NCBI GenBank assembly: GCA_963716175.1
Contig: OY970296.1
Span: 320,001 to 384,000, forward strand
Length of the DNA stretch: 64,000 bases
Source: an uncultured Armatimonadetes bacterium
GTDB taxonomy: Bacteria > Armatimonadota > Hebobacteria > Hebobacterales > Hebobacteraceae
Direction: 5' to 3'
Numbering within the stretch: the first letter of the stretch is position 1; each line of letters begins with the position of its first letter. The notes beneath the pieces were generated by a model, which saw only the letters and a list, made by a program, of their open reading frames with translations, was not told the origin of the DNA and did not search any database. A program made the position numbers and the translations under genes. Of the stretch, positions 1-64,000 are shown one piece after another.

Positions 1-2019
1 CTCAGCGCCGCGCCCGGCTGGGATTGCCTGGTGCTGCGGAAGATCCCCGCCAGCTCCCCCTCTCTGACCATGCTTCAGTCCAGCCTTCGGGATCAGGGCT
101 ACTGCTACCACCTCCATCAGAGCCTTCGTTGCCCCTATGTGCGCATAGACGGGGACTGGGAGGGTTTCCTGCAGTCCCGATCCGTGAAATTCCGCAAGAG
201 CTGTCGCAACAAGCTGAACCGCGTCCAGCGCAGCCATCGCATGGAGGTAGAGCACATCTGCGACTGGGCTCGCTTCACGTCGGTCTATGATGAGATCTGT
301 GAAGTCTCGTCCCGCAGCCGGCTGGTCGCTCGCCAGGCCGCCCTGGCGAGTCGGCCTGAGCGGGTTGGGTTCTACCGCCGCCTCGCCCAGCAAGCGGCCT
401 CTCGCGGCTGGCTCAGCGTCTGGACTCTGCGCTTCGACGGTCGCATGGTTGCCTACGAGTACCACCTCGCCGTCAATGGAGTGAACCACGGGCTGCTGGC
501 CGCATTCGACGACGACTTCGAGGCGCTGTCTCCAGGTTCTGTGCTCGACTATCACGTAGTGCGACAGCTTTTCCTCGATGGGCGCGCGGGATACGATCAA
601 GGCGGCTGGGAGGCTTTCTACAAACGAAGATGGACAGACCAGGCCCTGGAGCATGTGGACCTGATCGCGTTCCCACGGCGCTGCCGGGCGGCGTTGGCCA
701 ACCGGTGGGAGTACGGCATCGTGACCTGGCTGAGGGAGCGTCGCAACCAGCTGAGGCCCTCCTCGGGGTCGGATCATGCAGCTCGGTGGCTGGCCATCCG
801 GGAGAGCATATCCTGGGAGCCCTCTGAGGCCCCTCACCTGGAGCACGAGGATGAAGAAGGCGCGTGGGGCCCTGATCTGAACCCGTTCCACCTGGCCCGG
901 GATGGATGGCAGATGCTGCGCCGCGATCTGGCGCGGGACCTGAACTACTACCGTGTGCGGCCGACGAACCTGCTTCCCTTCCTGACTTACCGCTGCAGCT
1001 CGAGATGTCGCACCTGCAGCATGTGGCAGCGGCGGAGCGTGCTCCCAGAGCTCAGCCTCGCTCAGTGGCAGACGTTCCTCACCTCCCTTGCAGAGATACA
1101 GCCCAGATCACTGCGCCATGTAGAGTTCTTCGGGGGCGACGTGCTTCTGAGGCCCGATGTCTTGATGCCCCTGATCGAGCAGGCATCCGCCATCGGCCTG
1201 GACACCGCCGTCCCCCTCAATGGCATCCTTCTGGACGAGCGCATGGCCGCCCAGCTTGTGGCCAGTGGGGTCCATACCGTCTACCTCAGCGTGGATGGAG
1301 TGGGCGAAGTGCATGACCGCGTCCGCGGCGTGCCTGGCAACTTCGCGCTTCTTAGGCGCGGCCTGGCAGCATTGCGCGCGGCCCGCGGAGATCGCCGTTC
1401 CCCAGAGATCGTCGCCATCTGCACCGTCTCGCGCCTCAACGCGGACAGCTTCGAGCAGGTGCTTCCCTTCGCGGCCGAAGCGGGATGCGACAGACTTCAC
1501 TTTGAGTACGCGGGAGAATTCCCGGCCGAGGCCTGTGCGCGCTCGGTGCTCGACGGGCACCGGCCGGCCCCCTACTTCTCGAGTTCCAACGGCTCGGTGC
1601 TGGTGGAGGCGGCACAGGCCTATCGCATCAAGCGCGAGCTCTCGCTGATCCGGTCATCTCCTGCTCCCGGCAAGCTGTATGTCGCCACCACCAACATAGA
1701 CGTGCTTACTACGGAGCAGATGGTGCTGGGCCGCTTCGACGTACGCCAGTGCTATGTGGCCCGACTGATCGTCACCGTTGACCCCTTCGGGGGCGTGCTG
1801 GCCTGCCCGTTCTTCGACACCTACCTCCTGGGCAACATCCTCGAGCGACCACTCTCCGAGATCTGGAACGGACCGACGCACCGGCGGTTCCTGCAGGCAC
1901 AGCGGCGGGGGGAATTCCCCATCTGCCGCCACTGCATCATGAGCGTGGAGCGGAATCCCACCTTCGGGCAGAGAGTCGTGAAGCGATACCTGGCATGGCG
2001 GAAACTGGCGCGCAGTTGA
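1..2019 (+). CDS. GNAT (CelD/BcsL-like) acetyltransferase fused to a radical SAM/SPASM domain; 5'-partial
   Basis: Frame is open from base 1. N-terminal half has GNAT-like segments (WDCLVLRKIP, MVAYEY, LSPGSVL, YKRRW). C-terminal half has CxxxCxxC (CSSRCRTC), FFGGD, SVDG..HDRVRG and SPASM-like C..G.VLACP..LGNI..L.EIW..CRHC. Confidence 0.8.
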   Translation, partial: LSAAPGWDCLVLRKIPASSPSLTMLQSSLRDQGYCYHLHQSLRCPYVRIDGDWEGFLQSRSVKFRKSCRNKLNRVQRSHRMEVEHICDWARFTSVYDEICEVSSRSRLVARQAALASRPERVGFYRRLAQQAASRGWLSVWTLRFDGRMVAYEYHLAVNGVNHGLLAAFDDDFEALSPGSVLDYHVVRQLFLDGRAGYDQGGWEAFYKRRWTDQALEHVDLIAFPRRCRAALANRWEYGIVTWLRERRNQLRPSSGSDHAARWLAIRESISWEPSEAPHLEHEDEEGAWGPDLNPFHLARDGWQMLRRDLARDLNYYRVRPTNLLPFLTYRCSSRCRTCSMWQRRSVLPELSLAQWQTFLTSLAEIQPRSLRHVEFFGGDVLLRPDVLMPLIEQASAIGLDTAVPLNGILLDERMAAQLVASGVHTVYLSVDGVGEVHDRVRGVPGNFALLRRGLAALRAARGDRRSPEIVAICTVSRLNADSFEQVLPFAAEAGCDRLHFEYAGEFPAEACARSVLDGHRPAPYFSSSNGSVLVEAAQAYRIKRELSLIRSSPAPGKLYVATTNIDVLTTEQMVLGRFDVRQCYVARLIVTVDPFGGVLACPFFDTYLLGNILERPLSEIWNGPTHRRFLQAQRRGEFPICRHCIMSVERNPTFGQRVVKRYLAWRKLARS

Positions 2020-2690
2020 GCGGCCGGCCCCCGATCACGCGAATCAGGCGGGTGTGGCAGGAGGGAGGTCTGCCCGCTATCTACGGGTGCATTGCCGAAC
2101 GGGTGCTGCGGCACAATTCGGCAATTTGGCACGAGCGCCAGCTGGTCGGCGAGCTGCCCGCAGCGAAGGCGAAGCTGCCCGTGAGCATCATCCGCGACGA
2201 CCTTCGAGGGACGCTGGAATGGCTGTACCGCAGACCGCACGATCCGCGTGAACTTGGTCTGGCTCTTGCTGAGGGCCATCTGTCTCCCCGCGCCGAACTC
2301 AACGGCGCCTTGGTCGCCTATGTCAAGGCTGGCTGGGGTGCGGTCTGGGTCTCGGACTACCAGGGCTTTGTCAGTTTCCCACCCGAGGCCGCCTTCATCT
2401 ACGATACCTATGTAGAGCCAGCTCTCCGGCGCCAGGGAATCGGAAAAGCGATGGTCGCGGCCGTCATGAAGGAGCTGCAAGCGCGTGGGTTCGCGCGCGT
2501 GTTCTGCCACATCCCAGAATGGAATCGCGCCTCGCGCCATCTCTACGAGTCCGTCGGGTTCGTAGCACGAAGGAAGATCGTGTTCGCGCGGATTCTCGGG
2601 CTGCCTATCCTGTGGCCCCATCCGCGGATGCTGTGGCGGCACCCGCCTTCGTCTACGGAGCATCCGACATCAGGTCACAGCCGATCATGA
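1995..2690 (+). CDS. GNAT family N-acetyltransferase
   Basis: IYDTYVEPALRRQGIGKAM acetyl-CoA-binding motif and N.AS..LYE.VGF. Confidence 0.8.
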   Translation: MAETGAQLSGRPPITRIRRVWQEGGLPAIYGCIAERVLRHNSAIWHERQLVGELPAAKAKLPVSIIRDDLRGTLEWLYRRPHDPRELGLALAEGHLSPRAELNGALVAYVKAGWGAVWVSDYQGFVSFPPEAAFIYDTYVEPALRRQGIGKAMVAAVMKELQARGFARVFCHIPEWNRASRHLYESVGFVARRKIVFARILGLPILWPHPRMLWRHPPSSTEHPTSGHSRS

Positions 2691-2742
2691 GCGACAGGGT
2701 CCAGCAGAAGGCAGATGCGAGCCATTACAGGATTGCAGTGCC

Positions 2743-3867
2743 GTGACATACCGGCTCCTCGACTGGCTGGCTTGCCCTAGGAACTCCTGCTTCCCCCTCA
2801 AGATCACCGCCGCGATCGAGAGGCAGCTTCCCGCCTGTTCAGCCGGGAGAAGCCCCATCCGATGCGATGCCTACTGCGGCCGGCGACAAGCGCCAGTGGA
2901 TGATATCCCCGCGGAAGAATGCCTGGCCTGCGCAACTGTAGAGGTGGTGGAGGGTGAGATTCGGTGCGAGTGCTGCGGCGCGATCTCCACCTTGACTGAC
3001 GGCATCCCGGACATGCTGCCTCCAGAGCTGGCCGCGGCAGCTAGACTGGGAGCAGCCGCATCTGCGCCGCGCGGCCTCAGGGACAAGGCCAGCGAGATGG
3101 CGGCAAGAGACCAGCAGGCGGCAAGCTACAATAGCAGGCGCAACCCATTCGATAGGGAAGCCGAACTGGGAGTGCTCCTGAGGTCACTCGATGTCCGGCC
3201 CAGAGACCGGATCCTCGACGGCGGGGCGGGAACCGGGTTTGTCACCCTTGCCTGCGTAGCGCGAAATGTAGAGCTGGCAGCGGTAGACTTCTCCCGGGAA
3301 TCGCTGAAGATGCTGCGGAGCGCCATCCCGTTGCCGCTACTCTCTCAGACCCATCTCGTGCAAGCGGACCTCACTAGGCTGCCCTTTCGCGACGGTATCT
3401 TCGACAAGGCGGTGCAGGCCCAGGTGCTGGAGCATCTGCCCACAGCAGAAGACCGAGATGCCGCCGTGTCTGAGACCAAGCGGGTGCTTACGCGGGGCGG
3501 CCGGTTCGTGCTCTCCGCCTACAACTTCTCCCTATGGAAGAAGCGGTCGGCCGCCAGGGGCGAAGTGCACTTCGCTCAGCGAGAAGGTTACCATGGCGGG
3601 CGGATCTACTACCGGAACTTCGAAGCCGCGGAGCTCCGCGCTCTGCTGTCGCAGCACTTCCAGGTCAGGAGCATCCGCGGTGTCATCAATGAGCTCCCGG
3701 AGGATCTTCAATACCGGCTGAGACCATTCGGGCTCTTGGTGGAAAGGGGATTGCAGATGACGGCGCTGTCTGTCCACCTGGGCCGTCTGCTCGTTGCCAG
3801 CTGTCGTCGCGAGGGCCAGCCGCCCACCCCAAATCAGGGCTCAAGCAGTCCTCGGCCGGCAGCGTGA
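2743..3867 (+). CDS. Trm112-like Cys-rich domain fused to a class I SAM-dependent methyltransferase
   Basis: LLDWLACP...EGEIRCECCG...DGIPDML (Trm112-like), then ILDGGAGTG, ADLTRLPFRDGIFD, VLEHL, RVLTRGG. Confidence 0.8.
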   Translation: MTYRLLDWLACPRNSCFPLKITAAIERQLPACSAGRSPIRCDAYCGRRQAPVDDIPAEECLACATVEVVEGEIRCECCGAISTLTDGIPDMLPPELAAAARLGAAASAPRGLRDKASEMAARDQQAASYNSRRNPFDREAELGVLLRSLDVRPRDRILDGGAGTGFVTLACVARNVELAAVDFSRESLKMLRSAIPLPLLSQTHLVQADLTRLPFRDGIFDKAVQAQVLEHLPTAEDRDAAVSETKRVLTRGGRFVLSAYNFSLWKKRSAARGEVHFAQREGYHGGRIYYRNFEAAELRALLSQHFQVRSIRGVINELPEDLQYRLRPFGLLVERGLQMTALSVHLGRLLVASCRREGQPPTPNQGSSSPRPAA

Positions 3868-3898
3868 TCTGCTGACTGGCCCAGCGCAGCCTGCCCAC

Positions 3899-5119
3899 CT
3901 AGTCCACAGGCCCAAAGCTAGAGCGCAGTATCCGCAGCAGCTCCCTTACAGCCTTCCGCCTGAGGACAGAACGCGGGACGCATCTCGCCAGCCGACTTGC
4001 GACCGAACGGCGCAGTCGCCCGTGCTCGGTTGCGGGGCCTGATGTGTCGCGGTAGCGATCTTCGGCTGTCCGCCGAGCAAGAGTAGCAGGCGAGACTCGC
4101 TGTGCCGCGCTCTGTTGCAGCAGCCGCGTCACCATCCCACCGAACTCCTCTATGCACAGTTGGCGCACTCGGGGCAATGTCACAGCGAGATGCCCCAAGC
4201 GCGTCCCGATGACCCCACCCGAGTTGCAGATGAAGTCCGGTAGCACCGGGATTCCTCTCGCCATAAGGGCAGCCTCGGCAGCATCAGCGCAGGGCGCGTT
4301 GGCAGCCGGGACCACAGCCCTAGCCCTAAGAGCCTTTGCCGTCGCCTCGTTCACCGAGCCCACCCGCGCGGCGGGCACGAGAATATCGAATGAGGCCTGG
4401 AACAGATGCTCCTTGGGGACGCACTCCCAGTCGCCGGGCTGATTCACGAACGCGTCTCCATGCCGGCTCCTCGCTGCCAGCAGCGCCTCCAGATCGAGAC
4501 CTGTTTCCTTGACGACCGCGCCTCGCACGGTAGAGGCGGCGGTGATCCGGCCGCCCCAGGCGCCTAGCTCACGCGCCAGGTGGATGCCAACCCGGCCCAT
4601 GCCCTCGATGCCCACCGCGCAAGCCTCTGGGCCGAGGTCCAGCCACGCTGCGGCCGCTTTGACCGCTCCGAACACGGTCAGCGCCGTATAGTAGGAGCTA
4701 TCCGCGATGCCAGCGAACGGCACACCGGCTCCCTGGTAGATCGCCTCAATATCGCCGGGGCCGCAGTTGAGGTCGGTCCAGGGGTAGTAGATGCCGGCTC
4801 TCAGCAGGGGCGCGCAGTGCCTGCCAAAGGAGGCGAATATGGCTCTGCGCTGCTCCTGCGACACTTCCTCAGGCAGGACAACTCCCGCCTTTGCCCCACC
4901 TGATCGGCACTGCCAGAATGCGTACTTATACGTCATCACGCGGGCAAGCTGCTCCACCTCCGCGACAGTCACATCGGCGGCCGCCCGCACGCCACCCGTT
5001 GCGCTGCCGCGCCATACCGAGTGGACTACGACGAAACCGCGCATCCCCGTGTCGGCATCAGCGCACTGGACGGTGAGAAGTGGGTCTGGCGGAATCACCC
5101 CGTCCGCTCCTCTTGGCAA
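3899..5119 (-). CDS. Glu/Leu/Phe/Val dehydrogenase family protein
   Basis: GGVR, LARVMTYK, GGAKAG, GIEGMGRVG, PAANAP, PDFICNSGGVI. Confidence 0.85.
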   Translation of the reverse strand: MPRGADGVIPPDPLLTVQCADADTGMRGFVVVHSVWRGSATGGVRAAADVTVAEVEQLARVMTYKYAFWQCRSGGAKAGVVLPEEVSQEQRRAIFASFGRHCAPLLRAGIYYPWTDLNCGPGDIEAIYQGAGVPFAGIADSSYYTALTVFGAVKAAAAWLDLGPEACAVGIEGMGRVGIHLARELGAWGGRITAASTVRGAVVKETGLDLEALLAARSRHGDAFVNQPGDWECVPKEHLFQASFDILVPAARVGSVNEATAKALRARAVVPAANAPCADAAEAALMARGIPVLPDFICNSGGVIGTRLGHLAVTLPRVRQLCIEEFGGMVTRLLQQSAAQRVSPATLARRTAEDRYRDTSGPATEHGRLRRSVASRLARCVPRSVLRRKAVRELLRILRSSFGPVD

Positions 5120-5445
5120 GTCCTCACGTTAGCAGTACCACCTGCGACTCCGGAATCGAACGACTCAAGGTAACCCGGCTCACCGAACTGGCCCTTCGCC
5201 TTCTGTGATACCATCCGGGCCCTGCTGGGTCAAGGGGACTACGCGATGCGCGCGAGGAGGGCCAGCTCCGCTCATCATGCCGATGCTAGGCAGCAGCCCG
5301 GTGCGGATCGAAGCGCGGTCAGCCACTTTCCGCCCAGACCAGCTCAAAACGCGTGGGCCAGACGCAGCCATCCTTCGCAGCCGAGGCGGCTCCAGTAGCC
5401 TTGGGCAAGGCGGCTACCTACCCCTCCTGCCACACCGGCCCCTGG

Positions 5446-6774
5446 CTACATAGACAGGTGGAAGGTGCGGGACAGGTACACCGCGAGCTGGTCTCGAGTG
5501 CAGGTATTCGCGGGGTAGTAGAGACCATCGGGATAGCCCGAGGTCACGCCCTTGGCCGCCACGTACTCCACGTGTTTGTAGCACCACGACCAGGTGTTGG
5601 TCGGCGTCACGTCTGCAAAGGTCGGGGTCTCGGGCGGGGTGTAGGTATTGAGCCCTTGTTCTCCCAACGGGCTGGCAAGGCATCGGGCCAAGAATACGGC
5701 CATCTGGGCTCGATTCACCAGCGTAGTGGGATGGAACTTGCCGTCAGGATATCCGAGGATGATGCCGTACCCGTACTCGTACTCCACGTATTTGAAGGCC
5801 CAGTAGTCACTGGGCACGTCCGGGAAAGTCGCCCCACCAGATGCCTCCGGCACGTTCCGCTCGCCGTCTGCGATAGCGCGGGCGAGGTACACGGCTATCT
5901 GGTCGCGGGTAATGCCCTCCAGAGGCCGGTAGCTGCCCTCCGGGTATCCGAGCACCAGATCCGCCTTCAGGCAGCCCATGATCCCACCATAGGCCCAATA
6001 ATCCCGGGGCACGTCCGTGAATCCCGAGACCACGTAGCGCGGCTCGGTCTTGCTCCCGGTTCCCGCCGTGTTGCTGGCCCATAAGGTCACGGTGTACGCA
6101 CCCGGTCGGGTGTAGACATGGCCGGGATTCTGCTCTAGGCTTGTGCCTCCATCCCCGAAGTTCCACTCCCAAGAGGTCGGATTGCCGCTGCTCAGGTCAG
6201 TGAACGCGACTGTGAGCGGAGTCTGGCCGTCCGTGGGGTCCGCGCCAAAGGCGGCGTTCGGAGGTGATTCGGACACCGTGATGCACGCATCCCGCCAGAT
6301 GGTGGCGGCCCCTGCCCCATTGTGAACGGTAAGCCCTACCGGGTAGGTGCCGCCCCGGGTGTAGACGTGGCTCGGGTTCTGCTCTACGCTCGTCTGCCCG
6401 TCCCCGAAGTCCCACAGCCAAGCTACCGGGCTGCCGTTGGATAGATCGGTGAAGTTGACTGTCAGCGGCACCATCCCGCTCGTCGGAGAGGCTGCGAAGT
6501 TAACCGTGAACGAGGACACCTGAAACTCCACCAGGTTCGACACCACGAGGTTGCCATCAGCGATAGCAACCGCCTGGTTGGTTATCACAGTGCCTGCGGG
6601 CGTGGACGCTGCCACTGGGGCAAGAGCAAGAAACACCAGCAGCAGCCCAAACACTGCAGCGGCAAGGCGAGAGCCCAGCCGCATCCCACGTGTTCGATTC
6701 TCCCCTGTCGCCCGACACAGCAACACCGGCACAGCCTGTGTCGCTTTCCGCATCAGCTTACCCCGCATTCCCAT
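5446..6774 (-). CDS. Secreted surface protein with 2 PKD domains and 3 C-terminal SLH domains
   Basis: Signal-like segment; two WxWxFGDG..S.EQNP.HVY PKD units; FTDVP..YWAY / GYPDG / TRDQ SLH repeats. True start is probably downstream of 6774. Confidence 0.85.
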   Translation of the reverse strand: MGMRGKLMRKATQAVPVLLCRATGENRTRGMRLGSRLAAAVFGLLLVFLALAPVAASTPAGTVITNQAVAIADGNLVVSNLVEFQVSSFTVNFAASPTSGMVPLTVNFTDLSNGSPVAWLWDFGDGQTSVEQNPSHVYTRGGTYPVGLTVHNGAGAATIWRDACITVSESPPNAAFGADPTDGQTPLTVAFTDLSSGNPTSWEWNFGDGGTSLEQNPGHVYTRPGAYTVTLWASNTAGTGSKTEPRYVVSGFTDVPRDYWAYGGIMGCLKADLVLGYPEGSYRPLEGITRDQIAVYLARAIADGERNVPEASGGATFPDVPSDYWAFKYVEYEYGYGIILGYPDGKFHPTTLVNRAQMAVFLARCLASPLGEQGLNTYTPPETPTFADVTPTNTWSWCYKHVEYVAAKGVTSGYPDGLYYPANTCTRDQLAVYLSRTFHLSM

Positions 6775-7270
6775 CGCGCCCCCGAGCGAAAGCCGCGACC
6801 CGCTGCCCTTCGGCTCGCCGCCACCGCGACAAGAGCGACATCACACTGGCTCAGCAGCAAGGCGGCGAGTGCGCCGCACCTCCGCGTCTGCACCCGACCC
6901 TATCGCGCACGCCGTCCGCCCCGAGCCACTTTGCAGTCTAGGCGCTGCTTCCAGAGTCGTCAACAGATAGGAGGTCGCACGCCTACCAGACAGGCCGTGG
7001 CTCGGTCACGCTCCGTAACCGCAAATCCCGGCTCGCGCACGCAGGTAGCACCACGGATCCGGCTCCCGTCCCCGGCCGGCGACCACTACCTCATGTATAC
7101 CACGCTGGCACCGGCAGGTCAAACGTGGGTCGCCTCTAGCTGCGACCCGGAGGGCTGGACTCCTCGGGATTACGCCAGTCTGCGGCCACTCCCACGTGTG
7201 GCGGCGAAACTGCGGAGGCGCAGCAGAGCCGCTGCGCCTCCGCGCTAACGCCCGTTGCCTTCGAATCGCT

Positions 7271-9982
7271 CTACAGCGGCAGCTGAAACGCTCTAACCAG
7301 ATAGACTGCCACCTGATCGCGGCTCAGGGTATCCCCCGGGTGGTATCGTCCATCCGCATAGCCGAATGCGACGCGCTGCGACACCAGATACTCCACGTGT
7401 TTGTAGCACCAGGACCACCAGTTGGTCAGCGTCACATCGCGGAAGGTCGGCCTCGCCGGCGGCACGTAGCTCTTCAGCCCCTCCTCACCGGTCGGACTGA
7501 CGAGAGACCGAGCGAAGAACACCGCCGCTTCCCCACGGTTGACCTGCCCGTTCGGCCGGTACGTGCGGTTGGGGTAGCCCAGTATGATGTTGGCGCCCTT
7601 GATGTACTCGATGTACCGGTAGGCCCAGTAATCGGGCGATACGTCGGAGAACGATGGCCGACTGGGGCCGGCTGGCACGTTGGCATCGCCACCTGTCAGA
7701 GCCCGGGCGAGATAGACGGCCATCTGGTCGCGAGTCACCTTCCAGGTAGGGCGGAATCTGCCATCGAGATATCCCGCGATGATGCCCGCTCTCACACAGG
7801 CCAGGATCTCCCTGTAGGCCCAGTAGCTGGGTGGCGTATCGGAGAATGCCACCACCACAAAGGCGACCTTCGTCTGGGTTACGGATCCGGTCTCGGTGGT
7901 CACCGTAAGGGAAACTGTGTAACCCCCTCCGGTCCGGTAGACGTGGACTGGGTTCTCCTCCTCGCTGGTCTGGCCATCCCCAAACTCCCAGTGCCACGAT
8001 GCCGACGGCGCGGCGGAACTCATCCCCATCGCAGAGGCGGGACTGGCGACAGTGGATTCGTCCGTGAAGGTCACTGTCAGCGGGGGTGATCCGCTGGTCG
8101 GACTCGCCGTGAAATCCACGATCGGAGCCGGAGCCGCCGATACGCTGATGCATCCAGCCCAAGTGAGCGTGTCGGAGCCGCTTGCATTGGAGGCGGTCAG
8201 GCTCACCGTGTAGGTCCCCGCGCTGGCGTAGACATGGCTCGGGTTCTGTGCCGTCGAAGTGGCCCCATCGCCGAAGTCCCACCGCCACGACGTGGGCTGG
8301 CCTGCGGACTGGTCTGTGAAGCTCACCGTCAGCGGCGGCACCCCACTCGCGGGAGAAGCGCTGAACCCAGCCACTGGAGCGGCCACGGAGACCGAAATGT
8401 AGCTGGCCTTGGTCGCGGTGTTCGACCCGCCGGCATTGGAGGCGGTCAGGCTCACCGTGTAGGTCCCCGCGCTGGCGTAGACATGGCTCGGGTTCTGTGC
8501 CGTGGAAGTAGCGCCATCGCCAAAGTCCCATCGCCACGCACTGGGCTGGCCTGTGGACTGGTCTGTGAAGCTCACTGTCAGCGGTGGCACCCCACTCGTG
8601 GGAGACGCGCTGAACCCAGCCACCGGAGCGGCCACGGAGACCGAAATGTAGCTGGCCTTGGTCGCGGTGTTCGACCCGCCGGCATTGGAGGCGGTCAGGC
8701 TCACCGTGTAGGTCCCCGCGCCGGCGTAGACGTGGCTCGGGTTCTGTGCCGTGGAAGTAGCGCCATCGCCAAAGTCCCATCGCCACGCACTGGGCTGGCC
8801 TGTGGACTGGTCTGTGAAGCTCACCGTCAGCGGCGCCACCCCACTCGTGGGAGACGCGCTGAACCCAGCCACCGGAGCGGCCACGGAGACCGAAATGTAG
8901 CCGGCCTTGGTCGCGGTGTTCGACCCGCCGGCATTGGAGGCGGTCAGGCTCACCGTGTAGGTCCCCGCGCTGGCGTAGACATGGCTCGGGTTCTGTGCCG
9001 TGGAAGTAGCGCCATCGCCAAAGTCCCATCGCCACGCACTGGGCTGGCCTGTGGACTGGTCTGTGAAGCTCACTGTCAGCGGTGGCACCCCACTCGTGGG
9101 AGACGCGCTGAACCCAGCCACCGGAGCGGCCACGGAGACCGAAATGTAGCTGGCCTTGGTCGCGGTGTTCGACCCGCCGGCATTGGAGGCGGTCAGGCTC
9201 ACCGTGTAGGTCCCCGCGCCGGCGTAGACGTGGCTCGGGTTCTGTGCCGTGGAAGTAGCGCCATCGCCAAAGTCCCATCGCCACGCACTGGGCTGGCCTG
9301 TGGACTGGTCTGTGAAGCTCACCGTCAGCGGCGCCACCCCACTCGTGGGAGACGCGCTGAACCCAGCCACCGGAGGCGATACTGCAACTGTCTGGTAACT
9401 GGCGCTAGCCGACAGTGCAGGGTCGAAGCCTGAGGTGACAGTCAGAGTCTCGGCATCAGCACCCGCGGCTCCCGCGGGGATGATCACGGCCACCAGACAC
9501 GCTAGCTGCGTCCCGGCCGGCAATGAACCCGTGTCTGTGATCACCGTCATCTCGCTTGGCTCATGCAGGCCGTCTGCATTGTCATCGCGATAGACGGTGA
9601 CAGAGAACCCACCCGCGGAGACCGCTCTCAGCTGGAAGGTGTCTGTGCCATTGCCCGTGTTGGTGACCCTGGTGGCGTAGTAGACGGCCTGTCCCGGGGC
9701 GCCCGTGGCTGTCGCGACCGCTGGTGCCACATCAACCCCTGCCACCTGTGCGACTGTGAACTGCACCGGATTCGACGAGACCGTGCCACCCCCATAGCTA
9801 CCGCTAGCAGCATTAATCACGACCGTATCTGCTGGAGTGGCGGCGAGAACCGGGGCTGTTGATGAGAGCAGTAGAACTAAGAGAAGCGCCGCCCAGAAGC
9901 TGGCACGACGCAGCCTGCGATTAGTAGTTGCACTCCCGGTCTGCCGCCTTGGTCCGAGATACGCCCACCCTGTTCCTCCCAT
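7271..9982 (-). CDS. Secreted surface protein with an N-terminal Ig-like region, 6 PKD domains and 3 SLH domains
   Basis: Signal peptide, TNTGNGTDTF Ig-like motif, repeated WRWDFGDG..STAQNPSHVY, SLH motifs paralogous to the neighbouring gene. Confidence 0.9.
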   Translation of the reverse strand: MGGTGWAYLGPRRQTGSATTNRRLRRASFWAALLLVLLLSSTAPVLAATPADTVVINAASGSYGGGTVSSNPVQFTVAQVAGVDVAPAVATATGAPGQAVYYATRVTNTGNGTDTFQLRAVSAGGFSVTVYRDDNADGLHEPSEMTVITDTGSLPAGTQLACLVAVIIPAGAAGADAETLTVTSGFDPALSASASYQTVAVSPPVAGFSASPTSGVAPLTVSFTDQSTGQPSAWRWDFGDGATSTAQNPSHVYAGAGTYTVSLTASNAGGSNTATKASYISVSVAAPVAGFSASPTSGVPPLTVSFTDQSTGQPSAWRWDFGDGATSTAQNPSHVYASAGTYTVSLTASNAGGSNTATKAGYISVSVAAPVAGFSASPTSGVAPLTVSFTDQSTGQPSAWRWDFGDGATSTAQNPSHVYAGAGTYTVSLTASNAGGSNTATKASYISVSVAAPVAGFSASPTSGVPPLTVSFTDQSTGQPSAWRWDFGDGATSTAQNPSHVYASAGTYTVSLTASNAGGSNTATKASYISVSVAAPVAGFSASPASGVPPLTVSFTDQSAGQPTSWRWDFGDGATSTAQNPSHVYASAGTYTVSLTASNASGSDTLTWAGCISVSAAPAPIVDFTASPTSGSPPLTVTFTDESTVASPASAMGMSSAAPSASWHWEFGDGQTSEEENPVHVYRTGGGYTVSLTVTTETGSVTQTKVAFVVVAFSDTPPSYWAYREILACVRAGIIAGYLDGRFRPTWKVTRDQMAVYLARALTGGDANVPAGPSRPSFSDVSPDYWAYRYIEYIKGANIILGYPNRTYRPNGQVNRGEAAVFFARSLVSPTGEEGLKSYVPPARPTFRDVTLTNWWSWCYKHVEYLVSQRVAFGYADGRYHPGDTLSRDQVAVYLVRAFQLPL
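8185..9374. repeat. 249-bp intragenic tandem repeat (~5 PKD units)
   Basis: ACCGAAATGT recurs at 8391, 8640, 8889 and 9138 (period 249); the units are almost identical. Confidence 0.95.
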
Positions 9983-10429
9983 GTCCGCGCCCTACCTTTC
10001 CAACCGCGTTCGAGCGCAACGGCGGACTGGAGGCCATGCGCCCAGCCGCAACCCCTGAACGACGGACACACTCCCCCAGCGACGGGCGAGAGTTCCGGTG
10101 ACCGTGGGCGGTCCCCGGGCTCGTCCCTTCGAACCCCAGCCGACGTTCGGCTGGGCTATTGGGCCGCCGAGTGCTCCCAGGGTTTATTCCACAGTAGCGA
10201 GGCCTGCCTGAGCACCCATGCAGATCCAGGCAGGGAGCCCCTGCGATCTCCCGTAAGCGTCGCGCACTGCGGGAACCGCGCCGAGGCGGCGGCTCTGCCG
10301 CTCTGCTAGCGTTGCGTGGGCGTGTACACAGCAGCGAGCGGGGGGATCGCGGGGCTAGTGGGGTAGGCGCACCAGGAACAGCTCAGACCACTCTGGCACG
10401 CTGGCCAACGCGCATCTTCAGCTTCTAAT

Positions 10430-10525
10430 GGCGTTCGCACAAAGAAGTAATGTGCGAACGCCGCTCTGGGCCCGTCTGAGCAGTTGCCTGAGCTTCGCCC
10501 CCTTACTTCCTTGAGCGAAGCTCAG
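10430..10525. repeat. Inverted pair of related palindromic hairpins
   Basis: GGCGTTCGCACA-aagaagtaa-TGTGCGAACGCC (10430-10462) and CTGAGCTTCGC-..ttacttcc..-GCGAAGCTCAG (10488-10525). Confidence 0.7.
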
Positions 10526-10802
10526 TAGGATAGCGGCGTAGCTACAGTGCAGCATGAGATGAAGCAGCATTCCTGCTCCTGACCGGCGGAGTGCGCAACG
10601 GACAAACGGGCCGGGGAGACAGCAGACGGTCAGGAATGGGGTGCGCGAGACGGTGACCTACGGCTACAACCATGTGGGTCTGATCAGCAGGTTGGCTGCT
10701 CGGGACAGGAGCAGATGGTTCACCTGCATTCCTGGCCGGCTCGAAACACAGCCTGGGCAAGCCTACGGCGTTTTCAGGGCGACCCGACCGCGGCAGACGT
10801 CT

Positions 10803-13094
10803 TCACTCGAACTCCAGCCGCACTGGCTGGTTGCAGTCCACCTCTAACGTTGCCAGCGCGCCTCGTCGCGCCACCGGGACCGATCGCTCGCCCTGCCAGG
10901 ATCCTCTGATCTTCCGGTCGCCAACGTGCACGCTAACTCGAGATCTGACGCCGGGCGCACTTTGCACAGTGAAGGAGAGCGTCTGGCCCTGATAGCTTTC
11001 CCCCGCGAACCCGTCCGAGAGCGTCGCCCACAGCACTTGCGGTCGGCCCCTCGCCGAGGTCAGGAATAGCCAGGCCGGCTCATGGGGCCGCTGGCTGAGG
11101 TCGAAGTGATGCAGCCGCCTGCCCTCGACAGGCTGGTCGCTCGCTAGTTCGTCCCTGTCCGGCCGGTAGACCAAGTACCTCTTCTCTGCCCGCAGTCCAA
11201 GTTGCCGCGGGTTAGTGATCTCCAGACGCCCTCTCGTTACCTGCGCGGCAAGATTCGCGACCACGATCAGAGTACCCTTCTCGTTACGACACCAGTAGGC
11301 GTACCAGTCGCGGACCGGCCAGCGAAGGCCTACCTCCCGCTGCCAGGCCCCCGGGAAACGAGCCCGAGAGAGGCCGAAGAAGCGCAGCAAATCCGCGTAC
11401 TGCATGAGCAGGCCGTCGGGCCGGGGACCATAGGGCACCGGGCCTCCCCCTCTCGGACCCTTCCCGTGGGCAATCACCATGGGGCTCTGGCAGCGCAGCC
11501 AGAAGCTGACCGAGCGCAGGCTCAGTTCGCGGATCGGACTCGTGAGCAGGAGCGCGTTGCACCCCAAGCGACGAGAGTTCAGATGGCCCCGCACCAGTTC
11601 AGCTGGCGTCTCCTCGATATTCGCCCATTCCCCAGGCAATCGTATGTCCACTAGGTTGTTAATGAGCGCGCCTGCAAACAGGTTGGTGTTGGACAGGATG
11701 AACTTCCCCGCGCCCCTCGCCTTGACGGCCTTGTACGCATGCCAGGCCATCTCCCTCAGCCCCGGCAGAGTGAACCGCGGGTACTTGAGGCCGCAGCCAT
11801 GCCGGGTGTTCCGACAGGCCATCTTCCCCACCCAGAAATCAATGTAGAGGCCATCGAAATCGAACCGCTCCAGGACGGTGTCCATCTCCCGCTTCCAGTG
11901 CTCTCTCCACCCCGCCGCCCCATAGCACATCAGGTTCGTGAGATGGCGGTACTCGGCCGCCGGCTCGATCTGCCAATCCTGCCCATGGGCTTGAAAGGCC
12001 GGGAGCGGGTGGTCCATGTCTGTGAACGTGAGGTAGGGGATGACCCGAATGCCATGCCGGTGACAGGCCGCGATCACCCGGCGCATCTCCCTGGGCTTGT
12101 CCGGGTGGGAGTAGTCGCCCGAGCGCCAGTGGGCGCAGCCGATGAGGAGGTTGATCCCACGGCGCGCCAGACCCGCGATCTCTTCATCTGTCGGGTAGAC
12201 GAACGAGGGATCTATCTGGTGCGGGCCCATCCAGTGTACCCGCAGATCGGCCAGGGCAGGATCGTAACGTTTCGCTGGAACCGGTGCCAGGTAGAACCGG
12301 CTGGTACGCCGCCAGCGCCTGTGCAGCGGCGTATAGAGGTTGCGCAGCGAGTAATAGGTCCATCGCACCAAACCGCCCTCGGCTTCGAGCACGAAGTTCT
12401 GGCCCGGCGTGCCCAGGGGATCTGCTGCCGGCTCGGAGTCGGTCCACCCGTGCGACAGGTTCTCCCCATCGTCCACGGTCAGGTCCAGCCCCGACTGATC
12501 GTTCCCTAGCTGAACCCAGGGCAGGAACCGTGCGCCGTGCAGTTCCTGCTTCCCTTTTCTCGCGGCAGGCAGTATCCGCGTGGCCCACCCGCCGGTGCTC
12601 TCGGCGTTGGCCAGGTCCTCGATATGCGAGTAGAAGCTGACCAGCTCGCGCCTCAACGCAGCCGCCGAGAACACCAGCCAGCGCAGCCCGCCCCGCCCCG
12701 TGCCCCGGTTCTCCACCTCAACTCGCATGACGCCATCGCAGTCAATGATGTATGTCAGATGGTAAGCAAGTGGAAAGGCGCTCCCCTCGGAGAGATACCT
12801 CCCGCTCGCCTGAAGCACGATCTGCTCCGGACTGCGCTTTACCACCCGCAACTGTGCCTGCGTTTCGCGCGCCGCCTCCCATCTCCGCCGCCGCGGGTCT
12901 ACCTCCGGCGACACCCAAAGATCGGGCAGGGGCCTGCGCCCGGCCAACCACTCCTGCCCCAGCACCCGCACGGACTTGAGCAGCCCATTGCTCCGGGCAA
13001 ACAGGTAGCGGAAAGTCGTACCCGACACCGCGATGCCGTCTCGCGTCTCCGAGATGCTGAGAGGAAGGAAGGTATGAGCGATCAGGTCGGCCAT
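10803..13094 (-). CDS. Putative glycoside hydrolase: beta-galactosidase small-chain-like beta-sandwich plus TIM barrel (DUF6067/DUF6259-like)
   Basis: AACHRHGIRVIPYL, MCYG, FDGLYIDF motifs; RBS AAGGAG upstream. Confidence 0.6.
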   Translation of the reverse strand: MADLIAHTFLPLSISETRDGIAVSGTTFRYLFARSNGLLKSVRVLGQEWLAGRRPLPDLWVSPEVDPRRRRWEAARETQAQLRVVKRSPEQIVLQASGRYLSEGSAFPLAYHLTYIIDCDGVMRVEVENRGTGRGGLRWLVFSAAALRRELVSFYSHIEDLANAESTGGWATRILPAARKGKQELHGARFLPWVQLGNDQSGLDLTVDDGENLSHGWTDSEPAADPLGTPGQNFVLEAEGGLVRWTYYSLRNLYTPLHRRWRRTSRFYLAPVPAKRYDPALADLRVHWMGPHQIDPSFVYPTDEEIAGLARRGINLLIGCAHWRSGDYSHPDKPREMRRVIAACHRHGIRVIPYLTFTDMDHPLPAFQAHGQDWQIEPAAEYRHLTNLMCYGAAGWREHWKREMDTVLERFDFDGLYIDFWVGKMACRNTRHGCGLKYPRFTLPGLREMAWHAYKAVKARGAGKFILSNTNLFAGALINNLVDIRLPGEWANIEETPAELVRGHLNSRRLGCNALLLTSPIRELSLRSVSFWLRCQSPMVIAHGKGPRGGGPVPYGPRPDGLLMQYADLLRFFGLSRARFPGAWQREVGLRWPVRDWYAYWCRNEKGTLIVVANLAAQVTRGRLEITNPRQLGLRAEKRYLVYRPDRDELASDQPVEGRRLHHFDLSQRPHEPAWLFLTSARGRPQVLWATLSDGFAGESYQGQTLSFTVQSAPGVRSRVSVHVGDRKIRGSWQGERSVPVARRGALATLEVDCNQPVRLEFE

Positions 13095-13474
13095 CGCGTT
13101 CTCCTTACCAGGTGAGCTTGCTGATCACAGCCCGCGGCCTACTTGGGCATATCTGTCAGCCAATCCTTCAGGCGCTACTCGCTGGGCGCGATCTCTGATC
13201 CCGGCCGAGCCCCACTGCCCTCAGACTGGAGCAAAGGGTCTGGCTCCATCGCCCAGGCAGGCCTGACGTGACTCCCTTGAGCAGTGTGGGCTACGCTCGT
13301 CGCGTGGGAGCGATATGCCACGCGGCGTTATGCACGCAAAGCATTCAGCGAAGAGGGGATTTCCTCGGACCGCGGAACCGAGGGCGCGAGGAGCGCAGCG
13401 CAACATCCGGTCGCCGCGCCAAGTATTCCCGAGTCTATGCCAACGGGCTCCTCGAGCGGGGGAAAGGAGAGGCC

Positions 13475-14497
13475 GTGAGCAAGCCGGAGTGCTACCGCAC
13501 CACCTACGAGGATATTGGCGAGATGCTCTCCCGCGTGCGCAGGGGCGAGGTGAGGCAGATAGGCCAGTCGGCGGGCGGCCGCGCCCTCTGGGCCGTCTGC
13601 TACGGAGAGAAAGAGCCCATCGCCCATTCCGCGAACCTCTCCTCGGCCCTCGCCGCGGGCAAGCCCGAGGCTTTCTTCGGCGCGAGAAGGCGCGAGAGGC
13701 AGGTCCTCGTGATCACCGCGGCCGTGCACGGCGGCGAGATGGAGGGGATCGCGGCCACCCTGAACTTGGTGGAGGTGCTGGAGACTGGCCGCGACCTGAA
13801 GGGCGAGAAGTGGCCAGGGCTGGCCGCAGCCGATGAGCTGCGGCTGGTCATCGTGCCCTGCCTGAACCCCGACGGCAGAGCCCGGGTGCCGGCCGATGAT
13901 CCTACCATCTGGACGGAAGATGAGGTCGAGAAGTACCGCCACGGCCTGAACGCCGATGGCAGCCGGATCGGCTGGCCGGAATGCAAAGTGCCGCACCCGC
14001 GCGATCCGGCCGCGGACGGGTTCCTGGGAGCCTACTTCAACGACGCCGGGGTCAACCCGCTGCACGGCGTCTTCCTCCCGACCGAAGTGGCGCCCGAGAC
14101 CCATGCCGCCATGGCGTTAGCTGTGGACGAGAAGCCGGACTGCGTACTCGACCTGCACTCGTGCGGCGCCGGTCCGTTTTTCATCGTTGGTGACGAGGCC
14201 CTGCCGGAGAGATTCGCGCGCCGGCAGTTCTACCTGGATGGCTTCTTCAGGCAGCTCCTGCGGGAGCGACTGGGCATCCACCGCAGCTGGACCACAGAGG
14301 GGCGCGAGGGCGCGCTGACCCTGGACGGCGCCTATTATCACCTGTGCCACGCCCTACCCCTGGTCTTCGAGAGCGCTGACGGCACCGACGCCGATCGCCC
14401 CTTCACCCACGAGCAGATCGTGGACATGCAGCTCGTCGCGGTCGAAACTCTGCTGACGGTTGGCGCGCGAGAGGGGTTCAAACCCCATGAACCCTGA
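13475..14497 (+). CDS. M14 zinc carboxypeptidase-like protein
   Basis: IGQSAGGR, VHGGE, PCLNPDG, LDLHS; GTG start after AAGGAG. Confidence 0.8.
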   Translation: MSKPECYRTTYEDIGEMLSRVRRGEVRQIGQSAGGRALWAVCYGEKEPIAHSANLSSALAAGKPEAFFGARRRERQVLVITAAVHGGEMEGIAATLNLVEVLETGRDLKGEKWPGLAAADELRLVIVPCLNPDGRARVPADDPTIWTEDEVEKYRHGLNADGSRIGWPECKVPHPRDPAADGFLGAYFNDAGVNPLHGVFLPTEVAPETHAAMALAVDEKPDCVLDLHSCGAGPFFIVGDEALPERFARRQFYLDGFFRQLLRERLGIHRSWTTEGREGALTLDGAYYHLCHALPLVFESADGTDADRPFTHEQIVDMQLVAVETLLTVGAREGFKPHEP

Positions 14498-14532
14498 GCC
14501 AGAGCGAAAGCGAGAAAGGACGGGACACTGGC

Positions 14533-15570
14533 ATGCTGAATCGCCGATGGTGGAGGCTGGCCGCGGCAAGCGCGGTGGTGGTTGGCTACGCCACCGTCTG
14601 GTGCAATCGGCCTGCGAGGGCTGAGATGCAATCCCCCACACTCCCCCAGGGCTGCGGCCTCTCGGCCCGCTATCCCGGCGATGCGGGCATTGCCCGAGAT
14701 CCGGCCGTACTGCTGGCAGAGGATTTCGAGAAAGGTGACCTGGAGGCGCTCGCGAAGCGGTGGGAGAGTGTGAGCAACGAGGGGGGAAAGGTGCTCGCCC
14801 TCAGCCGCGATGTGCCTCCGGCGAGCGCGGGCGAGCACTCACTCCAGATGACGGCCACCCTTGGCGAGAACACCGGCGGCCATCTCTACACCAAGCTTCC
14901 GCGGGGCGTGGATCAGGTGTTCGCTCGCTTCTACGTGAAGTTCCCTCAGAACGCGCAGTACCTCCATCACTTCGTCCACCTGGGTGGCTACAATCCCTCC
15001 ACCCGCTGGCCGCAGGGAGGCGCCGGGGAACGGCCGCGGGGCGATGACCGCGTGACGGTCGGCATCGAGCCGGCCGGAGACTACGGCCACCACGCCCCTC
15101 CTGGAGTCTGGAACTTCTACTGCTACTGGCCGGAGATGAAGATATCGGCCGATGGGCGCTACTGGGGCAACGGCCTGCGGCCTGCCGAGGATGCTCAGGC
15201 GCCGCGAGATCGCTGGCAATGCGTTGAGGTGATGATGAAGCTCAACTCAGCGCCCGATGCCCACGATGGAGAGCTAGCGCTGTGGGTGGATGGCGAACTC
15301 AAGGGCCACTTCGCCAAAGGCGCGCGGCGCGGCGACTGGTCGGGAATGGGCTTCCAGCTCGTGGACGCCGGCGGCACGCCATTCGAGGGGTTTCGCTGGC
15401 GCACCAGCGACGATCTCAAGATCAACTTCTTCTGGCTCTTGCACTACGTGACAGAGGGCTCCTATCGCATGAACCAGGTGGGCAGGCCCAGCCGCCTCAA
15501 CCAGGTCTGGTTCGACGATATCGTGGTGGCCGCGGAGTACATCGGTCCGATCAAGCCGCAGCGCCAGTGA
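14533..15570 (+). CDS. Secreted hypothetical protein, probable ConA/polysaccharide-lyase-like beta-sandwich
   Basis: Signal peptide; EDFE, RFYVKF, WQCVEVMMKLN, LWVDG, WFDDIVVA..YIGP. Confidence 0.55.
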   Translation: MLNRRWWRLAAASAVVVGYATVWCNRPARAEMQSPTLPQGCGLSARYPGDAGIARDPAVLLAEDFEKGDLEALAKRWESVSNEGGKVLALSRDVPPASAGEHSLQMTATLGENTGGHLYTKLPRGVDQVFARFYVKFPQNAQYLHHFVHLGGYNPSTRWPQGGAGERPRGDDRVTVGIEPAGDYGHHAPPGVWNFYCYWPEMKISADGRYWGNGLRPAEDAQAPRDRWQCVEVMMKLNSAPDAHDGELALWVDGELKGHFAKGARRGDWSGMGFQLVDAGGTPFEGFRWRTSDDLKINFFWLLHYVTEGSYRMNQVGRPSRLNQVWFDDIVVAAEYIGPIKPQRQ

Positions 15571-15652
15571 GCGGGAATTCGGCCGCTGTGGGGTGAGGCG
15601 CCGGGGCCAGTTAGATCTCAGGGAATGCTCAGGGTTACGGAGTGGCAGGTAC

Positions 15653-16651
15653 ATGAGAGAGATACGAGTCGCAAGCATCCAGCCAATCGGGCAGCCGAAG
15701 ATGAACGTCTTCGGGGGCGAACGTGACCGCGATCTTGGTCGCCAGAAGATCGAGGAGAACCTGGACATGGCCTGCCGACTGCTGGCGCAAGTCGGCGAGG
15801 CGGGCTGCGATATCGTCGCCTATCCCGAGGATGTCCAGGGCATCGCTCACTACGGCTACTACTACGCCGAGCCGGATCTCTTTGCCGATTATGTTGAGCG
15901 CATCCCCGGACCAGCTACCAACCGCATCTCGGAGGTGGCGAGGAAGTATCGCATGCACGTGGTGTTCGGCACCTATGAGCGGATCGGTGACGCCATCTAC
16001 AACACCGCGGTGCTGATGGGGCGCGACGGGGAGATCATCGGTAGGTACCATAAGGTGCAACTGCCGGATGTCGAGCGCTGGAGCGTGACGCCCGGCCACT
16101 CCTTCCCGGTCTTCGAGACGGAGTTTGGGACGGTGGGGATGATGATCTGCTACGACATCAACTTCCCCGAAGTCCCGCGCTGTCTCGCCCTCAACGGCGC
16201 GGAGCTGCTGTTCTGCCCGACGATGGGCTATAGCATGCCGGGCCAGTGCGAGGAGAACGGGCTGATGCGGGTGCGCATGCGGGCAATTGACAACTTCGTG
16301 CCGGTTGTAGTGGCCACCTGTGAGAGAGATTCGGTGATCGTGGACAGCGACGGTACCGTGCTTGCCATGGCGCGGCCCGGGAAAGAGGACATCATCTTCG
16401 CGACCATTGACCTGGATGCCACGCCAATGGACCACAGCCAGTGGGAGCTCATCACGGGCGTTGCCGACCTCAAGGCGCGCCTCTTCCAAGAGAGACGTCC
16501 GGAGGTCTTCGCGCCCATCGCCGACCCGCGTCCGCCAGCCCTGGGGCGGTACCAGGACAAGCCGCTGAAGTCAACGCCGGACCAACGCCAACAGGTCTTC
16601 GCTGAACTATATCGCCGCTGGTCCGGCCGGGAGTGGCAGCGCCCGGTGTAG
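15653..16651 (+). CDS. Carbon-nitrogen hydrolase (nitrilase superfamily)
   Basis: Glu-Lys-Cys triad in YPED, YHKVQL and ICYD. Confidence 0.9.
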   Translation: MREIRVASIQPIGQPKMNVFGGERDRDLGRQKIEENLDMACRLLAQVGEAGCDIVAYPEDVQGIAHYGYYYAEPDLFADYVERIPGPATNRISEVARKYRMHVVFGTYERIGDAIYNTAVLMGRDGEIIGRYHKVQLPDVERWSVTPGHSFPVFETEFGTVGMMICYDINFPEVPRCLALNGAELLFCPTMGYSMPGQCEENGLMRVRMRAIDNFVPVVVATCERDSVIVDSDGTVLAMARPGKEDIIFATIDLDATPMDHSQWELITGVADLKARLFQERRPEVFAPIADPRPPALGRYQDKPLKSTPDQRQQVFAELYRRWSGREWQRPV

Positions 16652-16694
16652 CTGCCCGCTAGCCTTCCGGTAGGTTGCGGATCTGCAATACTGG

Positions 16695-18689
16695 TCAGAC
16701 TGCTGGCACGGCCGCGCGATACAAGGCCCACATCACACCGTTGATCAGGTCACCACTCACCAAGCCGACGGCCAGCGGAACTGTCTGGCGGTACAGGCGA
16801 AGGCCGCCATAGCGAGTCGCCAGCGTTTTCGCCAGCCAGCCGACGAGGAACGGCATGTAGAACCACTGCATTCCCCAGGAGTGGGCCGCCAGGAATCCCA
16901 CCGGGTGCAGGGGCCACCACCAGAAGCGCAGCCGCAGAAGGCCCAGCGAGATGGCGATGGCGGCACCCGCCGCCATGCCGGCCAGGCCTCTGGCATCGAG
17001 CTGGGAGGGCGTGCTGATGGCGGCGAAGATGTGCCCGGCCCCCCACGCTATCTGCGACCCAAGCCAACTGGTGTCTGCCGCGCGTAGACCGTAGAAGCCG
17101 TAATGGTAGATGCCCGTCAGTGTGACATACACACCAAGGACCATTGACAGCACCAGCCCGGCGGCCATGGCCAAGGTCAGCCGCCTGGTGGGAATCCGGG
17201 CGGAGTCTGCGATCTTCATCCCTTCGAGAACATTGCCGCTGATCACCTGCGCGGTCGAGCCAGCTCCCGGAAAGTATGTCCATCTCAGCGACATGATGGC
17301 GATGACCTCTTGGGGTCGGAAGATGGCGTTCCCAGTCGCGTCGAGCATGTCGTCTATGAAGAGCGGAAACAGCAGCAAGCCCAAGCCAGTCTCCGCCCGC
17401 AGCCAGGTCCACATCAGGTAGAACATGAGGATGAGCGTCACCAGCATCGTGCCCACCCAAAGGCGCGCACCGATCATGGCGCAGAAGTAGACCATCCACG
17501 CGCAGGAGAGAGCGAGCGCGATGAGAGACCAACGATAGGGCAAGGGCTCGTCTGCATCTTCCAAGCCGCTTGCGCGACTGAACGCGATGCGCAGCGCCCG
17601 CCCCAGGTGCCGGCGCGCCCGCCAGGCCGCCCATAGGGAGAGGGCGAAGATCGCGCCGAATCCCTGGAAGGCGAAGGCCGGGAAGGTGGTGTCGCCCAGC
17701 CATCCTTCCGGGCTGCGCGGGGGCGCGCCCGCGGCGATGGCGATGAAGGCCAGCGCGATCCGCAGGAACCAGAAGACCCAGCAAGAGAAGGATAGCTCCT
17801 TCGGGATGAGATAGGCTACCGCGATCAACCATGGCCAGAGCACCAGATCCATTTCTCCGAAAGCTGCCATAGGTCCAGTTGTCTGCGGGGTTATCAACGC
17901 CACCGGCCCGAGCGGGATGGCGGGCAAGGACGGAAGGCAGCTTGCCAGGCGGTTCCAGGATCTGACCCCAAACGAGATGAGAAAGCCGAGCCAGAACACG
18001 CGGGAGGTGGTTAGCAACCCGCGGCGTTCCTCGCCTGAACCACCTTCAGTCACCAGCTCCAGAGGAATCTGTGCAAGGGGAAAGCTCAAGCGCTCGTAGG
18101 TGATCCACTGCCGCTGGATGATCAGCGCGAGGCAGCTCGACGCCACCGCCAGCGCCAGCAAGAATGAGCACCAGGCCGCTAGCGGTGCCAGCCACAGCGA
18201 CCACGGGACTGAGGCATGCCCTACGAAGAAGCTCTCCACCGCATCCCGCTCGGTGGGGCTCAACCACGTCGGCACCAGGTTCAGGAACGTGCCTGCCCAC
18301 TCCGGGTGAACGCTGGCCGCGTACTGGATGTAGATCGCATGCGGCAGCATGTATGCAAGTATCCCGTAGGAGACCATCGGCGCGCCAGCCAACACGATGA
18401 TGAAGATGGCGAGGAGCTCACGGCGACTGAGCCTGAGCCAGCGGCCGATGGGAAGCCAACTGGCGATGGCGGTCAGGAAGAAGAGCACCGCGAAGGGAGC
18501 CGGCGCGGGGACCCCTGCGTTGAAGTCCTCGGCCGAGCTGTGGAGGAGGTCGGTGTAGAAGCCACCGTAGGCCAGCAGAACGAGGGCGAGGGAGGAGAGC
18601 GCCACCACGCGCCAGTTCGCGTCTCCCGGTCCGGCCAACCGCAGCTCCGCTTGCGCGGGTATGCTGCGGCCTTTCAGAACTGCTCCCAA
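16695..18689 (-). CDS. DUF6785/DUF6784 family polytopic membrane protein (putative transporter)
   Basis: Many hydrophobic helices; QW..YERLSFPLAQIP, FWLGF, RAETG, WWPLHPVGF, RYGG..LYR...P..GL..GD. Start codon uncertain. Confidence 0.75.
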   Translation of the reverse strand: MGAVLKGRSIPAQAELRLAGPGDANWRVVALSSLALVLLAYGGFYTDLLHSSAEDFNAGVPAPAPFAVLFFLTAIASWLPIGRWLRLSRRELLAIFIIVLAGAPMVSYGILAYMLPHAIYIQYAASVHPEWAGTFLNLVPTWLSPTERDAVESFFVGHASVPWSLWLAPLAAWCSFLLALAVASSCLALIIQRQWITYERLSFPLAQIPLELVTEGGSGEERRGLLTTSRVFWLGFLISFGVRSWNRLASCLPSLPAIPLGPVALITPQTTGPMAAFGEMDLVLWPWLIAVAYLIPKELSFSCWVFWFLRIALAFIAIAAGAPPRSPEGWLGDTTFPAFAFQGFGAIFALSLWAAWRARRHLGRALRIAFSRASGLEDADEPLPYRWSLIALALSCAWMVYFCAMIGARLWVGTMLVTLILMFYLMWTWLRAETGLGLLLFPLFIDDMLDATGNAIFRPQEVIAIMSLRWTYFPGAGSTAQVISGNVLEGMKIADSARIPTRRLTLAMAAGLVLSMVLGVYVTLTGIYHYGFYGLRAADTSWLGSQIAWGAGHIFAAISTPSQLDARGLAGMAAGAAIAISLGLLRLRFWWWPLHPVGFLAAHSWGMQWFYMPFLVGWLAKTLATRYGGLRLYRQTVPLAVGLVSGDLINGVMWALYRAAVPAV

Positions 18690-19168
18690 TGCAGCGCCTC
18701 GCCCACGGAGCGCTTCTGCTTGCGGCCCGGACGATCGGCCGGGTAGCCCAGAGGTAGCAGGCTGACCAGGTGGTGGCCATCCGGAGCTCCCAGCATCTCC
18801 CGGACCTTATCCGCATAGCCCTTCTTGTCGCCCGCCACCCAGCAGGCTCCCAGCCCCAGCGCGGCCGCTGCGATCAGGATGTTCTCAGTGGCCGCACAAC
18901 CGTCTTCCAGGTAGTACTTGGTGTCCTTGCAGAACACCGCGATACAGGCGGGAGCGTCGGCGATGAACTTGCCATAGTCGGTGGTATCAGCGATGCCCTT
19001 CTTCATGCCCTGGTTCGTTATCACCACGAACTCCCAAGGCTCCTTTCCCATCGCGGTAGGAGCCAGCCGGCCGCAGTCCACCAGCTGCTCGAGCAGCTCA
19101 CGGTCCACCGGGTCGGGACGATACCTGCGCACACTTCTGCGCTGCCTGATCGCCTCTAGCGCGTCCAT
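18674..19168 (-). CDS. Nitroreductase family protein
   Basis: RRSVRRY, APTA..EPWEFVV, ENILIAA.ALGLGACW, LGYP. Confidence 0.92.
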   Translation of the reverse strand: MDALEAIRQRRSVRRYRPDPVDRELLEQLVDCGRLAPTAMGKEPWEFVVITNQGMKKGIADTTDYGKFIADAPACIAVFCKDTKYYLEDGCAATENILIAAAALGLGACWVAGDKKGYADKVREMLGAPDGHHLVSLLPLGYPADRPGRKQKRSVGEALHWEQF

Positions 19169-19183
19169 CGCACCCTCCGCAGC

Positions 19184-20509
19184 TCACCGCGCGTCGTCGC
19201 GGTGCTCCTTGATGAAGCGAGCACGCATGTCGCCAAGCCACGGCTCCACATAGCGCCGGTTGAGGTCTATCTCGGCGACGGCTATCGCGCCCTTGCTCTC
19301 GTTCTCTTTGGAGGCTGCGGCCAGCACCTTCCCTTCCGGGTCTATGATCCAGCTCGGCACATCATAGCCGCAGCTCACGAGGAAGACGTGATTCTCGATG
19401 GCCCGAGCCTTCATCAGCGTCTCATTCCCGCCCCAGATCGGGAGGAAGATGACCTCCGCGCCCTTCAGGGCCATGCGCTGGGCCGGCTCGACGTACTGCA
19501 CATCCCAGCAGATCATCATGCCCACTTTGCCGAAGTCGGTCTCGAAGACTGCGCAGTCCTCACCAGGTGTGACTCCGCCCTCGATCTCCTCCCGCGGGAC
19601 GTAGAACTTGCGATACTTCCCCACCAGCCGGCCTTGCCGGTCAAGCAGGATAGCTGTGTTGTAGACTCCCTTTCCATCGCGCTCGTTGTAGCAGGCCACC
19701 AGGTAGCAGTTGTGCCTTCTCGCCAGCTCGCCTAGGCGCTGCGAGGTGGGCCCAGGGATGGGCTCCGCCACCGCGGCATAGGTCAGCTCCGTGCCCACCA
19801 TCGTCATGCCTTCTGGCAGGCAGATGATGTCCGGCTTGCGCTGGGCGGCCTTGTCTATCCAGGTGCAGAACTCCTCGACGTTCTCCTGCGCGGACTTGCT
19901 CCCCTCCGGGCGGTGGTAGATAGTCGCCACCCTCACCTGGCGGGGCCCGGGCGGATCAACCTGGCCCAGGCTCACATCATCCCACCAGACTGTGCCGCCA
20001 GGGCTCCACCCAAAGAGCAAGTCGAGCCGGACGCCAGTTGCCTCTTCCGGTGCCGGGGCCAGCGCCCACACATGCTTCCAGCTATCCCCGGCGTCTTCGA
20101 TGTGATAGACATAGTCTGGCTGTCCGGCCCGCTCGCCGTTCTGCTTCTGCCAGTCCAGCCGGGCCACTACCGTCCGGCGTTCCTCGGTCGCCTCTCTGGC
20201 GCGGTAGTAAGCGTCGAATCGGTACCAGGCGCCTGCTGCGATGCCGCCAACCGTAACCCGCCACCCGCCATACTCGATAGCCTCCCCACACTCGATTCGC
20301 AGCGACCCGTCGCGCCCGCCGCGAGAGACCTGGGCATCCACGGTGCAGTTGGGGCGGATTTCTTCGCGCGCGGCGTATGGCTGCCATGGGCATCCCGCTT
20401 CCGAGAATGCCTTGTGACTGAGCAAGACCTTCCTCACGTCATCCCCCGATGCTCGCACACCGAGTGCAAACATGACCCATACTAGCAGCAGACAGACTTG
20501 GCGTCTCAT
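19184..20509 (-). CDS. Secreted carbon-nitrogen hydrolase with an N-terminal CBM4/9-like domain
   Basis: Signal peptide; GTVWWDDVSL beta-sandwich end; LPEG, YRK and ICWD triad. Confidence 0.8.
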   Translation of the reverse strand: MRRQVCLLLVWVMFALGVRASGDDVRKVLLSHKAFSEAGCPWQPYAAREEIRPNCTVDAQVSRGGRDGSLRIECGEAIEYGGWRVTVGGIAAGAWYRFDAYYRAREATEERRTVVARLDWQKQNGERAGQPDYVYHIEDAGDSWKHVWALAPAPEEATGVRLDLLFGWSPGGTVWWDDVSLGQVDPPGPRQVRVATIYHRPEGSKSAQENVEEFCTWIDKAAQRKPDIICLPEGMTMVGTELTYAAVAEPIPGPTSQRLGELARRHNCYLVACYNERDGKGVYNTAILLDRQGRLVGKYRKFYVPREEIEGGVTPGEDCAVFETDFGKVGMMICWDVQYVEPAQRMALKGAEVIFLPIWGGNETLMKARAIENHVFLVSCGYDVPSWIIDPEGKVLAAASKENESKGAIAVAEIDLNRRYVEPWLGDMRARFIKEHRDDAR

Positions 20510-21018
20510 TGCAGATCACCTGCCACAGATCATCGTGCTGTCCAGGAGTTCCTCTGGTTCCCAGCGCCCTGCCACTGGCTACGGCCGTTCAGGGACTGTC
20601 GGCCCGCCGGGCGGGAGCTTCGAGCTTGCTCCCGCTGGCTCCTTCACATATCATCTGTATCCACCGCGCGGTGCCGTGGGACGATCAGCGCGGAAGCGGC
20701 GCCCGAAGGCGCCGCACTCCGGCTTCAGATGGTACAGGAGCAGGTCCGGCGGCCCGGCCCTAGATTGCCCTCAGGCCGGCGTCAGCCGGCCCTGACAAGG
20801 GCACGTTGTACCAGCAGGCGCGGCCAGGTCAAGAGCTGGCCGGAGTGGGCGTGGGGCCGGGACTGACCACCCCTCTGCCCTACGCGATTCGATGAGGGCA
20901 CCTTCGCTCAGGTCTGCTATAATGGCGCTGATGCCCAGCGGGAAGGAGGAGTGCAGGATCTTCCGGGGAAGTGCCGGGAGCGCAGTTGTGAATATCGAGT
21001 CGAGGAGGCGGATTGGTC

Positions 21019-22071
21019 ATGAGGAGAACCCGACGCTGCGGATTCACGCTGATCGAGCTGCTGGTAGTGATCGCGATTATTGCGATTCTGGCCGCAATGC
21101 TGTTCCCGGTGTTCGCGCGGGCGCGGGAGTCGGCCCGCAAGATTCAGTGCCTGTCGAATGTGAAGAACATCGCGATGGCCTTCCAGATGTACCTGGCGGA
21201 CTACGATAGGCTTCCGCCGAGGGACCATACGCAGAAGTTCCAGCAGTGGCTCGCCACTGGGGCCGCCAACTTCTGTGAGGACTGCGACCAGGGGGGATCG
21301 TATAGCTGCTGGATCCCGACTCGGTCCAATCCCTATCTGCGATGGCCTGTGCTCTTGGACGAGTACGTGAGGAACCGGGACGTATGGAGGTGCCCCAGCG
21401 CCCGCTTTGTGAACGGCGCCACCTGGATCGTCCCGGGGCCGGATTTTGTCGGGAGTATGATGCGCCACGAAGGAGAATCCTGGGGCGCGGTGGGCGGCGA
21501 TGACTTCTTCGGCGGCGGTCCGTGCGAGATGGCCTGGCCCACGGGATGGGGAGGCAGTGTCACCGATTCCTTCGTGCAGGGAGAAGCCAGAGTGACGGCC
21601 GGTTCCGTGTCGAAGGCCGAGAGGGGCTTCGAGCAGAACGTCGGCACCACCGAAACCACCAACCAGGAGTTGAAGTTGGCTCAGATTGATGACCCCTCCT
21701 GGTTCGTCATGTGTGGGGACGCGGGTGGCTCCTCCGACCCGGGCAACATCGCTAATCCCGCAACCCTGGCCTGGCCGGAGATCTGTATGGTGGGCGGTGG
21801 TGAGGGCTGCGGCAATGACTGGGAGAATGACTCCAGTTCCACCTGGGGATTGGATTATCGCCTCCAGCTCACCTGGTGGTCCGACCCGAACCTGAGGAAG
21901 CAGTACACCCGTCACCTCGGCGGCAGCAACATCGGCTTTGCTGACGGCCACGCAGCCTGGATGTCCGCGGACCAGATATGGCACGACTCCCCGGGCGGCA
22001 ATTCCTACACGGGGATATACGAGCCTAACCGGGGCCACCTGCGCGGCATGGGTTGCCTGTGCGAGTACTGA
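21019..22071 (+). CDS. Prepilin-type N-methylation / DUF1559 / H-X9-DG protein (paralogue 1)
   Basis: [37 protein letters not shown], then [15 protein letters not shown]. Confidence 0.92.
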
Positions 22072-22109
22072 GTTCCGGCGGTACTCAGGCAATAGCACCT
22101 TGAGCGACG

Positions 22110-22136
22110 GCGGAGCCCGCCTCAGGCGGGCTCCGC
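22110..22136 (+). terminator. GC-rich hairpin downstream of paralogue 1
   Basis: GCGGAGCCCGCC-tca-GGCGGGCTCCGC followed by TTCT. Confidence 0.65.
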
Positions 22137-22241
22137 TTCTACCGTCAGACCATCCCGCTGGCCATTGGCTGTGTGGTAGGCGATCTCCTGAACAGCGGCC
22201 TCTGGGCGTTCACCGCGGTCGCCACGCGAGGGAGGGTGTGA
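22125..22241 (+). pseudogene. C-terminal remnant of a DUF6784/DUF6785 gene
   Basis: Translates as GGLRFYRQTIPLAIGCVVGDLLNSGLWAFTAVATRGRV*, matching the C-terminus of 16695..18689 (GGLRLYRQTVPLAVGLVSGDLINGVMWALY). Confidence 0.85.
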
Positions 22242-22601
22242 GCGTCCGGGTCCCGCAATCGTGCCGCCGGGAGGGGCACACGCGCCATCGCCATACCCCG
22301 CGCCTGATCTGCCGACGACTCCGCCGCGGATTCGCCGACGCCATCCCCCACCCCAGCCGCACCCCCCTGGTGGCTCTGTGCCGGCTGCCAGGCCCTTCTT
22401 CCCTCGAAGGCGTCTCGCTGTTGACAGGAGGACTGCGCGGGGAGCAGAGGGAATCACCCAAAGAGGGTGGGCAATCCAGAAGGTAGGCTGCGCGGGGGAG
22501 CCAAGTAAAGAGCAACGCGTTGGGGGGAAGGAGGTGATGTGGAACTGCCCTGGTGCGTGCTGGAATCGCGAGCCTCATTCAGCTTCCTTGGGAGGTAAGT
22601 G

Positions 22602-23624
22602 ATGATGGCAGGGCGCAAGGGTTTCACCCTCATCGAGTTGTTGGTGGTGATCGCGATCATCGCGATCCTGGCTGCCATGCTGTTCCCCGTCTTTGCGCGT
22701 GCGCGCGAGTCAGCGCGCAAGATCCAATGCCTCTCCAATGTGAAGAACATCGCCACCGCAGTCCAGATGTACTTCGCAGACTACGACAAGCTGGTGCCGG
22801 AGGAGCACCGCCAGGAGGTGCTCGACGGCATCCAGGAGCATTGCGGCGGCGAGGGTTGGAACGGCATCCAGACCCAGGCCAACCCTTACCTGCGCTGGCC
22901 GGTGGTCTTCGATGAGTACGTGAAGAACCGGGATGTCTGGCGCTGCCCGAGCGCAACGATCTCCAAGAAGTTCGGGATCGTGAACCCTCGGGGAGGCGAC
23001 TGGTGGGCAGTTGTGAAGGCGAATCAGGACGCCTGGGGCTGCTATGCCATGGGCCCGTGCGACAGCCCGTTTCCAGCAGGCTGGGGCGGAACCGTGACGG
23101 ACTCCTTCGCTCAGCAGATGTGCGCGGTGGAGACCAACGCGGCCACCATCGCGGAGGGCGCGTTCGTCCAGACCGTCGCCACCATTGACTGGTACGAGTT
23201 GAAAAGCAGCGAGATCGGCGATGCCGCCAAGTTCGTGGTCTGCGGCGATGGCGGCATGCAGAACGCCATCTGGTCGGCGCAACTGCTCGCCTACCCGGAG
23301 ATCTGCAAGCTCGCCTGCCCCGCCTGCTGGTATCCGGACTGCGCGGGCTCCTGCGTCAACTGGGAGAACTGCTCCTGGAGTCAGAGCTGCGGCGCGGGCG
23401 ACATCAGGTTCCTCACTGATCTTGAGTACCGCAAGAAGAACGCCCGGCCGAGGCATCTGGGCGGCAGCAACATCGGCTTCGCCGACGGACACGCTGCGTG
23501 GATGCCATCCGAGTCCATTCTCAACAATAGCGTTGACTGGGGCGGCTATCGGGGCGATGATCCAAACCGGGACTATGCGATCACCGGCGGCGTCGGCTAC
23601 TGCGGCCGGCCGACGCTGAAGTAG
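22602..23624 (+). CDS. Prepilin-type / DUF1559 / H-X9-DG protein (paralogue 2)
   Basis: Same N-terminus as paralogue 1; [15 protein letters not shown]. Confidence 0.92.
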
Positions 23625-23648
23625 CCACCCCCTCTCACGGAACGACAG

Positions 23649-23675
23649 GCGGAGCGCCCCCAGTGGGCGCTCCGC
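23649..23675 (+). terminator. Hairpin downstream of paralogue 2
   Basis: GCGGAGCGCCC-ccagt-GGGCGCTCCGC. Confidence 0.6.
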
Positions 23676-24071
23676 TCCCTCATCTGGTCGCCGCCCGGCC
23701 CCAGGAGACCCACCTTCTCGGCCGGCGCGTACGGCCATTTCCGCCTTCTCCAGGGATTAGCGCGCCCGCGGCGTACACCAGCAGGGGGAATGGACTTATG
23801 AGCGGCAGCGAACTCGACCCGGACAATGGCGCGGCTCCCGCGCCAGCCGCGCCACAACAGGCGCAGGCCGGCCAAGGACCTGATCTCGCGCTCCCGCGGC
23901 ATGCGGCTCCACCGCCGCGGCATTCCCCTGGCGGTAGGGGCGATCCTGGGAGACATAGTAGCGCAGGCTCCCAGCCTGCCCCTAATGTGGTGACCATGGT
24001 CTGGGCCCCGACCGGCCTGGCAATGGGACATAGCATGTGTTCAGCTTTCTGGAGCTGAGGAGGACGCTGGG

Positions 24072-24134
24072 ATGAAGACGGACGCGATGGTGCTCGTCAA
24101 ACCCGGCCTGGTGGAAGTGACACATTCTGACTGG
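24072..24134 (+). pseudogene. Possible N-terminal remnant of a zinc-binding dehydrogenase
   Basis: Strong RBS GAGGAGG then MKTDAMVLVKPGLVEV, after which similarity is lost. Confidence 0.4.
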
Positions 24135-24285
24135 CCGTCGGACACGAGTGCACCGCCCGTCATCACCCTGTCGCGGATTCGGAAACACACGCTGGGAGGA
24201 GATCCCGACTGCTTCCGACTCCGCCAACGGGCGGTCCGACGACCCCGATGGGCGCAGGGTAGTGGTCTAGCTGGGGAGGAGCGGA

Positions 24286-27200
24286 ATGGATAGGCGTCCG
24301 GCAGGCAACATGTCGCGGCGGGATTTCCTGCGCCAGGTTGTGGCGGGGGCAGCGGCCGCGGCAGGATCGGGAGCCACGTGGGCTGCCGACGGAGCGGGAG
24401 CGCGATCAGGACCACCTGTTTCCCAAGACCAGTCAGCAGTGCCACTGCCCGAGGGAGTGAAGGCGGTGTGGGACCTGAGCAAGGCGTATCAGGAGGCGAC
24501 GCCCACACGGGCTCGCATCTGCATCAATGGCCTCTGGCAGTGGCAGCCGGCCGCGGAGAGCGCAGACCAAGTCCCCGCCAGCAGCTGGGGCTACTTCAAG
24601 GTTCCCGGGTGCTGGCCCGGGATCGCCGACTACATGCAGGTGGAGTGCCAGACGGTCTATGCGCACCCGGACTGGCAGGACAAGGACCTGCGCGAGATTT
24701 CGGCGGCCTGGTACCAGCGGGAGATCACGATCCCGAGCGACTGGGGCGGGCGCCGCGTTACGCTGTACGCGGAGTACCTGAACTCCTATGCGGTGGTCTA
24801 CGTTGACGGGACCAGGGCAGGCGAGATCCGGTTCCCGGCGGGTGAAGTTGACCTCACCTCAGTCTGCCAGCCGGGCCGCAAGTATGTTCTCAGCATGCTC
24901 GTTCTCGCGCTGCCACTCAAAGGAGTCATGCTCTCCTACAGTGACACGGCGTCGGCGAGGCAAGTGCAGGGCTCAGTCGAGCGGCGTGGGCTGTGTGGAG
25001 ACGTCTACCTGGTCAGCACGCCGGCAGGCGCGCTCATCACAGAGGTGAAGCTTGACACATCAGTGCGCCGCTGGGAGATCACCATCGGGGCTGGGCTAGA
25101 CGGCTTGGCGGCAGACACAGCATACGTCCTGCGCGCTCAGATCACGGAGGATGGCCGCCAGGCGCGCGAGTTCACCAGCAGACGATTCGGCGCCAGCGAC
25201 CTCAAGGACGGACACATCACTTTTGCTGAGAACTACAAGCCGGATAAGCTCTGGGATACCCACACTCCTGAGAACGCCTACCAGCTCAGCCTCGCGCTCC
25301 TCGATGCCGAGGGCAGGACTCTGGACACTGCCCTGCCGGTGCGCTTCGGGTTCCGCGAGTTCTGGATCAATGGCCGGGACTTCTACCTGAATGGCACGCG
25401 CATCTTCCTCTCCGCCGTCCCGTTGGAGAATGCCGCGGTGGGGGCGATGGCGGCCAGCTATCAGGGCGCCCGTGAGAGCATGGAGCGGCTCAAGACGTTC
25501 GGGACCAACTTTGTCTACACGCACAACTACGGCTGCGAGCCGGGGTCGCACCTCAGCTTCGCGGAGATCCTGAGGGCCGCAGACGACGTAGGGATGCTGG
25601 TGGCCTTCTCCCAGCCTCACTTCGGCCACTATGACTGGGAGGCGTCGGACGCAGACCAGAGCAACGGCTACGCGCGCCACGCGGAATTCTACGTGCGCGT
25701 GGCGCAGAACCACCCCTCGGTGGTGGCATACGCCATGAGCCACAACGCGACCGGCTACAACGAGGACATGAACCCGGACATGATAGATGGAGTCCAGGAT
25801 GCCAGGGAAGAGTGGGGGCGCAGGAACTCCCTGCTCGCCCTGCGGGCCGAAGCCATCGTGAAGGGAATGGACCCCAGCCGGATTGTGTATCACCACTCGT
25901 CGGGCAACCTCGGCTCGATGCACACGATGAACTTCTACCCGAACTTCGTTCCCATCCAGGAGCTGTCCGACTGGTACGAGCACTGGGCCCGCCTCGGCGT
26001 GAAGCCGGCCTTCATGTGCGAGTACGGCGCGCCGTTCACCTGGGACTGGGCGATGTACCGTGGGTGGTACCGGGGCGAGCGAACTTTCGGGAGTGCCGAA
26101 GTGCCGTGGGAGTTCTGTCTTGCCGAGTGGGATGCGCAGTTCCTGGGCGACCGGGCCTTCCGGATGACCGAGATGGAGAAGACGAACCTGCGCTGGGAGG
26201 CCAAGCAGTTCCGGGAGGGTAAGCTCTGGCACCGGTGGGACTACCCCTACGAACTGGGATCAGCGCTCTTCGACGACCGGCATGTGGTGAGTGCCAGCTA
26301 CATCACGGACAACTGGCGCGCCTACCGCACCTGGGGGGTGTCGGCGAGCTCGCCCTGGGAGTACCAGCCCTTCTGGAGGCTGCGGGAGGGCGTTGACCGG
26401 AGCCGAAGGGAACTCGCGGTGGACTGGGAGCACCTGCAGCATCCGGGCTTCAGCGCGGACTACATTGACCGGCAGTTCGAGGTCATAGACCAGGCCTTCG
26501 ATCGGTCAGACTGGATCCCGGCGGCCGACGCGGAGGCCTTGATCCGCAACAACATGCCGCTGCTGGCTTACCTCGCAGGCAAGCAGGCCCGCTTCACGAG
26601 CAAGGACCACGACTTCTGGCCAGGCGAAGGGGCCGAGAAGCAGCTCATTATCATCAACAACTCACGCCAGACGGTGACCTGCGACTGGGAGTGGTCACTT
26701 GGCCTGCCGCAGCCCGCCGTCGGCCGTGGGAAGGTCACCGTACCGACCGGGGAGCAGAAACGCCTCCCCATCCGGGTACAGCTGCCGGCTGCGCTGCCGA
26801 CCGGCACATACCAGCTCACCGCCACCGCCAAGTTCGGCAACGGCGGCATTCAGGCGGATGCCTTCGCCATCCACGTCATGCCGCGCGTCGGAGGCGTGAG
26901 GCTGCAGTGCCAGACCGCACTCTTCGATCCCAGAGGTGAGACCGAGAAGCTGTTGGGAGGCATGGGCGTGCGGTGCCAGCCAGTGGCTGCCGGCGCCGAT
27001 CTTTCGCCATATGACGTGCTCGTGATCGGCAAGGGAGCGCTGGCAGCAGATGGGCCCGGGCCAGACCTCAGTCGGGTGCGTCAGGGGCTCAAGGTGATCG
27101 TATTCGAGCAGACGTCGGAGGGCCTTGAGAAACGGCTCGGCTTCCGGGTGACGGAGTACGGGCTGAGACAGGTCTTCGCGCGCGTGCCAGACCATCCTGC

Positions 27201-28266
27201 CCTGTCGGGGATCGCGGCCGAGAACCTGTGCGACTGGTGCGGCGAGGCAACCCTCGTGCTGCCGCGCCTGAACTATGAGACGAACCCCGACGTGTTCAAC
27301 GGCGCGCCTACGGTGAAATGGTGCGGGATTGAGGTGACGCGGGCGTGGCGCTGTGGATGCAGGGGCAATGTCGCTTCGGTCCTCATCGAGAAGCCCGCGC
27401 GAGGCAACTTCCTCCCGCTGGTTGACGGCGGGTTCGGCTTGCAGTACAGCCCGCTGTTGGAGTACCGCGAAGGCAAAGGGATGATCCTCTTCTGTCAGAT
27501 GGATGTGACGGGGCGCACCGAAAGCGATCCCGCGGCCGAGACGCTAACCCGGAACCTCCTCCAGTATGCAGCCGCCTGGAAGCCCTCCCCGAATCGGAAC
27601 GCGCTCTACGTCGGCGCCCCCGCCGGGCAGGAATACTTCGAGGCCGCCGGCATTCCCCTCAGCTCCTACAAGAGGGCCGAACTGTCAGCGGACCAGGTGC
27701 TGATCGTGGGGCCAGGTGGCGAGCCGCAGCTCGCAAGGGAGGCGGATCAGATCCGCTCCTGGCTCAAGTCCGGCGGGCACCTCTTGGCAATCGGACTCGA
27801 TGAAGCTGGCGCGAATGCCTTCCTCCCTTCACGAGTCAGCATGAAGAGAGAGGAGCATATCTGCGCCTGGTTCGAGCCCTTCGGCATCGGCTCTCCGTTC
27901 GTGGGCGTGGCACCGGCGGATGTCGTGAACCGCGACCCGCGAGAGCTTCCCCTAGTGTCGGCGGGTGCTTCGGTGGTGGGTGACGGCGTCCTCGCCAAGG
28001 TCGAGGGCGCCAACGTAGTCTTCTGCCAACTCGTGCCCTGGGAGTTCGCGCCTCAGAAGCAGATGAACCTCAAGCGCACCTACCGCCGGGCGAGCTTCCT
28101 GGTAGCGCGCTTGCTGGGCAACATGGGGGTGGCCGGCACTACTCCCCTTCTCGGTCGCTTCCGCGAACCGCTGACCGCATCCGACCCGGGCAAACGCTGG
28201 CTGGAGGGCCTCTACCTCGACCAGCCCGAGGAATGGGACGACCCGTATCGGTTCTTCCGCTGGTAG
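24286..28266 (+). CDS. Tat-exported GH2-like glycoside hydrolase
   Basis: SRRDFL Tat motif; INGLWQW, LW....P..Y.L, RFGFREF.I.G..FYLNG, ADDVGML, NHPSVV.Y. Confidence 0.8.
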   Translation: MDRRPAGNMSRRDFLRQVVAGAAAAAGSGATWAADGAGARSGPPVSQDQSAVPLPEGVKAVWDLSKAYQEATPTRARICINGLWQWQPAAESADQVPASSWGYFKVPGCWPGIADYMQVECQTVYAHPDWQDKDLREISAAWYQREITIPSDWGGRRVTLYAEYLNSYAVVYVDGTRAGEIRFPAGEVDLTSVCQPGRKYVLSMLVLALPLKGVMLSYSDTASARQVQGSVERRGLCGDVYLVSTPAGALITEVKLDTSVRRWEITIGAGLDGLAADTAYVLRAQITEDGRQAREFTSRRFGASDLKDGHITFAENYKPDKLWDTHTPENAYQLSLALLDAEGRTLDTALPVRFGFREFWINGRDFYLNGTRIFLSAVPLENAAVGAMAASYQGARESMERLKTFGTNFVYTHNYGCEPGSHLSFAEILRAADDVGMLVAFSQPHFGHYDWEASDADQSNGYARHAEFYVRVAQNHPSVVAYAMSHNATGYNEDMNPDMIDGVQDAREEWGRRNSLLALRAEAIVKGMDPSRIVYHHSSGNLGSMHTMNFYPNFVPIQELSDWYEHWARLGVKPAFMCEYGAPFTWDWAMYRGWYRGERTFGSAEVPWEFCLAEWDAQFLGDRAFRMTEMEKTNLRWEAKQFREGKLWHRWDYPYELGSALFDDRHVVSASYITDNWRAYRTWGVSASSPWEYQPFWRLREGVDRSRRELAVDWEHLQHPGFSADYIDRQFEVIDQAFDRSDWIPAADAEALIRNNMPLLAYLAGKQARFTSKDHDFWPGEGAEKQLIIINNSRQTVTCDWEWSLGLPQPAVGRGKVTVPTGEQKRLPIRVQLPAALPTGTYQLTATAKFGNGGIQADAFAIHVMPRVGGVRLQCQTALFDPRGETEKLLGGMGVRCQPVAAGADLSPYDVLVIGKGALAADGPGPDLSRVRQGLKVIVFEQTSEGLEKRLGFRVTEYGLRQVFARVPDHPALSGIAAENLCDWCGEATLVLPRLNYETNPDVFNGAPTVKWCGIEVTRAWRCGCRGNVASVLIEKPARGNFLPLVDGGFGLQYSPLLEYREGKGMILFCQMDVTGRTESDPAAETLTRNLLQYAAAWKPSPNRNALYVGAPAGQEYFEAAGIPLSSYKRAELSADQVLIVGPGGEPQLAREADQIRSWLKSGGHLLAIGLDEAGANAFLPSRVSMKREEHICAWFEPFGIGSPFVGVAPADVVNRDPRELPLVSAGASVVGDGVLAKVEGANVVFCQLVPWEFAPQKQMNLKRTYRRASFLVARLLGNMGVAGTTPLLGRFREPLTASDPGKRWLEGLYLDQPEEWDDPYRFFRW

Positions 28267-28443
28267 CGGGTGGCGTCGCCACGGGGTGCAACATGCTGGC
28301 GATCCCGGCCTCGGGTCTGTGTCCTGCCCAATGCGTCCCGCCGGCCGCAGATCCACGAACGCCGCTCGCGTTCTGCTCACAATAGCGTCGCGTGGCGGTA
28401 TCTCCACAACACCCAGAGGGCGAAGCGGCACATCGGAGCAAAC

Positions 28444-28471
28444 GAACGGAGCGCCCGAGGGCGCTCCGTTC
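28444..28471. terminator. Hairpin between the convergent GH2-like gene and paralogue 3
   Basis: GAACGGAGCGCCC-ga-GGGCGCTCCGTTC. Confidence 0.6.
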
Positions 28472-28568
28472 ACTCACCTTCATCTAAGACGGACATCTCC
28501 TGCGCAAAGGCCGGAGGCCCTGAGTGGCCCCGCAGCGCCCAGCATGCTTCGCTGTCGTACGCTGCCTG

Positions 28569-29567
28569 CTACCAGTGCTCCCCAGGTATATAGTCAGGCA
28601 CGTGCTGGGCGCCCATGGGTGGGAGTTGGCTGGGGTCGGCGTTGGCCGCGGCGAGTATCGCGTTCGCGTTCCACCAGGCGGCGTGGCCGTCAACGAACCC
28701 GAGGTTGTTGCCGCCCATGTGCCGCGTGTACTTGCTGCGCCACGAGGGGTCGCCCCAGAACTTGTCTATGTCGTGCTTGTCTACACCGCAGACTATAGTC
28801 TCGGAACAGTTCACCCAGTCTCCGCCGCAGTTGTCGGGACGCTCTACAACGCTGCCCCAGGTAATGCGACAGGCCTCCGGATAGGCAACCTGCTCGATGC
28901 GATCGAAGTACCTGTGCAAGCCCCGCTCGGCCACGATCAGGGTCTTGGCCGGATCATCAACTTGGGAGAGCTTCTTCTCCACTTCGCCGTAGACCGCGTG
29001 CGTGTCGCCGTAGTCCATCTCGACCGCGCCCTGCTCCGGGGTCGCGCCGTCGGGAGGGCAGCCGTCCACCAAAGCCATGTTGTCGGTAACGGTGCCGCCC
29101 CAGCCCGAGGGCCAACTCTCAGCGCAGACGCAGGTGGGCCAGTTGTCCTTCAGCTCCTGGAACCAGTTCGCTTGTCCGTACACCCGCTCTGCACAGGCTA
29201 CGCTGCGCGCGCTCGGACATCTCCAAACGTCGCGGTTCTTCACGTACTCGTCCAGGATGACCGGCCATCTCAGATAGGGATTCGCCCCAGTCGGGTAAGT
29301 GCAGCAGCCAGGGGTCACATCGCAGCCGTTGTCGGCGAAGAACTGCACCACAGCCGGGTCATGTTCCCTCGGCGGGTACCTGTCATAGTCCACGAAATAC
29401 ATCTGAAATGCCATGGCGATGTTCTTGACATTCGACAGGCATTGGATCTTGCGGGCCGATTCCCGCGCCCGTGCGAACACCGGGAACAGCATTGCGGCGA
29501 GGATCGCGATGATCGCGATCACCACCAGCAGCTCGATCAGAGTGAAACCTCTATTCTTTCGAACCAT
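28569..29567 (-). CDS. Prepilin-type / DUF1559 / H-X9-DG protein (paralogue 3)
   Basis: [10 protein letters not shown]..., RHMGGNNLGFVDGHA. Confidence 0.92.
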   Translation of the reverse strand: MVRKNRGFTLIELLVVIAIIAILAAMLFPVFARARESARKIQCLSNVKNIAMAFQMYFVDYDRYPPREHDPAVVQFFADNGCDVTPGCCTYPTGANPYLRWPVILDEYVKNRDVWRCPSARSVACAERVYGQANWFQELKDNWPTCVCAESWPSGWGGTVTDNMALVDGCPPDGATPEQGAVEMDYGDTHAVYGEVEKKLSQVDDPAKTLIVAERGLHRYFDRIEQVAYPEACRITWGSVVERPDNCGGDWVNCSETIVCGVDKHDIDKFWGDPSWRSKYTRHMGGNNLGFVDGHAAWWNANAILAAANADPSQLPPMGAQHVPDYIPGEHW

Positions 29568-29814
29568 CTAAGCTATGCCTCCTCGCGGATGATCCACGGT
29601 ATGCCGCTCCAGAGACCCCGCCGCCTTCTGCCGTCACCTCCTTTCGTGCACCGCGCATCAGCTCCAGGGCCACCAGAACCGATCCCCTTCGACGGCGCCA
29701 TCGCAGCGGAGAGTTGAACTCGACTGAGAAAAACCGAGCCGGCCTATCTGCTCGATCGGAGCGCGATCTCGGCACAACACCAAACGCACGCGAGCCCGCC
29801 GCGTGCCTCGGAAG

Positions 29815-29843
29815 AGGATACCATCGCGAGAGGCCAACGTCAA
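29815..29843 (-). promoter_or_regulatory. Sigma70-type promoter for paralogue 3
   Basis: TTGACG-17 nt-TATCCT with a TG extension on the minus strand. Confidence 0.6.
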
Positions 29844-29895
29844 CGGCCAAGTCTACGCGGGGCCTGCGCTCAGACTGCGAAGGACACGGCAGGCA

Positions 29896-31704
29896 TCACC
29901 TCGCCTGGGCAGCGCCGATCCTCGCATGTGCCCGCGTCAGCGCCTCCACCAGGTAATCCCAGGGCTGCCCGCCAGCGCGGACGAGGCCCCGGTTGGCTTG
30001 TCGGCGCTCGTCGTCAATGTCGCTCCAGATGAACCAGTGCGCCCCCACCACGAACGGCATGTTGTAGAAGTCGAGCGTCACGCGCGCCGCTTGGCGGGCC
30101 CGCTCCGACTGGTTCCCGACCACCTCGTTCCATGACCAGTCGAGCTTCTCGGGGTTATCGTAGAGGCCCGAGTCCAGGGCTGGAATAGACCACTCGCCCA
30201 CGATAATCGGGCGCCCGGTCTTCTCATGCACGGTGCGGTAGATCAGCTTCTCCACATCGCTGAGGCCGGCGCGCTGATTGGCGGGGTAGAGATTCACCGC
30301 GATCGCGTCGTACCGCGAGTAGAGATCGAGGTGATCCATCCAGGCACCAATGTCGTCAAGCATGAAACGGTTAGAGATCACCAGGTGGTCGGGATCCTCT
30401 CCCCGGATAACCCGAAGCGTGATGTCAATATACCGCGTCACGATCTCGCGCTCGAAAACTCTGAAGTCTTCATACATCCGCCCTGTCCGCTTTGTCGGCT
30501 CCGGCCTGCCTGCAATCAAGGCATCGAAAGAGGCGAACCCGGTTCCCCACGCCTCGTTCACAGCGGCAGCGTCGCTGTACCTACCCTCGAGGAATCCGCG
30601 GAACGCGTGCGAGCAGTGTTCCGAGTAGACATGCCGGTACAGCTCAGTGTGGCATACTTCGTTATCGGCGAAGTAGCCAATGAACCACGATCTGCCTCGT
30701 ACTATGTTGGCAATCTCGCGCACTCGCCCTCGGTACACTTCCTCAAAACGTGGATCGAACGGGTCGGGAAAGGCGTGCCCCTCCCCGGTAGTGTCATTGC
30801 CTGCGTCCACCAGCGCGTCGCATTGCCCCGACCAACTACCGGTCTCCAGCGTGGCAAAGATCGCGAAGGGCTTCTCTCCGCCGGCGGCCAGCGCATCATT
30901 GATCGGCCCCCAGCGGCGGATGTTCGTCCAACCGGCAAGGGAGTTGAACCCCGCCGATCGCAGGAAGGCCGCCGCCTCGCGTCCTCGCGTCATCCAGTCA
31001 GTCTCGCGGAATAGCCAGGGCCCGTCAGTCCCTATCGAGTAGAAGCCTTCGCCCTCCGGCGTGATCAACCACCACACGCCACCTCTCTCCTCCAGATGGT
31101 AAAAGCCTGTCTTCTGGCAACGGTCGGGCGGGGCTGGCCGCGTCACCGGGCCTGGATCAGCAGGCAGCTCCAGCTCCGGGGCGCGAGGAGACATGGTCAA
31201 CCCCGTGAACAAGGCCTTCCCTTCTGTCTTCCCCGCCAGCCCCAGGCCAGGAGACACTGAATCGGCGCCGGTCGGCGCGGATCGAAATGCAAACTCGAAA
31301 GGCGTCCAGTCCTTCGCGGGTGCGAGGCCCAGATACTTGGTGGCGATCCGCCGCTTGCCTGCGCGGAACTCGATGTACACGGTAGCACCATAGATGGGCA
31401 GATCTTCCGTGCGGTAATAGCCCCGCAGCACACCAGTAGTGAATGGCAGGGGCTCGGCGTACTGGAATCGGGTGCTGTAGCGGCCGCGCCGCCAAGGGCC
31501 CACCACCAGGCATGGGCCTCGGTTCGCATCGCGCTCGATCGCGAGCGTTGCCGCTTCGTCTGCTGTCACGCCTGCTGGAGGGAAGACCTTTTTCTGCCAC
31601 CCGCTGTCTGAGATCGGCAGCCGCATATCACTCTCCGCCGAAGCCAGAGCGAGAACTACGCATGACGAACCGAGAATGACAGCCAGTAGCCACGGTCCCG
31701 GCAT
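29896..31704 (-). CDS. Secreted GH50 beta-agarase-like glycoside hydrolase with an N-terminal CBM-like domain
   Basis: KTGFYH..WWLITPEG..FYSIG, GFNSLAGW, FPDPFDP.F, IGYFADNE, DPDHLV...RF, PIIVGEW, VVGAHWF.W.D. Confidence 0.8.
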   Translation of the reverse strand: MPGPWLLAVILGSSCVVLALASAESDMRLPISDSGWQKKVFPPAGVTADEAATLAIERDANRGPCLVVGPWRRGRYSTRFQYAEPLPFTTGVLRGYYRTEDLPIYGATVYIEFRAGKRRIATKYLGLAPAKDWTPFEFAFRSAPTGADSVSPGLGLAGKTEGKALFTGLTMSPRAPELELPADPGPVTRPAPPDRCQKTGFYHLEERGGVWWLITPEGEGFYSIGTDGPWLFRETDWMTRGREAAAFLRSAGFNSLAGWTNIRRWGPINDALAAGGEKPFAIFATLETGSWSGQCDALVDAGNDTTGEGHAFPDPFDPRFEEVYRGRVREIANIVRGRSWFIGYFADNEVCHTELYRHVYSEHCSHAFRGFLEGRYSDAAAVNEAWGTGFASFDALIAGRPEPTKRTGRMYEDFRVFEREIVTRYIDITLRVIRGEDPDHLVISNRFMLDDIGAWMDHLDLYSRYDAIAVNLYPANQRAGLSDVEKLIYRTVHEKTGRPIIVGEWSIPALDSGLYDNPEKLDWSWNEVVGNQSERARQAARVTLDFYNMPFVVGAHWFIWSDIDDERRQANRGLVRAGGQPWDYLVEALTRAHARIGAAQAR

Positions 31705-31940
31705 TTCCGCCTCCGAGCCATCCGCTCCGAGGTATCCCTCGGAGTCACTCTGCCAACCTTTGCCCCGACGGCAACCCTACTCCTTCCCGCACCAGCATCA
31801 CGTCGGCGGCTCCGCTCCGCATGTTCATCCCTTCTTCATGCAATGCACCGCCCGGACGCGGACCCGAGCCCGGCGAATCCGGCCGAGGTCCAGGTGACGA
31901 TGCCATTTGCCAAGCACCGGCCCCAGTGGCACAGCCCCCG

Positions 31941-33263
31941 TCAGGCGGCCAACTCCTTCAGCAGTTGCACCGCGGCTTCCAGCATCTTCGTGCCCGTCCC
32001 GCGGGGTATTACCGAGGTGTAAACCTCATACGATCCCTGCTCGAACGCGGTATCGCTGGGCACATAGCCGACCGTACCGTTCGACAGCTCGCCAACGAGA
32101 GTGCGGCTGAAGGGCGATTCCTTCTTGATCCCCAGCCCGATCTCGACGAAGATCTCGCCAGGCAGGGATGCCAGCCCCACTTCCCCGATGCGCATCGCCT
32201 GCATCGGCGCGGGGCGCTCCCGCGGCGTGTTCACCAGGTCGAGCACCCGGGTCGCCTTCAGCCACGCCGGATCCGCGCTGGTGGCCTGCCGGGCCTGGTG
32301 CTGGGAATCGGGTTGCGCCAGTCGTTCCTTGGCCGCGGCGATCTGGGCCTCGCTGACTTCCTCCCGCCTGATGGTCAGCGTGGCGTTGGCTGCACCGAGG
32401 ACTGCCGATGGCTCGTATCGGTGGATGTTGTTCCAGGCCTGGAAGGCCACCCCGGCCACCACGTTCGCCACTCGGTCCACCTGGTAGTGCGAGTAGGGGT
32501 ACTCTCGCTCGGGCCCAAACACGTCAATGTTGTTGACATCGCCGCAGCACCCGTTGAGCATGATCCCCACGAGCTCGCGCCCAGCCAGGCGTTGGATGGT
32601 TCGGTCGAACGCACCGAAGTAGTCGGCGCTGATGGTCTCGTGACCGCTAGGGCCGGGCCCGACGTAATGCAAGGCATAGTTGGCCAGCAGCGCGATGGGA
32701 TGCCTCTGCTCGTCGAGAAACACGAGCACGCCCACTTCCGGGTCGGTGGGCCCGGCCGGCCTCACCACCTCCGGCCGGCGGCCCGGGTTGGTGATGACCG
32801 TTGCGTCCTGCATGAAGTAGCGCCGGTTGAAAACCTCACCCGGGCAGCTGCCCGATGCGTGCCCGACCAGCGCCGGACGCAGCCGGTTCTGCGCCAGCTT
32901 GACGCTGCTCGCAACCCGGTCCGGCAACTGGGCCATGAACTCTTCCTCGCGCGGCACTTCGTAGCCGCGCTCCGTCGCCGGGCCGAAGTGGGTGTGGGTC
33001 GCGGCCACGAGAATATGGCTGCTCGGAATCCCGGTCAGCTCCTGAGCCCGTGCCCTCGCTCTATCCACATCCTCCTTCGGCAGGCCAATGACATCGCAGA
33101 CGACGATGGCCAGCGAGGAATCACTCGATTCGAGCACGATGGACTTGGCATAGAGGTCATCGCGAATATCATCCGCAATTCGGTCGTGATAGTAGCCCGA
33201 GATATGACACCCCAGCGGCGGAGTCATCACCATCCGCGCTGCGCCGGCTCGTAGCGCGCTCAC
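31941..33263 (-). CDS. Neutral/alkaline ceramidase N-terminal-domain family hydrolase
   Basis: ATHTHFGP, NRR, GPTDPEV, NYALH, ISADYFG, GCCGDVN, PGEIF, GYVP..AFEQGSYE. Confidence 0.8.
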   Translation of the reverse strand: MSALRAGAARMVMTPPLGCHISGYYHDRIADDIRDDLYAKSIVLESSDSSLAIVVCDVIGLPKEDVDRARARAQELTGIPSSHILVAATHTHFGPATERGYEVPREEEFMAQLPDRVASSVKLAQNRLRPALVGHASGSCPGEVFNRRYFMQDATVITNPGRRPEVVRPAGPTDPEVGVLVFLDEQRHPIALLANYALHYVGPGPSGHETISADYFGAFDRTIQRLAGRELVGIMLNGCCGDVNNIDVFGPEREYPYSHYQVDRVANVVAGVAFQAWNNIHRYEPSAVLGAANATLTIRREEVSEAQIAAAKERLAQPDSQHQARQATSADPAWLKATRVLDLVNTPRERPAPMQAMRIGEVGLASLPGEIFVEIGLGIKKESPFSRTLVGELSNGTVGYVPSDTAFEQGSYEVYTSVIPRGTGTKMLEAAVQLLKELAA

Positions 33264-33540
33264 CTATCGCTCCTCTCGCATCTTCAATGTCATTTCTCCC
33301 AGGTTCTCGCCGGGGCCGTCGCTCCCTTTCTCGTGGGTGACTTCCCCGCTCAAGTGGCAAGCGCACACGGGGCTGGTCAACGGGGTGATGCACGGCTCCA
33401 GCAGCCATGAGGGAAGGCAGGCCATGAGGATTCTGCTTGCTCCGATGGCGCTTTCGGCCGCGGGGTGCACTGCTTCCTGCGGCCGCCTCCGTCCTGCGCA
33501 GAGGCGATCGCCTGCGGTCGCAGCCCCTACCAGAAGACGC

Positions 33541-33574
33541 CCGGGCGCCAGAGCCTAATCGGCCTGGCGCCCGG
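33541..33574 (-). terminator. Hairpin immediately after modA
   Basis: CCGGGCGCCAG...CTGGCGCCCGG inverted repeat just past the stop codon. Confidence 0.6.
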
Positions 33575-33585
33575 TCTGGGTGTGT

Positions 33586-34392
33586 CTAGATCTTGGGGGG
33601 CTTGACGCTGTAGCCGTGCTTGGCGAAGATGGCTTTGCCTTTGGCCGAGGTGACGAAGTTGATGAACTCCTGGGCCTCCTCGCGCTGCTTGGAGTAGACT
33701 GCCACCGCGGCCGGCACGTTCCGCACTCTCAGCAGCTTCGCCGGGATCTTCACGAGGTCTATCTTGTCCGGCGCCCAGGACTTGAAGGAGTCCCAGCCGA
33801 TGATGGCGTCCACCTCGCCCAGCTCGACGAGCTGCTCCGTCTGCTCGCAGCTCCCCGCGTAGGTGATGACGTTCTTCGTCACTTGCTCCTCAAGGCCAGC
33901 TCCCTTGAGGACCTCCACCGCGACATCGCCGAGGCACACGGCTCCGGCCCTTGCCAGGCCCACCTTGAGCCCCGGGCGCGCCAGATCGGCGAGCGACTTG
34001 ATGCTCTTGGGATTGCCGTGCTGAATGCAGATCGTAGGCACCAGGTAGGCCACGATCTTACGCGTCGCCGGCACCACCACCTTCTGCTTCTCAGCCTTAT
34101 CCATGAAGTCGTCGGAACCGGGCATGTAGATGTCGCCCGTCTCCTCGAGCTTCATCTGGTTCAGCAGGGTGCCGCTGCCGCCGAAGGTCATATCCACGGT
34201 GATGTTGGGGTGCATCTTCTCGAAGACCGCCTTGGCTTCCAAGGCCGGAGGCTTGCTCGCCGAGCCGATGAAGGCGGTGAGCCGAACCTGCCTGGCGGCC
34301 GGCTTCCCCAAGCTCGCAAGCATCGAGAATCCGAGCGTGAGCGCGAGCACCGCGAACGTAAGCATTGTTCGACCGATGAGACGCATCTCCAT
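33586..34392 (-). CDS. modA: Molybdate/tungstate ABC transporter substrate-binding protein
   Basis: Signal peptide; FGGSGTLL.Q, GDIYMPGS, GNPK.IKSL.DL, GEVDA.IGW, G.AIF.KHGY. Confidence 0.85.
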   Translation of the reverse strand: MEMRLIGRTMLTFAVLALTLGFSMLASLGKPAARQVRLTAFIGSASKPPALEAKAVFEKMHPNITVDMTFGGSGTLLNQMKLEETGDIYMPGSDDFMDKAEKQKVVVPATRKIVAYLVPTICIQHGNPKSIKSLADLARPGLKVGLARAGAVCLGDVAVEVLKGAGLEEQVTKNVITYAGSCEQTEQLVELGEVDAIIGWDSFKSWAPDKIDLVKIPAKLLRVRNVPAAVAVYSKQREEAQEFINFVTSAKGKAIFAKHGYSVKPPKI

Positions 34393-34420
34393 CCTCCTGT
34401 AAGACGTGAGATCGCGAGAC

Positions 34421-35851
34421 TCAGAATTTCAGCTGCATCTGCGCGTAGACCGCGTTTCCGTCCCACTTGGTGAGCTCGGAGAACTTCGGGCCGACATTCC
34501 GCAGCTCCCAGACCAGGGTGAGCCGGGTAGCCTTGTCCAGGTCGTACCAGTAGCCCAGGCTCCAGCGCTTGAAGAGGTCGTCCGGCTTGGCCCGGTTCTC
34601 GTCGAACTGATCGTACTTCACGAAGAGCAGATTAGGCTTGCTGGGGGTAACCGGGTGGCCAAGCTGCCAGTAGTAACCGCGCATATCCTTGCCCTTGTCG
34701 TTGCCGGTGACCCATTCGCTCAGGAATTGCGTCTCGCCCCAGTGGTAACGGGCGCTAACTCCATCGCGGTCTTGGCGGGTGACCGCCGCGCCCTCGCCGT
34801 TGGTGCCCGTGTACCCCGAGAGCGCCACGGAGCCGTTCTTCAGCGGGAAGTCTACTCGACCCAGGAGGTTGGACTTGTTGTTATTGTCCACCGCATCAAT
34901 GTTCGTCCCATTGACCAGGGCGACATCGAACATGGGCGAGGTGGGCTTGCGCCGGTAGTTCACGAAGGCGCCGATGTCTCTCTGGTCCGGAAAGAGGCGA
35001 TCCATCCAGAATGATCGTTCCCCGGTCCACAAGTTGGGTACAGACTCCTCCAGCTCGTAGCCCCAGGGCAGAATCGCCTGGCCCATGCGGAACCTTGATT
35101 CCGGGCTGAGCTTGTAGTCAATGTACGCGGTGCGCAGCTGCGCTTTGCTGCCGGGGCCCTTTCCCTGCTCCTTGGAATCGAACTGCATCTCAACCCGGTA
35201 GGAGGCCTTCTCGCTCACCGGCCCCCGCACGTTCACGCGCACCCGGCGCACCTGGAACTCGCGCCGCCCATCGGTGGCATTATCGTCCCGGTAGCGCAGT
35301 TGCATGTAGCCGTCAATCTGGTGCGCCTTGCGCTCCACCTCCACCTTGGCGAGCCGTGTCTGCACGTCTTTCATCGCTGCCGCCAAGTCATCCACGCGCA
35401 CCCCCATTGCGACCAACTCAGAGTGAAACTCATCCAGCAGCTTCTCCACCCGCGCGATGTTCTCAGGGCTCAGGCCCTGCGGCGATGGCGCCTCTCCTGC
35501 CGGGCTGCCTGCCACGGGCGGCGCCTCAGCAGTCGTGGCCGCCGTCTCCGCCCGCGCGGTCTGCAACAAGGTCTGCCCCTGCTGTTGACAGGCCTTACCT
35601 AGACCCTCGACTGCGCGCAGTGTCAGTGCCGCCGCCTCAAAGCGGCTCAGGCGGTCTGTCCACGTGCTCAACGGCGCTGCCGGGTGACCGCTGAGCAATC
35701 CTGCCTGCGCTAGCCTGTCCAGCTCAGCGTACTGCCAGTCACCTGCGCCTATCGTCTCCGTGCCTCCCCAGGCAGCGACAACGCAGGCCAGCACCAGAAC
35801 CGTGGCCGCCAGCAGCGCGAAGCTGTGCCTCCCTCGCCATCCGACCTCCAT
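34421..35851 (-). CDS. Outer-membrane porin (OprO/P-like barrel) with an N-terminal SLH-like plus coiled-coil stalk
   Basis: Signal peptide; W.Y..L..L...GLL.G.P..LSRFEAA (SLH-like); KLLDEF..EL...GVRV..L coiled coil; IDGYMQLRY, VRRVRV, AYIDY, RDIG; terminal Phe. Confidence 0.8.
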   Translation of the reverse strand: MEVGWRGRHSFALLAATVLVLACVVAAWGGTETIGAGDWQYAELDRLAQAGLLSGHPAAPLSTWTDRLSRFEAAALTLRAVEGLGKACQQQGQTLLQTARAETAATTAEAPPVAGSPAGEAPSPQGLSPENIARVEKLLDEFHSELVAMGVRVDDLAAAMKDVQTRLAKVEVERKAHQIDGYMQLRYRDDNATDGRREFQVRRVRVNVRGPVSEKASYRVEMQFDSKEQGKGPGSKAQLRTAYIDYKLSPESRFRMGQAILPWGYELEESVPNLWTGERSFWMDRLFPDQRDIGAFVNYRRKPTSPMFDVALVNGTNIDAVDNNNKSNLLGRVDFPLKNGSVALSGYTGTNGEGAAVTRQDRDGVSARYHWGETQFLSEWVTGNDKGKDMRGYYWQLGHPVTPSKPNLLFVKYDQFDENRAKPDDLFKRWSLGYWYDLDKATRLTLVWELRNVGPKFSELTKWDGNAVYAQMQLKF

Positions 35852-36269
35852 CCTTGCCTCCTCTCCAACCGTCGGTTGCACGGGAGGATACTACGACTCA
35901 TCTGTGTCACTCCCAACAAGGACTGCGCACATATCCGTGAACGCGGTCCGGTGCTATCTTCTGGGCGAGATCATCTACTCGTCAGGCTAGGGGCTTGCCA
36001 GAGGCACGTCTCGGCTTGCGGAGCTATGAACGAATAGAGTCAAGTCGAGGTTGCTCGCGGCGGCCTGGCGCTTGCTGGCGCGTTGGGGCGGCCACGAAGG
36101 CGCCGGGAGCGGCACCCATCGCGTAACGGATGGGCCATCCGAGGCGCCGAGGGTGGCGGCCAAGAGGATGTCGCAGTGTGCTGATCGAACCGCACCCGGA
36201 ACTGCACCGAGGCCTGACTGGCGCAGCCGTGGCAGAGGGGGCAGACCGGGAACCACAGAGGAAGATGAG

Positions 36270-37211
36270 ATGCCGAACCGCGACGACGTGGCTGAGCTGA
36301 CTGGGAAGGTGAAGCGGGCGGCGATGGAAGAGGGCGCGGCCCTGGTGGGGGTGGCTCCGGTGGAACGGTTCGATCCCATGCCACCGCGCTACGACGCCCC
36401 GCCGAAGGGAAGTCACCCGCGCGATTTCCTGCCGGAGGCGCGGTCAGTCGTCTCCATTGCCATGCCCATCCTGAACCCGGTGCTCGATGCGCCGGCCGCG
36501 CTGGCGGACCGTGAGATGGAGATGATCCCGCCCCACGCGAAGTACGAGTACCTGGAACTGCTCTACGATCGGGTTGGCCACTCCCTTCACGACGTGAAGC
36601 TCGAGCTTATCGCCCAAGCTGTCGGGCAACTGCTGATGAGGCAAGGCTACGACAGCATGATCTTCCCGACCGCAGGGCTGCACCCGCACCTCCAGGGCAT
36701 GAGCGACGTGGAAATCTGGGAGACTCATCCGGACCACGCGCCCTTCCAGTATACCTTCGGCCCGTTCTCTCACCGCCACGCGGCCACGCGAGCGGGGCTC
36801 GGCGAGTTCGGCTATAACAACCTTGTGCTCACCAGAGAGTTCGGCGCCCGGCAGCGCCTCAACTCGATCATCACCGACGCCGAGCTGAAGCCTGATCCAC
36901 TGATCACCGATCCCATCTGCCTCCGCGACAGCTGCAAGCTGTGCCTGAAGGCTTGCATCGCCCAGGCCATCACCATGCGAGACGATCCGGAGGTGCGTGA
37001 CTATCGTTCAGTTGAGAGCGATGATCACCGTCGCATCTTCGTAGACACGCCCGCAAAGACGGACCCCAAGCTGTGCCGCCGCCGCAGGGACGGCATTCCC
37101 GACTCGCCGGTTCGGGGCGACTGCATCCGGATCTGCCCGCTGCCCCGGGAACCCCGACATCTGCCGAAGCGACTGCGAGCGATGGTGGAGGAATGGAGGG
37201 CAGGCCGCTGA
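36270..37211 (+). CDS. QueG/reductive-dehalogenase-like 4Fe-4S protein
   Basis: GAALVGVA, P.DFLPEARSVVS, SHRHAA.RAGLGEFG.N.L, IITDAEL.PDP, C..SCKLCLKAC. Confidence 0.75.
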   Translation: MPNRDDVAELTGKVKRAAMEEGAALVGVAPVERFDPMPPRYDAPPKGSHPRDFLPEARSVVSIAMPILNPVLDAPAALADREMEMIPPHAKYEYLELLYDRVGHSLHDVKLELIAQAVGQLLMRQGYDSMIFPTAGLHPHLQGMSDVEIWETHPDHAPFQYTFGPFSHRHAATRAGLGEFGYNNLVLTREFGARQRLNSIITDAELKPDPLITDPICLRDSCKLCLKACIAQAITMRDDPEVRDYRSVESDDHRRIFVDTPAKTDPKLCRRRRDGIPDSPVRGDCIRICPLPREPRHLPKRLRAMVEEWRAGR

Positions 37212-37284
37212 CCCGGTCGCGATGCCAACCCCGGAGGTCCGCTCAGGCGTGAGCCGGCCACCCCGCGGTCCGGCCTGGGCTGCC

Positions 37285-39258
37285 CTATGCCCGCCTACCC
37301 AGCACCGCGAAGACCAGCTCGCGCAGGAGCGCGGTGGTGGCATCACCGACCAACAGACCCAGGAACACAGGCAGCGCGGTGCGGTGTGCCCGCAGGCCGC
37401 CGTAGCGGAGCAACAGCGACTTGATCAGCCAGGTGAGGAAGAGCGCCGGCACAATCCCTGCGATGGTGTTCGACATGGCGATGGGAAAAGCCACCGGGTG
37501 CAGCGGCCACCAGACGTATCGCAGCTTCAGGTAGTAGAGCAGCGATGTCACTGCGGCGGAAAACAACATTGCCAGCGACCCGCTGAGATCCGGGTGTGTG
37601 GGGTTCTCGAGCTGGGAGCGAAGCTCATCGGTGGCCCACCCACCAATGAGCAGGTTGTAGACGTGGGTGTCCCCCGAAGTCATCCCCAGGTGGTAGCCTA
37701 CGCGGAGGGTGGCCCAAAAGTAGGCGAGCAGCGCCAGCACTGGCACCACCGCCATGGCTGCGGCGAGCCGCCGCCGCTCCATCCGACCTCCCTCTGCCAT
37801 CTTCAGCCCCTCGAGCTGCACAGGCATCGGGTGGTTGCGCTGCTCCAGGAGCAGCGGCCGCAGCATGTAGAACATGCCCATGGTGCGCGGCCCGAGGGCG
37901 CCCGTGCCCGCCACCGTAGGCAGGACCCAGCTCGGCATCGCCCCGTAGAGCTGGTGGCTCGGCGCGCCGAGCTGCGCGCGCACCCGGCACATGATCATCA
38001 CCATCAGGAAGTAGTGCCCAAGGAAGATCGCGGTCACCCAGGCGGCCAGGCCGCCGCGCTGCAGCAGCCACCACAGCACCGCCAGCCCTGCCAGCCCGCC
38101 CAGCACCGCGGTGCGGTAGCTGAGCGCCTCCTCCCGGTCCTCGCACAGCGGCGACCGCAGCCCGGCCGCTCTCCGCAGCACCTGCACCAGAAAGCGCCGG
38201 TCCAGCCATAGCACCACCAGTGCCAGCGCGATGAAGCCACCCGCGGTCTGCTGCTCGCCATAGGGGAATCCCGACCACTTGTTGACACACCATCCGAGCT
38301 GGCCCGACACCACGTACTCCGCAGCCCACACCCAGCCGAACACGAACAGGGAGAACGCAAGGTCCAGCGGGATCAGGTAAGTCAGCCCCAGGTACCATGG
38401 CGCCCACGATAGGTCGTAGAATCGCAGGAAACTCCAGGGAGGGTTGTTCTCCACCAAGGTGGCGAAGTTCCAGCTCATCGGCACTCGTGGCAGGCTAGGT
38501 ACCAGCCCGACCAAGGTGTTCCAGACCGCGATGCCGGCCGCCGCCCCCGCGCCAAGCCAGAACAGCTTGCTTCCGAACAGGGCATAGCGGTCGTCGGCGA
38601 GCTGGACGGGCAGCACGGTCATGGGAAATGCGAGCTTCTCTTGGTCGGCCCACCGGCGGCGCAGGATGGAGTTCATGCACAAGCCCACCCACATGATGGC
38701 CGCCACCAGGCAAGTCCACCACAGCGCCGGTGTTGCCCAGGCCTTCAGAATCCGCGCCGCGTACGGGCTCGTGTTCCCGTAGTAGAACCCCTCCAACACC
38801 TCCCGATCTTGCACCGTCAGCCAGCTTGGCAGATTGGGCCACACGATCTCCTGCCAGCGGTTCTGAGCGGTGGCGAACCAGAAGGGATAGGTCATGTAGA
38901 TGTAGGTGGAGCCGCCTATGTCCCACAGGCTGCACGTCAGGCCCGTGCCGAGCGCCAGCATTAGGTAGATGGTGAGCAGCTCCCCCGCAGAGAACGCCCA
39001 CTGCGGCCTCCGGTGCTGAAACCAGCGGTTCAGCAGTGCGCCCAGAAAGAGCGCGCCGACGGTATTGATGAACAGCGAGTCATCTCCGGTTATCCCCGCC
39101 CACAGCCACAGCCCCCGCACCAGGAACAGCACGTTGAGGGGGGTAAGCGCGAGGCCGAGCACAACCGCGCGGGCGGTGACGCCTCCGCGCCGGGTGGCCG
39201 GCGCGACTGCAATCACTTCCCTGTCGGCCGCGCTCATATCAGGCGGAATGGCACCCAC
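37285..39258 (-). CDS. DUF6785/DUF6784 family polytopic membrane protein (second copy)
   Basis: RRWADQEKLAFPM, FWLG, RAQLG, WWPLHPVAF, LRYGGLR.HR..LPVFLGLLVGD. Confidence 0.78.
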   Translation of the reverse strand: MGAIPPDMSAADREVIAVAPATRRGGVTARAVVLGLALTPLNVLFLVRGLWLWAGITGDDSLFINTVGALFLGALLNRWFQHRRPQWAFSAGELLTIYLMLALGTGLTCSLWDIGGSTYIYMTYPFWFATAQNRWQEIVWPNLPSWLTVQDREVLEGFYYGNTSPYAARILKAWATPALWWTCLVAAIMWVGLCMNSILRRRWADQEKLAFPMTVLPVQLADDRYALFGSKLFWLGAGAAAGIAVWNTLVGLVPSLPRVPMSWNFATLVENNPPWSFLRFYDLSWAPWYLGLTYLIPLDLAFSLFVFGWVWAAEYVVSGQLGWCVNKWSGFPYGEQQTAGGFIALALVVLWLDRRFLVQVLRRAAGLRSPLCEDREEALSYRTAVLGGLAGLAVLWWLLQRGGLAAWVTAIFLGHYFLMVMIMCRVRAQLGAPSHQLYGAMPSWVLPTVAGTGALGPRTMGMFYMLRPLLLEQRNHPMPVQLEGLKMAEGGRMERRRLAAAMAVVPVLALLAYFWATLRVGYHLGMTSGDTHVYNLLIGGWATDELRSQLENPTHPDLSGSLAMLFSAAVTSLLYYLKLRYVWWPLHPVAFPIAMSNTIAGIVPALFLTWLIKSLLLRYGGLRAHRTALPVFLGLLVGDATTALLRELVFAVLGRRA

Positions 39259-39790
39259 TCGGAGGAACGGCTATCTGAGCCATCACAACGATCTCCTCCC
39301 GCGGAGCTTCGAAAAGGTGCTCGTGGCAAAGACACCTAGGTCAGGAGGAGACGGACCACAATCCAGATTGAACCTGATGCTCACAGGTGGTCTTCGGGGA
39401 TGCGGAGTCTCGGTCCTGCCAGCGGACAGCTTCGCGAGCTGGGAGAGGTGAGCAGCGACCGGGGCACGCTCAGGTTGAGACTGGAGCAGGTAGCTGCTCC
39501 GCTCGCCGCCTGTGTCCGTCGGCGAGCGATGGGGGGCATCTGGGCAGCGCCTCCGGCCCCCGCTTTCGGGCCGAGGGGCAGAACTGCGGTACAGCGTCCT
39601 TCCTGCACTGCACACCGGATGATGACGTGACGCTGACCGTCCATGCTCGCCCCTATGCGCGCCACACCGCGATTGCCCGCAGGGAGGCGATTCGGCGGTG
39701 CCGAACGGTCTCGCAGATCGGCGCCATTGCGAGGCTCCGACAACGTAACCGGCGGCTAGGGCGAGCAGCGGATCCCGAGGACCAGGGATC

Positions 39791-40042
39791 TGCTACCTCT
39801 TCGTAGATCTGCTGAACTGGCGAAAGGCCGCGTTCCCGCTCGTGGTAGTTGGCAGCAATGCTCTCGTCGCCTATATGTCCGGACCGTTCATTGACTTCGA
39901 CGGCATCGCGGGCAGCTTCGTGGGTGGCCTCGAGCTCGTGACTCCGTTCTGGTACCCACTGATCTTCACCGGCGCGGGCTTCCTGGCGCATTGGCTCGTG
40001 CTGCTGTGGATGTACCGCACCAGGACGTTCGTGAAGCTATGA
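39791..40042 (+). pseudogene. C-terminal remnant of a DUF5009/HGSNAT-like membrane acyltransferase
   Basis: CYLFVDLLNWRKAAFPLVVVGSNALVAYM...LWMYRTRTFVKL*; in-frame TAA at 39746 and no N-terminal part. Confidence 0.7.
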
Positions 40043-41122
40043 AGCTGAGCCGAGCAGGTCGCTCAGCTCGAAGGGTTCGGGGCGAGGGCAGCCGCTCTCC
40101 AGGCGGAGGTGGCGTTCCTGTTCCGAGGCCTCGTGGATGGCGTGCATGATGTCGAGCACGTGGTACATCAGCTCACCGCTGGCGCGAGGCGAACGGCCTG
40201 CGTGGATCGCTTGCGCCAATTCGGCCACGCCCAGCCCGCGGCCCCAGGCGGGAAAACCTTTGGGCAGCGACACCTGCTGCACCTCGTCGTCGCCCTGCTG
40301 CAAGGTGACCGTGCCGGTGTACGCGTTCGGGTCGTTGGTGACGAGCACGCCCTCGCTGCCAAGGATCTCCAGCCGCGGATGGTAGCCCGGCACCTCGCAG
40401 GTGGTGGTGATGGCGCCGACGCAGCCGCTCGCGAAGTCAAGCACGCCGGAGATGTTACCGGGGCGCGTGACGGAGTAAGTCTTGCCGTGATCGGGGGAAT
40501 CCGCCGGGTAGCGCTTCTCTCGGAAAGGGGTCTGAGCGGAGCCCGTGACGCGCCGCACCGGGCCCAGCAGCGAGACCAGCGCGGTCAGGTAGTACGGGCC
40601 CATGTCGAACATCGGGCCTGTGAAGATGTTGTAGTAGCGCTCCGAGCCGTGGCCGGCGGCGAGCAGTGCCTGGCCGGTGATGGGCGTGCCGATGGCGCCA
40701 TCATCAATCAGCCGTCGGCAGGCCTGCAGGCCGGCGCCAAGAAAGGTGTCGGCCGCGCCCGCGAGCAGCAGGCCGCGGCGCCGCGCGGCCTCGACGATCT
40801 CTTTCCCCAGCTCGCGGTTCACGGTAAGCGGCTTCTCCGAGAAGACGTGCTTGCCCGTCTCGAATGCGGCCATGGTCACCTCATAGTGCTGCGCGGGCAT
40901 GGTGAGGTTGACCACGATCTCGATCTCCGGGTCGGCCATCAGCTCCTCGGTAGTGCACACTCTGGGCACACCGAACTGGGCGGCGCGCTGCTGGGCGCGT
41001 TCGGGGATGAGGTCGGAACAGGCGGTCACCTGCACTAGGTCGGAGAGCATGCCCGTGAGGTGCTCGAGGTAGCTGCCGCTGATCTCGCCGCAGCCGACGA
41101 TGCCGGTCTTGACTGCCTTCAC
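40037..41122 (-). CDS. Gfo/Idh/MocA family oxidoreductase
   Basis: GIVGCGEIS, GKHVFSEKPL, DMGPYY; GTG start after GGAGG. Confidence 0.9.
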   Translation of the reverse strand: MKAVKTGIVGCGEISGSYLEHLTGMLSDLVQVTACSDLIPERAQQRAAQFGVPRVCTTEELMADPEIEIVVNLTMPAQHYEVTMAAFETGKHVFSEKPLTVNRELGKEIVEAARRRGLLLAGAADTFLGAGLQACRRLIDDGAIGTPITGQALLAAGHGSERYYNIFTGPMFDMGPYYLTALVSLLGPVRRVTGSAQTPFREKRYPADSPDHGKTYSVTRPGNISGVLDFASGCVGAITTTCEVPGYHPRLEILGSEGVLVTNDPNAYTGTVTLQQGDDEVQQVSLPKGFPAWGRGLGVAELAQAIHAGRSPRASGELMYHVLDIMHAIHEASEQERHLRLESGCPRPEPFELSDLLGSAS

Positions 41123-41255
41123 AGCTATCCCTCCCGAGAGGACATAAGCGGCAGGTTCCATTCGAGGCCGCGGCTCCCTGCACACCTGACCAAACCCATC
41201 CCACCTCCCCGGGCAGGTCTCACGGCCTTCCCGCCAGCAGGCTGATCCGGGAGGA

Positions 41256-42785
41256 TCACTCCAGGTAGCCTAGCGCCTCGAGCTCGCGCCGGGTCTGGGG
41301 AGGTAGCTTGCTCTGCGGCACCTCCGACACGGGGGTGGCGGCCGCAGTCGGTGAGATGAACTGTGCCAGCGGGCGGGCCTGCGTGTGCGCGAAGGCCCGA
41401 AAGGCCGCGATCATCCTCGCGGCTCTATCTGCGTGCTCGGCGGCGACGCTGTGCGCTTGTGCCGGGTCGCTCCGCAGGTCGTACAACGCCCGCAGCTTCC
41501 CGCCGCGATAGAGGATGAGGGACCACGACTGGTCTCTCACCAGGTAGCTCGGCCAAGGCTCCGCGCAGGTGGCGAAGACATAGTCGCGCAGTCTGCTCCT
41601 CTTCCCGTTGAGTAGCGAGAGCAGAGAACTGCCCTGAATCCTGCCGCGCGGGTGAGGTATCTGATAGAGATCGAGGACCGTGGGCAGCAGGTCCACGGTC
41701 TGCGTCAGCGCAGCCACATCGCCGACGAGTCGCTGTCGGCCTGGCAACCTAATCAGCAGGGGAATATGCACGAACTCGTCGTAGACCGCGTGCGAATGAT
41801 AGATGTACCCGTGTTCCCCGAACGCCTCGCCGTGGTCGGAAGTGACGATCAGAAGCGTGTTGTCGAGAAGATCGCGCGCCCGGAGCAGTCGCACCACTTC
41901 GCCCACACCCCAGTCGGCCCACCGCAGATTGGCATCATATAGGTTTTGCCATTGCTGAGGCGGGAGCGCCTTCATCCTGCCGTAGGACGGCCGTGTTTCA
42001 GGGAACTCGAAGTGCCCGTACCGCACGCCGCGCGGCGGTGAATCTGCAAACAGCGCCTTCAGCTCGTCGGGAGCATCGTAGGGATTGTGAGGGGGAAGGA
42101 AGTGGAGATAAGCGAAGAACCGGGACTGCCGCTCCCCGGACAGCCACCTGCCGAATACCTGGGTCAGTCCCTCCGGCGTTCGCCAGATATCTCCCTCGGG
42201 TAGCCCGATTCGCTCCTTCTTGGCCGAACCGAGGGCGGACGGGCTTACGAACACGCGCTCGAAGTCGCCCCCAATGCCCACCGCGGGAGCCGCCACCGCA
42301 TTGGAGCTGAAGAAAGCGGTGTGAAACCCCGCCCCCTTCAGCAGCTCCTCCAGCGTGCGGATCGCCGCATCCATCGTCTTGCGCCCGACGATGCAGTGCG
42401 TGTCGGGGTAGAGGCCGGTCAACAGCGACGCCGTGGACGGCTTTGTAGAGGGGTATGGTGAGAAGTGGTTTCTGAAGACCACGGATTCCTTGGCCAGCTC
42501 GTCCATGTTCGGGGTGGTCTCGCGTGGATAGCCGTAACCACCAACGTGGTCGGCCCTGGCGGCGTCAATGACACAGACTACGAGGTTAGCCGACCGCGCT
42601 CCGGCCAGGAGCTGATCCAATACCGGCTCGCCAACGGCGAGCGGGCCAAGCTGCGCTGACGCGGCTGAAACCCCTCCCCCTGGCTTGGCTGAGCGCAGCC
42701 TCACACGGCCCACCACCGCGAGCAGGGCAAGGAGGAGCACCACCGGCACCGCGAGTTTCACCATCCGGGAGCGGGGACGTCGCAT
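41256..42785 (-). CDS. Sulfatase-like hydrolase (alkaline phosphatase superfamily), exported or membrane-anchored
   Basis: IDAARADH, TPNMD, TKPSTASLLTG, PHNPY, TSDHGEAFGEHG, HIPL, LYDL, LEALGY. Confidence 0.85.
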   Translation of the reverse strand: MRRPRSRMVKLAVPVVLLLALLAVVGRVRLRSAKPGGGVSAASAQLGPLAVGEPVLDQLLAGARSANLVVCVIDAARADHVGGYGYPRETTPNMDELAKESVVFRNHFSPYPSTKPSTASLLTGLYPDTHCIVGRKTMDAAIRTLEELLKGAGFHTAFFSSNAVAAPAVGIGGDFERVFVSPSALGSAKKERIGLPEGDIWRTPEGLTQVFGRWLSGERQSRFFAYLHFLPPHNPYDAPDELKALFADSPPRGVRYGHFEFPETRPSYGRMKALPPQQWQNLYDANLRWADWGVGEVVRLLRARDLLDNTLLIVTSDHGEAFGEHGYIYHSHAVYDEFVHIPLLIRLPGRQRLVGDVAALTQTVDLLPTVLDLYQIPHPRGRIQGSSLLSLLNGKRSRLRDYVFATCAEPWPSYLVRDQSWSLILYRGGKLRALYDLRSDPAQAHSVAAEHADRAARMIAAFRAFAHTQARPLAQFISPTAAATPVSEVPQSKLPPQTRRELEALGYLE

Positions 42786-42998
42786 GCTTGCTCAGGACTC
42801 CTCTGGCAGCCTTGCTGGGGCGAGCCCGGACGCGCGGACGCAAATCCAGCGCAGCAATGTGATTACTTCGACCCGCAGCCCGCGATCACCTCCAGGCAGC
42901 ACCGATCCGGCAGCGGGTCCGGCAGGTGTCGCGGCCAGACCGGCAGTATAGTAGGGACATCCCCAGCCGTTGGCGCTAGGAGATATGGTGAGGCCCGC

Positions 42999-44790
42999 GA
43001 TGACGCTGCGTTGTGCGATGGCTCTTGCATTGCTGATCGCGCTGGCTGCTTACCGCGAGCCGCTGGGCACCGCTGGGCAGTCGCCCCCCACGAAGGAGAA
43101 CACGATGACTCAGGTCGAGAAGTACGATCCATCATTCTGGGTGTTCGGCTACGGACACCCCGAGCATCTGCAGCTCATCAAGGACCTGGGGTTTATGGGC
43201 GTAGGATTTTGGGCTGCTGACCGCGATGGCGAACGCATCAAGTACTACTTCGATTCGCCGACGCTGCGGCGGTTCGACTGGGCCACGCGGTCCCAGGAGC
43301 GGCCCAACCTCAGCGAATACGCGGCGCAGGCGCACGCCGCCGGCCTGAAAGTGATGGCCAATATGGAGGGTGTAAACCCCTACCACTGGGAGGCCGGTCG
43401 GAAGAACTGGACGCCCGAGATCATCGGCAGCGTGATGGCCGACTTGCACAACGACGGCGCCGACCGCTGGTTCACAGAGTGCGCTGCAGGCTGGCCCTCG
43501 TTGTTCTTTGCGCTGGCCGACACCGGCCGGAAGATCGGCATGGAGTACCAGGAGGGAGACGACCCCTCCTACCTCTACTACTCTGACTCTGAGACCGGGC
43601 AGCAGGGCTTCACTGACGTGTACCGTCGCGGCCATATGGTCAGCATGTACCACTACCAGTACCGGCGTGACGAGATCGGCAAACAGGCAAGCCTCGCGCA
43701 GGAAGGATCCCTGGCCTACGGTTTCGCCCGTGACTGGGGCCTGCCGACGGTCATGGTCTACCCGGTCGGGCACAACTGGGGCGAGCTGCCGGAGTACTGG
43801 GAGGGAATTCTCAAGCCCAGCATCGCCATCCGCGCCCTCCAGTTCCGGGTCCGCGACATCATGCTCATCGGCCTCGATGACGAGAAGGCGCGGCTGGTAG
43901 ATATCGCTGGCGTGAAGCAGTGGGTTTCCCACCTGGTGGAGAGGAACGCGCAAGAGAAGAGACCGGTGCTGAACGTCGTCGCCCATCTGAGGAGGGGCGA
44001 GGGCGAGCACTGGCGCGACTTCGCCAGCTCCGGCGATGCGATCACCAGTGGGGCCTTCCATGCGGGATGGAACGTGGTGGCGAGCACGGAGCCGCTGGCC
44101 GCTGCGGACGCCTACTACGTCTACACCGCGGGCAACGACGCGCAGGGGACGCTCGACCTCACGGCCGAGATCGCCAAGCTGTTTGAGGGCAGCAAGCCGG
44201 TCTTCCTTCAGATCGGGTCCGACATCCCCAGCGGAGGCGACTTGACACCCAACTGGCGCCGGGCTCTGGCTGCCTGCGGCGTGAAGCCGGAGGCGACGTT
44301 CAGCTATGATGACATGCCGGCAAGCGGGACCTACAAGGGCGCTCCCTTCACCTACACCGGCATCTTCACCGCTTACGAGGTGACAGAGCGGCGGCATGGG
44401 ACGCTGATCCCGCGCTCGGCGGTGACCGGGAGCATCGCCGCGGAGGGCGACGGCGTCCCGCTCATCATCAGCGCTGGGAACAAGCACCTGATCCCTGCGA
44501 ACTGCATCCGGTGGCAGGTCATGTATCCGATCAGCGATTTGCTGGCGGGATGCGGAGTGCGCGCTTCCTCGGACGTATGGGGGATTGCGGGAGAGCAGGT
44601 AACAGTGCTCTTGGCGACGCACGACACCGAGCTTGATATGGTCATCCCGGGACTGGCGAAGGGCGCCAAGATCCGGGTCACGCAGTGGGACAGGCTCCAC
44701 CAGATCACATATCAGGACACCGTCACCTACACTGGCTCATACCACAGGAGCATGAAGCAGTTCGATTCGATTGTCTTGGAGGCGCTCTGA
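42999..44790 (+). CDS. Hypothetical protein, possibly secreted and TIM-barrel GH-like
   Basis: Long ORF with coding-like GC3 bias and a hydrophobic N-terminus; alternative start at 43105 after AAGGAG; no family recognised. Confidence 0.6.
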
Positions 44791-44956
44791 GCTGCGGCCT
44801 GCGACGATCCAGAGGTCAGGCCGTGGCCTGTGACGATCTGCTGGCCATCCCCGGTACAGGGAACGAGCTTACCTGCAACTCAGAGGAGTGCCCGAGGACC
44901 CCCGGTTATCTGCGCGCGCGAATGGCGGCCCAAAAAGGAGGAACGGGAGGAAACCG

Positions 44957-46111
44957 ATGAGCGCTCAGAAGATGTTGGTCAGTGCTGTAGTTGTGCTGCT
45001 GGCTGTGGCCGGATCAGGGTTCGCACAGGGCGGCGGGCGCATGGGCCGCGGCGGTCGCGGCGGCTTCGGTCCGGGCAGCGGCGGTGGCCCCGGCGGGCCC
45101 TTCGACCCGGCACAGATGCGTCAGGCCTTGATGGCAGCAGGCGCGACCGAGGCCGACCTGGCGGCTATCGAGAGCTACCGCACGGCCCAGCGTAGCGCCA
45201 TGGATCCGCTGATGCAGGCGATGCTAGGCCTACAGGAAGCAGCAGGAAAGAGCGCCACGAACGAGCAGGCGACGCAGGCTGTGAGTAAGTACGAGGCGCT
45301 GAAGGCGAGCACGCTGACGCAACTGGCGAAGGCCGACGAAGGTCTCAGAGCGCAGCTTCGGCTATCGGCCAGGCCGAAGCTGCATGCTGCCTTGCTGGGG
45401 ATGGGCGTGCTCGATGACGGCCTGAGAGGGTTCGGAGGCATGAGAGGCGGCCGGCCGGGCCCGCCAGGTGGATTTGGCGGACGCGGGGGCCGCATGGGTG
45501 GCCCTGGTATGAACCGGGGGGCTTCACCTTCCTTTGACAGCCAAACGCTCCCGAACACAGACGCGGAGAAGACGATCCTGGCCGTGATCCAGGACCTGGA
45601 GGCGGGCCCACGGATGGAGAACGTCCCGCCCGAGGACGGCAGGCTGCTGCGGGTTCTGACGGAGGCAATCGGAGCCAAGCACGCGGTCGAGATCGGCACT
45701 TCCAACGGGTACTCGGCCCTCTGGCTCTCCCTGGCGCTACGGGACACGGGCGGGAAGCTGACCACGCATGAGATAGACCCCGAGCGCGCCGCTCTGGCCC
45801 GGGAGAACTTCGAGCGCGCTGGCGTTGGCGACATCGTCACCGTCGTTGAGGGCGATGCTCACGAGACGGTGACGAGGATCAAGGAGCCGGTTGACTTGCT
45901 GTTCCTTGATGCCGACAAGGAAGGCTACCTTGATTACCTGAACAAGCTTCTGCCGGTGGTGCGTCGCGGTGGGCTGGTGGTGGCCCATAACATGAACCCG
46001 GCGCAGGCAGATCCGCGGTACGTTGCTGCCATCACCGAGAACCCAGCGCTAGAGACGATCTTCCTGCACATGGAGGGAATGGGTGTCGGCGTGACTCTCA
46101 AGAAGGACTGA
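44957..46111 (+). CDS. O-methyltransferase with a signal peptide and Gly-rich/helical N-terminal extension
   Basis: VEIGTSNGYS, EIDPER, GDAHE, DLLFLDADKEGY, GGLVVAHN. Confidence 0.85.
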   Translation: MSAQKMLVSAVVVLLAVAGSGFAQGGGRMGRGGRGGFGPGSGGGPGGPFDPAQMRQALMAAGATEADLAAIESYRTAQRSAMDPLMQAMLGLQEAAGKSATNEQATQAVSKYEALKASTLTQLAKADEGLRAQLRLSARPKLHAALLGMGVLDDGLRGFGGMRGGRPGPPGGFGGRGGRMGGPGMNRGASPSFDSQTLPNTDAEKTILAVIQDLEAGPRMENVPPEDGRLLRVLTEAIGAKHAVEIGTSNGYSALWLSLALRDTGGKLTTHEIDPERAALARENFERAGVGDIVTVVEGDAHETVTRIKEPVDLLFLDADKEGYLDYLNKLLPVVRRGGLVVAHNMNPAQADPRYVAAITENPALETIFLHMEGMGVGVTLKKD

Positions 46112-46168
46112 GGATCGGCCGCAGCGCACCGGGCGGGCAACCGTGCCCACCGCTATCTGGTGTCCACA

Positions 46169-47011
46169 CTACGTCGGCGGGTGCTCTTCCCCCGGAATCC
46201 CCACCGCATCCGCGGGGCACTGCCGGCAGAGCCGGAACTGCTTGATGATGCGCTCGCACTGCAAGCGTGTCTCGCGCAGTTCATGGCAAGATGGAGGTGC
46301 GAGATGCCTGAACCTCCCCAGTGGGATGAGCGGGGTGATGTTCTGTATGTGGGCACCGAGTCTGCTGACCACCCCGGCCACCTTCTCCAGATGTCCGCCG
46401 TCGTTCAGCCCTGGAAGGAGGATGCTGTTAACCTTGATCGCGAATCCCAATGCGGCTGCCTTTTCCAGCCCGGCGAGTTGGCTCTCCAGCAGGGCCTTCG
46501 CTCCTTCCAGGCCCGTTAGCCTCTTGCCACCATGCTCGACGTAGGCATAGATCCTTTCGCCGATCGTGGGGTCAACGGTGTTCATCGTAACCGTCAGTGT
46601 CCGCACCCCCAGATCCCACAACTGTTCTGAGCGCTCGCACAGCAGCAATCCATTGGTGCTCACGCACAGCATCAAGGCAGGATAGCGGGCGCTGACCAGC
46701 TGCAGTGTCTCGAAGGTGCTGGATTGGCAGAGAGGCTCCCCTGGCCCCGCAATCCCGACCACTGCCAGGCTGGCATCATGCGCCAGGTACTGGTCTAGTC
46801 GTCGCAGCGCCTCCTCCGGGGTCAGGACCCTGTCGGCTACAGCGGGACGGTAGCTGTGGTAGGTCTTCCCCCCGATCTCCCGCTCGCAGTAGTTACAGCC
46901 GAGGTTGCAGTCCGGGGCCACAGGCAGATGCATCCTGCCATACCGGAAGTGAGCCGAAGGCGAGTAGCAGGGGTGCTTGTCCAGATTCACCACGGCAGCG
47001 CTTCTCGTCAT
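46169..47011 (-). CDS. nifB: NifB-like radical SAM protein (stand-alone, no NifX-like domain)
   Basis: HPC, RMHLPVAP.CNLGCNYC, GIAGPGE, STNGL, TVTMN, KVN, CRQC.ADAVG. Confidence 0.85.
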   Translation of the reverse strand: MTRSAAVVNLDKHPCYSPSAHFRYGRMHLPVAPDCNLGCNYCEREIGGKTYHSYRPAVADRVLTPEEALRRLDQYLAHDASLAVVGIAGPGEPLCQSSTFETLQLVSARYPALMLCVSTNGLLLCERSEQLWDLGVRTLTVTMNTVDPTIGERIYAYVEHGGKRLTGLEGAKALLESQLAGLEKAAALGFAIKVNSILLPGLNDGGHLEKVAGVVSRLGAHIQNITPLIPLGRFRHLAPPSCHELRETRLQCERIIKQFRLCRQCPADAVGIPGEEHPPT

Positions 47012-47053
47012 CTGCCGGCCTCGTCGTAGGCCTCTCTCATTGCCGGTAAGTGC

Positions 47054-47911
47054 TCAACCGGGTAGACCATCGGTGTGCGCATAGACTGACTGGTAGAGCA
47101 CCTCCAGGTCAGACCACTCCATGGGGGTTGGGATGACGCGGATTTCATTGTCCAGCACCGCGTCTGCAAGCCGGCGGAAGTTCCCCGCGGCGAAGGAGTC
47201 AGGCAGGGCCTCCATCACCGTCTTCCCGTGGACCTCGCACATCTGGATATCCTGGCTGCGAGGGATAGAGCAGACCAGAGTGCATCCCAACTTGGAGGCG
47301 AAGTGCTCCAGCAAGCGGTTCTCGTAAGCTTCCTCCCCGCGGTGATTGCAGATGATGCCGGCCAACCGGGACGGACTGTGCTGGGCAAGGCGAGCAATCC
47401 CTCGCGCGATGTTGTTCGCCGCGTAGAGGCTCATGAATTCCCCGGTGCAGACCAGGTAGATCTCGCGAGCGTACCCCATCCGAATCGGCTGAGCAAAGCC
47501 GCCGCACACCACATCCCCTAGCACGTCGTAGAGCACCACGTCCAACTGGTAACGGTCAAACGCACCTTTGTCCTTGAGGTAGGAGATAGCAGTGAGCACC
47601 CCTCGCCCCGCGCATCCGATGCCAGGCTCCGGGCCACCGGACTCCACGCACTTGACGCCCTGGTACCCCTCGAACACAACTCCTTCCAGAGGGACTGTCT
47701 CCGCGTCTTTTCCGGCCGCCAGCTGGTCGCGCATCCGGTCCAGGACGGAAGGGATCATCCGGCCGCCGGTGAGATTGCGGGTCGAGTCTCGCTTTGGGTC
47801 GCACCCGATCTGCATCACCTTGCATCCGCGCTCGGCGAAGGCGACGGAGAGGTTTGCGGTGATGGTGCTCTTCCCAATGCCGCCTTTCCCATAGATCGCG
47901 ATCTGTCTCAT
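47054..47911 (-). CDS. NifH-like iron protein of a nitrogenase-like reductase
   Basis: MRQIAIYGKGGIGKST, GCDPKRDST, ESGGPEPGIGCAGRG, YDVLGDVVCGGFA. Confidence 0.92.
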   Translation of the reverse strand: MRQIAIYGKGGIGKSTITANLSVAFAERGCKVMQIGCDPKRDSTRNLTGGRMIPSVLDRMRDQLAAGKDAETVPLEGVVFEGYQGVKCVESGGPEPGIGCAGRGVLTAISYLKDKGAFDRYQLDVVLYDVLGDVVCGGFAQPIRMGYAREIYLVCTGEFMSLYAANNIARGIARLAQHSPSRLAGIICNHRGEEAYENRLLEHFASKLGCTLVCSIPRSQDIQMCEVHGKTVMEALPDSFAAGNFRRLADAVLDNEIRVIPTPMEWSDLEVLYQSVYAHTDGLPG

Positions 47912-47913
47912 CC

Positions 47914-49242
47914 TCACCACTTGGATCGGTACCTCTTTTCGCGGGAGCGCCACCGCTGTTGGTGGTCGTTCTCTAGGATCTCCAGCAGATGCAGCAGACC
48001 CTCGTACCCGAAGTAGGGCCGGTCGGTCATATAGAAGCGATCCGTCGGGGAGATGACGTTGAAAGAGAACGGAATGCCCAGCTCTTGAGCGAGGTGGTGT
48101 TCGACCATGCTGCCAAACACGCATGCAGGCTTGCTCTCCCTCAGGCCTTGCTTGACGTCGTAGGCGTCCGCGTCGAGGGTCACGGGAGTGGCAAGCGTGA
48201 GCTCTTCGAGCTCACGCTTGAGAATGGAACGGGCGGTCTCATCGGACGATCTCAGGAAGATCGAACAGGGTATCGCCTCCAGGTCCTCCATGATCAGCCG
48301 GACTAGCGGGATGCCAACAGTCGCGTCCGCTACGATCGCGGCCTCCACCCGGTGGAAGAAAGCAATCCCGGGACCGCGCAACCGGATGGCGCAGATGACC
48401 TGCTCGTGGCCTTCCTCAATCAGCTCCTGCGCCGTCTGCTCCGCGCCAAATCGCTGGCCCAGGGCCTCCAGCCATCTTCTCGTGTTCGACAGCCCAATGG
48501 GGAGCGGTATCTGCCGGCAGACCGGCTCGATGTCGTATCGTTCGGCAAGCTTGTCGGCGATCCCCCCGCCGGCATCATGGCTCAGCAGGAGACTGGTCTC
48601 GGCCGACGGAGTGCGGGCGATCCCCTCCATGTCCTGCAGATGGGTCAAGACGCTGACTACGGTGACTCCCATTTCAGCGAGCACCCCTCGCACCCAGGCC
48701 AGATCGGCATGCCACGTCGGATTCGCGCTGGCATGAGGGGCAATCAGCGTGACTGAGTTCTTAACCTTTCCCCCGCTATCGCGCGCAGCGAAGTCCAGCA
48801 GCTTTCCCAGCGCCAGGTCAATCCCCTGGTATTCGTCTCCCCGAAAGCCCGCGCACTCGATCGGCAGGATCTGCGCGCTGGACTCCGGAGCCATCAGCTC
48901 TGCGACTGCGGCGATGTCGTCGCCGACGACCTCCGGCCCGCAAGCGGAGAGGATGAACAGATAGGGCATGCCATAGGCCTCAGCGTCTCGGATGGTCTCC
49001 TTGAGCCGCTCCTCTCCCCCGTACACGATCTCCTTCTCGCAGAGCTTCGAAGAAACGACATGGGCCTCGGAGAAGTCCACATGCTGGCTGGCGAGCGCGT
49101 TGCCGATGAGGCCGTGGCAGCCTTGGGGACAGTGCAGGACAATGCAGGCGTCTCGGATCCCAGCCACCGTCTTGGCCGCTCCTGCGAAAGCGCACCGGAG
49201 GTAGGGGTCCAGGCAGCTCCGCTCTGTGGGGTTCTCTGGCAT
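47914..49242 (-). CDS. Nitrogenase component-1-like subunit (K/beta-like)
   Basis: CAFAGA, HCPQGC, L.EKEIVYGGEERL, SACGPEVVGDD, PIGL..T..WL, PYFGYEG. Confidence 0.88.
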   Translation of the reverse strand: MPENPTERSCLDPYLRCAFAGAAKTVAGIRDACIVLHCPQGCHGLIGNALASQHVDFSEAHVVSSKLCEKEIVYGGEERLKETIRDAEAYGMPYLFILSACGPEVVGDDIAAVAELMAPESSAQILPIECAGFRGDEYQGIDLALGKLLDFAARDSGGKVKNSVTLIAPHASANPTWHADLAWVRGVLAEMGVTVVSVLTHLQDMEGIARTPSAETSLLLSHDAGGGIADKLAERYDIEPVCRQIPLPIGLSNTRRWLEALGQRFGAEQTAQELIEEGHEQVICAIRLRGPGIAFFHRVEAAIVADATVGIPLVRLIMEDLEAIPCSIFLRSSDETARSILKRELEELTLATPVTLDADAYDVKQGLRESKPACVFGSMVEHHLAQELGIPFSFNVISPTDRFYMTDRPYFGYEGLLHLLEILENDHQQRWRSREKRYRSKW

Positions 49243-49277
49243 GGGCCTTCTCTGGATCCGGGAGATCGGTCAGCTCG

Positions 49278-50690
49278 CTACCACAGGTCCCCGTGCACTG
49301 CGATGCCGTACATTGCCTGCCGCATCAAGCCAGAGCGAGGCCGATCGGCGTGCTTTATCGCCGAGGCGGCGCGGCGAGCGATGTTCTGTACGCCAGTGAA
49401 GCCGAAGTGAGGGAAGGCGATCTCGGTGTCCAGGTTGACCACCGGGACGCCGGGGAACCGCAACGGGCTGCCGAAGTAGACGAAATCGTCCGCTCCGCCG
49501 ATGAAAGCCTCCAGCTCGTCCTGCGTCTGCTTGGAGACTTCGTAGCTGCCCATCTCAAAGGCGCCTTTAGTGAGCACGACTTCCGGATTCTCTCCACTGT
49601 CGAGCAAGAACCGAACCGCCGCCTTCCGCTCCCGCAGGGTATACGGGTGCATGTTGAAGATCACGGCTTGCATGCCGAATTCGGCCGCCATCCGGGCGAG
49701 CGCGATGGACCGCATGGGCCCGGTCTCTATCAAGGCCGTCCGACCTTGGAGCAAGGACCTAGCCTCCCTCAAGTCGGGCTCGATGCGCTCGGCCTCACGA
49801 GCTGTGAACTCGCGCGCCTGATCGTCCAGGCCCAAGGGCTCGGCAATCTTGCGAACCCAGTCCATGGTGGCTCCCATCCCGTAGGGGAGCCCGGATTCGC
49901 AGAAGGGAATCCCAAACCGCTCCTTCATGAGCAAGCCGATGCGCCTGCCCCAATCGAAGCACCAGGACGTGTTCAACGCCGCGCAGGGAGCACGTCTGAC
50001 CTGTTCCAGGGTACAACCACCCGCCACTACACTGTGCAGCTTGGCCCCGAACTGGGAGAGGATGAGCTGCAGCTCCTCGATGTCCTCCCGGATCTCCGTG
50101 TATGGGGGGCCCGCTCGCGCGCCGACGATGTTCACGCTGTGCGGAATGGTCTCTGTGGGAGGCTCCATCAGATCCACAATGACGCGGAAGGCCTGCTCGT
50201 GCCCACTTCGGAAGTCGCCCCCAAATCCCTCGCTGCGGATGGTCGTGATCTCCGCCTTCACCTGCCCCCGCATCTGCCGGGCGATCCCCTCGACGTCATC
50301 CCCAGTGATTCCGGGGCAGCAAGTGCTCATCACCACGATGAGATCCGGGCAGTACTTCTGGTCCACCTCCAAGATGGCCCGGGCGAGCTTGCCTTCGCCG
50401 CCAAAAACGACGTGACTCTCGTTCAGTGCAGTGCATACCGTGGGTTCGTAGGGCCGGCCGCGGTATTGACAGCCTGCGACCCTAAGGCCCCGAATGGAGT
50501 AGGTGCACCCGCGCGGGCCGTGCACGATCGGCACCACGTTGTTGATCCCGCTGATCACTGTAGCCGCGGTCTGGAACTTGCAGGGGGGCGCGTGAGAGGC
50601 CTGTAGCTGGGAGGAGAGCTCGCCGGCCTCCACCCTTCGCAGGTACTCATCCAGCCTGCCCTGAAACACGATGTAATCCGTTTCCGCCAC
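49278..50690 (-). CDS. Nitrogenase component-1-like subunit (D/alpha-like)
   Basis: PCKF, HGPRGC, LNESHVVFGGEGKL, TCCPGITGDDV, EGF, LNTSWC, PYG...T..W, PHFGFTG; GTG start at 50690 inferred. Confidence 0.88.
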   Translation of the reverse strand: MAETDYIVFQGRLDEYLRRVEAGELSSQLQASHAPPCKFQTAATVISGINNVVPIVHGPRGCTYSIRGLRVAGCQYRGRPYEPTVCTALNESHVVFGGEGKLARAILEVDQKYCPDLIVVMSTCCPGITGDDVEGIARQMRGQVKAEITTIRSEGFGGDFRSGHEQAFRVIVDLMEPPTETIPHSVNIVGARAGPPYTEIREDIEELQLILSQFGAKLHSVVAGGCTLEQVRRAPCAALNTSWCFDWGRRIGLLMKERFGIPFCESGLPYGMGATMDWVRKIAEPLGLDDQAREFTAREAERIEPDLREARSLLQGRTALIETGPMRSIALARMAAEFGMQAVIFNMHPYTLRERKAAVRFLLDSGENPEVVLTKGAFEMGSYEVSKQTQDELEAFIGGADDFVYFGSPLRFPGVPVVNLDTEIAFPHFGFTGVQNIARRAASAIKHADRPRSGLMRQAMYGIAVHGDLW

Positions 50691-50697
50691 GTCACTG

Positions 50698-50726
50698 ATA
50701 CTAGACCCTTTGGACCTGCGAAGCAA
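50698..50726 (-). promoter_or_regulatory. Candidate sigma70 promoter for the nitrogenase-like operon
   Basis: TTGCTT-17 nt-TAGTAT, ending 7 nt before the GTG at 50690. Confidence 0.5.
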
Positions 50727-50847
50727 GGACTGATTCCGCCCGCGCTGCCAACCCGCGGTCTCCCGCCCATGCCCGCACGGTGCTAGACGCCCATTGCTGT
50801 AACCACGGCAAGCAACGCATCCGCATCTGCCCCAGAGCCACGTCGCC

Positions 50848-51013
50848 TTGACAGAAGTCCTGCCACCGGCTACCCTTGGCCCGTCTGGTCGAGGCAAGTC
50901 AGGCGGGAGTGGGAAGGTGGCTGCCGCATTGGCTGTGCTCATGCTTCTTGCACCGGTCTCCTCAGCAGTGTCGAGGCGCGCCTTCCTGGCGCGCCTTTTC
51001 TAGTGGCCCTGCG
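50848..51013 (+). promoter_or_regulatory. Repeated promoter-leader-terminator element, copy A
   Basis: TTGACA-17-TACCCT; terminator AGGCGCGCC-ttcct-GGCGCGCCT-TTTC; homologous to 63508-63675. Confidence 0.7.
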
Positions 51014-51141
51014 CAGAGAACAGACCGCGGCTGCGTTGCTCCATACAGCCGGGTACGCATGGACGAGGAAAGGAGGTGAAGCGAAGCCCTGTGTCGCGTG
51101 ACATGTCGTAGCTGCAAGCAAGAGAGGAGGTCTGAGAGACC

Positions 51142-52176
51142 ATGGTCCGGAGAAGGCGTGGCTTCACCTTGATCGAGCTGTTGGTTGTGATCGCAATCAT
51201 TGCGATCCTCGCGGCGATGCTCTTCCCGGTTTTCGCCCGGGCGCGCGAGTCGGCCCGCAAGATCCAGTGCCTCTCGAATGTCAAAAACGTCGCGATGGCG
51301 GTCCAGATGTACCTCGCAGACTGGGACCGCTACATGGTGCTGGAGCACCGCGCTGAGGTGCTCGCCTACTACGACGCGAAGAACCCCGACGGCGGGTACA
51401 GCAGCAGCTATCACTGCGCGCACGGCACCTACTTCGCCAACCCCTACCTGAGGATGCCGGTGCTGCTGGACGAGTACATCAGGAACCGGGATGTCTGGCG
51501 GTGCCCAAGCGCGAAGTTCGAGCAGGGCGCAATTTCGATTAATGGCTGGCCGGACTGGTTCGCCTGGCGGCTGAAGTACGACGGCCAGGTGTGTCACACC
51601 AATACCTGCTGCCCCCAGTACCCAAACGGCTGGGGAGGCACCGTCACCGACTCAGGGGCCCAGCAGATGGTGGCAAGCGGCATCGGGGGGACTAAGGATA
51701 CCGCGCTTGGGGCTTTCGCCATGAGCCTCACCATCAACCGCGGGGACTATGAGGCCAAGGAGTCGCAGATTAGCGATCCGTCCACGCATGGAGTGGTCGC
51801 CGATGGCGGGAACGTCACGGATGAGCTGGCGGAGGCAACCGCGGCCTACCCCGACGTCTGCCTGCTGGACTGCGGCAACTCGGTGTGCAGTTGGGTGGAT
51901 TGGGAGAACTGCAGCGAGAACGCGAGCTGCGGCTTGTACAACCGGGCGCCCACGAGCGGGGTCTTGCTGAGCGACCTCCAGATGCGAAAGTCCTACGCGC
52001 GTCACTTGGGTGGAACCAATGTCGGCTTCTGGGACGGGCACGCCGCCTGGATCAGCTCGGAGGCCTTGATAGACGCCGTCGAGGCGGGCCAGCTCCAAGG
52101 CTTCGACGTGTCCTGGGGCCCGCGCTCCTACTGCGGCTTCGCCGAGGAGTACCCGGGAGTGCCGACACTGCGATAA
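51142..52176 (+). CDS. Prepilin-type / DUF1559 / H-X9-DG protein (paralogue 4)
   Basis: [10 protein letters not shown]..., [15 protein letters not shown]. Confidence 0.92.
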
Positions 52177-52207
52177 GGGACCGAGCCTCCTGAACAATGC
52201 GCACGAT

Positions 52208-52244
52208 CTGCGGACGGAGCGGGACGGCAGCGCTCCGTCCGCAG
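52208..52244 (+). terminator. Hairpin downstream of paralogue 4
   Basis: CTGCGGACGGAGCG-9 nt-CGCTCCGTCCGCAG. Confidence 0.65.
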
Positions 52245-52483
52245 CGCTATCTGGTTGCGCGGCAGGAGGGCTGCCGGCTGCTACCGAAGACCCGGCCCCA
52301 GGCTAGACGCGTTATCCGCGGAAGGCAATTGATGGGTGTCTGGCTGTGATGCTCGTAGTGGCCGCCGCCACCATCGCCGCCGTCAACCGCACACGCGTCC
52401 CGGCTGCGGCCGGCCGCAAAGCCAAGGGATGATAGTGGAGGCGCTAGGATGAGCTACTCGCGGCTTCCGGTTGGGATTGCGCG

Positions 52484-54106
52484 GTGAGCGGGCCCGCGTG
52501 CGCAGGGGAGAGTGCGGGACGGGGGGCCTCGGTATGGGTCTCCTCCCCGTGGCAGCACGTGCTCAAGACAGCAAAGCCGGGCCCGACCCAGTCGGTTCGC
52601 CTAAGCGCTGCGCGCAATGAGTACGAGCCGGCGCGAGTGGTCATCACGGCAGGCGGCACCTCCCTGCGCGACGTTAATGCCGCTGCCAGTCCTCTGGTCG
52701 GCCCCGGTGGAGGGCAGATCGCGGCTTCCAATATCTGCTTCTACCGCGAGCATTACATCAACATCCACAAGCCTAGCCCCCGCTCCACCGCCGCGCCTGG
52801 GTGGTACCCGGACCCACTGATCCCGTTCCTTGATCCGGTCACCGGCCGCCCCATCGCTGAGGCCCGGTACCGTGGCGCGCCCTTTGATGTGGAGGCCCGG
52901 TGCAGCCAGGGCATATGGGTTGACCTCTACGTGCCGCGCAACACATCAGCAGGCGAATATGAGGGTGCGATTACCATCACCTGCTCAGGGCACGCGATCG
53001 CCCGCGTGCCGCTGTCGCTGACCGTCTTCGATTTCACTCTCCCGGACACGTTCGCGTTGAGGTCGAACTTCGGCTCTCTAGGAGGCAGCCTCGCGGAGCG
53101 CCTCGGGATGGACCGGGACTCTGATGAGTTCGCGCAGGTCGAGGTCCTGTACTGCGATACCCTCCTCGCTCACCGCTGCATTCCCAGCGGCCTGGGACGT
53201 ATCTGGCCGGATTGGAGCCCTGAGAAGGGCCTCGACGATGCGAGCAGTGTTGAGCGCCTGCGCAGCATGGTCCGGGAGCGGCATGTCAACTCACTGATGG
53301 TCCCGTTCCGGTACTGGGAAGAGCGCGGCAAGTGCGCGGCCTACCTGCGCGCGATGGAGGGCTGCCTGGACCGCCAGGGCTTCCTGGATCTCTGTTACAT
53401 CTACATGCTCGACGAACCGAACACTGCGGAGCAATACGAGACTGTCCGGCAGCAAGGAAAGTTGATTCACAAGGCCGCTCCCGGCATCAAGCGCCTTTGC
53501 ACTGAGCAGACCATCACTCAGGATCCCGCCTTCGGGGACCTATACGGCGCAGTGGACATCTGGTGCCCGCTGTGGGGGCTTTATGACGAGCAGACGGCGC
53601 GGGAGCGACAGGCCCTGGGTGAGGAGATATGGAGCTACACCGCGCTCTGCCAGATGGACGAGAAGAACCCATTCTGGGAGATCGACTTCCCGCCGATCGT
53701 GTACCGGGCGCCGTTCTGGGTGAACTGGCATCACCACATCAAGGGGTTCCTCTATTGGTCCAGCATCCACTGGAGGGACAGCGCCACAGCCTGGGAGGCG
53801 CCTCTCTATGACGACGCATACTGGGGCGAAGGTGTGCTGCTCTATCCCGGAAAGCCGGCCGGTATCAGGGGACCGGCGCCGTCCCTGCGCCTGAAGCTGA
53901 TCCGCGAGGCGATGGAGGACTACGAGTACATGGCGCTCGCAGAGAAGCTCGTCGGCAGGGAGAAGGTGGATCGAGTGGTCAGCTCGCGGGCGCGCTCTTT
54001 CACTGATTGGGACAGAGATCCTGACGCCTATCTGCGCGGGAGAACGGAGCTGGCGAACCTGGTCGAGCGAGCAGGTCGAGGCGGTGCCAGCAATCGGGAT
54101 CAGTAA
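52484..54106 (+). CDS. GH123-like / DUF4091 glycoside hydrolase
   Basis: AARNEYE, YPDPLIP, WVDLYVP...AGEYEG, DEP, DIWCP, GFLYW, GEG.LLYPG, SLRL..IRE..EDYEY. Start codon uncertain. Confidence 0.8.
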   Translation: MSGPACAGESAGRGASVWVSSPWQHVLKTAKPGPTQSVRLSAARNEYEPARVVITAGGTSLRDVNAAASPLVGPGGGQIAASNICFYREHYINIHKPSPRSTAAPGWYPDPLIPFLDPVTGRPIAEARYRGAPFDVEARCSQGIWVDLYVPRNTSAGEYEGAITITCSGHAIARVPLSLTVFDFTLPDTFALRSNFGSLGGSLAERLGMDRDSDEFAQVEVLYCDTLLAHRCIPSGLGRIWPDWSPEKGLDDASSVERLRSMVRERHVNSLMVPFRYWEERGKCAAYLRAMEGCLDRQGFLDLCYIYMLDEPNTAEQYETVRQQGKLIHKAAPGIKRLCTEQTITQDPAFGDLYGAVDIWCPLWGLYDEQTARERQALGEEIWSYTALCQMDEKNPFWEIDFPPIVYRAPFWVNWHHHIKGFLYWSSIHWRDSATAWEAPLYDDAYWGEGVLLYPGKPAGIRGPAPSLRLKLIREAMEDYEYMALAEKLVGREKVDRVVSSRARSFTDWDRDPDAYLRGRTELANLVERAGRGGASNRDQ

Positions 54107-54119
54107 GGGGAGGTCCAGC

Positions 54120-55352
54120 ATGTCGTATCCTCTCATCGCTGGCGTGGCGATAATCTGCGCACTCATGGCGCCGCCGGCGAGGGCAAGCCAGGTAACTGTG
54201 GCCAAGGGCGGCCACCTGATGGTGAATGGGCAGCGGTTCTTCCCGCTGGGGCTATACGCGCGGCCCAAGACCGACCGGCCCTTCGAAGAGATGGCGGCGA
54301 TGGGCTTCAACCTGGCCTCATCAGCGTTTGATCCCACGACGTTCGATGCCGCGGCGAGGGCCGGCGTGTATCTGTGGGTACCGTTCGGCGAAGCTCTGGA
54401 CTTGTCGAGGGACCATGAGGCCAAGCAGGCGAAGATACGCGAGATCGTCTCTCGCGCCAAGGACCATCCCGCCCTGCTGATGTACGAGAGCCAGGATGAG
54501 CCCGCGTGGACCTGGAAGGAGCCGGCCAAGCCGTCCGCGCTGCCAGAGAATCTGGCCCTGGGCTATCAGCTCGTGAAGCAGCTGGACCCGAGTCACCCGG
54601 TGACACTCAACCACGCACCCCAGAACACCGCGAAGACGCTGCGCAAGTACAACGTCGCCTGCGATGCGATCTCGGTGGACATCTACCCGGTTATCCCGAG
54701 GAACATCCTGCACATGTATGCCATCACTCGGGATGGCCGTCACGGGGATCTCAGGAACCAGACCATATCGTGCGTGGGGGAGTACGTGGACAAGATGCGC
54801 CAGGTGGCCGGCCCGGATCGGCCGGTCTGGATGGTGCTTCAGGGCTTCGCGTGGGCCGATCTCGACGAGGAGGCCAGAGTGCAGTCGTCCATCGTCTACC
54901 CGAGCTATGCGCAGACGCGCTACATGGCCTGGCAGTCGGTCATCCACGGCTGCAATGGAATCCTCTACTGGGGAACACACACGCTGCCCGAGAACTCGGA
55001 GTGCTGGAGCGGGATCGCCAAGACGGTGCGCGAGCTGGCCGACCTATCCGCGGTGCTGAACGCCGACGAGGTGGCCGTGGCTATCGAGAAGGACTACGAT
55101 GAACTCGGGTACTCCATTGACGTTGGCATCGAGACATCGGTGCGCGACGCGAATGGTTCCCGCTACCTGCTGGCCGCCAACTCCGGCATCGATCCGGCCG
55201 CCTTGACATTCCGCGGCCGAGATCTGTTTGCCGACGGCGAAGTTCAGGTGGTCGGCGAAGGGCGCAGTGCCACCGTGGTCGGTGGGGCCCTGCACGACGC
55301 TTTCAAGGGTCTGGACGTGCACATCTACCAGGGCAGGAAGCCGGCTGGTTGA
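54120..55352 (+). CDS. Secreted putative glycoside hydrolase (clan A-like TIM barrel)
   Basis: Signal peptide; VNGQRFFPLGLY, GFN, HPALLMY...DEP, DPSHP, D.YP, PVWMVLQGF, IHG..GI.YW. Confidence 0.65.
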   Translation: MSYPLIAGVAIICALMAPPARASQVTVAKGGHLMVNGQRFFPLGLYARPKTDRPFEEMAAMGFNLASSAFDPTTFDAAARAGVYLWVPFGEALDLSRDHEAKQAKIREIVSRAKDHPALLMYESQDEPAWTWKEPAKPSALPENLALGYQLVKQLDPSHPVTLNHAPQNTAKTLRKYNVACDAISVDIYPVIPRNILHMYAITRDGRHGDLRNQTISCVGEYVDKMRQVAGPDRPVWMVLQGFAWADLDEEARVQSSIVYPSYAQTRYMAWQSVIHGCNGILYWGTHTLPENSECWSGIAKTVRELADLSAVLNADEVAVAIEKDYDELGYSIDVGIETSVRDANGSRYLLAANSGIDPAALTFRGRDLFADGEVQVVGEGRSATVVGGALHDAFKGLDVHIYQGRKPAG

Positions 55353-55459
55353 GGCCCCCGCCCAGGCAGTGGTTCCCGCGGTCGTGATTCCAGCGATAGC
55401 TGGAACGCGAGCGAATCGCTACCACCGCCGTCCCAAGGAGTCCCGGCGAGATTGGCCGC

Positions 55460-56885
55460 CTACTCGGCCGCGCCCGCCGCGACTGCGCGGCGGATGATGG
55501 CCCGGAGGTCCCGCTCGCACTCCGGCGTCAGGCTCGGCGTCTCCGGCGACGCGAACAGAAGCGCGCGAATCCGCTCCTTGACGCGTTCCCTTTCGGAGCG
55601 CGCCCCCGACGCCTGCCAGCCCTGCAGCGACTGCCGGTCCCAGATCGCCGGCTCCCAGAGCTCTTGGCGGAACCTCTGGGCAGTCAGCCCGGACCCCATG
55701 AAGTTGCCGCCGGGTCCCACCTCCTTGATGTCCGCGACCGCGCAGGTCTCTGGGCTGACTTCGATGGGCCGTATCATGTGGGAGATCGCGCTTGCCAGTT
55801 CGGCGTCGTGGATCATCTGCTCGGGCGAGCATACTTCGTCCAGCGAGAGCAGGCCTGCGTCCATGATCGCGCTGCCCGCGGACAGAAGGCTGGCCACAGA
55901 GATCATGCCCTTCTGCATCCCGGCCTGCACCGAGGGCTCCTTCGCGTCAGTCAGTCCTGCGCCAGCGCCGGAGGACACCCCGTAGAAGCGCGCGACCTGG
56001 GCAAGTATCGCCTTGACGGCCGCACGCTCCGGTCGGCCGCCCATGCTGCGAGCGCTCTGCATGTCTGCAACAACACCGAACCCACCGAGGTGAAAAGACC
56101 GGCCGCCCCACAGCGCCCGGCCGAGCATGCCTAGGAACAGAGCCTCCGCCAGCTTCAGTACCGCAGCCCCGGCCGGGGTGACCGGCGCCGAGCTCCCCAT
56201 GGACGGCATGTGGCCAATATGCCTCTGCAGGCCGCGGCGCCTGAAGTAGAGCAGCTGCTCGCACTCCGACCGCGCCAGCCGCAGCGGGCTGATCAGGTAG
56301 CCCACTGCGCCGAAGCAGTCCTCCAGCCTCTGCCCGGTCTCTTGGGCCCAGCGCGCGATACATCTCCACCAGGTATGGGCAGAGCCCTGTGCACTGAACC
56401 GTGCCCGCGGGCTCGGCGCCATACCTCCAGGCGTACAGCTTCTCCGCCAGCGGAGTGTAGCCAGCAGGAATGCCGGCGGGTTCAAACGGCAGGCCCAGCA
56501 GACTTACGCCGCTGACCTCTGGCAGCGCGTTCCCCAGCCGAATATAGTCCCGGAGAGCGTCTTCCGCGAAGGGCTCGAGTTGATCCGTCGCCGGGTTGAG
56601 ATAGAGGCAAGCGTAGATCCCCGCATAGCAGCCGAAGCTGGCCCGATGATTCTGCCAATCGTGCTTCTCCGAATCAGAGACGAACTGCTCCACACGTGCG
56701 GGCAGGAAGCGCGCCCGCTGCTCCGCCACGTTCACCTCTGCTCCGTGATTGGCCAGCAGCGAGAGAAGCTCCCTGGACTCGACCTGCGCACCGACCTCAT
56801 GCAGCACCCGCAGTGCGGAGCGGTGGATCTCCTCGACGCTGGATGCAGGCAATGGGTCGTAGAACCTCGGTGCCATCGCGATCAT
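55460..56885 (-). pseudogene. Trimethylamine methyltransferase (MttB) family gene, frameshifted
   Basis: N-terminal part (EEIHRSALRVLHEVG) is in ORF 55947..56885; C-terminal part (ISPLR, GSSAPVTPAG, IKEVGPGGNFM) is in ORF 55460..56485; frames switch near 56357. Confidence 0.8.
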
Positions 56886-57058
56886 CCTCCGCGATCCGCA
56901 CGGCGGTCTGCCGTCCTGCCTCCAGACCCTGAAAGCAGGAACCTGGAGGATGGGGTTCGCCAGAGCCCATCGGCTTCCTATCAGCAGTGGCCCAGGATCA
57001 GCCCAGCAAGCACGGCAAGGCCGCGCACCCGGACACTGGACCTGCGATCACCCGCCCC

Positions 57059-57087
57059 TTGATCCGGGAACCAGAATGCGGTATAGC
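57059..57087 (+). promoter_or_regulatory. Candidate sigma70 promoter of the GH127 operon
   Basis: TTGATC-17 nt-TATAGC. Confidence 0.3.
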
Positions 57088-57267
57088 GTAGAGTCGGCTC
57101 GATGTTCTCAGTGGTGCTGGCTGCGGATGATCGCGGTCTGCCGTGCGGATGGCGAAGGCGGCGGAGAGCATCGGCCTGTGCAGCGGCGTATACGCGATGC
57201 GGGCCGCCGGAGCCGACGAGTCGCGAGGGGCGGGCGTAGGTACCCCAGCCCCATAGGAGGTCTGAGT

Positions 57268-59262
57268 ATGAGCACAGGCGGTCTGTTGCCACGCGCGTTC
57301 ATGCCGTTGCCCCTGGGCACCATCCGACCGCAGGGCTGGCTGCTCAACCAGCTTCGCCTCCAGGCGAATGGGCTGAGTGGGCATCTGGACGAGTTCTGGC
57401 CCGATGTCGCAGAGAGCGGATGGATCGGCGGCACAGCCGAGGCCTGGGAGCGGGGGCCATACTGGCTCGACGGGATGGTACCGTTGGCCTTTCTGTTGGA
57501 CGACGCGCGTTTGAGAACCAAGGTGCAGAGGTGGATGGACTACATCGTTCTGCACCAACACCCGGACGGATGGCTGGGGCCCATCCAGGACGTCGCCCGC
57601 GGCCGGCGCGCATACGACCCGTGGCCCGTGTTTGTGATGCTGAAGGCGATGACGCAGTACCAGGAGGCGACAGGTGACCGCCGGGTTATATCGGCAATGC
57701 TGAGATGCTTACAGCGGCTCAACTCGCTGCTAGCGGGGGAGCCGCTCAGCGAGTGGGCGCGGTACCGCTGGCAGGATCTGGTCTTGAGCATCCATTGGCT
57801 GTACGAGCAGACCGGCGATGGGTGGTTGCTGGACTTGGCTGGCATGGCCCATCAGCAGGGCCACGACTGGCGGGCACACTTCGCTGACTTCCGATATCGC
57901 GAGCGTGTGAGCAAAGAGAGCGCCTGCCACGACACCCACGTGGTGAACAACGCCATGGCGATCAAACAGCCTGGCGTGTGGTACCGCCAATCTCGAGACG
58001 ACAGCGACCGAGGCGCGGCGTCACAGATCGTCCAGACGCTGGACCGGTACCACGGGCAGGCCACGGGGCTGTTCACCGGAGACGAGCACTACGCTGGCAG
58101 AAACCCCTCGCAGGGAACCGAGTTGTGCGCGGTAGTCGAGTACATGTACTCGCTGGAAGTCTTGCTGAGCATCCTGGGAGAGCCGTGGCTCGGCGACCGA
58201 CTGGAGAAGCTCGCGTTCAACTCGCTGCCTGCAGCCTTCAGACCGGACATGTGGGCCCACCAATACGACCAGCAGGCCAATCAGGTGATCTGCCGCGTGG
58301 CAGAAGATCGGGTCTTCGCCACCAATGGGCCGGAGGCGAATATCTTTGGGCTGGAGCCCAACTACGGCTGCTGCACCGCGAATATGCATCAAGGGTGGCC
58401 CAAGTTCACCTCCCACTTGTGGATGAAGTCGCCTGACGGCGGCCTGGCCGGGCTGGCTTACGCTCCCTGTCGCCTCGCGACCGACATCGACGGCTCGCGG
58501 GTCCGCGTAACCGTCGACACCGACTACCCATTCGATGAGGTCATCACCATTCTGGTTGGCGTGGAGCAGCCGGTCAGATTCCCCCTGCGACTGCGGATCC
58601 CCGGCTGGGCAGAGGGCGCGAGCATCACAGTCGCTGATCGGCGCGCCGAGGGAGCGGAGGCGGGCGCATGGCACGGCGTGGCCCGGGAATGGCGGGGCGA
58701 GAGCAAGGTGGTGTTGCGACTCCCGATGCGGGTGAGAGTTGCCCGCGGCTATCACGACAGTGTGGTGGTCGAGCGAGGGCCACTGGTGTATGCGTTGGCG
58801 ATCGGGGAGGAGTGGCGTAAGATCGGCGGGGAAGAGCCGCACGCGGACTGGGAGGTCTACCCCACCACGCCCTGGAACTACGCGCTAGAGTTAGCTCTCG
58901 AGCATCCCGAGCGGTCAGTCCGGTTCGACAAGCTTGCGGTCGCTAACTGCCCATTCTCGCCGCAGGCAGCGCCGGTCAGGGCGAAAGCGAAAGGTCGCCA
59001 GCTCGGCCAGTGGAGGCTCGAACACAACGCGGCCGGCGATCTGCCCCAGAGCCCGGTGCGCTCTCTGGCTCCAGCGGAGGATCTGACTCTCATCCCTTAT
59101 GGCTGCACGAACCTGCGGGTGACGGAGTTCCCGCTGCTAACGTGTTTCACCGAAGGAAGTGATGGCGAAACCCCTCAAGGCGCTTCCGAGGGCGCCAAGA
59201 AGCCCGGCGTCCATCACTTCGGTACGCGAGCATCATCGGACGTGAGTGGACTCTCGAGATGA
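57268..59262 (+). CDS. GH127/GH146-like beta-L-arabinofuranosidase family protein
   Basis: WERGPYWLDG, HVVN, GDEH, GTELCAVVE, CCTAN.HQGWPK, T.YPF, LRIPGW, RGPLVY, LIPYG. Confidence 0.88.
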   Translation: MSTGGLLPRAFMPLPLGTIRPQGWLLNQLRLQANGLSGHLDEFWPDVAESGWIGGTAEAWERGPYWLDGMVPLAFLLDDARLRTKVQRWMDYIVLHQHPDGWLGPIQDVARGRRAYDPWPVFVMLKAMTQYQEATGDRRVISAMLRCLQRLNSLLAGEPLSEWARYRWQDLVLSIHWLYEQTGDGWLLDLAGMAHQQGHDWRAHFADFRYRERVSKESACHDTHVVNNAMAIKQPGVWYRQSRDDSDRGAASQIVQTLDRYHGQATGLFTGDEHYAGRNPSQGTELCAVVEYMYSLEVLLSILGEPWLGDRLEKLAFNSLPAAFRPDMWAHQYDQQANQVICRVAEDRVFATNGPEANIFGLEPNYGCCTANMHQGWPKFTSHLWMKSPDGGLAGLAYAPCRLATDIDGSRVRVTVDTDYPFDEVITILVGVEQPVRFPLRLRIPGWAEGASITVADRRAEGAEAGAWHGVAREWRGESKVVLRLPMRVRVARGYHDSVVVERGPLVYALAIGEEWRKIGGEEPHADWEVYPTTPWNYALELALEHPERSVRFDKLAVANCPFSPQAAPVRAKAKGRQLGQWRLEHNAAGDLPQSPVRSLAPAEDLTLIPYGCTNLRVTEFPLLTCFTEGSDGETPQGASEGAKKPGVHHFGTRASSDVSGLSR

Positions 59263-60245
59263 GTAAAGACGAAACAACACCTGGCAGGATGCTAGCCGCG
59301 ATCTGGCTTGGGCCTTCGCAGATGGAGATGCGAGAGGTGGAGGTTCCCAGGCCCAGCGCAGCGGAAGTCCTGGTGAAGGTAGTGGCCTGTGGGGTGTGCC
59401 ACACCGATGTCCACTGGTACGTAGGGGCGGCGTCCCACACCAGCAGGCAGCGCCCGCAGCCCAGGATATTGGGGCACGAAGTGGCTGGAATCGTGCAGGA
59501 GGTGGGCGGCAAAGTTGAGGGACTGGAGGCAGGGGATCGGGTGGCCCTGGCTGGTGGCTGGGGAGGCTATGCCCAATATGTGACTGCCTCTGCCAAGAAC
59601 GTCTGGAAGATGCCGGCTGGCATTGGCTTTGATGAGGCCGCCCTGTTGGACGGGCTGGCCTGCTGTGTGCACGGCATCAAGATAGCCAAGCCACGCCCGG
59701 GCGAGAAGGTGGCGGTGTTGGGGCCGGGACCGGCCGGGCTGTGCTATCTCCAGTTGGCCAGACTGTGCGGGGCCTCCTGGGTCGCGCTCACCGGCACCAA
59801 GGAGAAACGGTTGGAGTTGGGCCGGAGGCTGGGGGCCGACGAAACCATCAATGTCAGGCAGGAGGACACGAGAGAGAAGATCAAAGAGCTGACCGGAGGC
59901 AAGGGGATGGATCTGGTAATCGAGGCCTCGGGGAACCCGGCGGCGGCCCGCGATGCGATGCATCTGGCGCGCGACGGCGGCCGAGTCCTCATCTATGGGG
60001 TATACGGCAAGCCCGGGGAGATAGACTTGGACGCGATCATGTTCAAGCAGCTCGTGGTCCTGGGCTCGGTGTATGGACACGACTGCTATCTTGAGGCCAT
60101 GGAATCGCTGGTGGAGAAGAAGGTCAATGTCCTCGCTTATCTCACTCACCGCTTCCCCTTGGAGCGCACCCCGGAGGCCTTCCGCCTGGCGGCCAGCAAA
60201 CCCGAGGATTTCATCAAAGCGGTGATCGAAGTAGCCAGAGACTGA
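59259..60245 (+). CDS. Zinc-binding (MDR) alcohol/threonine dehydrogenase-like protein
   Basis: CGVCHTD, LGHE..G, GDRV, GPGPAG, THRFPL. Confidence 0.9.
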   Translation: MSKDETTPGRMLAAIWLGPSQMEMREVEVPRPSAAEVLVKVVACGVCHTDVHWYVGAASHTSRQRPQPRILGHEVAGIVQEVGGKVEGLEAGDRVALAGGWGGYAQYVTASAKNVWKMPAGIGFDEAALLDGLACCVHGIKIAKPRPGEKVAVLGPGPAGLCYLQLARLCGASWVALTGTKEKRLELGRRLGADETINVRQEDTREKIKELTGGKGMDLVIEASGNPAAARDAMHLARDGGRVLIYGVYGKPGEIDLDAIMFKQLVVLGSVYGHDCYLEAMESLVEKKVNVLAYLTHRFPLERTPEAFRLAASKPEDFIKAVIEVARD

Positions 60246-60333
60246 GGTGGCGCCGTGCCAGTACTGCTGACGACAGATGACAGGCCTTACATGAGCGCGC
60301 TGAGCAGCGCGTCGGAGAAGGAGACACTCAGGG

Positions 60334-61467
60334 ATGGACAAGCCCGATCACCGCATCATTGACTGTCACGTGCACCTCTCCAGTATTGCAGAGATCAACC
60401 GGTTCCTGGCGATCATGGACGCGGTCGGGGTCTCGGCAGTCAATGCCCTCGCCCTGGTCAACCCGATGCCCCCCTGGTGGGCAAAGCCGGATACGCCCGA
60501 TTGGCACCGCCGCGACCAGACGAAGGACTCCAGCATCAACCTGGCTTCGGTGTTGTTCAAGGCGCTACACCCCGATAGGGTATACGTGTTCGGCGGCCTC
60601 GACCATAGCAAGCCGGAAGTGCTGGCCGGTCACCACGACTATGCCCAGCAGGCGCGCACCCTGGTTGATATGTGCGTGGACGGGTTCAAGATGTGGGAGG
60701 GCGGCGCCGCGCTGCGACTGCAGACCGGCCTTCCCCTGGACTCTCCGGTATACGATGAGTACTACTCCCTCCTCGAGTCCGAGTCGCTGCCCATCCTCTA
60801 CCACGTCAACGAGCCCTACAGACAGGAGATCGATCGCCTGCTGCCAAAGCACCCAAACCTCAAGATCATCTTCGCACACTTCTACGGCGCCTCGCGAGAC
60901 CTGGAGCGGCTCAGGCGTTTCTTCGACGCCTGGCCCAACGTCTACGTTGATCTGGCCCCAGGCATGATCTTCCGAGGCCTGGCGGAGCGCCGAGACGAGG
61001 CGAGGGAGTTCTTCATCCAGTACCAGGACAGGATCCTCTTTGGTACTGACGCCACCGCCGGCGGCCAGGAAGATGCGGAGTGGGGCCAGGGCCTGGTCGG
61101 GCTGATCCGCAGGTTCCTTGAGAGAAAGGACGATCTCGGGTTGGCTGAGATCGGCATGGGCGGGCTGGAGGACAGGAACGGCGATCTCAACGAATCGGAG
61201 CGCTTGGTCTACCGCGAGCTCAGTCCCGACCGGGGCTTGTACCTGGATGATGGCGTGCTGAAGAAGATCTACGCCGGCAACTTCATGCGGATTGCTGGAG
61301 CGAAGGCCAGCAAGGCCAACCCGGAGGTAGCCCTGAGCGAGTGCGAGAAACTGCTCGAGAGGCTGCGCAAGCGACCGGCCAATCCCGCCGCAGACATGGC
61401 CTGGCGTCAGGCAGAACACCTGCGAGAGGTGGAGCAGATCGCGGCCCATTTCCGGGCTATGGTCTAA
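60334..61467 (+). CDS. Amidohydrolase family (Amidohydro_2) protein
   Basis: IIDCHVH, GFK, PILYH, HPNLKIIFAHF, PNVYVD, DRILFGTD. Confidence 0.85.
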   Translation: MDKPDHRIIDCHVHLSSIAEINRFLAIMDAVGVSAVNALALVNPMPPWWAKPDTPDWHRRDQTKDSSINLASVLFKALHPDRVYVFGGLDHSKPEVLAGHHDYAQQARTLVDMCVDGFKMWEGGAALRLQTGLPLDSPVYDEYYSLLESESLPILYHVNEPYRQEIDRLLPKHPNLKIIFAHFYGASRDLERLRRFFDAWPNVYVDLAPGMIFRGLAERRDEAREFFIQYQDRILFGTDATAGGQEDAEWGQGLVGLIRRFLERKDDLGLAEIGMGGLEDRNGDLNESERLVYRELSPDRGLYLDDGVLKKIYAGNFMRIAGAKASKANPEVALSECEKLLERLRKRPANPAADMAWRQAEHLREVEQIAAHFRAMV

Positions 61468-61545
61468 ACTCAGCCCCATATGGCTCTGGGGGGTTGGGCG
61501 GGAGCGGAAGCTCCCGCCGCCCCGGCCGAGCCAGGAGAGCTGCTC

Positions 61546-62763
61546 ATGCCGTTTCCGGTGAGAGACCTTCAGGTGGTGCGCGACCTGGCCCGCAGGGCGG
61601 TCGAGACAGCTTCCAGTGAGGTGTACGAGGCGCGCCGGCGGAGATGGCGGGACGTGAACGAGCGCCGCAAGCCCGACCGCGCGCCGGTGTGGTGTCGGCC
61701 TGCGGGGGTATGGGAAGAGCTGCTGCCGCCAGAGTCCCTGGAGTGCGCCGACCCCCTCTGCCGCCAGATGGAGTATGCCTTCCGCCAGCACGCCTACAAG
61801 GACTGGGTGGGCGACGACCACATCTTCGAGCCCTGGTGGGGAGTCAACGCCGTCTGGAGGCCGAACACCGAGCACGTGTGGGGACTCCCGACGGGCCGCC
61901 AGGTGGAGAGCACGGACAAAGGTGGGTTCCGCTACGAACACGCGGTGGAAACACCCGAGGACTACGAGCGCGTGCTAGTCCCCGCCTTCTCCTATCATCG
62001 CGAGGCAACGGAAAGGAACCTCGGTCTCGCGGCCGATCTGCTTGGCGATGCAATGCCCGTCCGCCTGGTCTGTCAGCCTCCGCTGGGCCCGTGGCAGGGC
62101 ACCTACCTGGAGCAACTGCGGGGCATGGAGCCGATGCTGAACGATCTCGCGTTCCAGCCCTGGGTCGTCCACCGGGTGATGGCGAAGTTGACCGAAGGAG
62201 TGCTGGCTGCCCTGCGGGTCGCAGAAGCCACCGGTCTGCTCATCACGAACCATCACCTCCCGATGCTGTGCAGTGACCCCTTGAACCCCGGTGGTGACGG
62301 CCGGGTGCGCCTGCACAATCTCTGGGCCGAGGCCAACAGCCAGGAGTTCCAGGTGGTGTCGCCAAGGATGACGGAGGAGTTCCTCCTCAACTACCAGATT
62401 CCGGTCCTGCAGCAGTACGGAGCGGTTCAGTACGGCTGCTGCGAGGACCTGACCCACAAAATCGAGGCCGTCCTGAGGATCCCGAACCTCAGGATCTTCG
62501 TCTCCTCTTACTGGACTGACCTGGATAAGGTCATCGAGGCCTGCGAGACCAGGTACACCATTATGTGGCGGCAACACGCGGCCAGCGTCGTGTTCGCCCA
62601 TGACACCGCGCCGATCAGAGCTCATCTCGACCAGGGCCTGCGCAAGCTGCAGGGCCACCACTACCAGGTGGTGCTCAGAGAACTGCAGACCCTGGCCGGC
62701 CACCCCACTCGTCTCCAGGAATGGGCCCGCATCGGCATCGAGCTGGCGGAGCAGTACGCATAG
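61546..62763 (+). CDS. Uroporphyrinogen decarboxylase / MtaA-CmuA-like hypothetical protein
   Basis: LRGME..L.DL...P..VH, SQEF..VSP.M..EF...YQ, YGCCEDL, IPNLR. Confidence 0.65.
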   Translation: MPFPVRDLQVVRDLARRAVETASSEVYEARRRRWRDVNERRKPDRAPVWCRPAGVWEELLPPESLECADPLCRQMEYAFRQHAYKDWVGDDHIFEPWWGVNAVWRPNTEHVWGLPTGRQVESTDKGGFRYEHAVETPEDYERVLVPAFSYHREATERNLGLAADLLGDAMPVRLVCQPPLGPWQGTYLEQLRGMEPMLNDLAFQPWVVHRVMAKLTEGVLAALRVAEATGLLITNHHLPMLCSDPLNPGGDGRVRLHNLWAEANSQEFQVVSPRMTEEFLLNYQIPVLQQYGAVQYGCCEDLTHKIEAVLRIPNLRIFVSSYWTDLDKVIEACETRYTIMWRQHAASVVFAHDTAPIRAHLDQGLRKLQGHHYQVVLRELQTLAGHPTRLQEWARIGIELAEQYA

Positions 62764-62842
62764 CGGTGCCGAAAGGCCCCGATTTCAGAGGCGCACCAAA
62801 GGCACAGGAGGCGCCCGCGGCCGGGTGGGGAAGCCCGGAGCC

Positions 62843-63481
62843 ATGCGAAGCGCTTGTGAGCAGAATCGTCGTTATTTCCGGCGGGCCTACGAGACTGGGT
62901 GCCACGGTTGGCAGGCCAGTGAGCCGTCGGCCTATGTCGCCACGAACCTGGCGGCCGCCCTAACCAGCACGGCAGAGCGGCGACTGCTTGACCTCGGCTG
63001 CGGCGAGGGACGCCACTGCCTGCTCGCCGCCCGGATGGGGTTCCTACCTGTCGGCCTGGACTACGAGTCTATGGCGATCCGCCGCGCCCAGGCCAATGCC
63101 CATCGCGCGGGTCTTGGCGACCGCATTCAGTGGGTGGTGGGGGACGTCTTCGCTCTCCCCTTTGGGCCTGGCTCGTTCGGTGTGGTGCTAGACTACGGAT
63201 GCCTCCATCATCAAAGGAAATCCGACTGGCCGCGCTACCTGGCCGCGATCATGGCTGTGCTCAAGCCGGGTGGCTACTTCCTGCTGAGCGTATTCAGCAC
63301 TGCATTTCGGGCCTACGGCCCCCAGGAGCGATCTTGGCACTTGGCCCACGGCGCCTACCGGCGGTTCTTCACGGCTGAGGAGATTCGCTGGCTCTTTGGC
63401 CGAGGGTTCGAAGTCCTCCAACTCGAGGAGCAACGAGACGGCGTGCGGGGATTCTGGCACGCGGTGATGAGGCGAGAATAA
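62843..63481 (+). CDS. Class I SAM-dependent methyltransferase
   Basis: LLDLGCGEGR, GDVFALPF, DYGCLHH, LKPGG. Confidence 0.85.
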   Translation: MRSACEQNRRYFRRAYETGCHGWQASEPSAYVATNLAAALTSTAERRLLDLGCGEGRHCLLAARMGFLPVGLDYESMAIRRAQANAHRAGLGDRIQWVVGDVFALPFGPGSFGVVLDYGCLHHQRKSDWPRYLAAIMAVLKPGGYFLLSVFSTAFRAYGPQERSWHLAHGAYRRFFTAEEIRWLFGRGFEVLQLEEQRDGVRGFWHAVMRRE

Positions 63482-63507
63482 GGCGCCAGCAGCGGAGCCA
63501 GGGCGGC

Positions 63508-63675
63508 TTGACAGAGGGCCTTCCCCGGGCTATCCTCGGCCCATCTGGTCGAGGCAGGTCAGGGCGGGAGTGACAGGGCGACTGCCGGCGTGACCGGGTT
63601 GGTGTTTGTCGCACCTGCTCTCTCAGTAATCGGGAGGCGCGTCTGCTCGGCGCGCCTTCTTGTTATGGCCCGGCG
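63508..63675 (+). promoter_or_regulatory. Repeated promoter-leader-terminator element, copy B
   Basis: TTGACA-17-TATCCT; terminator AGGCGCGTC-tgctc-GGCGCGCCT-TCTTGTT; homologous to 50848-51013. Confidence 0.7.
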
Positions 63676-63865
63676 CCGGGAAGGGCCGGCAGGCCTTCGC
63701 TGGCTGCCATAGACGTGGTCGAGGGCGATTGGACCATCTTCCGCAGCCCGCTGGCCCCGATCAGGATTGTCGCTCGTTACATAGGAAGATGAGGCCGACC
63801 CCAGGGCGCTGCGGCGGGATCCCGTACGTTTGCACACGCTTTCTGGTATACTGCGGCCACGCACT

Positions 63866-64000
63866 ATGAAGTTCTCCCGCTTGACCTACAGTCTGGCCAC
63901 GGTATTCCTGTGCTACGGCGCGGTAGTCTTCTCTTTCGGCCCTTGCCTCACCTCGATGGCCGACACGTTTGGCGTTCCTGTAGGTCGGCTCGGCCTGATC
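63866..64000 (+). CDS. MFS transporter, 3'-partial
   Basis: MKFSRLTYSLATVFLCYGAVVFSFGPCLTSMADTFGVPVGRLGL resembles MFS TM1-TM2. Confidence 0.6.
   Translation, partial: MKFSRLTYSLATVFLCYGAVVFSFGPCLTSMADTFGVPVGRLGLI

Follow-up and report, generated by a model that had tools for sequence, protein, structure and literature searches.

A self-contained nitrogenase-like operon with VnfE/VnfN-like subunits in the genome of an uncultured Armatimonadetes bacterium

Four tightly packed genes on the minus strand at positions 46169-50690 of the window (the whole 64,000-nucleotide stretch analysed here) encode a self-contained nitrogenase-like enzyme in a genome that has no nitrogenase for it to serve. 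We consider it probable that the operon specifies a complete, free-standing, ATP-driven two-component reductase that uses an all-iron cluster made by NifB. The best explanation of its ancestry, which we also hold to be probable when taken as a whole, is that the large-subunit pair belongs to a deep 'VnfE/VnfN-like' lineage and not to NifDK, canonical NifEN, Mar or Isr.

The D-K-H-B set was confirmed as four real and intact genes, as the preliminary description had proposed. The alpha subunit ('D', VnfE-like; 49278..50690, 470 aa) lies in an open reading frame spanning 49278-50942, for which the GTG at 50690 was chosen as the start codon, matching homologues of 467-473 aa. It is followed by the beta subunit ('K', VnfN-like; 47914..49242, 442 aa), and the two score 265 and 247 bits, respectively, against PF00148. 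The NifH-type Fe protein (47054..47911, 285 aa) is encoded within an open reading frame of 47054-48124 in which the NifH domain starts at residue 73, so that the ATG at 47911 is the likely start; this codon comes immediately after the stop codon that ends the beta gene. The Fe protein scores 328 bits against PF00142 and 350 bits against TIGR01287 (cut-off 394), carries the P-loop GKGGIGKS and the cluster cysteines C100 and C136, and matches NifH chains in the PDB at 282 bits and MarH at 259 bits. The last gene (46169..47011, 280 aa) encodes a minimal NifB, the radical-SAM carbide-cluster synthase, without a NifX domain. It aligns with positions 5-279 of the 441 of TIGR01290 (271 bits), and its full-length PDB matches are 6y1x (280 bits) and the NifB entries 7bi7, 7jma and 7jmb (252 bits). 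Its cysteines fall in the motifs HPC (C15) and CxxxCxxC (C35, C39, C42), next to TNG (C116) and in a C-terminal CxxC (C262, C265), of which HPC, TNG and the C-terminal CxxC are motifs that we take to be NifB-specific. The module has the features of the PF00148 component-1 superfamily together with a NifH-type Fe protein and NifB, its Pfam domains scoring above the gathering threshold, and the earlier proposal of a NifB-linked, NifH-driven enzyme of the nitrogenase family is supported. From the coordinates, the D-K, K-H and H-B spacers are 35, 0 and 42 nt. The operon diverges from a plus-strand DUF1559/N-methyl gene, and the intergenic region that separates the two (50691..51141) is the presumed promoter site; it has no motif in common with the upstream regions of six close relatives, and scans for sigma-70 promoters and terminators were at chance (1 hit where 1.0 would be expected and 2 where 2.3 would be, respectively). 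There was no RNA run among those listed as containing the stretch.

Both large subunits have the three N-terminal cysteines at P-cluster positions that had been remarked on, and these do not vary within the family: C37, C62 and C124 of alpha occur in 76/76 rows and C17, C42 and C101 of beta in 55/55. The same is true of C100 and C136 of the Fe protein (43/43 rows) and of the NifB cysteines listed above (35/35 rows). Alpha C244, the equivalent of NifD Cys275 (A. vinelandii numbering), is invariant, as are alpha H33, H57, C226 and H348. Further cysteines are specific to the stand-alone clade: C74, C86 and C125 of alpha, which are absent from the Nostoc, P0123 and P0124 rows, and C10, C68 and C242 of beta. 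An equivalent of NifD His442 was not found in the alignment, which is weak at the C-terminus and has Leu or a gap in this column; residues of the Gln191/His195 type are not conserved in alpha, and no second cofactor ligand was identified there with confidence. The N-terminal 36 residues of alpha contain zero cysteines, and an equivalent of NifE Cys25 is absent. The last third of alpha (the C-terminal 141 residues) on its own matches no PDB chain at E <= 10. Alpha and beta form a textbook binding pair. An AF2 model of alpha (pLDDT 79.8) matched NifD, NifE, VnfD and MarD about equally in Foldseek (TMq 0.59-0.70), so the structural match does not discriminate among them. All four genes are under purifying selection, with dN/dS of 0.07-0.23 in 40/40 pairwise comparisons (four genes; the window and four close relatives).

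The labels 'D' and 'K' hold for the position of the large-subunit genes but not for their sequence, since the pair resembles VnfE/VnfN more than it does any NifD/NifK. Over the full length, alpha shares 43% identity with a VnfE-position protein of Nostoc (E 7e-145, 412 bits) and beta 39% with the VnfN-position protein (E 6e-113); these are encoded on plasmid pC052_A of Nostoc sp. C052 by the two genes after vnfDG and vnfK, and are called VnfE and VnfN here from this gene position, the record label being 'nitrogenase component 1'. Identity between alpha and rhizobial NifD is 25-27%. In a 57-row tree, alpha shares with Nostoc VnfE a clade (SH-aLRT 99) that is distinct from canonical NifD/VnfD/NifE, and the stand-alone sequences branch separately from the vnf-linked ones (SH-aLRT 96). 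Beta forms a pair with Nostoc VnfN, likewise at SH-aLRT 99. Canonical NifE groups with NifD and not with the alpha clade of the window, and an AU test rejects a joint clade of alpha and canonical NifE (p 4e-9), the tested group having been named after inspection of the tree. No member of the module's own clade is known to have been characterised, as had been anticipated, and the sequences do not nest inside Nif in this tree, whose rows do not extend to Mar, Nfa or Isr; nor do the pairwise scores and defining features point to nesting inside Mar or Isr.

In both NCBIfam and the PDB, alpha scores highest against NifE/NifEN; it reaches 177 bits for nifE (cut-off 505), 133 for nifD (654), 86 for VNFD (823) and 75 for ANFD (874), and beta reaches 48 for nifK (427) and 20 for nifN (327). 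On the equivalog scores, His442 and the accessory gene set (NifEN or VnfEN next to DK, NifX/NafY, NifV and, for the alternative enzymes, a G subunit), the module is not a true NifDK, VnfDGK or AnfDGK. Among ten representatives of neighbouring clades, none reaches a Nif cut-off, and P0132 has no PDB match at E <= 1e-30. The other scores were 40 for methan_mark_13 (268) and 350 for CfbC (402), with BchB, BchN and BchZ far below. Cfb systems lack a K subunit. CfbCD (Group IV-B), DPOR/COR (Group V) and the Group VI nitrogenase-like proteins were rejected as candidates, the first two as in the preliminary description, since their equivalog cut-offs are not reached and K, NifB and a Cys275 equivalent are all present; Group VI is described in the available text of the Chem Rev article as having neither NifB nor Cys275.

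The host genome is a single contig of 4.56 Mb with a completeness estimate of 90.85%. Across it, PF00148 matches the two genes of the window only, and this single component-1 pair means that a maturase would have no NifDK-type client. NifB is present in one copy. The earlier observation that the window has no nifEN, nifX, nifV or G subunit extends to the whole genome, which gave zero matches to PF02579 (NifX) and to AnfG/VnfG and no NifV at the cut-off, the three LeuA-like matches scoring 149-276 bits against 463; three weak P-II matches are all distant from the window. In the relative G005, too, PF00148 matches these two genes only.

A metagenome scan found 516 relatives, and gene order was examined in the best 80 loci. 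Among these, K follows D in 55/59, H follows K in 50/50 and B comes directly after H in 34/44. Clustering of the open reading frames over the 80 loci gave nothing recurrent except D, K, H and B, with no neighbour family in more than 7/80. Of 20 sampled same-strand neighbours, Pfam assigned no family to 7, xylose-isomerase-like TIM barrels to 4 and methyltransferases to 2, the remaining 7 being singletons. The members that carry a name belong to Chloroflexota, Methanoregula, Methanomicrobiaceae and Methanosarcina acetivorans, and in methanogens the module is found as D-K-H; the member named from M. acetivorans C2A shares 50% identity with the window's alpha and 91% with Methanoregula-type members. 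A scan of genome contigs with the single alpha protein as query gave one locus, in an Armatimonadota MAG (81% identity). The 12 runs with at least 0.26 of the stretch's sampled words are labelled as wetland and sediment metagenomes.

The data above establish the gene content, the family relations, the conserved ligands, the purifying selection and the absence of any nitrogenase client. Which clusters are present, that the pair is catalytic and not a scaffold, and what it reduces are inferred as follows. The radical-SAM chemistry of NifB would fuse two [4Fe-4S] clusters around a carbide to give an 8Fe L-type cluster, which would sit in alpha at the Cys244 site. With no NifEN, NifX, NifV or G subunit in the genome, this cluster would stay all-iron, with neither Mo, V nor homocitrate. 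A dimer of the Fe protein would hydrolyse MgATP and send electrons through an 8Fe P-type cluster, presumably bridged by six cysteines, three per subunit, to the L-type cluster, where a small substrate would be reduced. The leading substrate candidate, itself rather doubtful, is slow reduction of N2 or of another small molecule by the iron-only cluster; organosulfur C-S cleavage is a less likely activity. In favour of a reductase are the full complement of H, alpha, beta and NifB, none of whose cluster ligands varies, the lack of a NifDK-type client, of NifX, of a NifV at the cut-off and of a G subunit, the conserved module order at loci away from vnfDGK, the low dN/dS, and the six P-cluster cysteines, against 3+1 in A. 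vinelandii NifEN. In vitro, NifEN that carries the L-cluster can reduce N2 when NifH and ATP are supplied, and a six-cysteine NifEN-type protein is predicted to be more active but is described, in the available text of that paper, as 'yet to be isolated' (Lee et al. 2024, PMC11168457). Clusters made by MarB/NifB are catalytic in Mar, according to the accessible text of PMC13474568. Against a reductase, the closest context-defined relatives are taken to be maturases, and three cysteines are kept in Nostoc VnfN as well; His442 is missing, a second cluster ligand was not identified with confidence, the C-terminal 141 residues match no PDB chain, and the neighbourhoods hold no clue to the substrate. 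Methanoregula members coexist with canonical nif. The same applies to M. acetivorans (2021 bioRxiv paper, as far as available), and N2 fixation by the module would be redundant in these organisms. The available text of an mBio 2026 paper (PMC13753814) reports no Mar activity for nitrogenase-like systems outside Group IV-C, this family apparently not being among those tested.

The same relatives suggest a different function, in which the pair would be a cofactor maturase or scaffold like VnfEN that builds and holds a carbide cluster and passes it to a non-NifDK client encoded elsewhere. We regard this as unlikely. It would account for the VnfE/VnfN position of the closest relatives and for the absent His442, which maturases also lack (Garcia 2022), and, in the accessible text of PMC11168457, NifH is also required for NifEN function. 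D-K-H versions of the module occur in methanogens, and the Chem Rev article, in its available part, describes L-cluster-like cofactors in the non-nitrogenase MCR activation complex. However, no conserved client gene adjoins the module in the 80 loci, alpha has no NifE-Cys25 equivalent to hold a surface L-cluster, the genome has no NifX-type carrier, and the six P-cluster cysteines are retained under selection. The bacterial hosts are without MCR. A canonical NifEN maturase was itself rejected, on the nifE and nifN scores below cut-off, the AU test, the missing Cys25, the three cysteines of beta and the absence of a client.

We give a similarly low probability to a working iron-only 'minimal' nitrogenase that would provide fixed nitrogen where wetland or sediment is anoxic. 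The N2 reduction by L-cluster-loaded NifEN and NifDK (PMC11168457, as available) is consistent with it, as are the absence of any other nitrogenase from the host and the wetland and sediment labels of the runs that contain the stretch; in addition, the available text of the Chem Rev article links Group IV-A Nfa to N2 fixation, although Nfa lacks His442. On the other hand, no P-II, amtB or other nitrogen gene adjoins the module in any sampled locus, and neither His442 nor the Gln191/His195-type residues are conserved. The family also occurs in methanogens with nif, and the published rates of L-cluster-loaded NifEN are very low (PMC11168457, in the text available).

It is improbable that the operon encodes an organosulfur reductase of the Mar or Isr type with a role in acquiring sulfur, and the alliance with Group IV C-S reductases put forward in the preliminary description was not upheld. 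The B-H-D-K gene content is that of Mar, MarK is the best PDB match of beta (84 bits) and an equivalent of Cys270 (Mar)/Cys275 (Nif) is present. However, alpha scores 95 bits against R. rubrum MarD compared with 412 for Nostoc VnfE, and the MarD score does not reach the 107 bits of the lowest among the 150 best representatives. In MarD the mar2-cluster ligands are Cys270 and His428; the HMMER alignments of alpha to MarD end at residue 343-349, and an equivalent of His428 is not mapped. Group IV systems are reported to be co-located with sulfur-metabolism genes, whereas none of the 20 sampled neighbours (0/20) is a sulfur gene or transporter. The window does contain a sulfatase gene 3.4 kb from the module, which is not kept beside relatives. 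Isethionate reductase (Group IV-F) was rejected because its defining features are contradicted by the cysteine set and full NifB of the window.

Least probable by far is that the operon is what remains of a V-nitrogenase cluster now decaying after the loss of vnfDGK: the module is related to vnf-linked VnfE/VnfN, but its four genes are intact and constrained, its clade is split from the vnf-linked one and has its own conserved cysteines (alpha C74, C86 and C125), and of the 516 relatives none among the best 80 lies beside vnfDGK.

The preferred reading, a free-standing reductase, bears on the dispute over whether nitrogenase descended from maturase-like proteins (Garcia 2022 versus Pi 2022) and on a second one, over whether EN-type proteins that bear both P-cluster and L-cluster are capable of being enzymes themselves. 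The family is a natural and widespread test case, combining EN-like subunits, six P-cluster cysteines, its own Fe protein and NifB with purifying selection, and at least one complete-looking genome with the module has no nitrogenase. More speculatively, and in our view rather improbably, the module could be a living representative of the 'maturase-like' stock that has been proposed as the source of nitrogenase, a natural enzyme with a P-cluster and an all-iron carbide cluster that reduces N2 or another small molecule and needs neither Mo, V and homocitrate nor NifEN and a catalytic D/K partner; if so, cyanobacterial V-nitrogenase clusters would have drawn their VnfEN from such stock. The main barrier for nitrogenase-like enzymes is given, in the available text of Chem Rev 2026, as too few genetically tractable hosts; with a member named from the tractable M. 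acetivorans C2A, the question would become directly testable. The module also carries a warning for annotation, as nifH and nifB together with 'nifD/E' and 'nifK/N' do not imply diazotrophy. A literature search returned no description of the stand-alone module or its function; supplements (Lee 2024 fig. S4, Garcia 2022 trees, mBio 2026 File S1) were outside this search.

Among known systems, Nostoc VnfE/VnfN resemble the window pair in having three cysteines per subunit, a Cys275 equivalent and C226, and in lacking His442 and a NifE-Cys25 equivalent. They follow vnfDG/vnfK, whereas the window module never adjoins vnfDGK (0/80 loci) and has its own H and NifB and the extra clade-specific cysteines; its lineage may be likened to the 'early diverged VnfE clades' in the available part of Garcia et al. 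2022. Canonical NifEN (A. vinelandii 3PDI; NifE of R. etli and D. vulgaris) shares the alpha2beta2 component-1 fold (TM 0.65-0.67), cysteines at the Cys250/Cys275 position, the lack of His442, and NifB and NifH as functional partners, but has a 3+1 cysteine O-cluster, Cys25 and NifDK as its client, where the window has 3+3 cysteines and neither Cys25 nor a client. MarBHDK (Group IV-C; PDB 9FMG, 9D9U) is like the window in its four-protein set, P-cluster cysteines, cysteine at the Cys270/275 position, NifB-type maturase and lack of NifEN; unlike it, the window has the order D-K-H-B and no sulfur-gene neighbourhood, and the scores are only 95 bits for alpha and 84 for beta. In Isr (Group IV-F), as far as PMC11423573 is available, IsrD has 1/3 P-cluster cysteines and no Cys275, and IsrB is related to NifB in the radical-SAM motif only, whereas the window has three alpha P-cluster cysteines, C244 and a full NifB. 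A further parallel is the prototype nitrogenase of Lee et al. 2024, which in the accessible text also combines an EN-type scaffold, an Fe protein and the NifB product with no Mo/homocitrate step. It was built in the laboratory and has its cluster bound at the surface by Cys25, a residue that the window protein lacks; L-cluster-loaded NifEN is artificial, whereas the window module is natural, selected and stand-alone.

Four genes, all on the minus strand, occupy positions 46169–50690. Alpha (49278–50690) and beta (47914–49242) encode component-1 subunits that match Pfam PF00148 with 265 and 247 bits, respectively; they are followed by the gene for a NifH-family Fe protein (47054–47911; Pfam, 328 bits) and that for a NifB-like radical-SAM protein (46169–47011), whose sole strong NCBIfam match is nifB (271 bits, positions 5–279 of 441). 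Because homologues of alpha are 467–473 amino acids long, its start was placed at the GTG at 50690. The reading frame stays open for a further 84 codons 5′ of this start (50691–50942, minus strand); the stretch is Pro/Gly/Arg-rich and not conserved in relatives, and gene callers may over-extend alpha through it. For the Fe protein, the ATG at 47911, with the beta stop codon immediately before it, is the most likely start. Plus-strand genes for a Gly-rich O-methyltransferase (44888–46111) and a DUF1559/N-methyl protein (51142–52176) flank the four genes convergently and divergently, and the operon therefore consists of exactly these four. Its G+C content is 0.62–0.63, against 0.65–0.66 on both sides.

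The surroundings (40037–46111 and 51142–54106) resemble carbohydrate and sulfatase housekeeping. They include, along with the two flanking genes, a GFO/IDH/MocA oxidoreductase, a sulfatase and a GH123 glycosidase, and none of these genes is conserved next to relatives of the operon. At 55460–56885 (minus strand) an MttB-family (trimethylamine methyltransferase-like) gene is frameshifted into two overlapping frames, with the N-terminal part in the ORF 55947–56885 and the C-terminal part, at 55460–56485, matching positions 226–495 of 500 of PF06253; the split involves no in-frame TAG and reflects either a pseudogene or an indel in the assembly.

A first protein search with alpha returned 335 proteins at E ≤ 0.001. 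The best 120 of these 335 comprise the protein itself, six at 80–84% identity and the remainder at 49–56%, the few named ones coming from Dehalococcoidia, Anaerolineae and Chloroflexota. In an exhaustive search of representative proteins (2187 at E ≤ 0.001), the top representative showed 52% identity (529 bits) and the next two 39–40% (approximately 400 bits), after which values fell to 33% (223 bits). The cluster of the 52% representative includes ‘nitrogenase associated protein E [Methanosarcina acetivorans C2A]’, together with Methanoregula and Methanomicrobiaceae proteins and JGI ‘VnfE’ calls. Among a plasmid collection, the best alpha matches were on three Nostoc plasmids (43–44% identity over 97% of the query), and rhizobial NifD was 25–27% identical to alpha. 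On pC052_A of Nostoc sp. C052 the match lies directly after vnfD (G-fused) and vnfK and is followed by a second component-1 gene; by gene order, this pair is in the VnfE/VnfN position, vnfDGKEN being the order in Anabaena. Pairwise comparison over the full length gave 43% identity between alpha and the Nostoc VnfE-position protein (E 7e-145), and 39% between beta and the VnfN-position protein (E 6e-113).

Solved structures are all distant from alpha and beta. Alpha scored 133 bits with a NifEN fusion, 113 with a methanogen NifD, 101 with C. pasteurianum NifD, 98 with M. infernus NifD and 95 with MarD, and beta 84 bits with MarK, the identity of these PDB matches having been confirmed from papers; a family profile was equally flat (157–182 bits). 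With an AF2 model of alpha (pLDDT 79.8, pTM 0.81), Foldseek returned TMq values of 0.59–0.70 to NifD, NifE, VnfD and MarD alike.

The 14-row family was first seen in a FastTree of 119 rows. An IQ-TREE phylogeny (LG+C20, quick search) was then built from 57 rows: 19 of the family, 26 representatives selected from the 108 full-length rows among those 119, NifD and NifE of R. etli and D. vulgaris, Nostoc VnfD, and an outgroup of seven beta-type rows. Canonical NifD, VnfD and NifE group together (SH-aLRT 100), and alpha belongs to a separate clade (99), which holds Nostoc VnfE with two relatives, another pair, and a stand-alone clade of 14 rows (96). Within the stand-alone clade, alpha and two relatives of 80–83% identity (99) are sister to a Chloroflexota/methanogen set (100). 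Beta and Nostoc VnfN form a pair (99). The outgroup is not monophyletic and four rows are long-branched, and deeper relations in this tree are not reliable. A topology uniting the family with canonical NifE, a group named after the tree had been seen, was rejected by the AU test (delta lnL 109, p 4e-9).

The genome is a single 4.56 Mb contig with an estimated completeness of 90.85%. Across the whole of it, PF00148 is found in the two operon genes only, and PF00142 gives one strong match, the operon Fe protein, and three weak P-loop matches. Profile searches of this contig detected no NifX/NafY domain, second NifB, NifV above cut-off or AnfG/VnfG, and P-II-like matches sit megabases from the operon. 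A search of genome contigs returned one relative, at 81% identity, in an Armatimonadota MAG of the same taxonomic family. At E ≤ 1e-60 the protein family is carried by only two of the 401 phylum genomes searched, this one and that of an Armatimonadota relative (G005), which fits horizontal acquisition. Four genomes of the same class (G023, G024, G029 and G030; loci L004–L009) contain other component-1 alpha-type genes, only 26–31% identical to alpha, which may belong either to true nif or to other NFL systems.

Scanning metagenomes with the family alignment turned up 516 relatives. The best 80 loci were analysed, order being counted where enough downstream DNA was available. K comes after D at 55 of 59 loci, H after K at 50 of 50, and 34 of 44 have B directly behind H; two of the ten remaining loci carry B 1–4 kb downstream. 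No region with Nostoc VnfDG or VnfK as its best match was present in any of the 80 loci. The D-K-H loci with no adjacent B (L084–L090) are of methanogen type: the alpha of L087 shares 100% identity with a Methanoregula protein, and the M. acetivorans protein (AAM05041.1) is 91% identical to the alphas of L084, L085, L087 and L090. In a Methanoregula MAG the NCBI accession numbers of D, K and H run consecutively, which confirms that the three genes are adjacent; in a Methanomicrobiaceae MAG those of D and H are two apart. One locus has the order B-D-K (L018:7324–12642), and an AAA+ gene resembling Mg-chelatase ChlI sits immediately upstream of its B gene. In four others (L062, L063, L065 and L069) the alpha-like gene stands alone; it is 52% identical to alpha, encodes 489–492 residues (for example L065:9977–11455), and lies amid conserved minus-strand neighbours, with none of the beta, H and B genes next to it.

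No gene family is found repeatedly at the flanks, the largest cluster apart from the module genes being present at 7 of the 80 loci, and nitrogen-regulatory, Mo/V-transport and sulfur-assimilation genes are absent from the 20 same-strand neighbours scanned. A PF01261 xylose-isomerase-like TIM-barrel gene directly adjoins the module, in the same orientation, in four of 20 sampled neighbours (L034:5573–6382, L041:6515–7354, L049:14546–15328 and L089:777–1544), three of these loci being mutually close.

Conservation was scored in family alignments of 76 rows for alpha and 55 for beta. Alpha H33, C37, H57, C62, C124, C226, C244 and H348 are invariant, and C74, C86 and C125 are conserved at 0.99; in an 11-row alignment, the last three are all absent from Nostoc VnfE and the representative P0123, and P0124 lacks C86 and C125. 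Beta C17, C42 and C101 are invariant, with C10, C68 and C242 at 0.96–0.98. Also invariant are Fe protein C100 and C136 and NifB C15, C35, C39, C42, C116, C262 and C265. Beyond the six P-cluster ligands, the stand-alone clade has eight extra cysteines (alpha C74, C86 and C125; beta C10, C33, C68, C130 and C242) at 0.87–0.99; seven are replaced in Nostoc VnfE/VnfN, and beta C10 falls outside the pairwise alignment. The two lowest-confidence stretches of the alpha model (70–81 and 87–96) hold C74 and C86, and a search with the last 141 residues of alpha brought up no PDB chain at E ≤ 10. When alpha is aligned to Nif and Vnf reference proteins, C244 coincides with NifD Cys275, and the His442 column contains Leu or a gap. 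H348 lies in a segment aligning with NifD 380–383, uncertain by about three residues between two alignments; this segment lines FeMo-co in NifD. No Cys is N-terminal to alpha C37, and there is thus no equivalent of NifE Cys25, a residue that Garcia et al. (2022) describe as missing in ‘certain VnfE homologs’. For the four genes of this operon and four close relatives, dN/dS (Nei-Gojobori) is 0.07–0.23 in all 40 pairs, the ratios being rough in every pair with the present operon since dS exceeds 1.

As judged from its genes, the module is a full nitrogenase-type reductase set, with nothing to convert NifB-co to FeMo-co or FeV-co. A D/K protein to receive the cofactor is absent. Together these features favour, as on balance the probable reading, a catalytic enzyme that would work with an all-iron L-type cluster over a maturase. 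N2 or another small molecule would be an attractive substrate because NifEN loaded with L-cluster is able to reduce N2, and an EN-type protein with six Cys is predicted to be better at it (Lee 2024, PMC11168457). Against this, the module has no accompanying nitrogen genes, and nif occurs alongside family members in methanogens: in Methanoregula and, according to a 2021 bioRxiv paper, in M. acetivorans. That the module is instead a maturase for some other client protein appears unlikely. The Mar/Isr-type sulfur role suggested in the preliminary description is the least-supported reading, with sulfur assimilation represented in 0 of 20 neighbours.

The sequences themselves are already in databases and published trees as ‘VnfE/N-like’. 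Supplements outside our literature search may list them too; within that search, no account was found of a free-standing D-K-H-B module, its distribution or its function. The placement of the family agrees with Garcia et al. (2022), whose nitrogenase/maturase tree has long-branched ‘early diverged VnfE clades’ at its base. It also agrees with a remark by Pi et al. (2022), for whom ‘nitrogenase associated protein E/N’ are the VnfE/N of Boyd 2011, labelled ‘-like’. Nitrogenase-like enzymes are a kind already known; what sets the present one apart is the clade to which it belongs, a kinship with maturases and the fact that it is independent of any nitrogenase.
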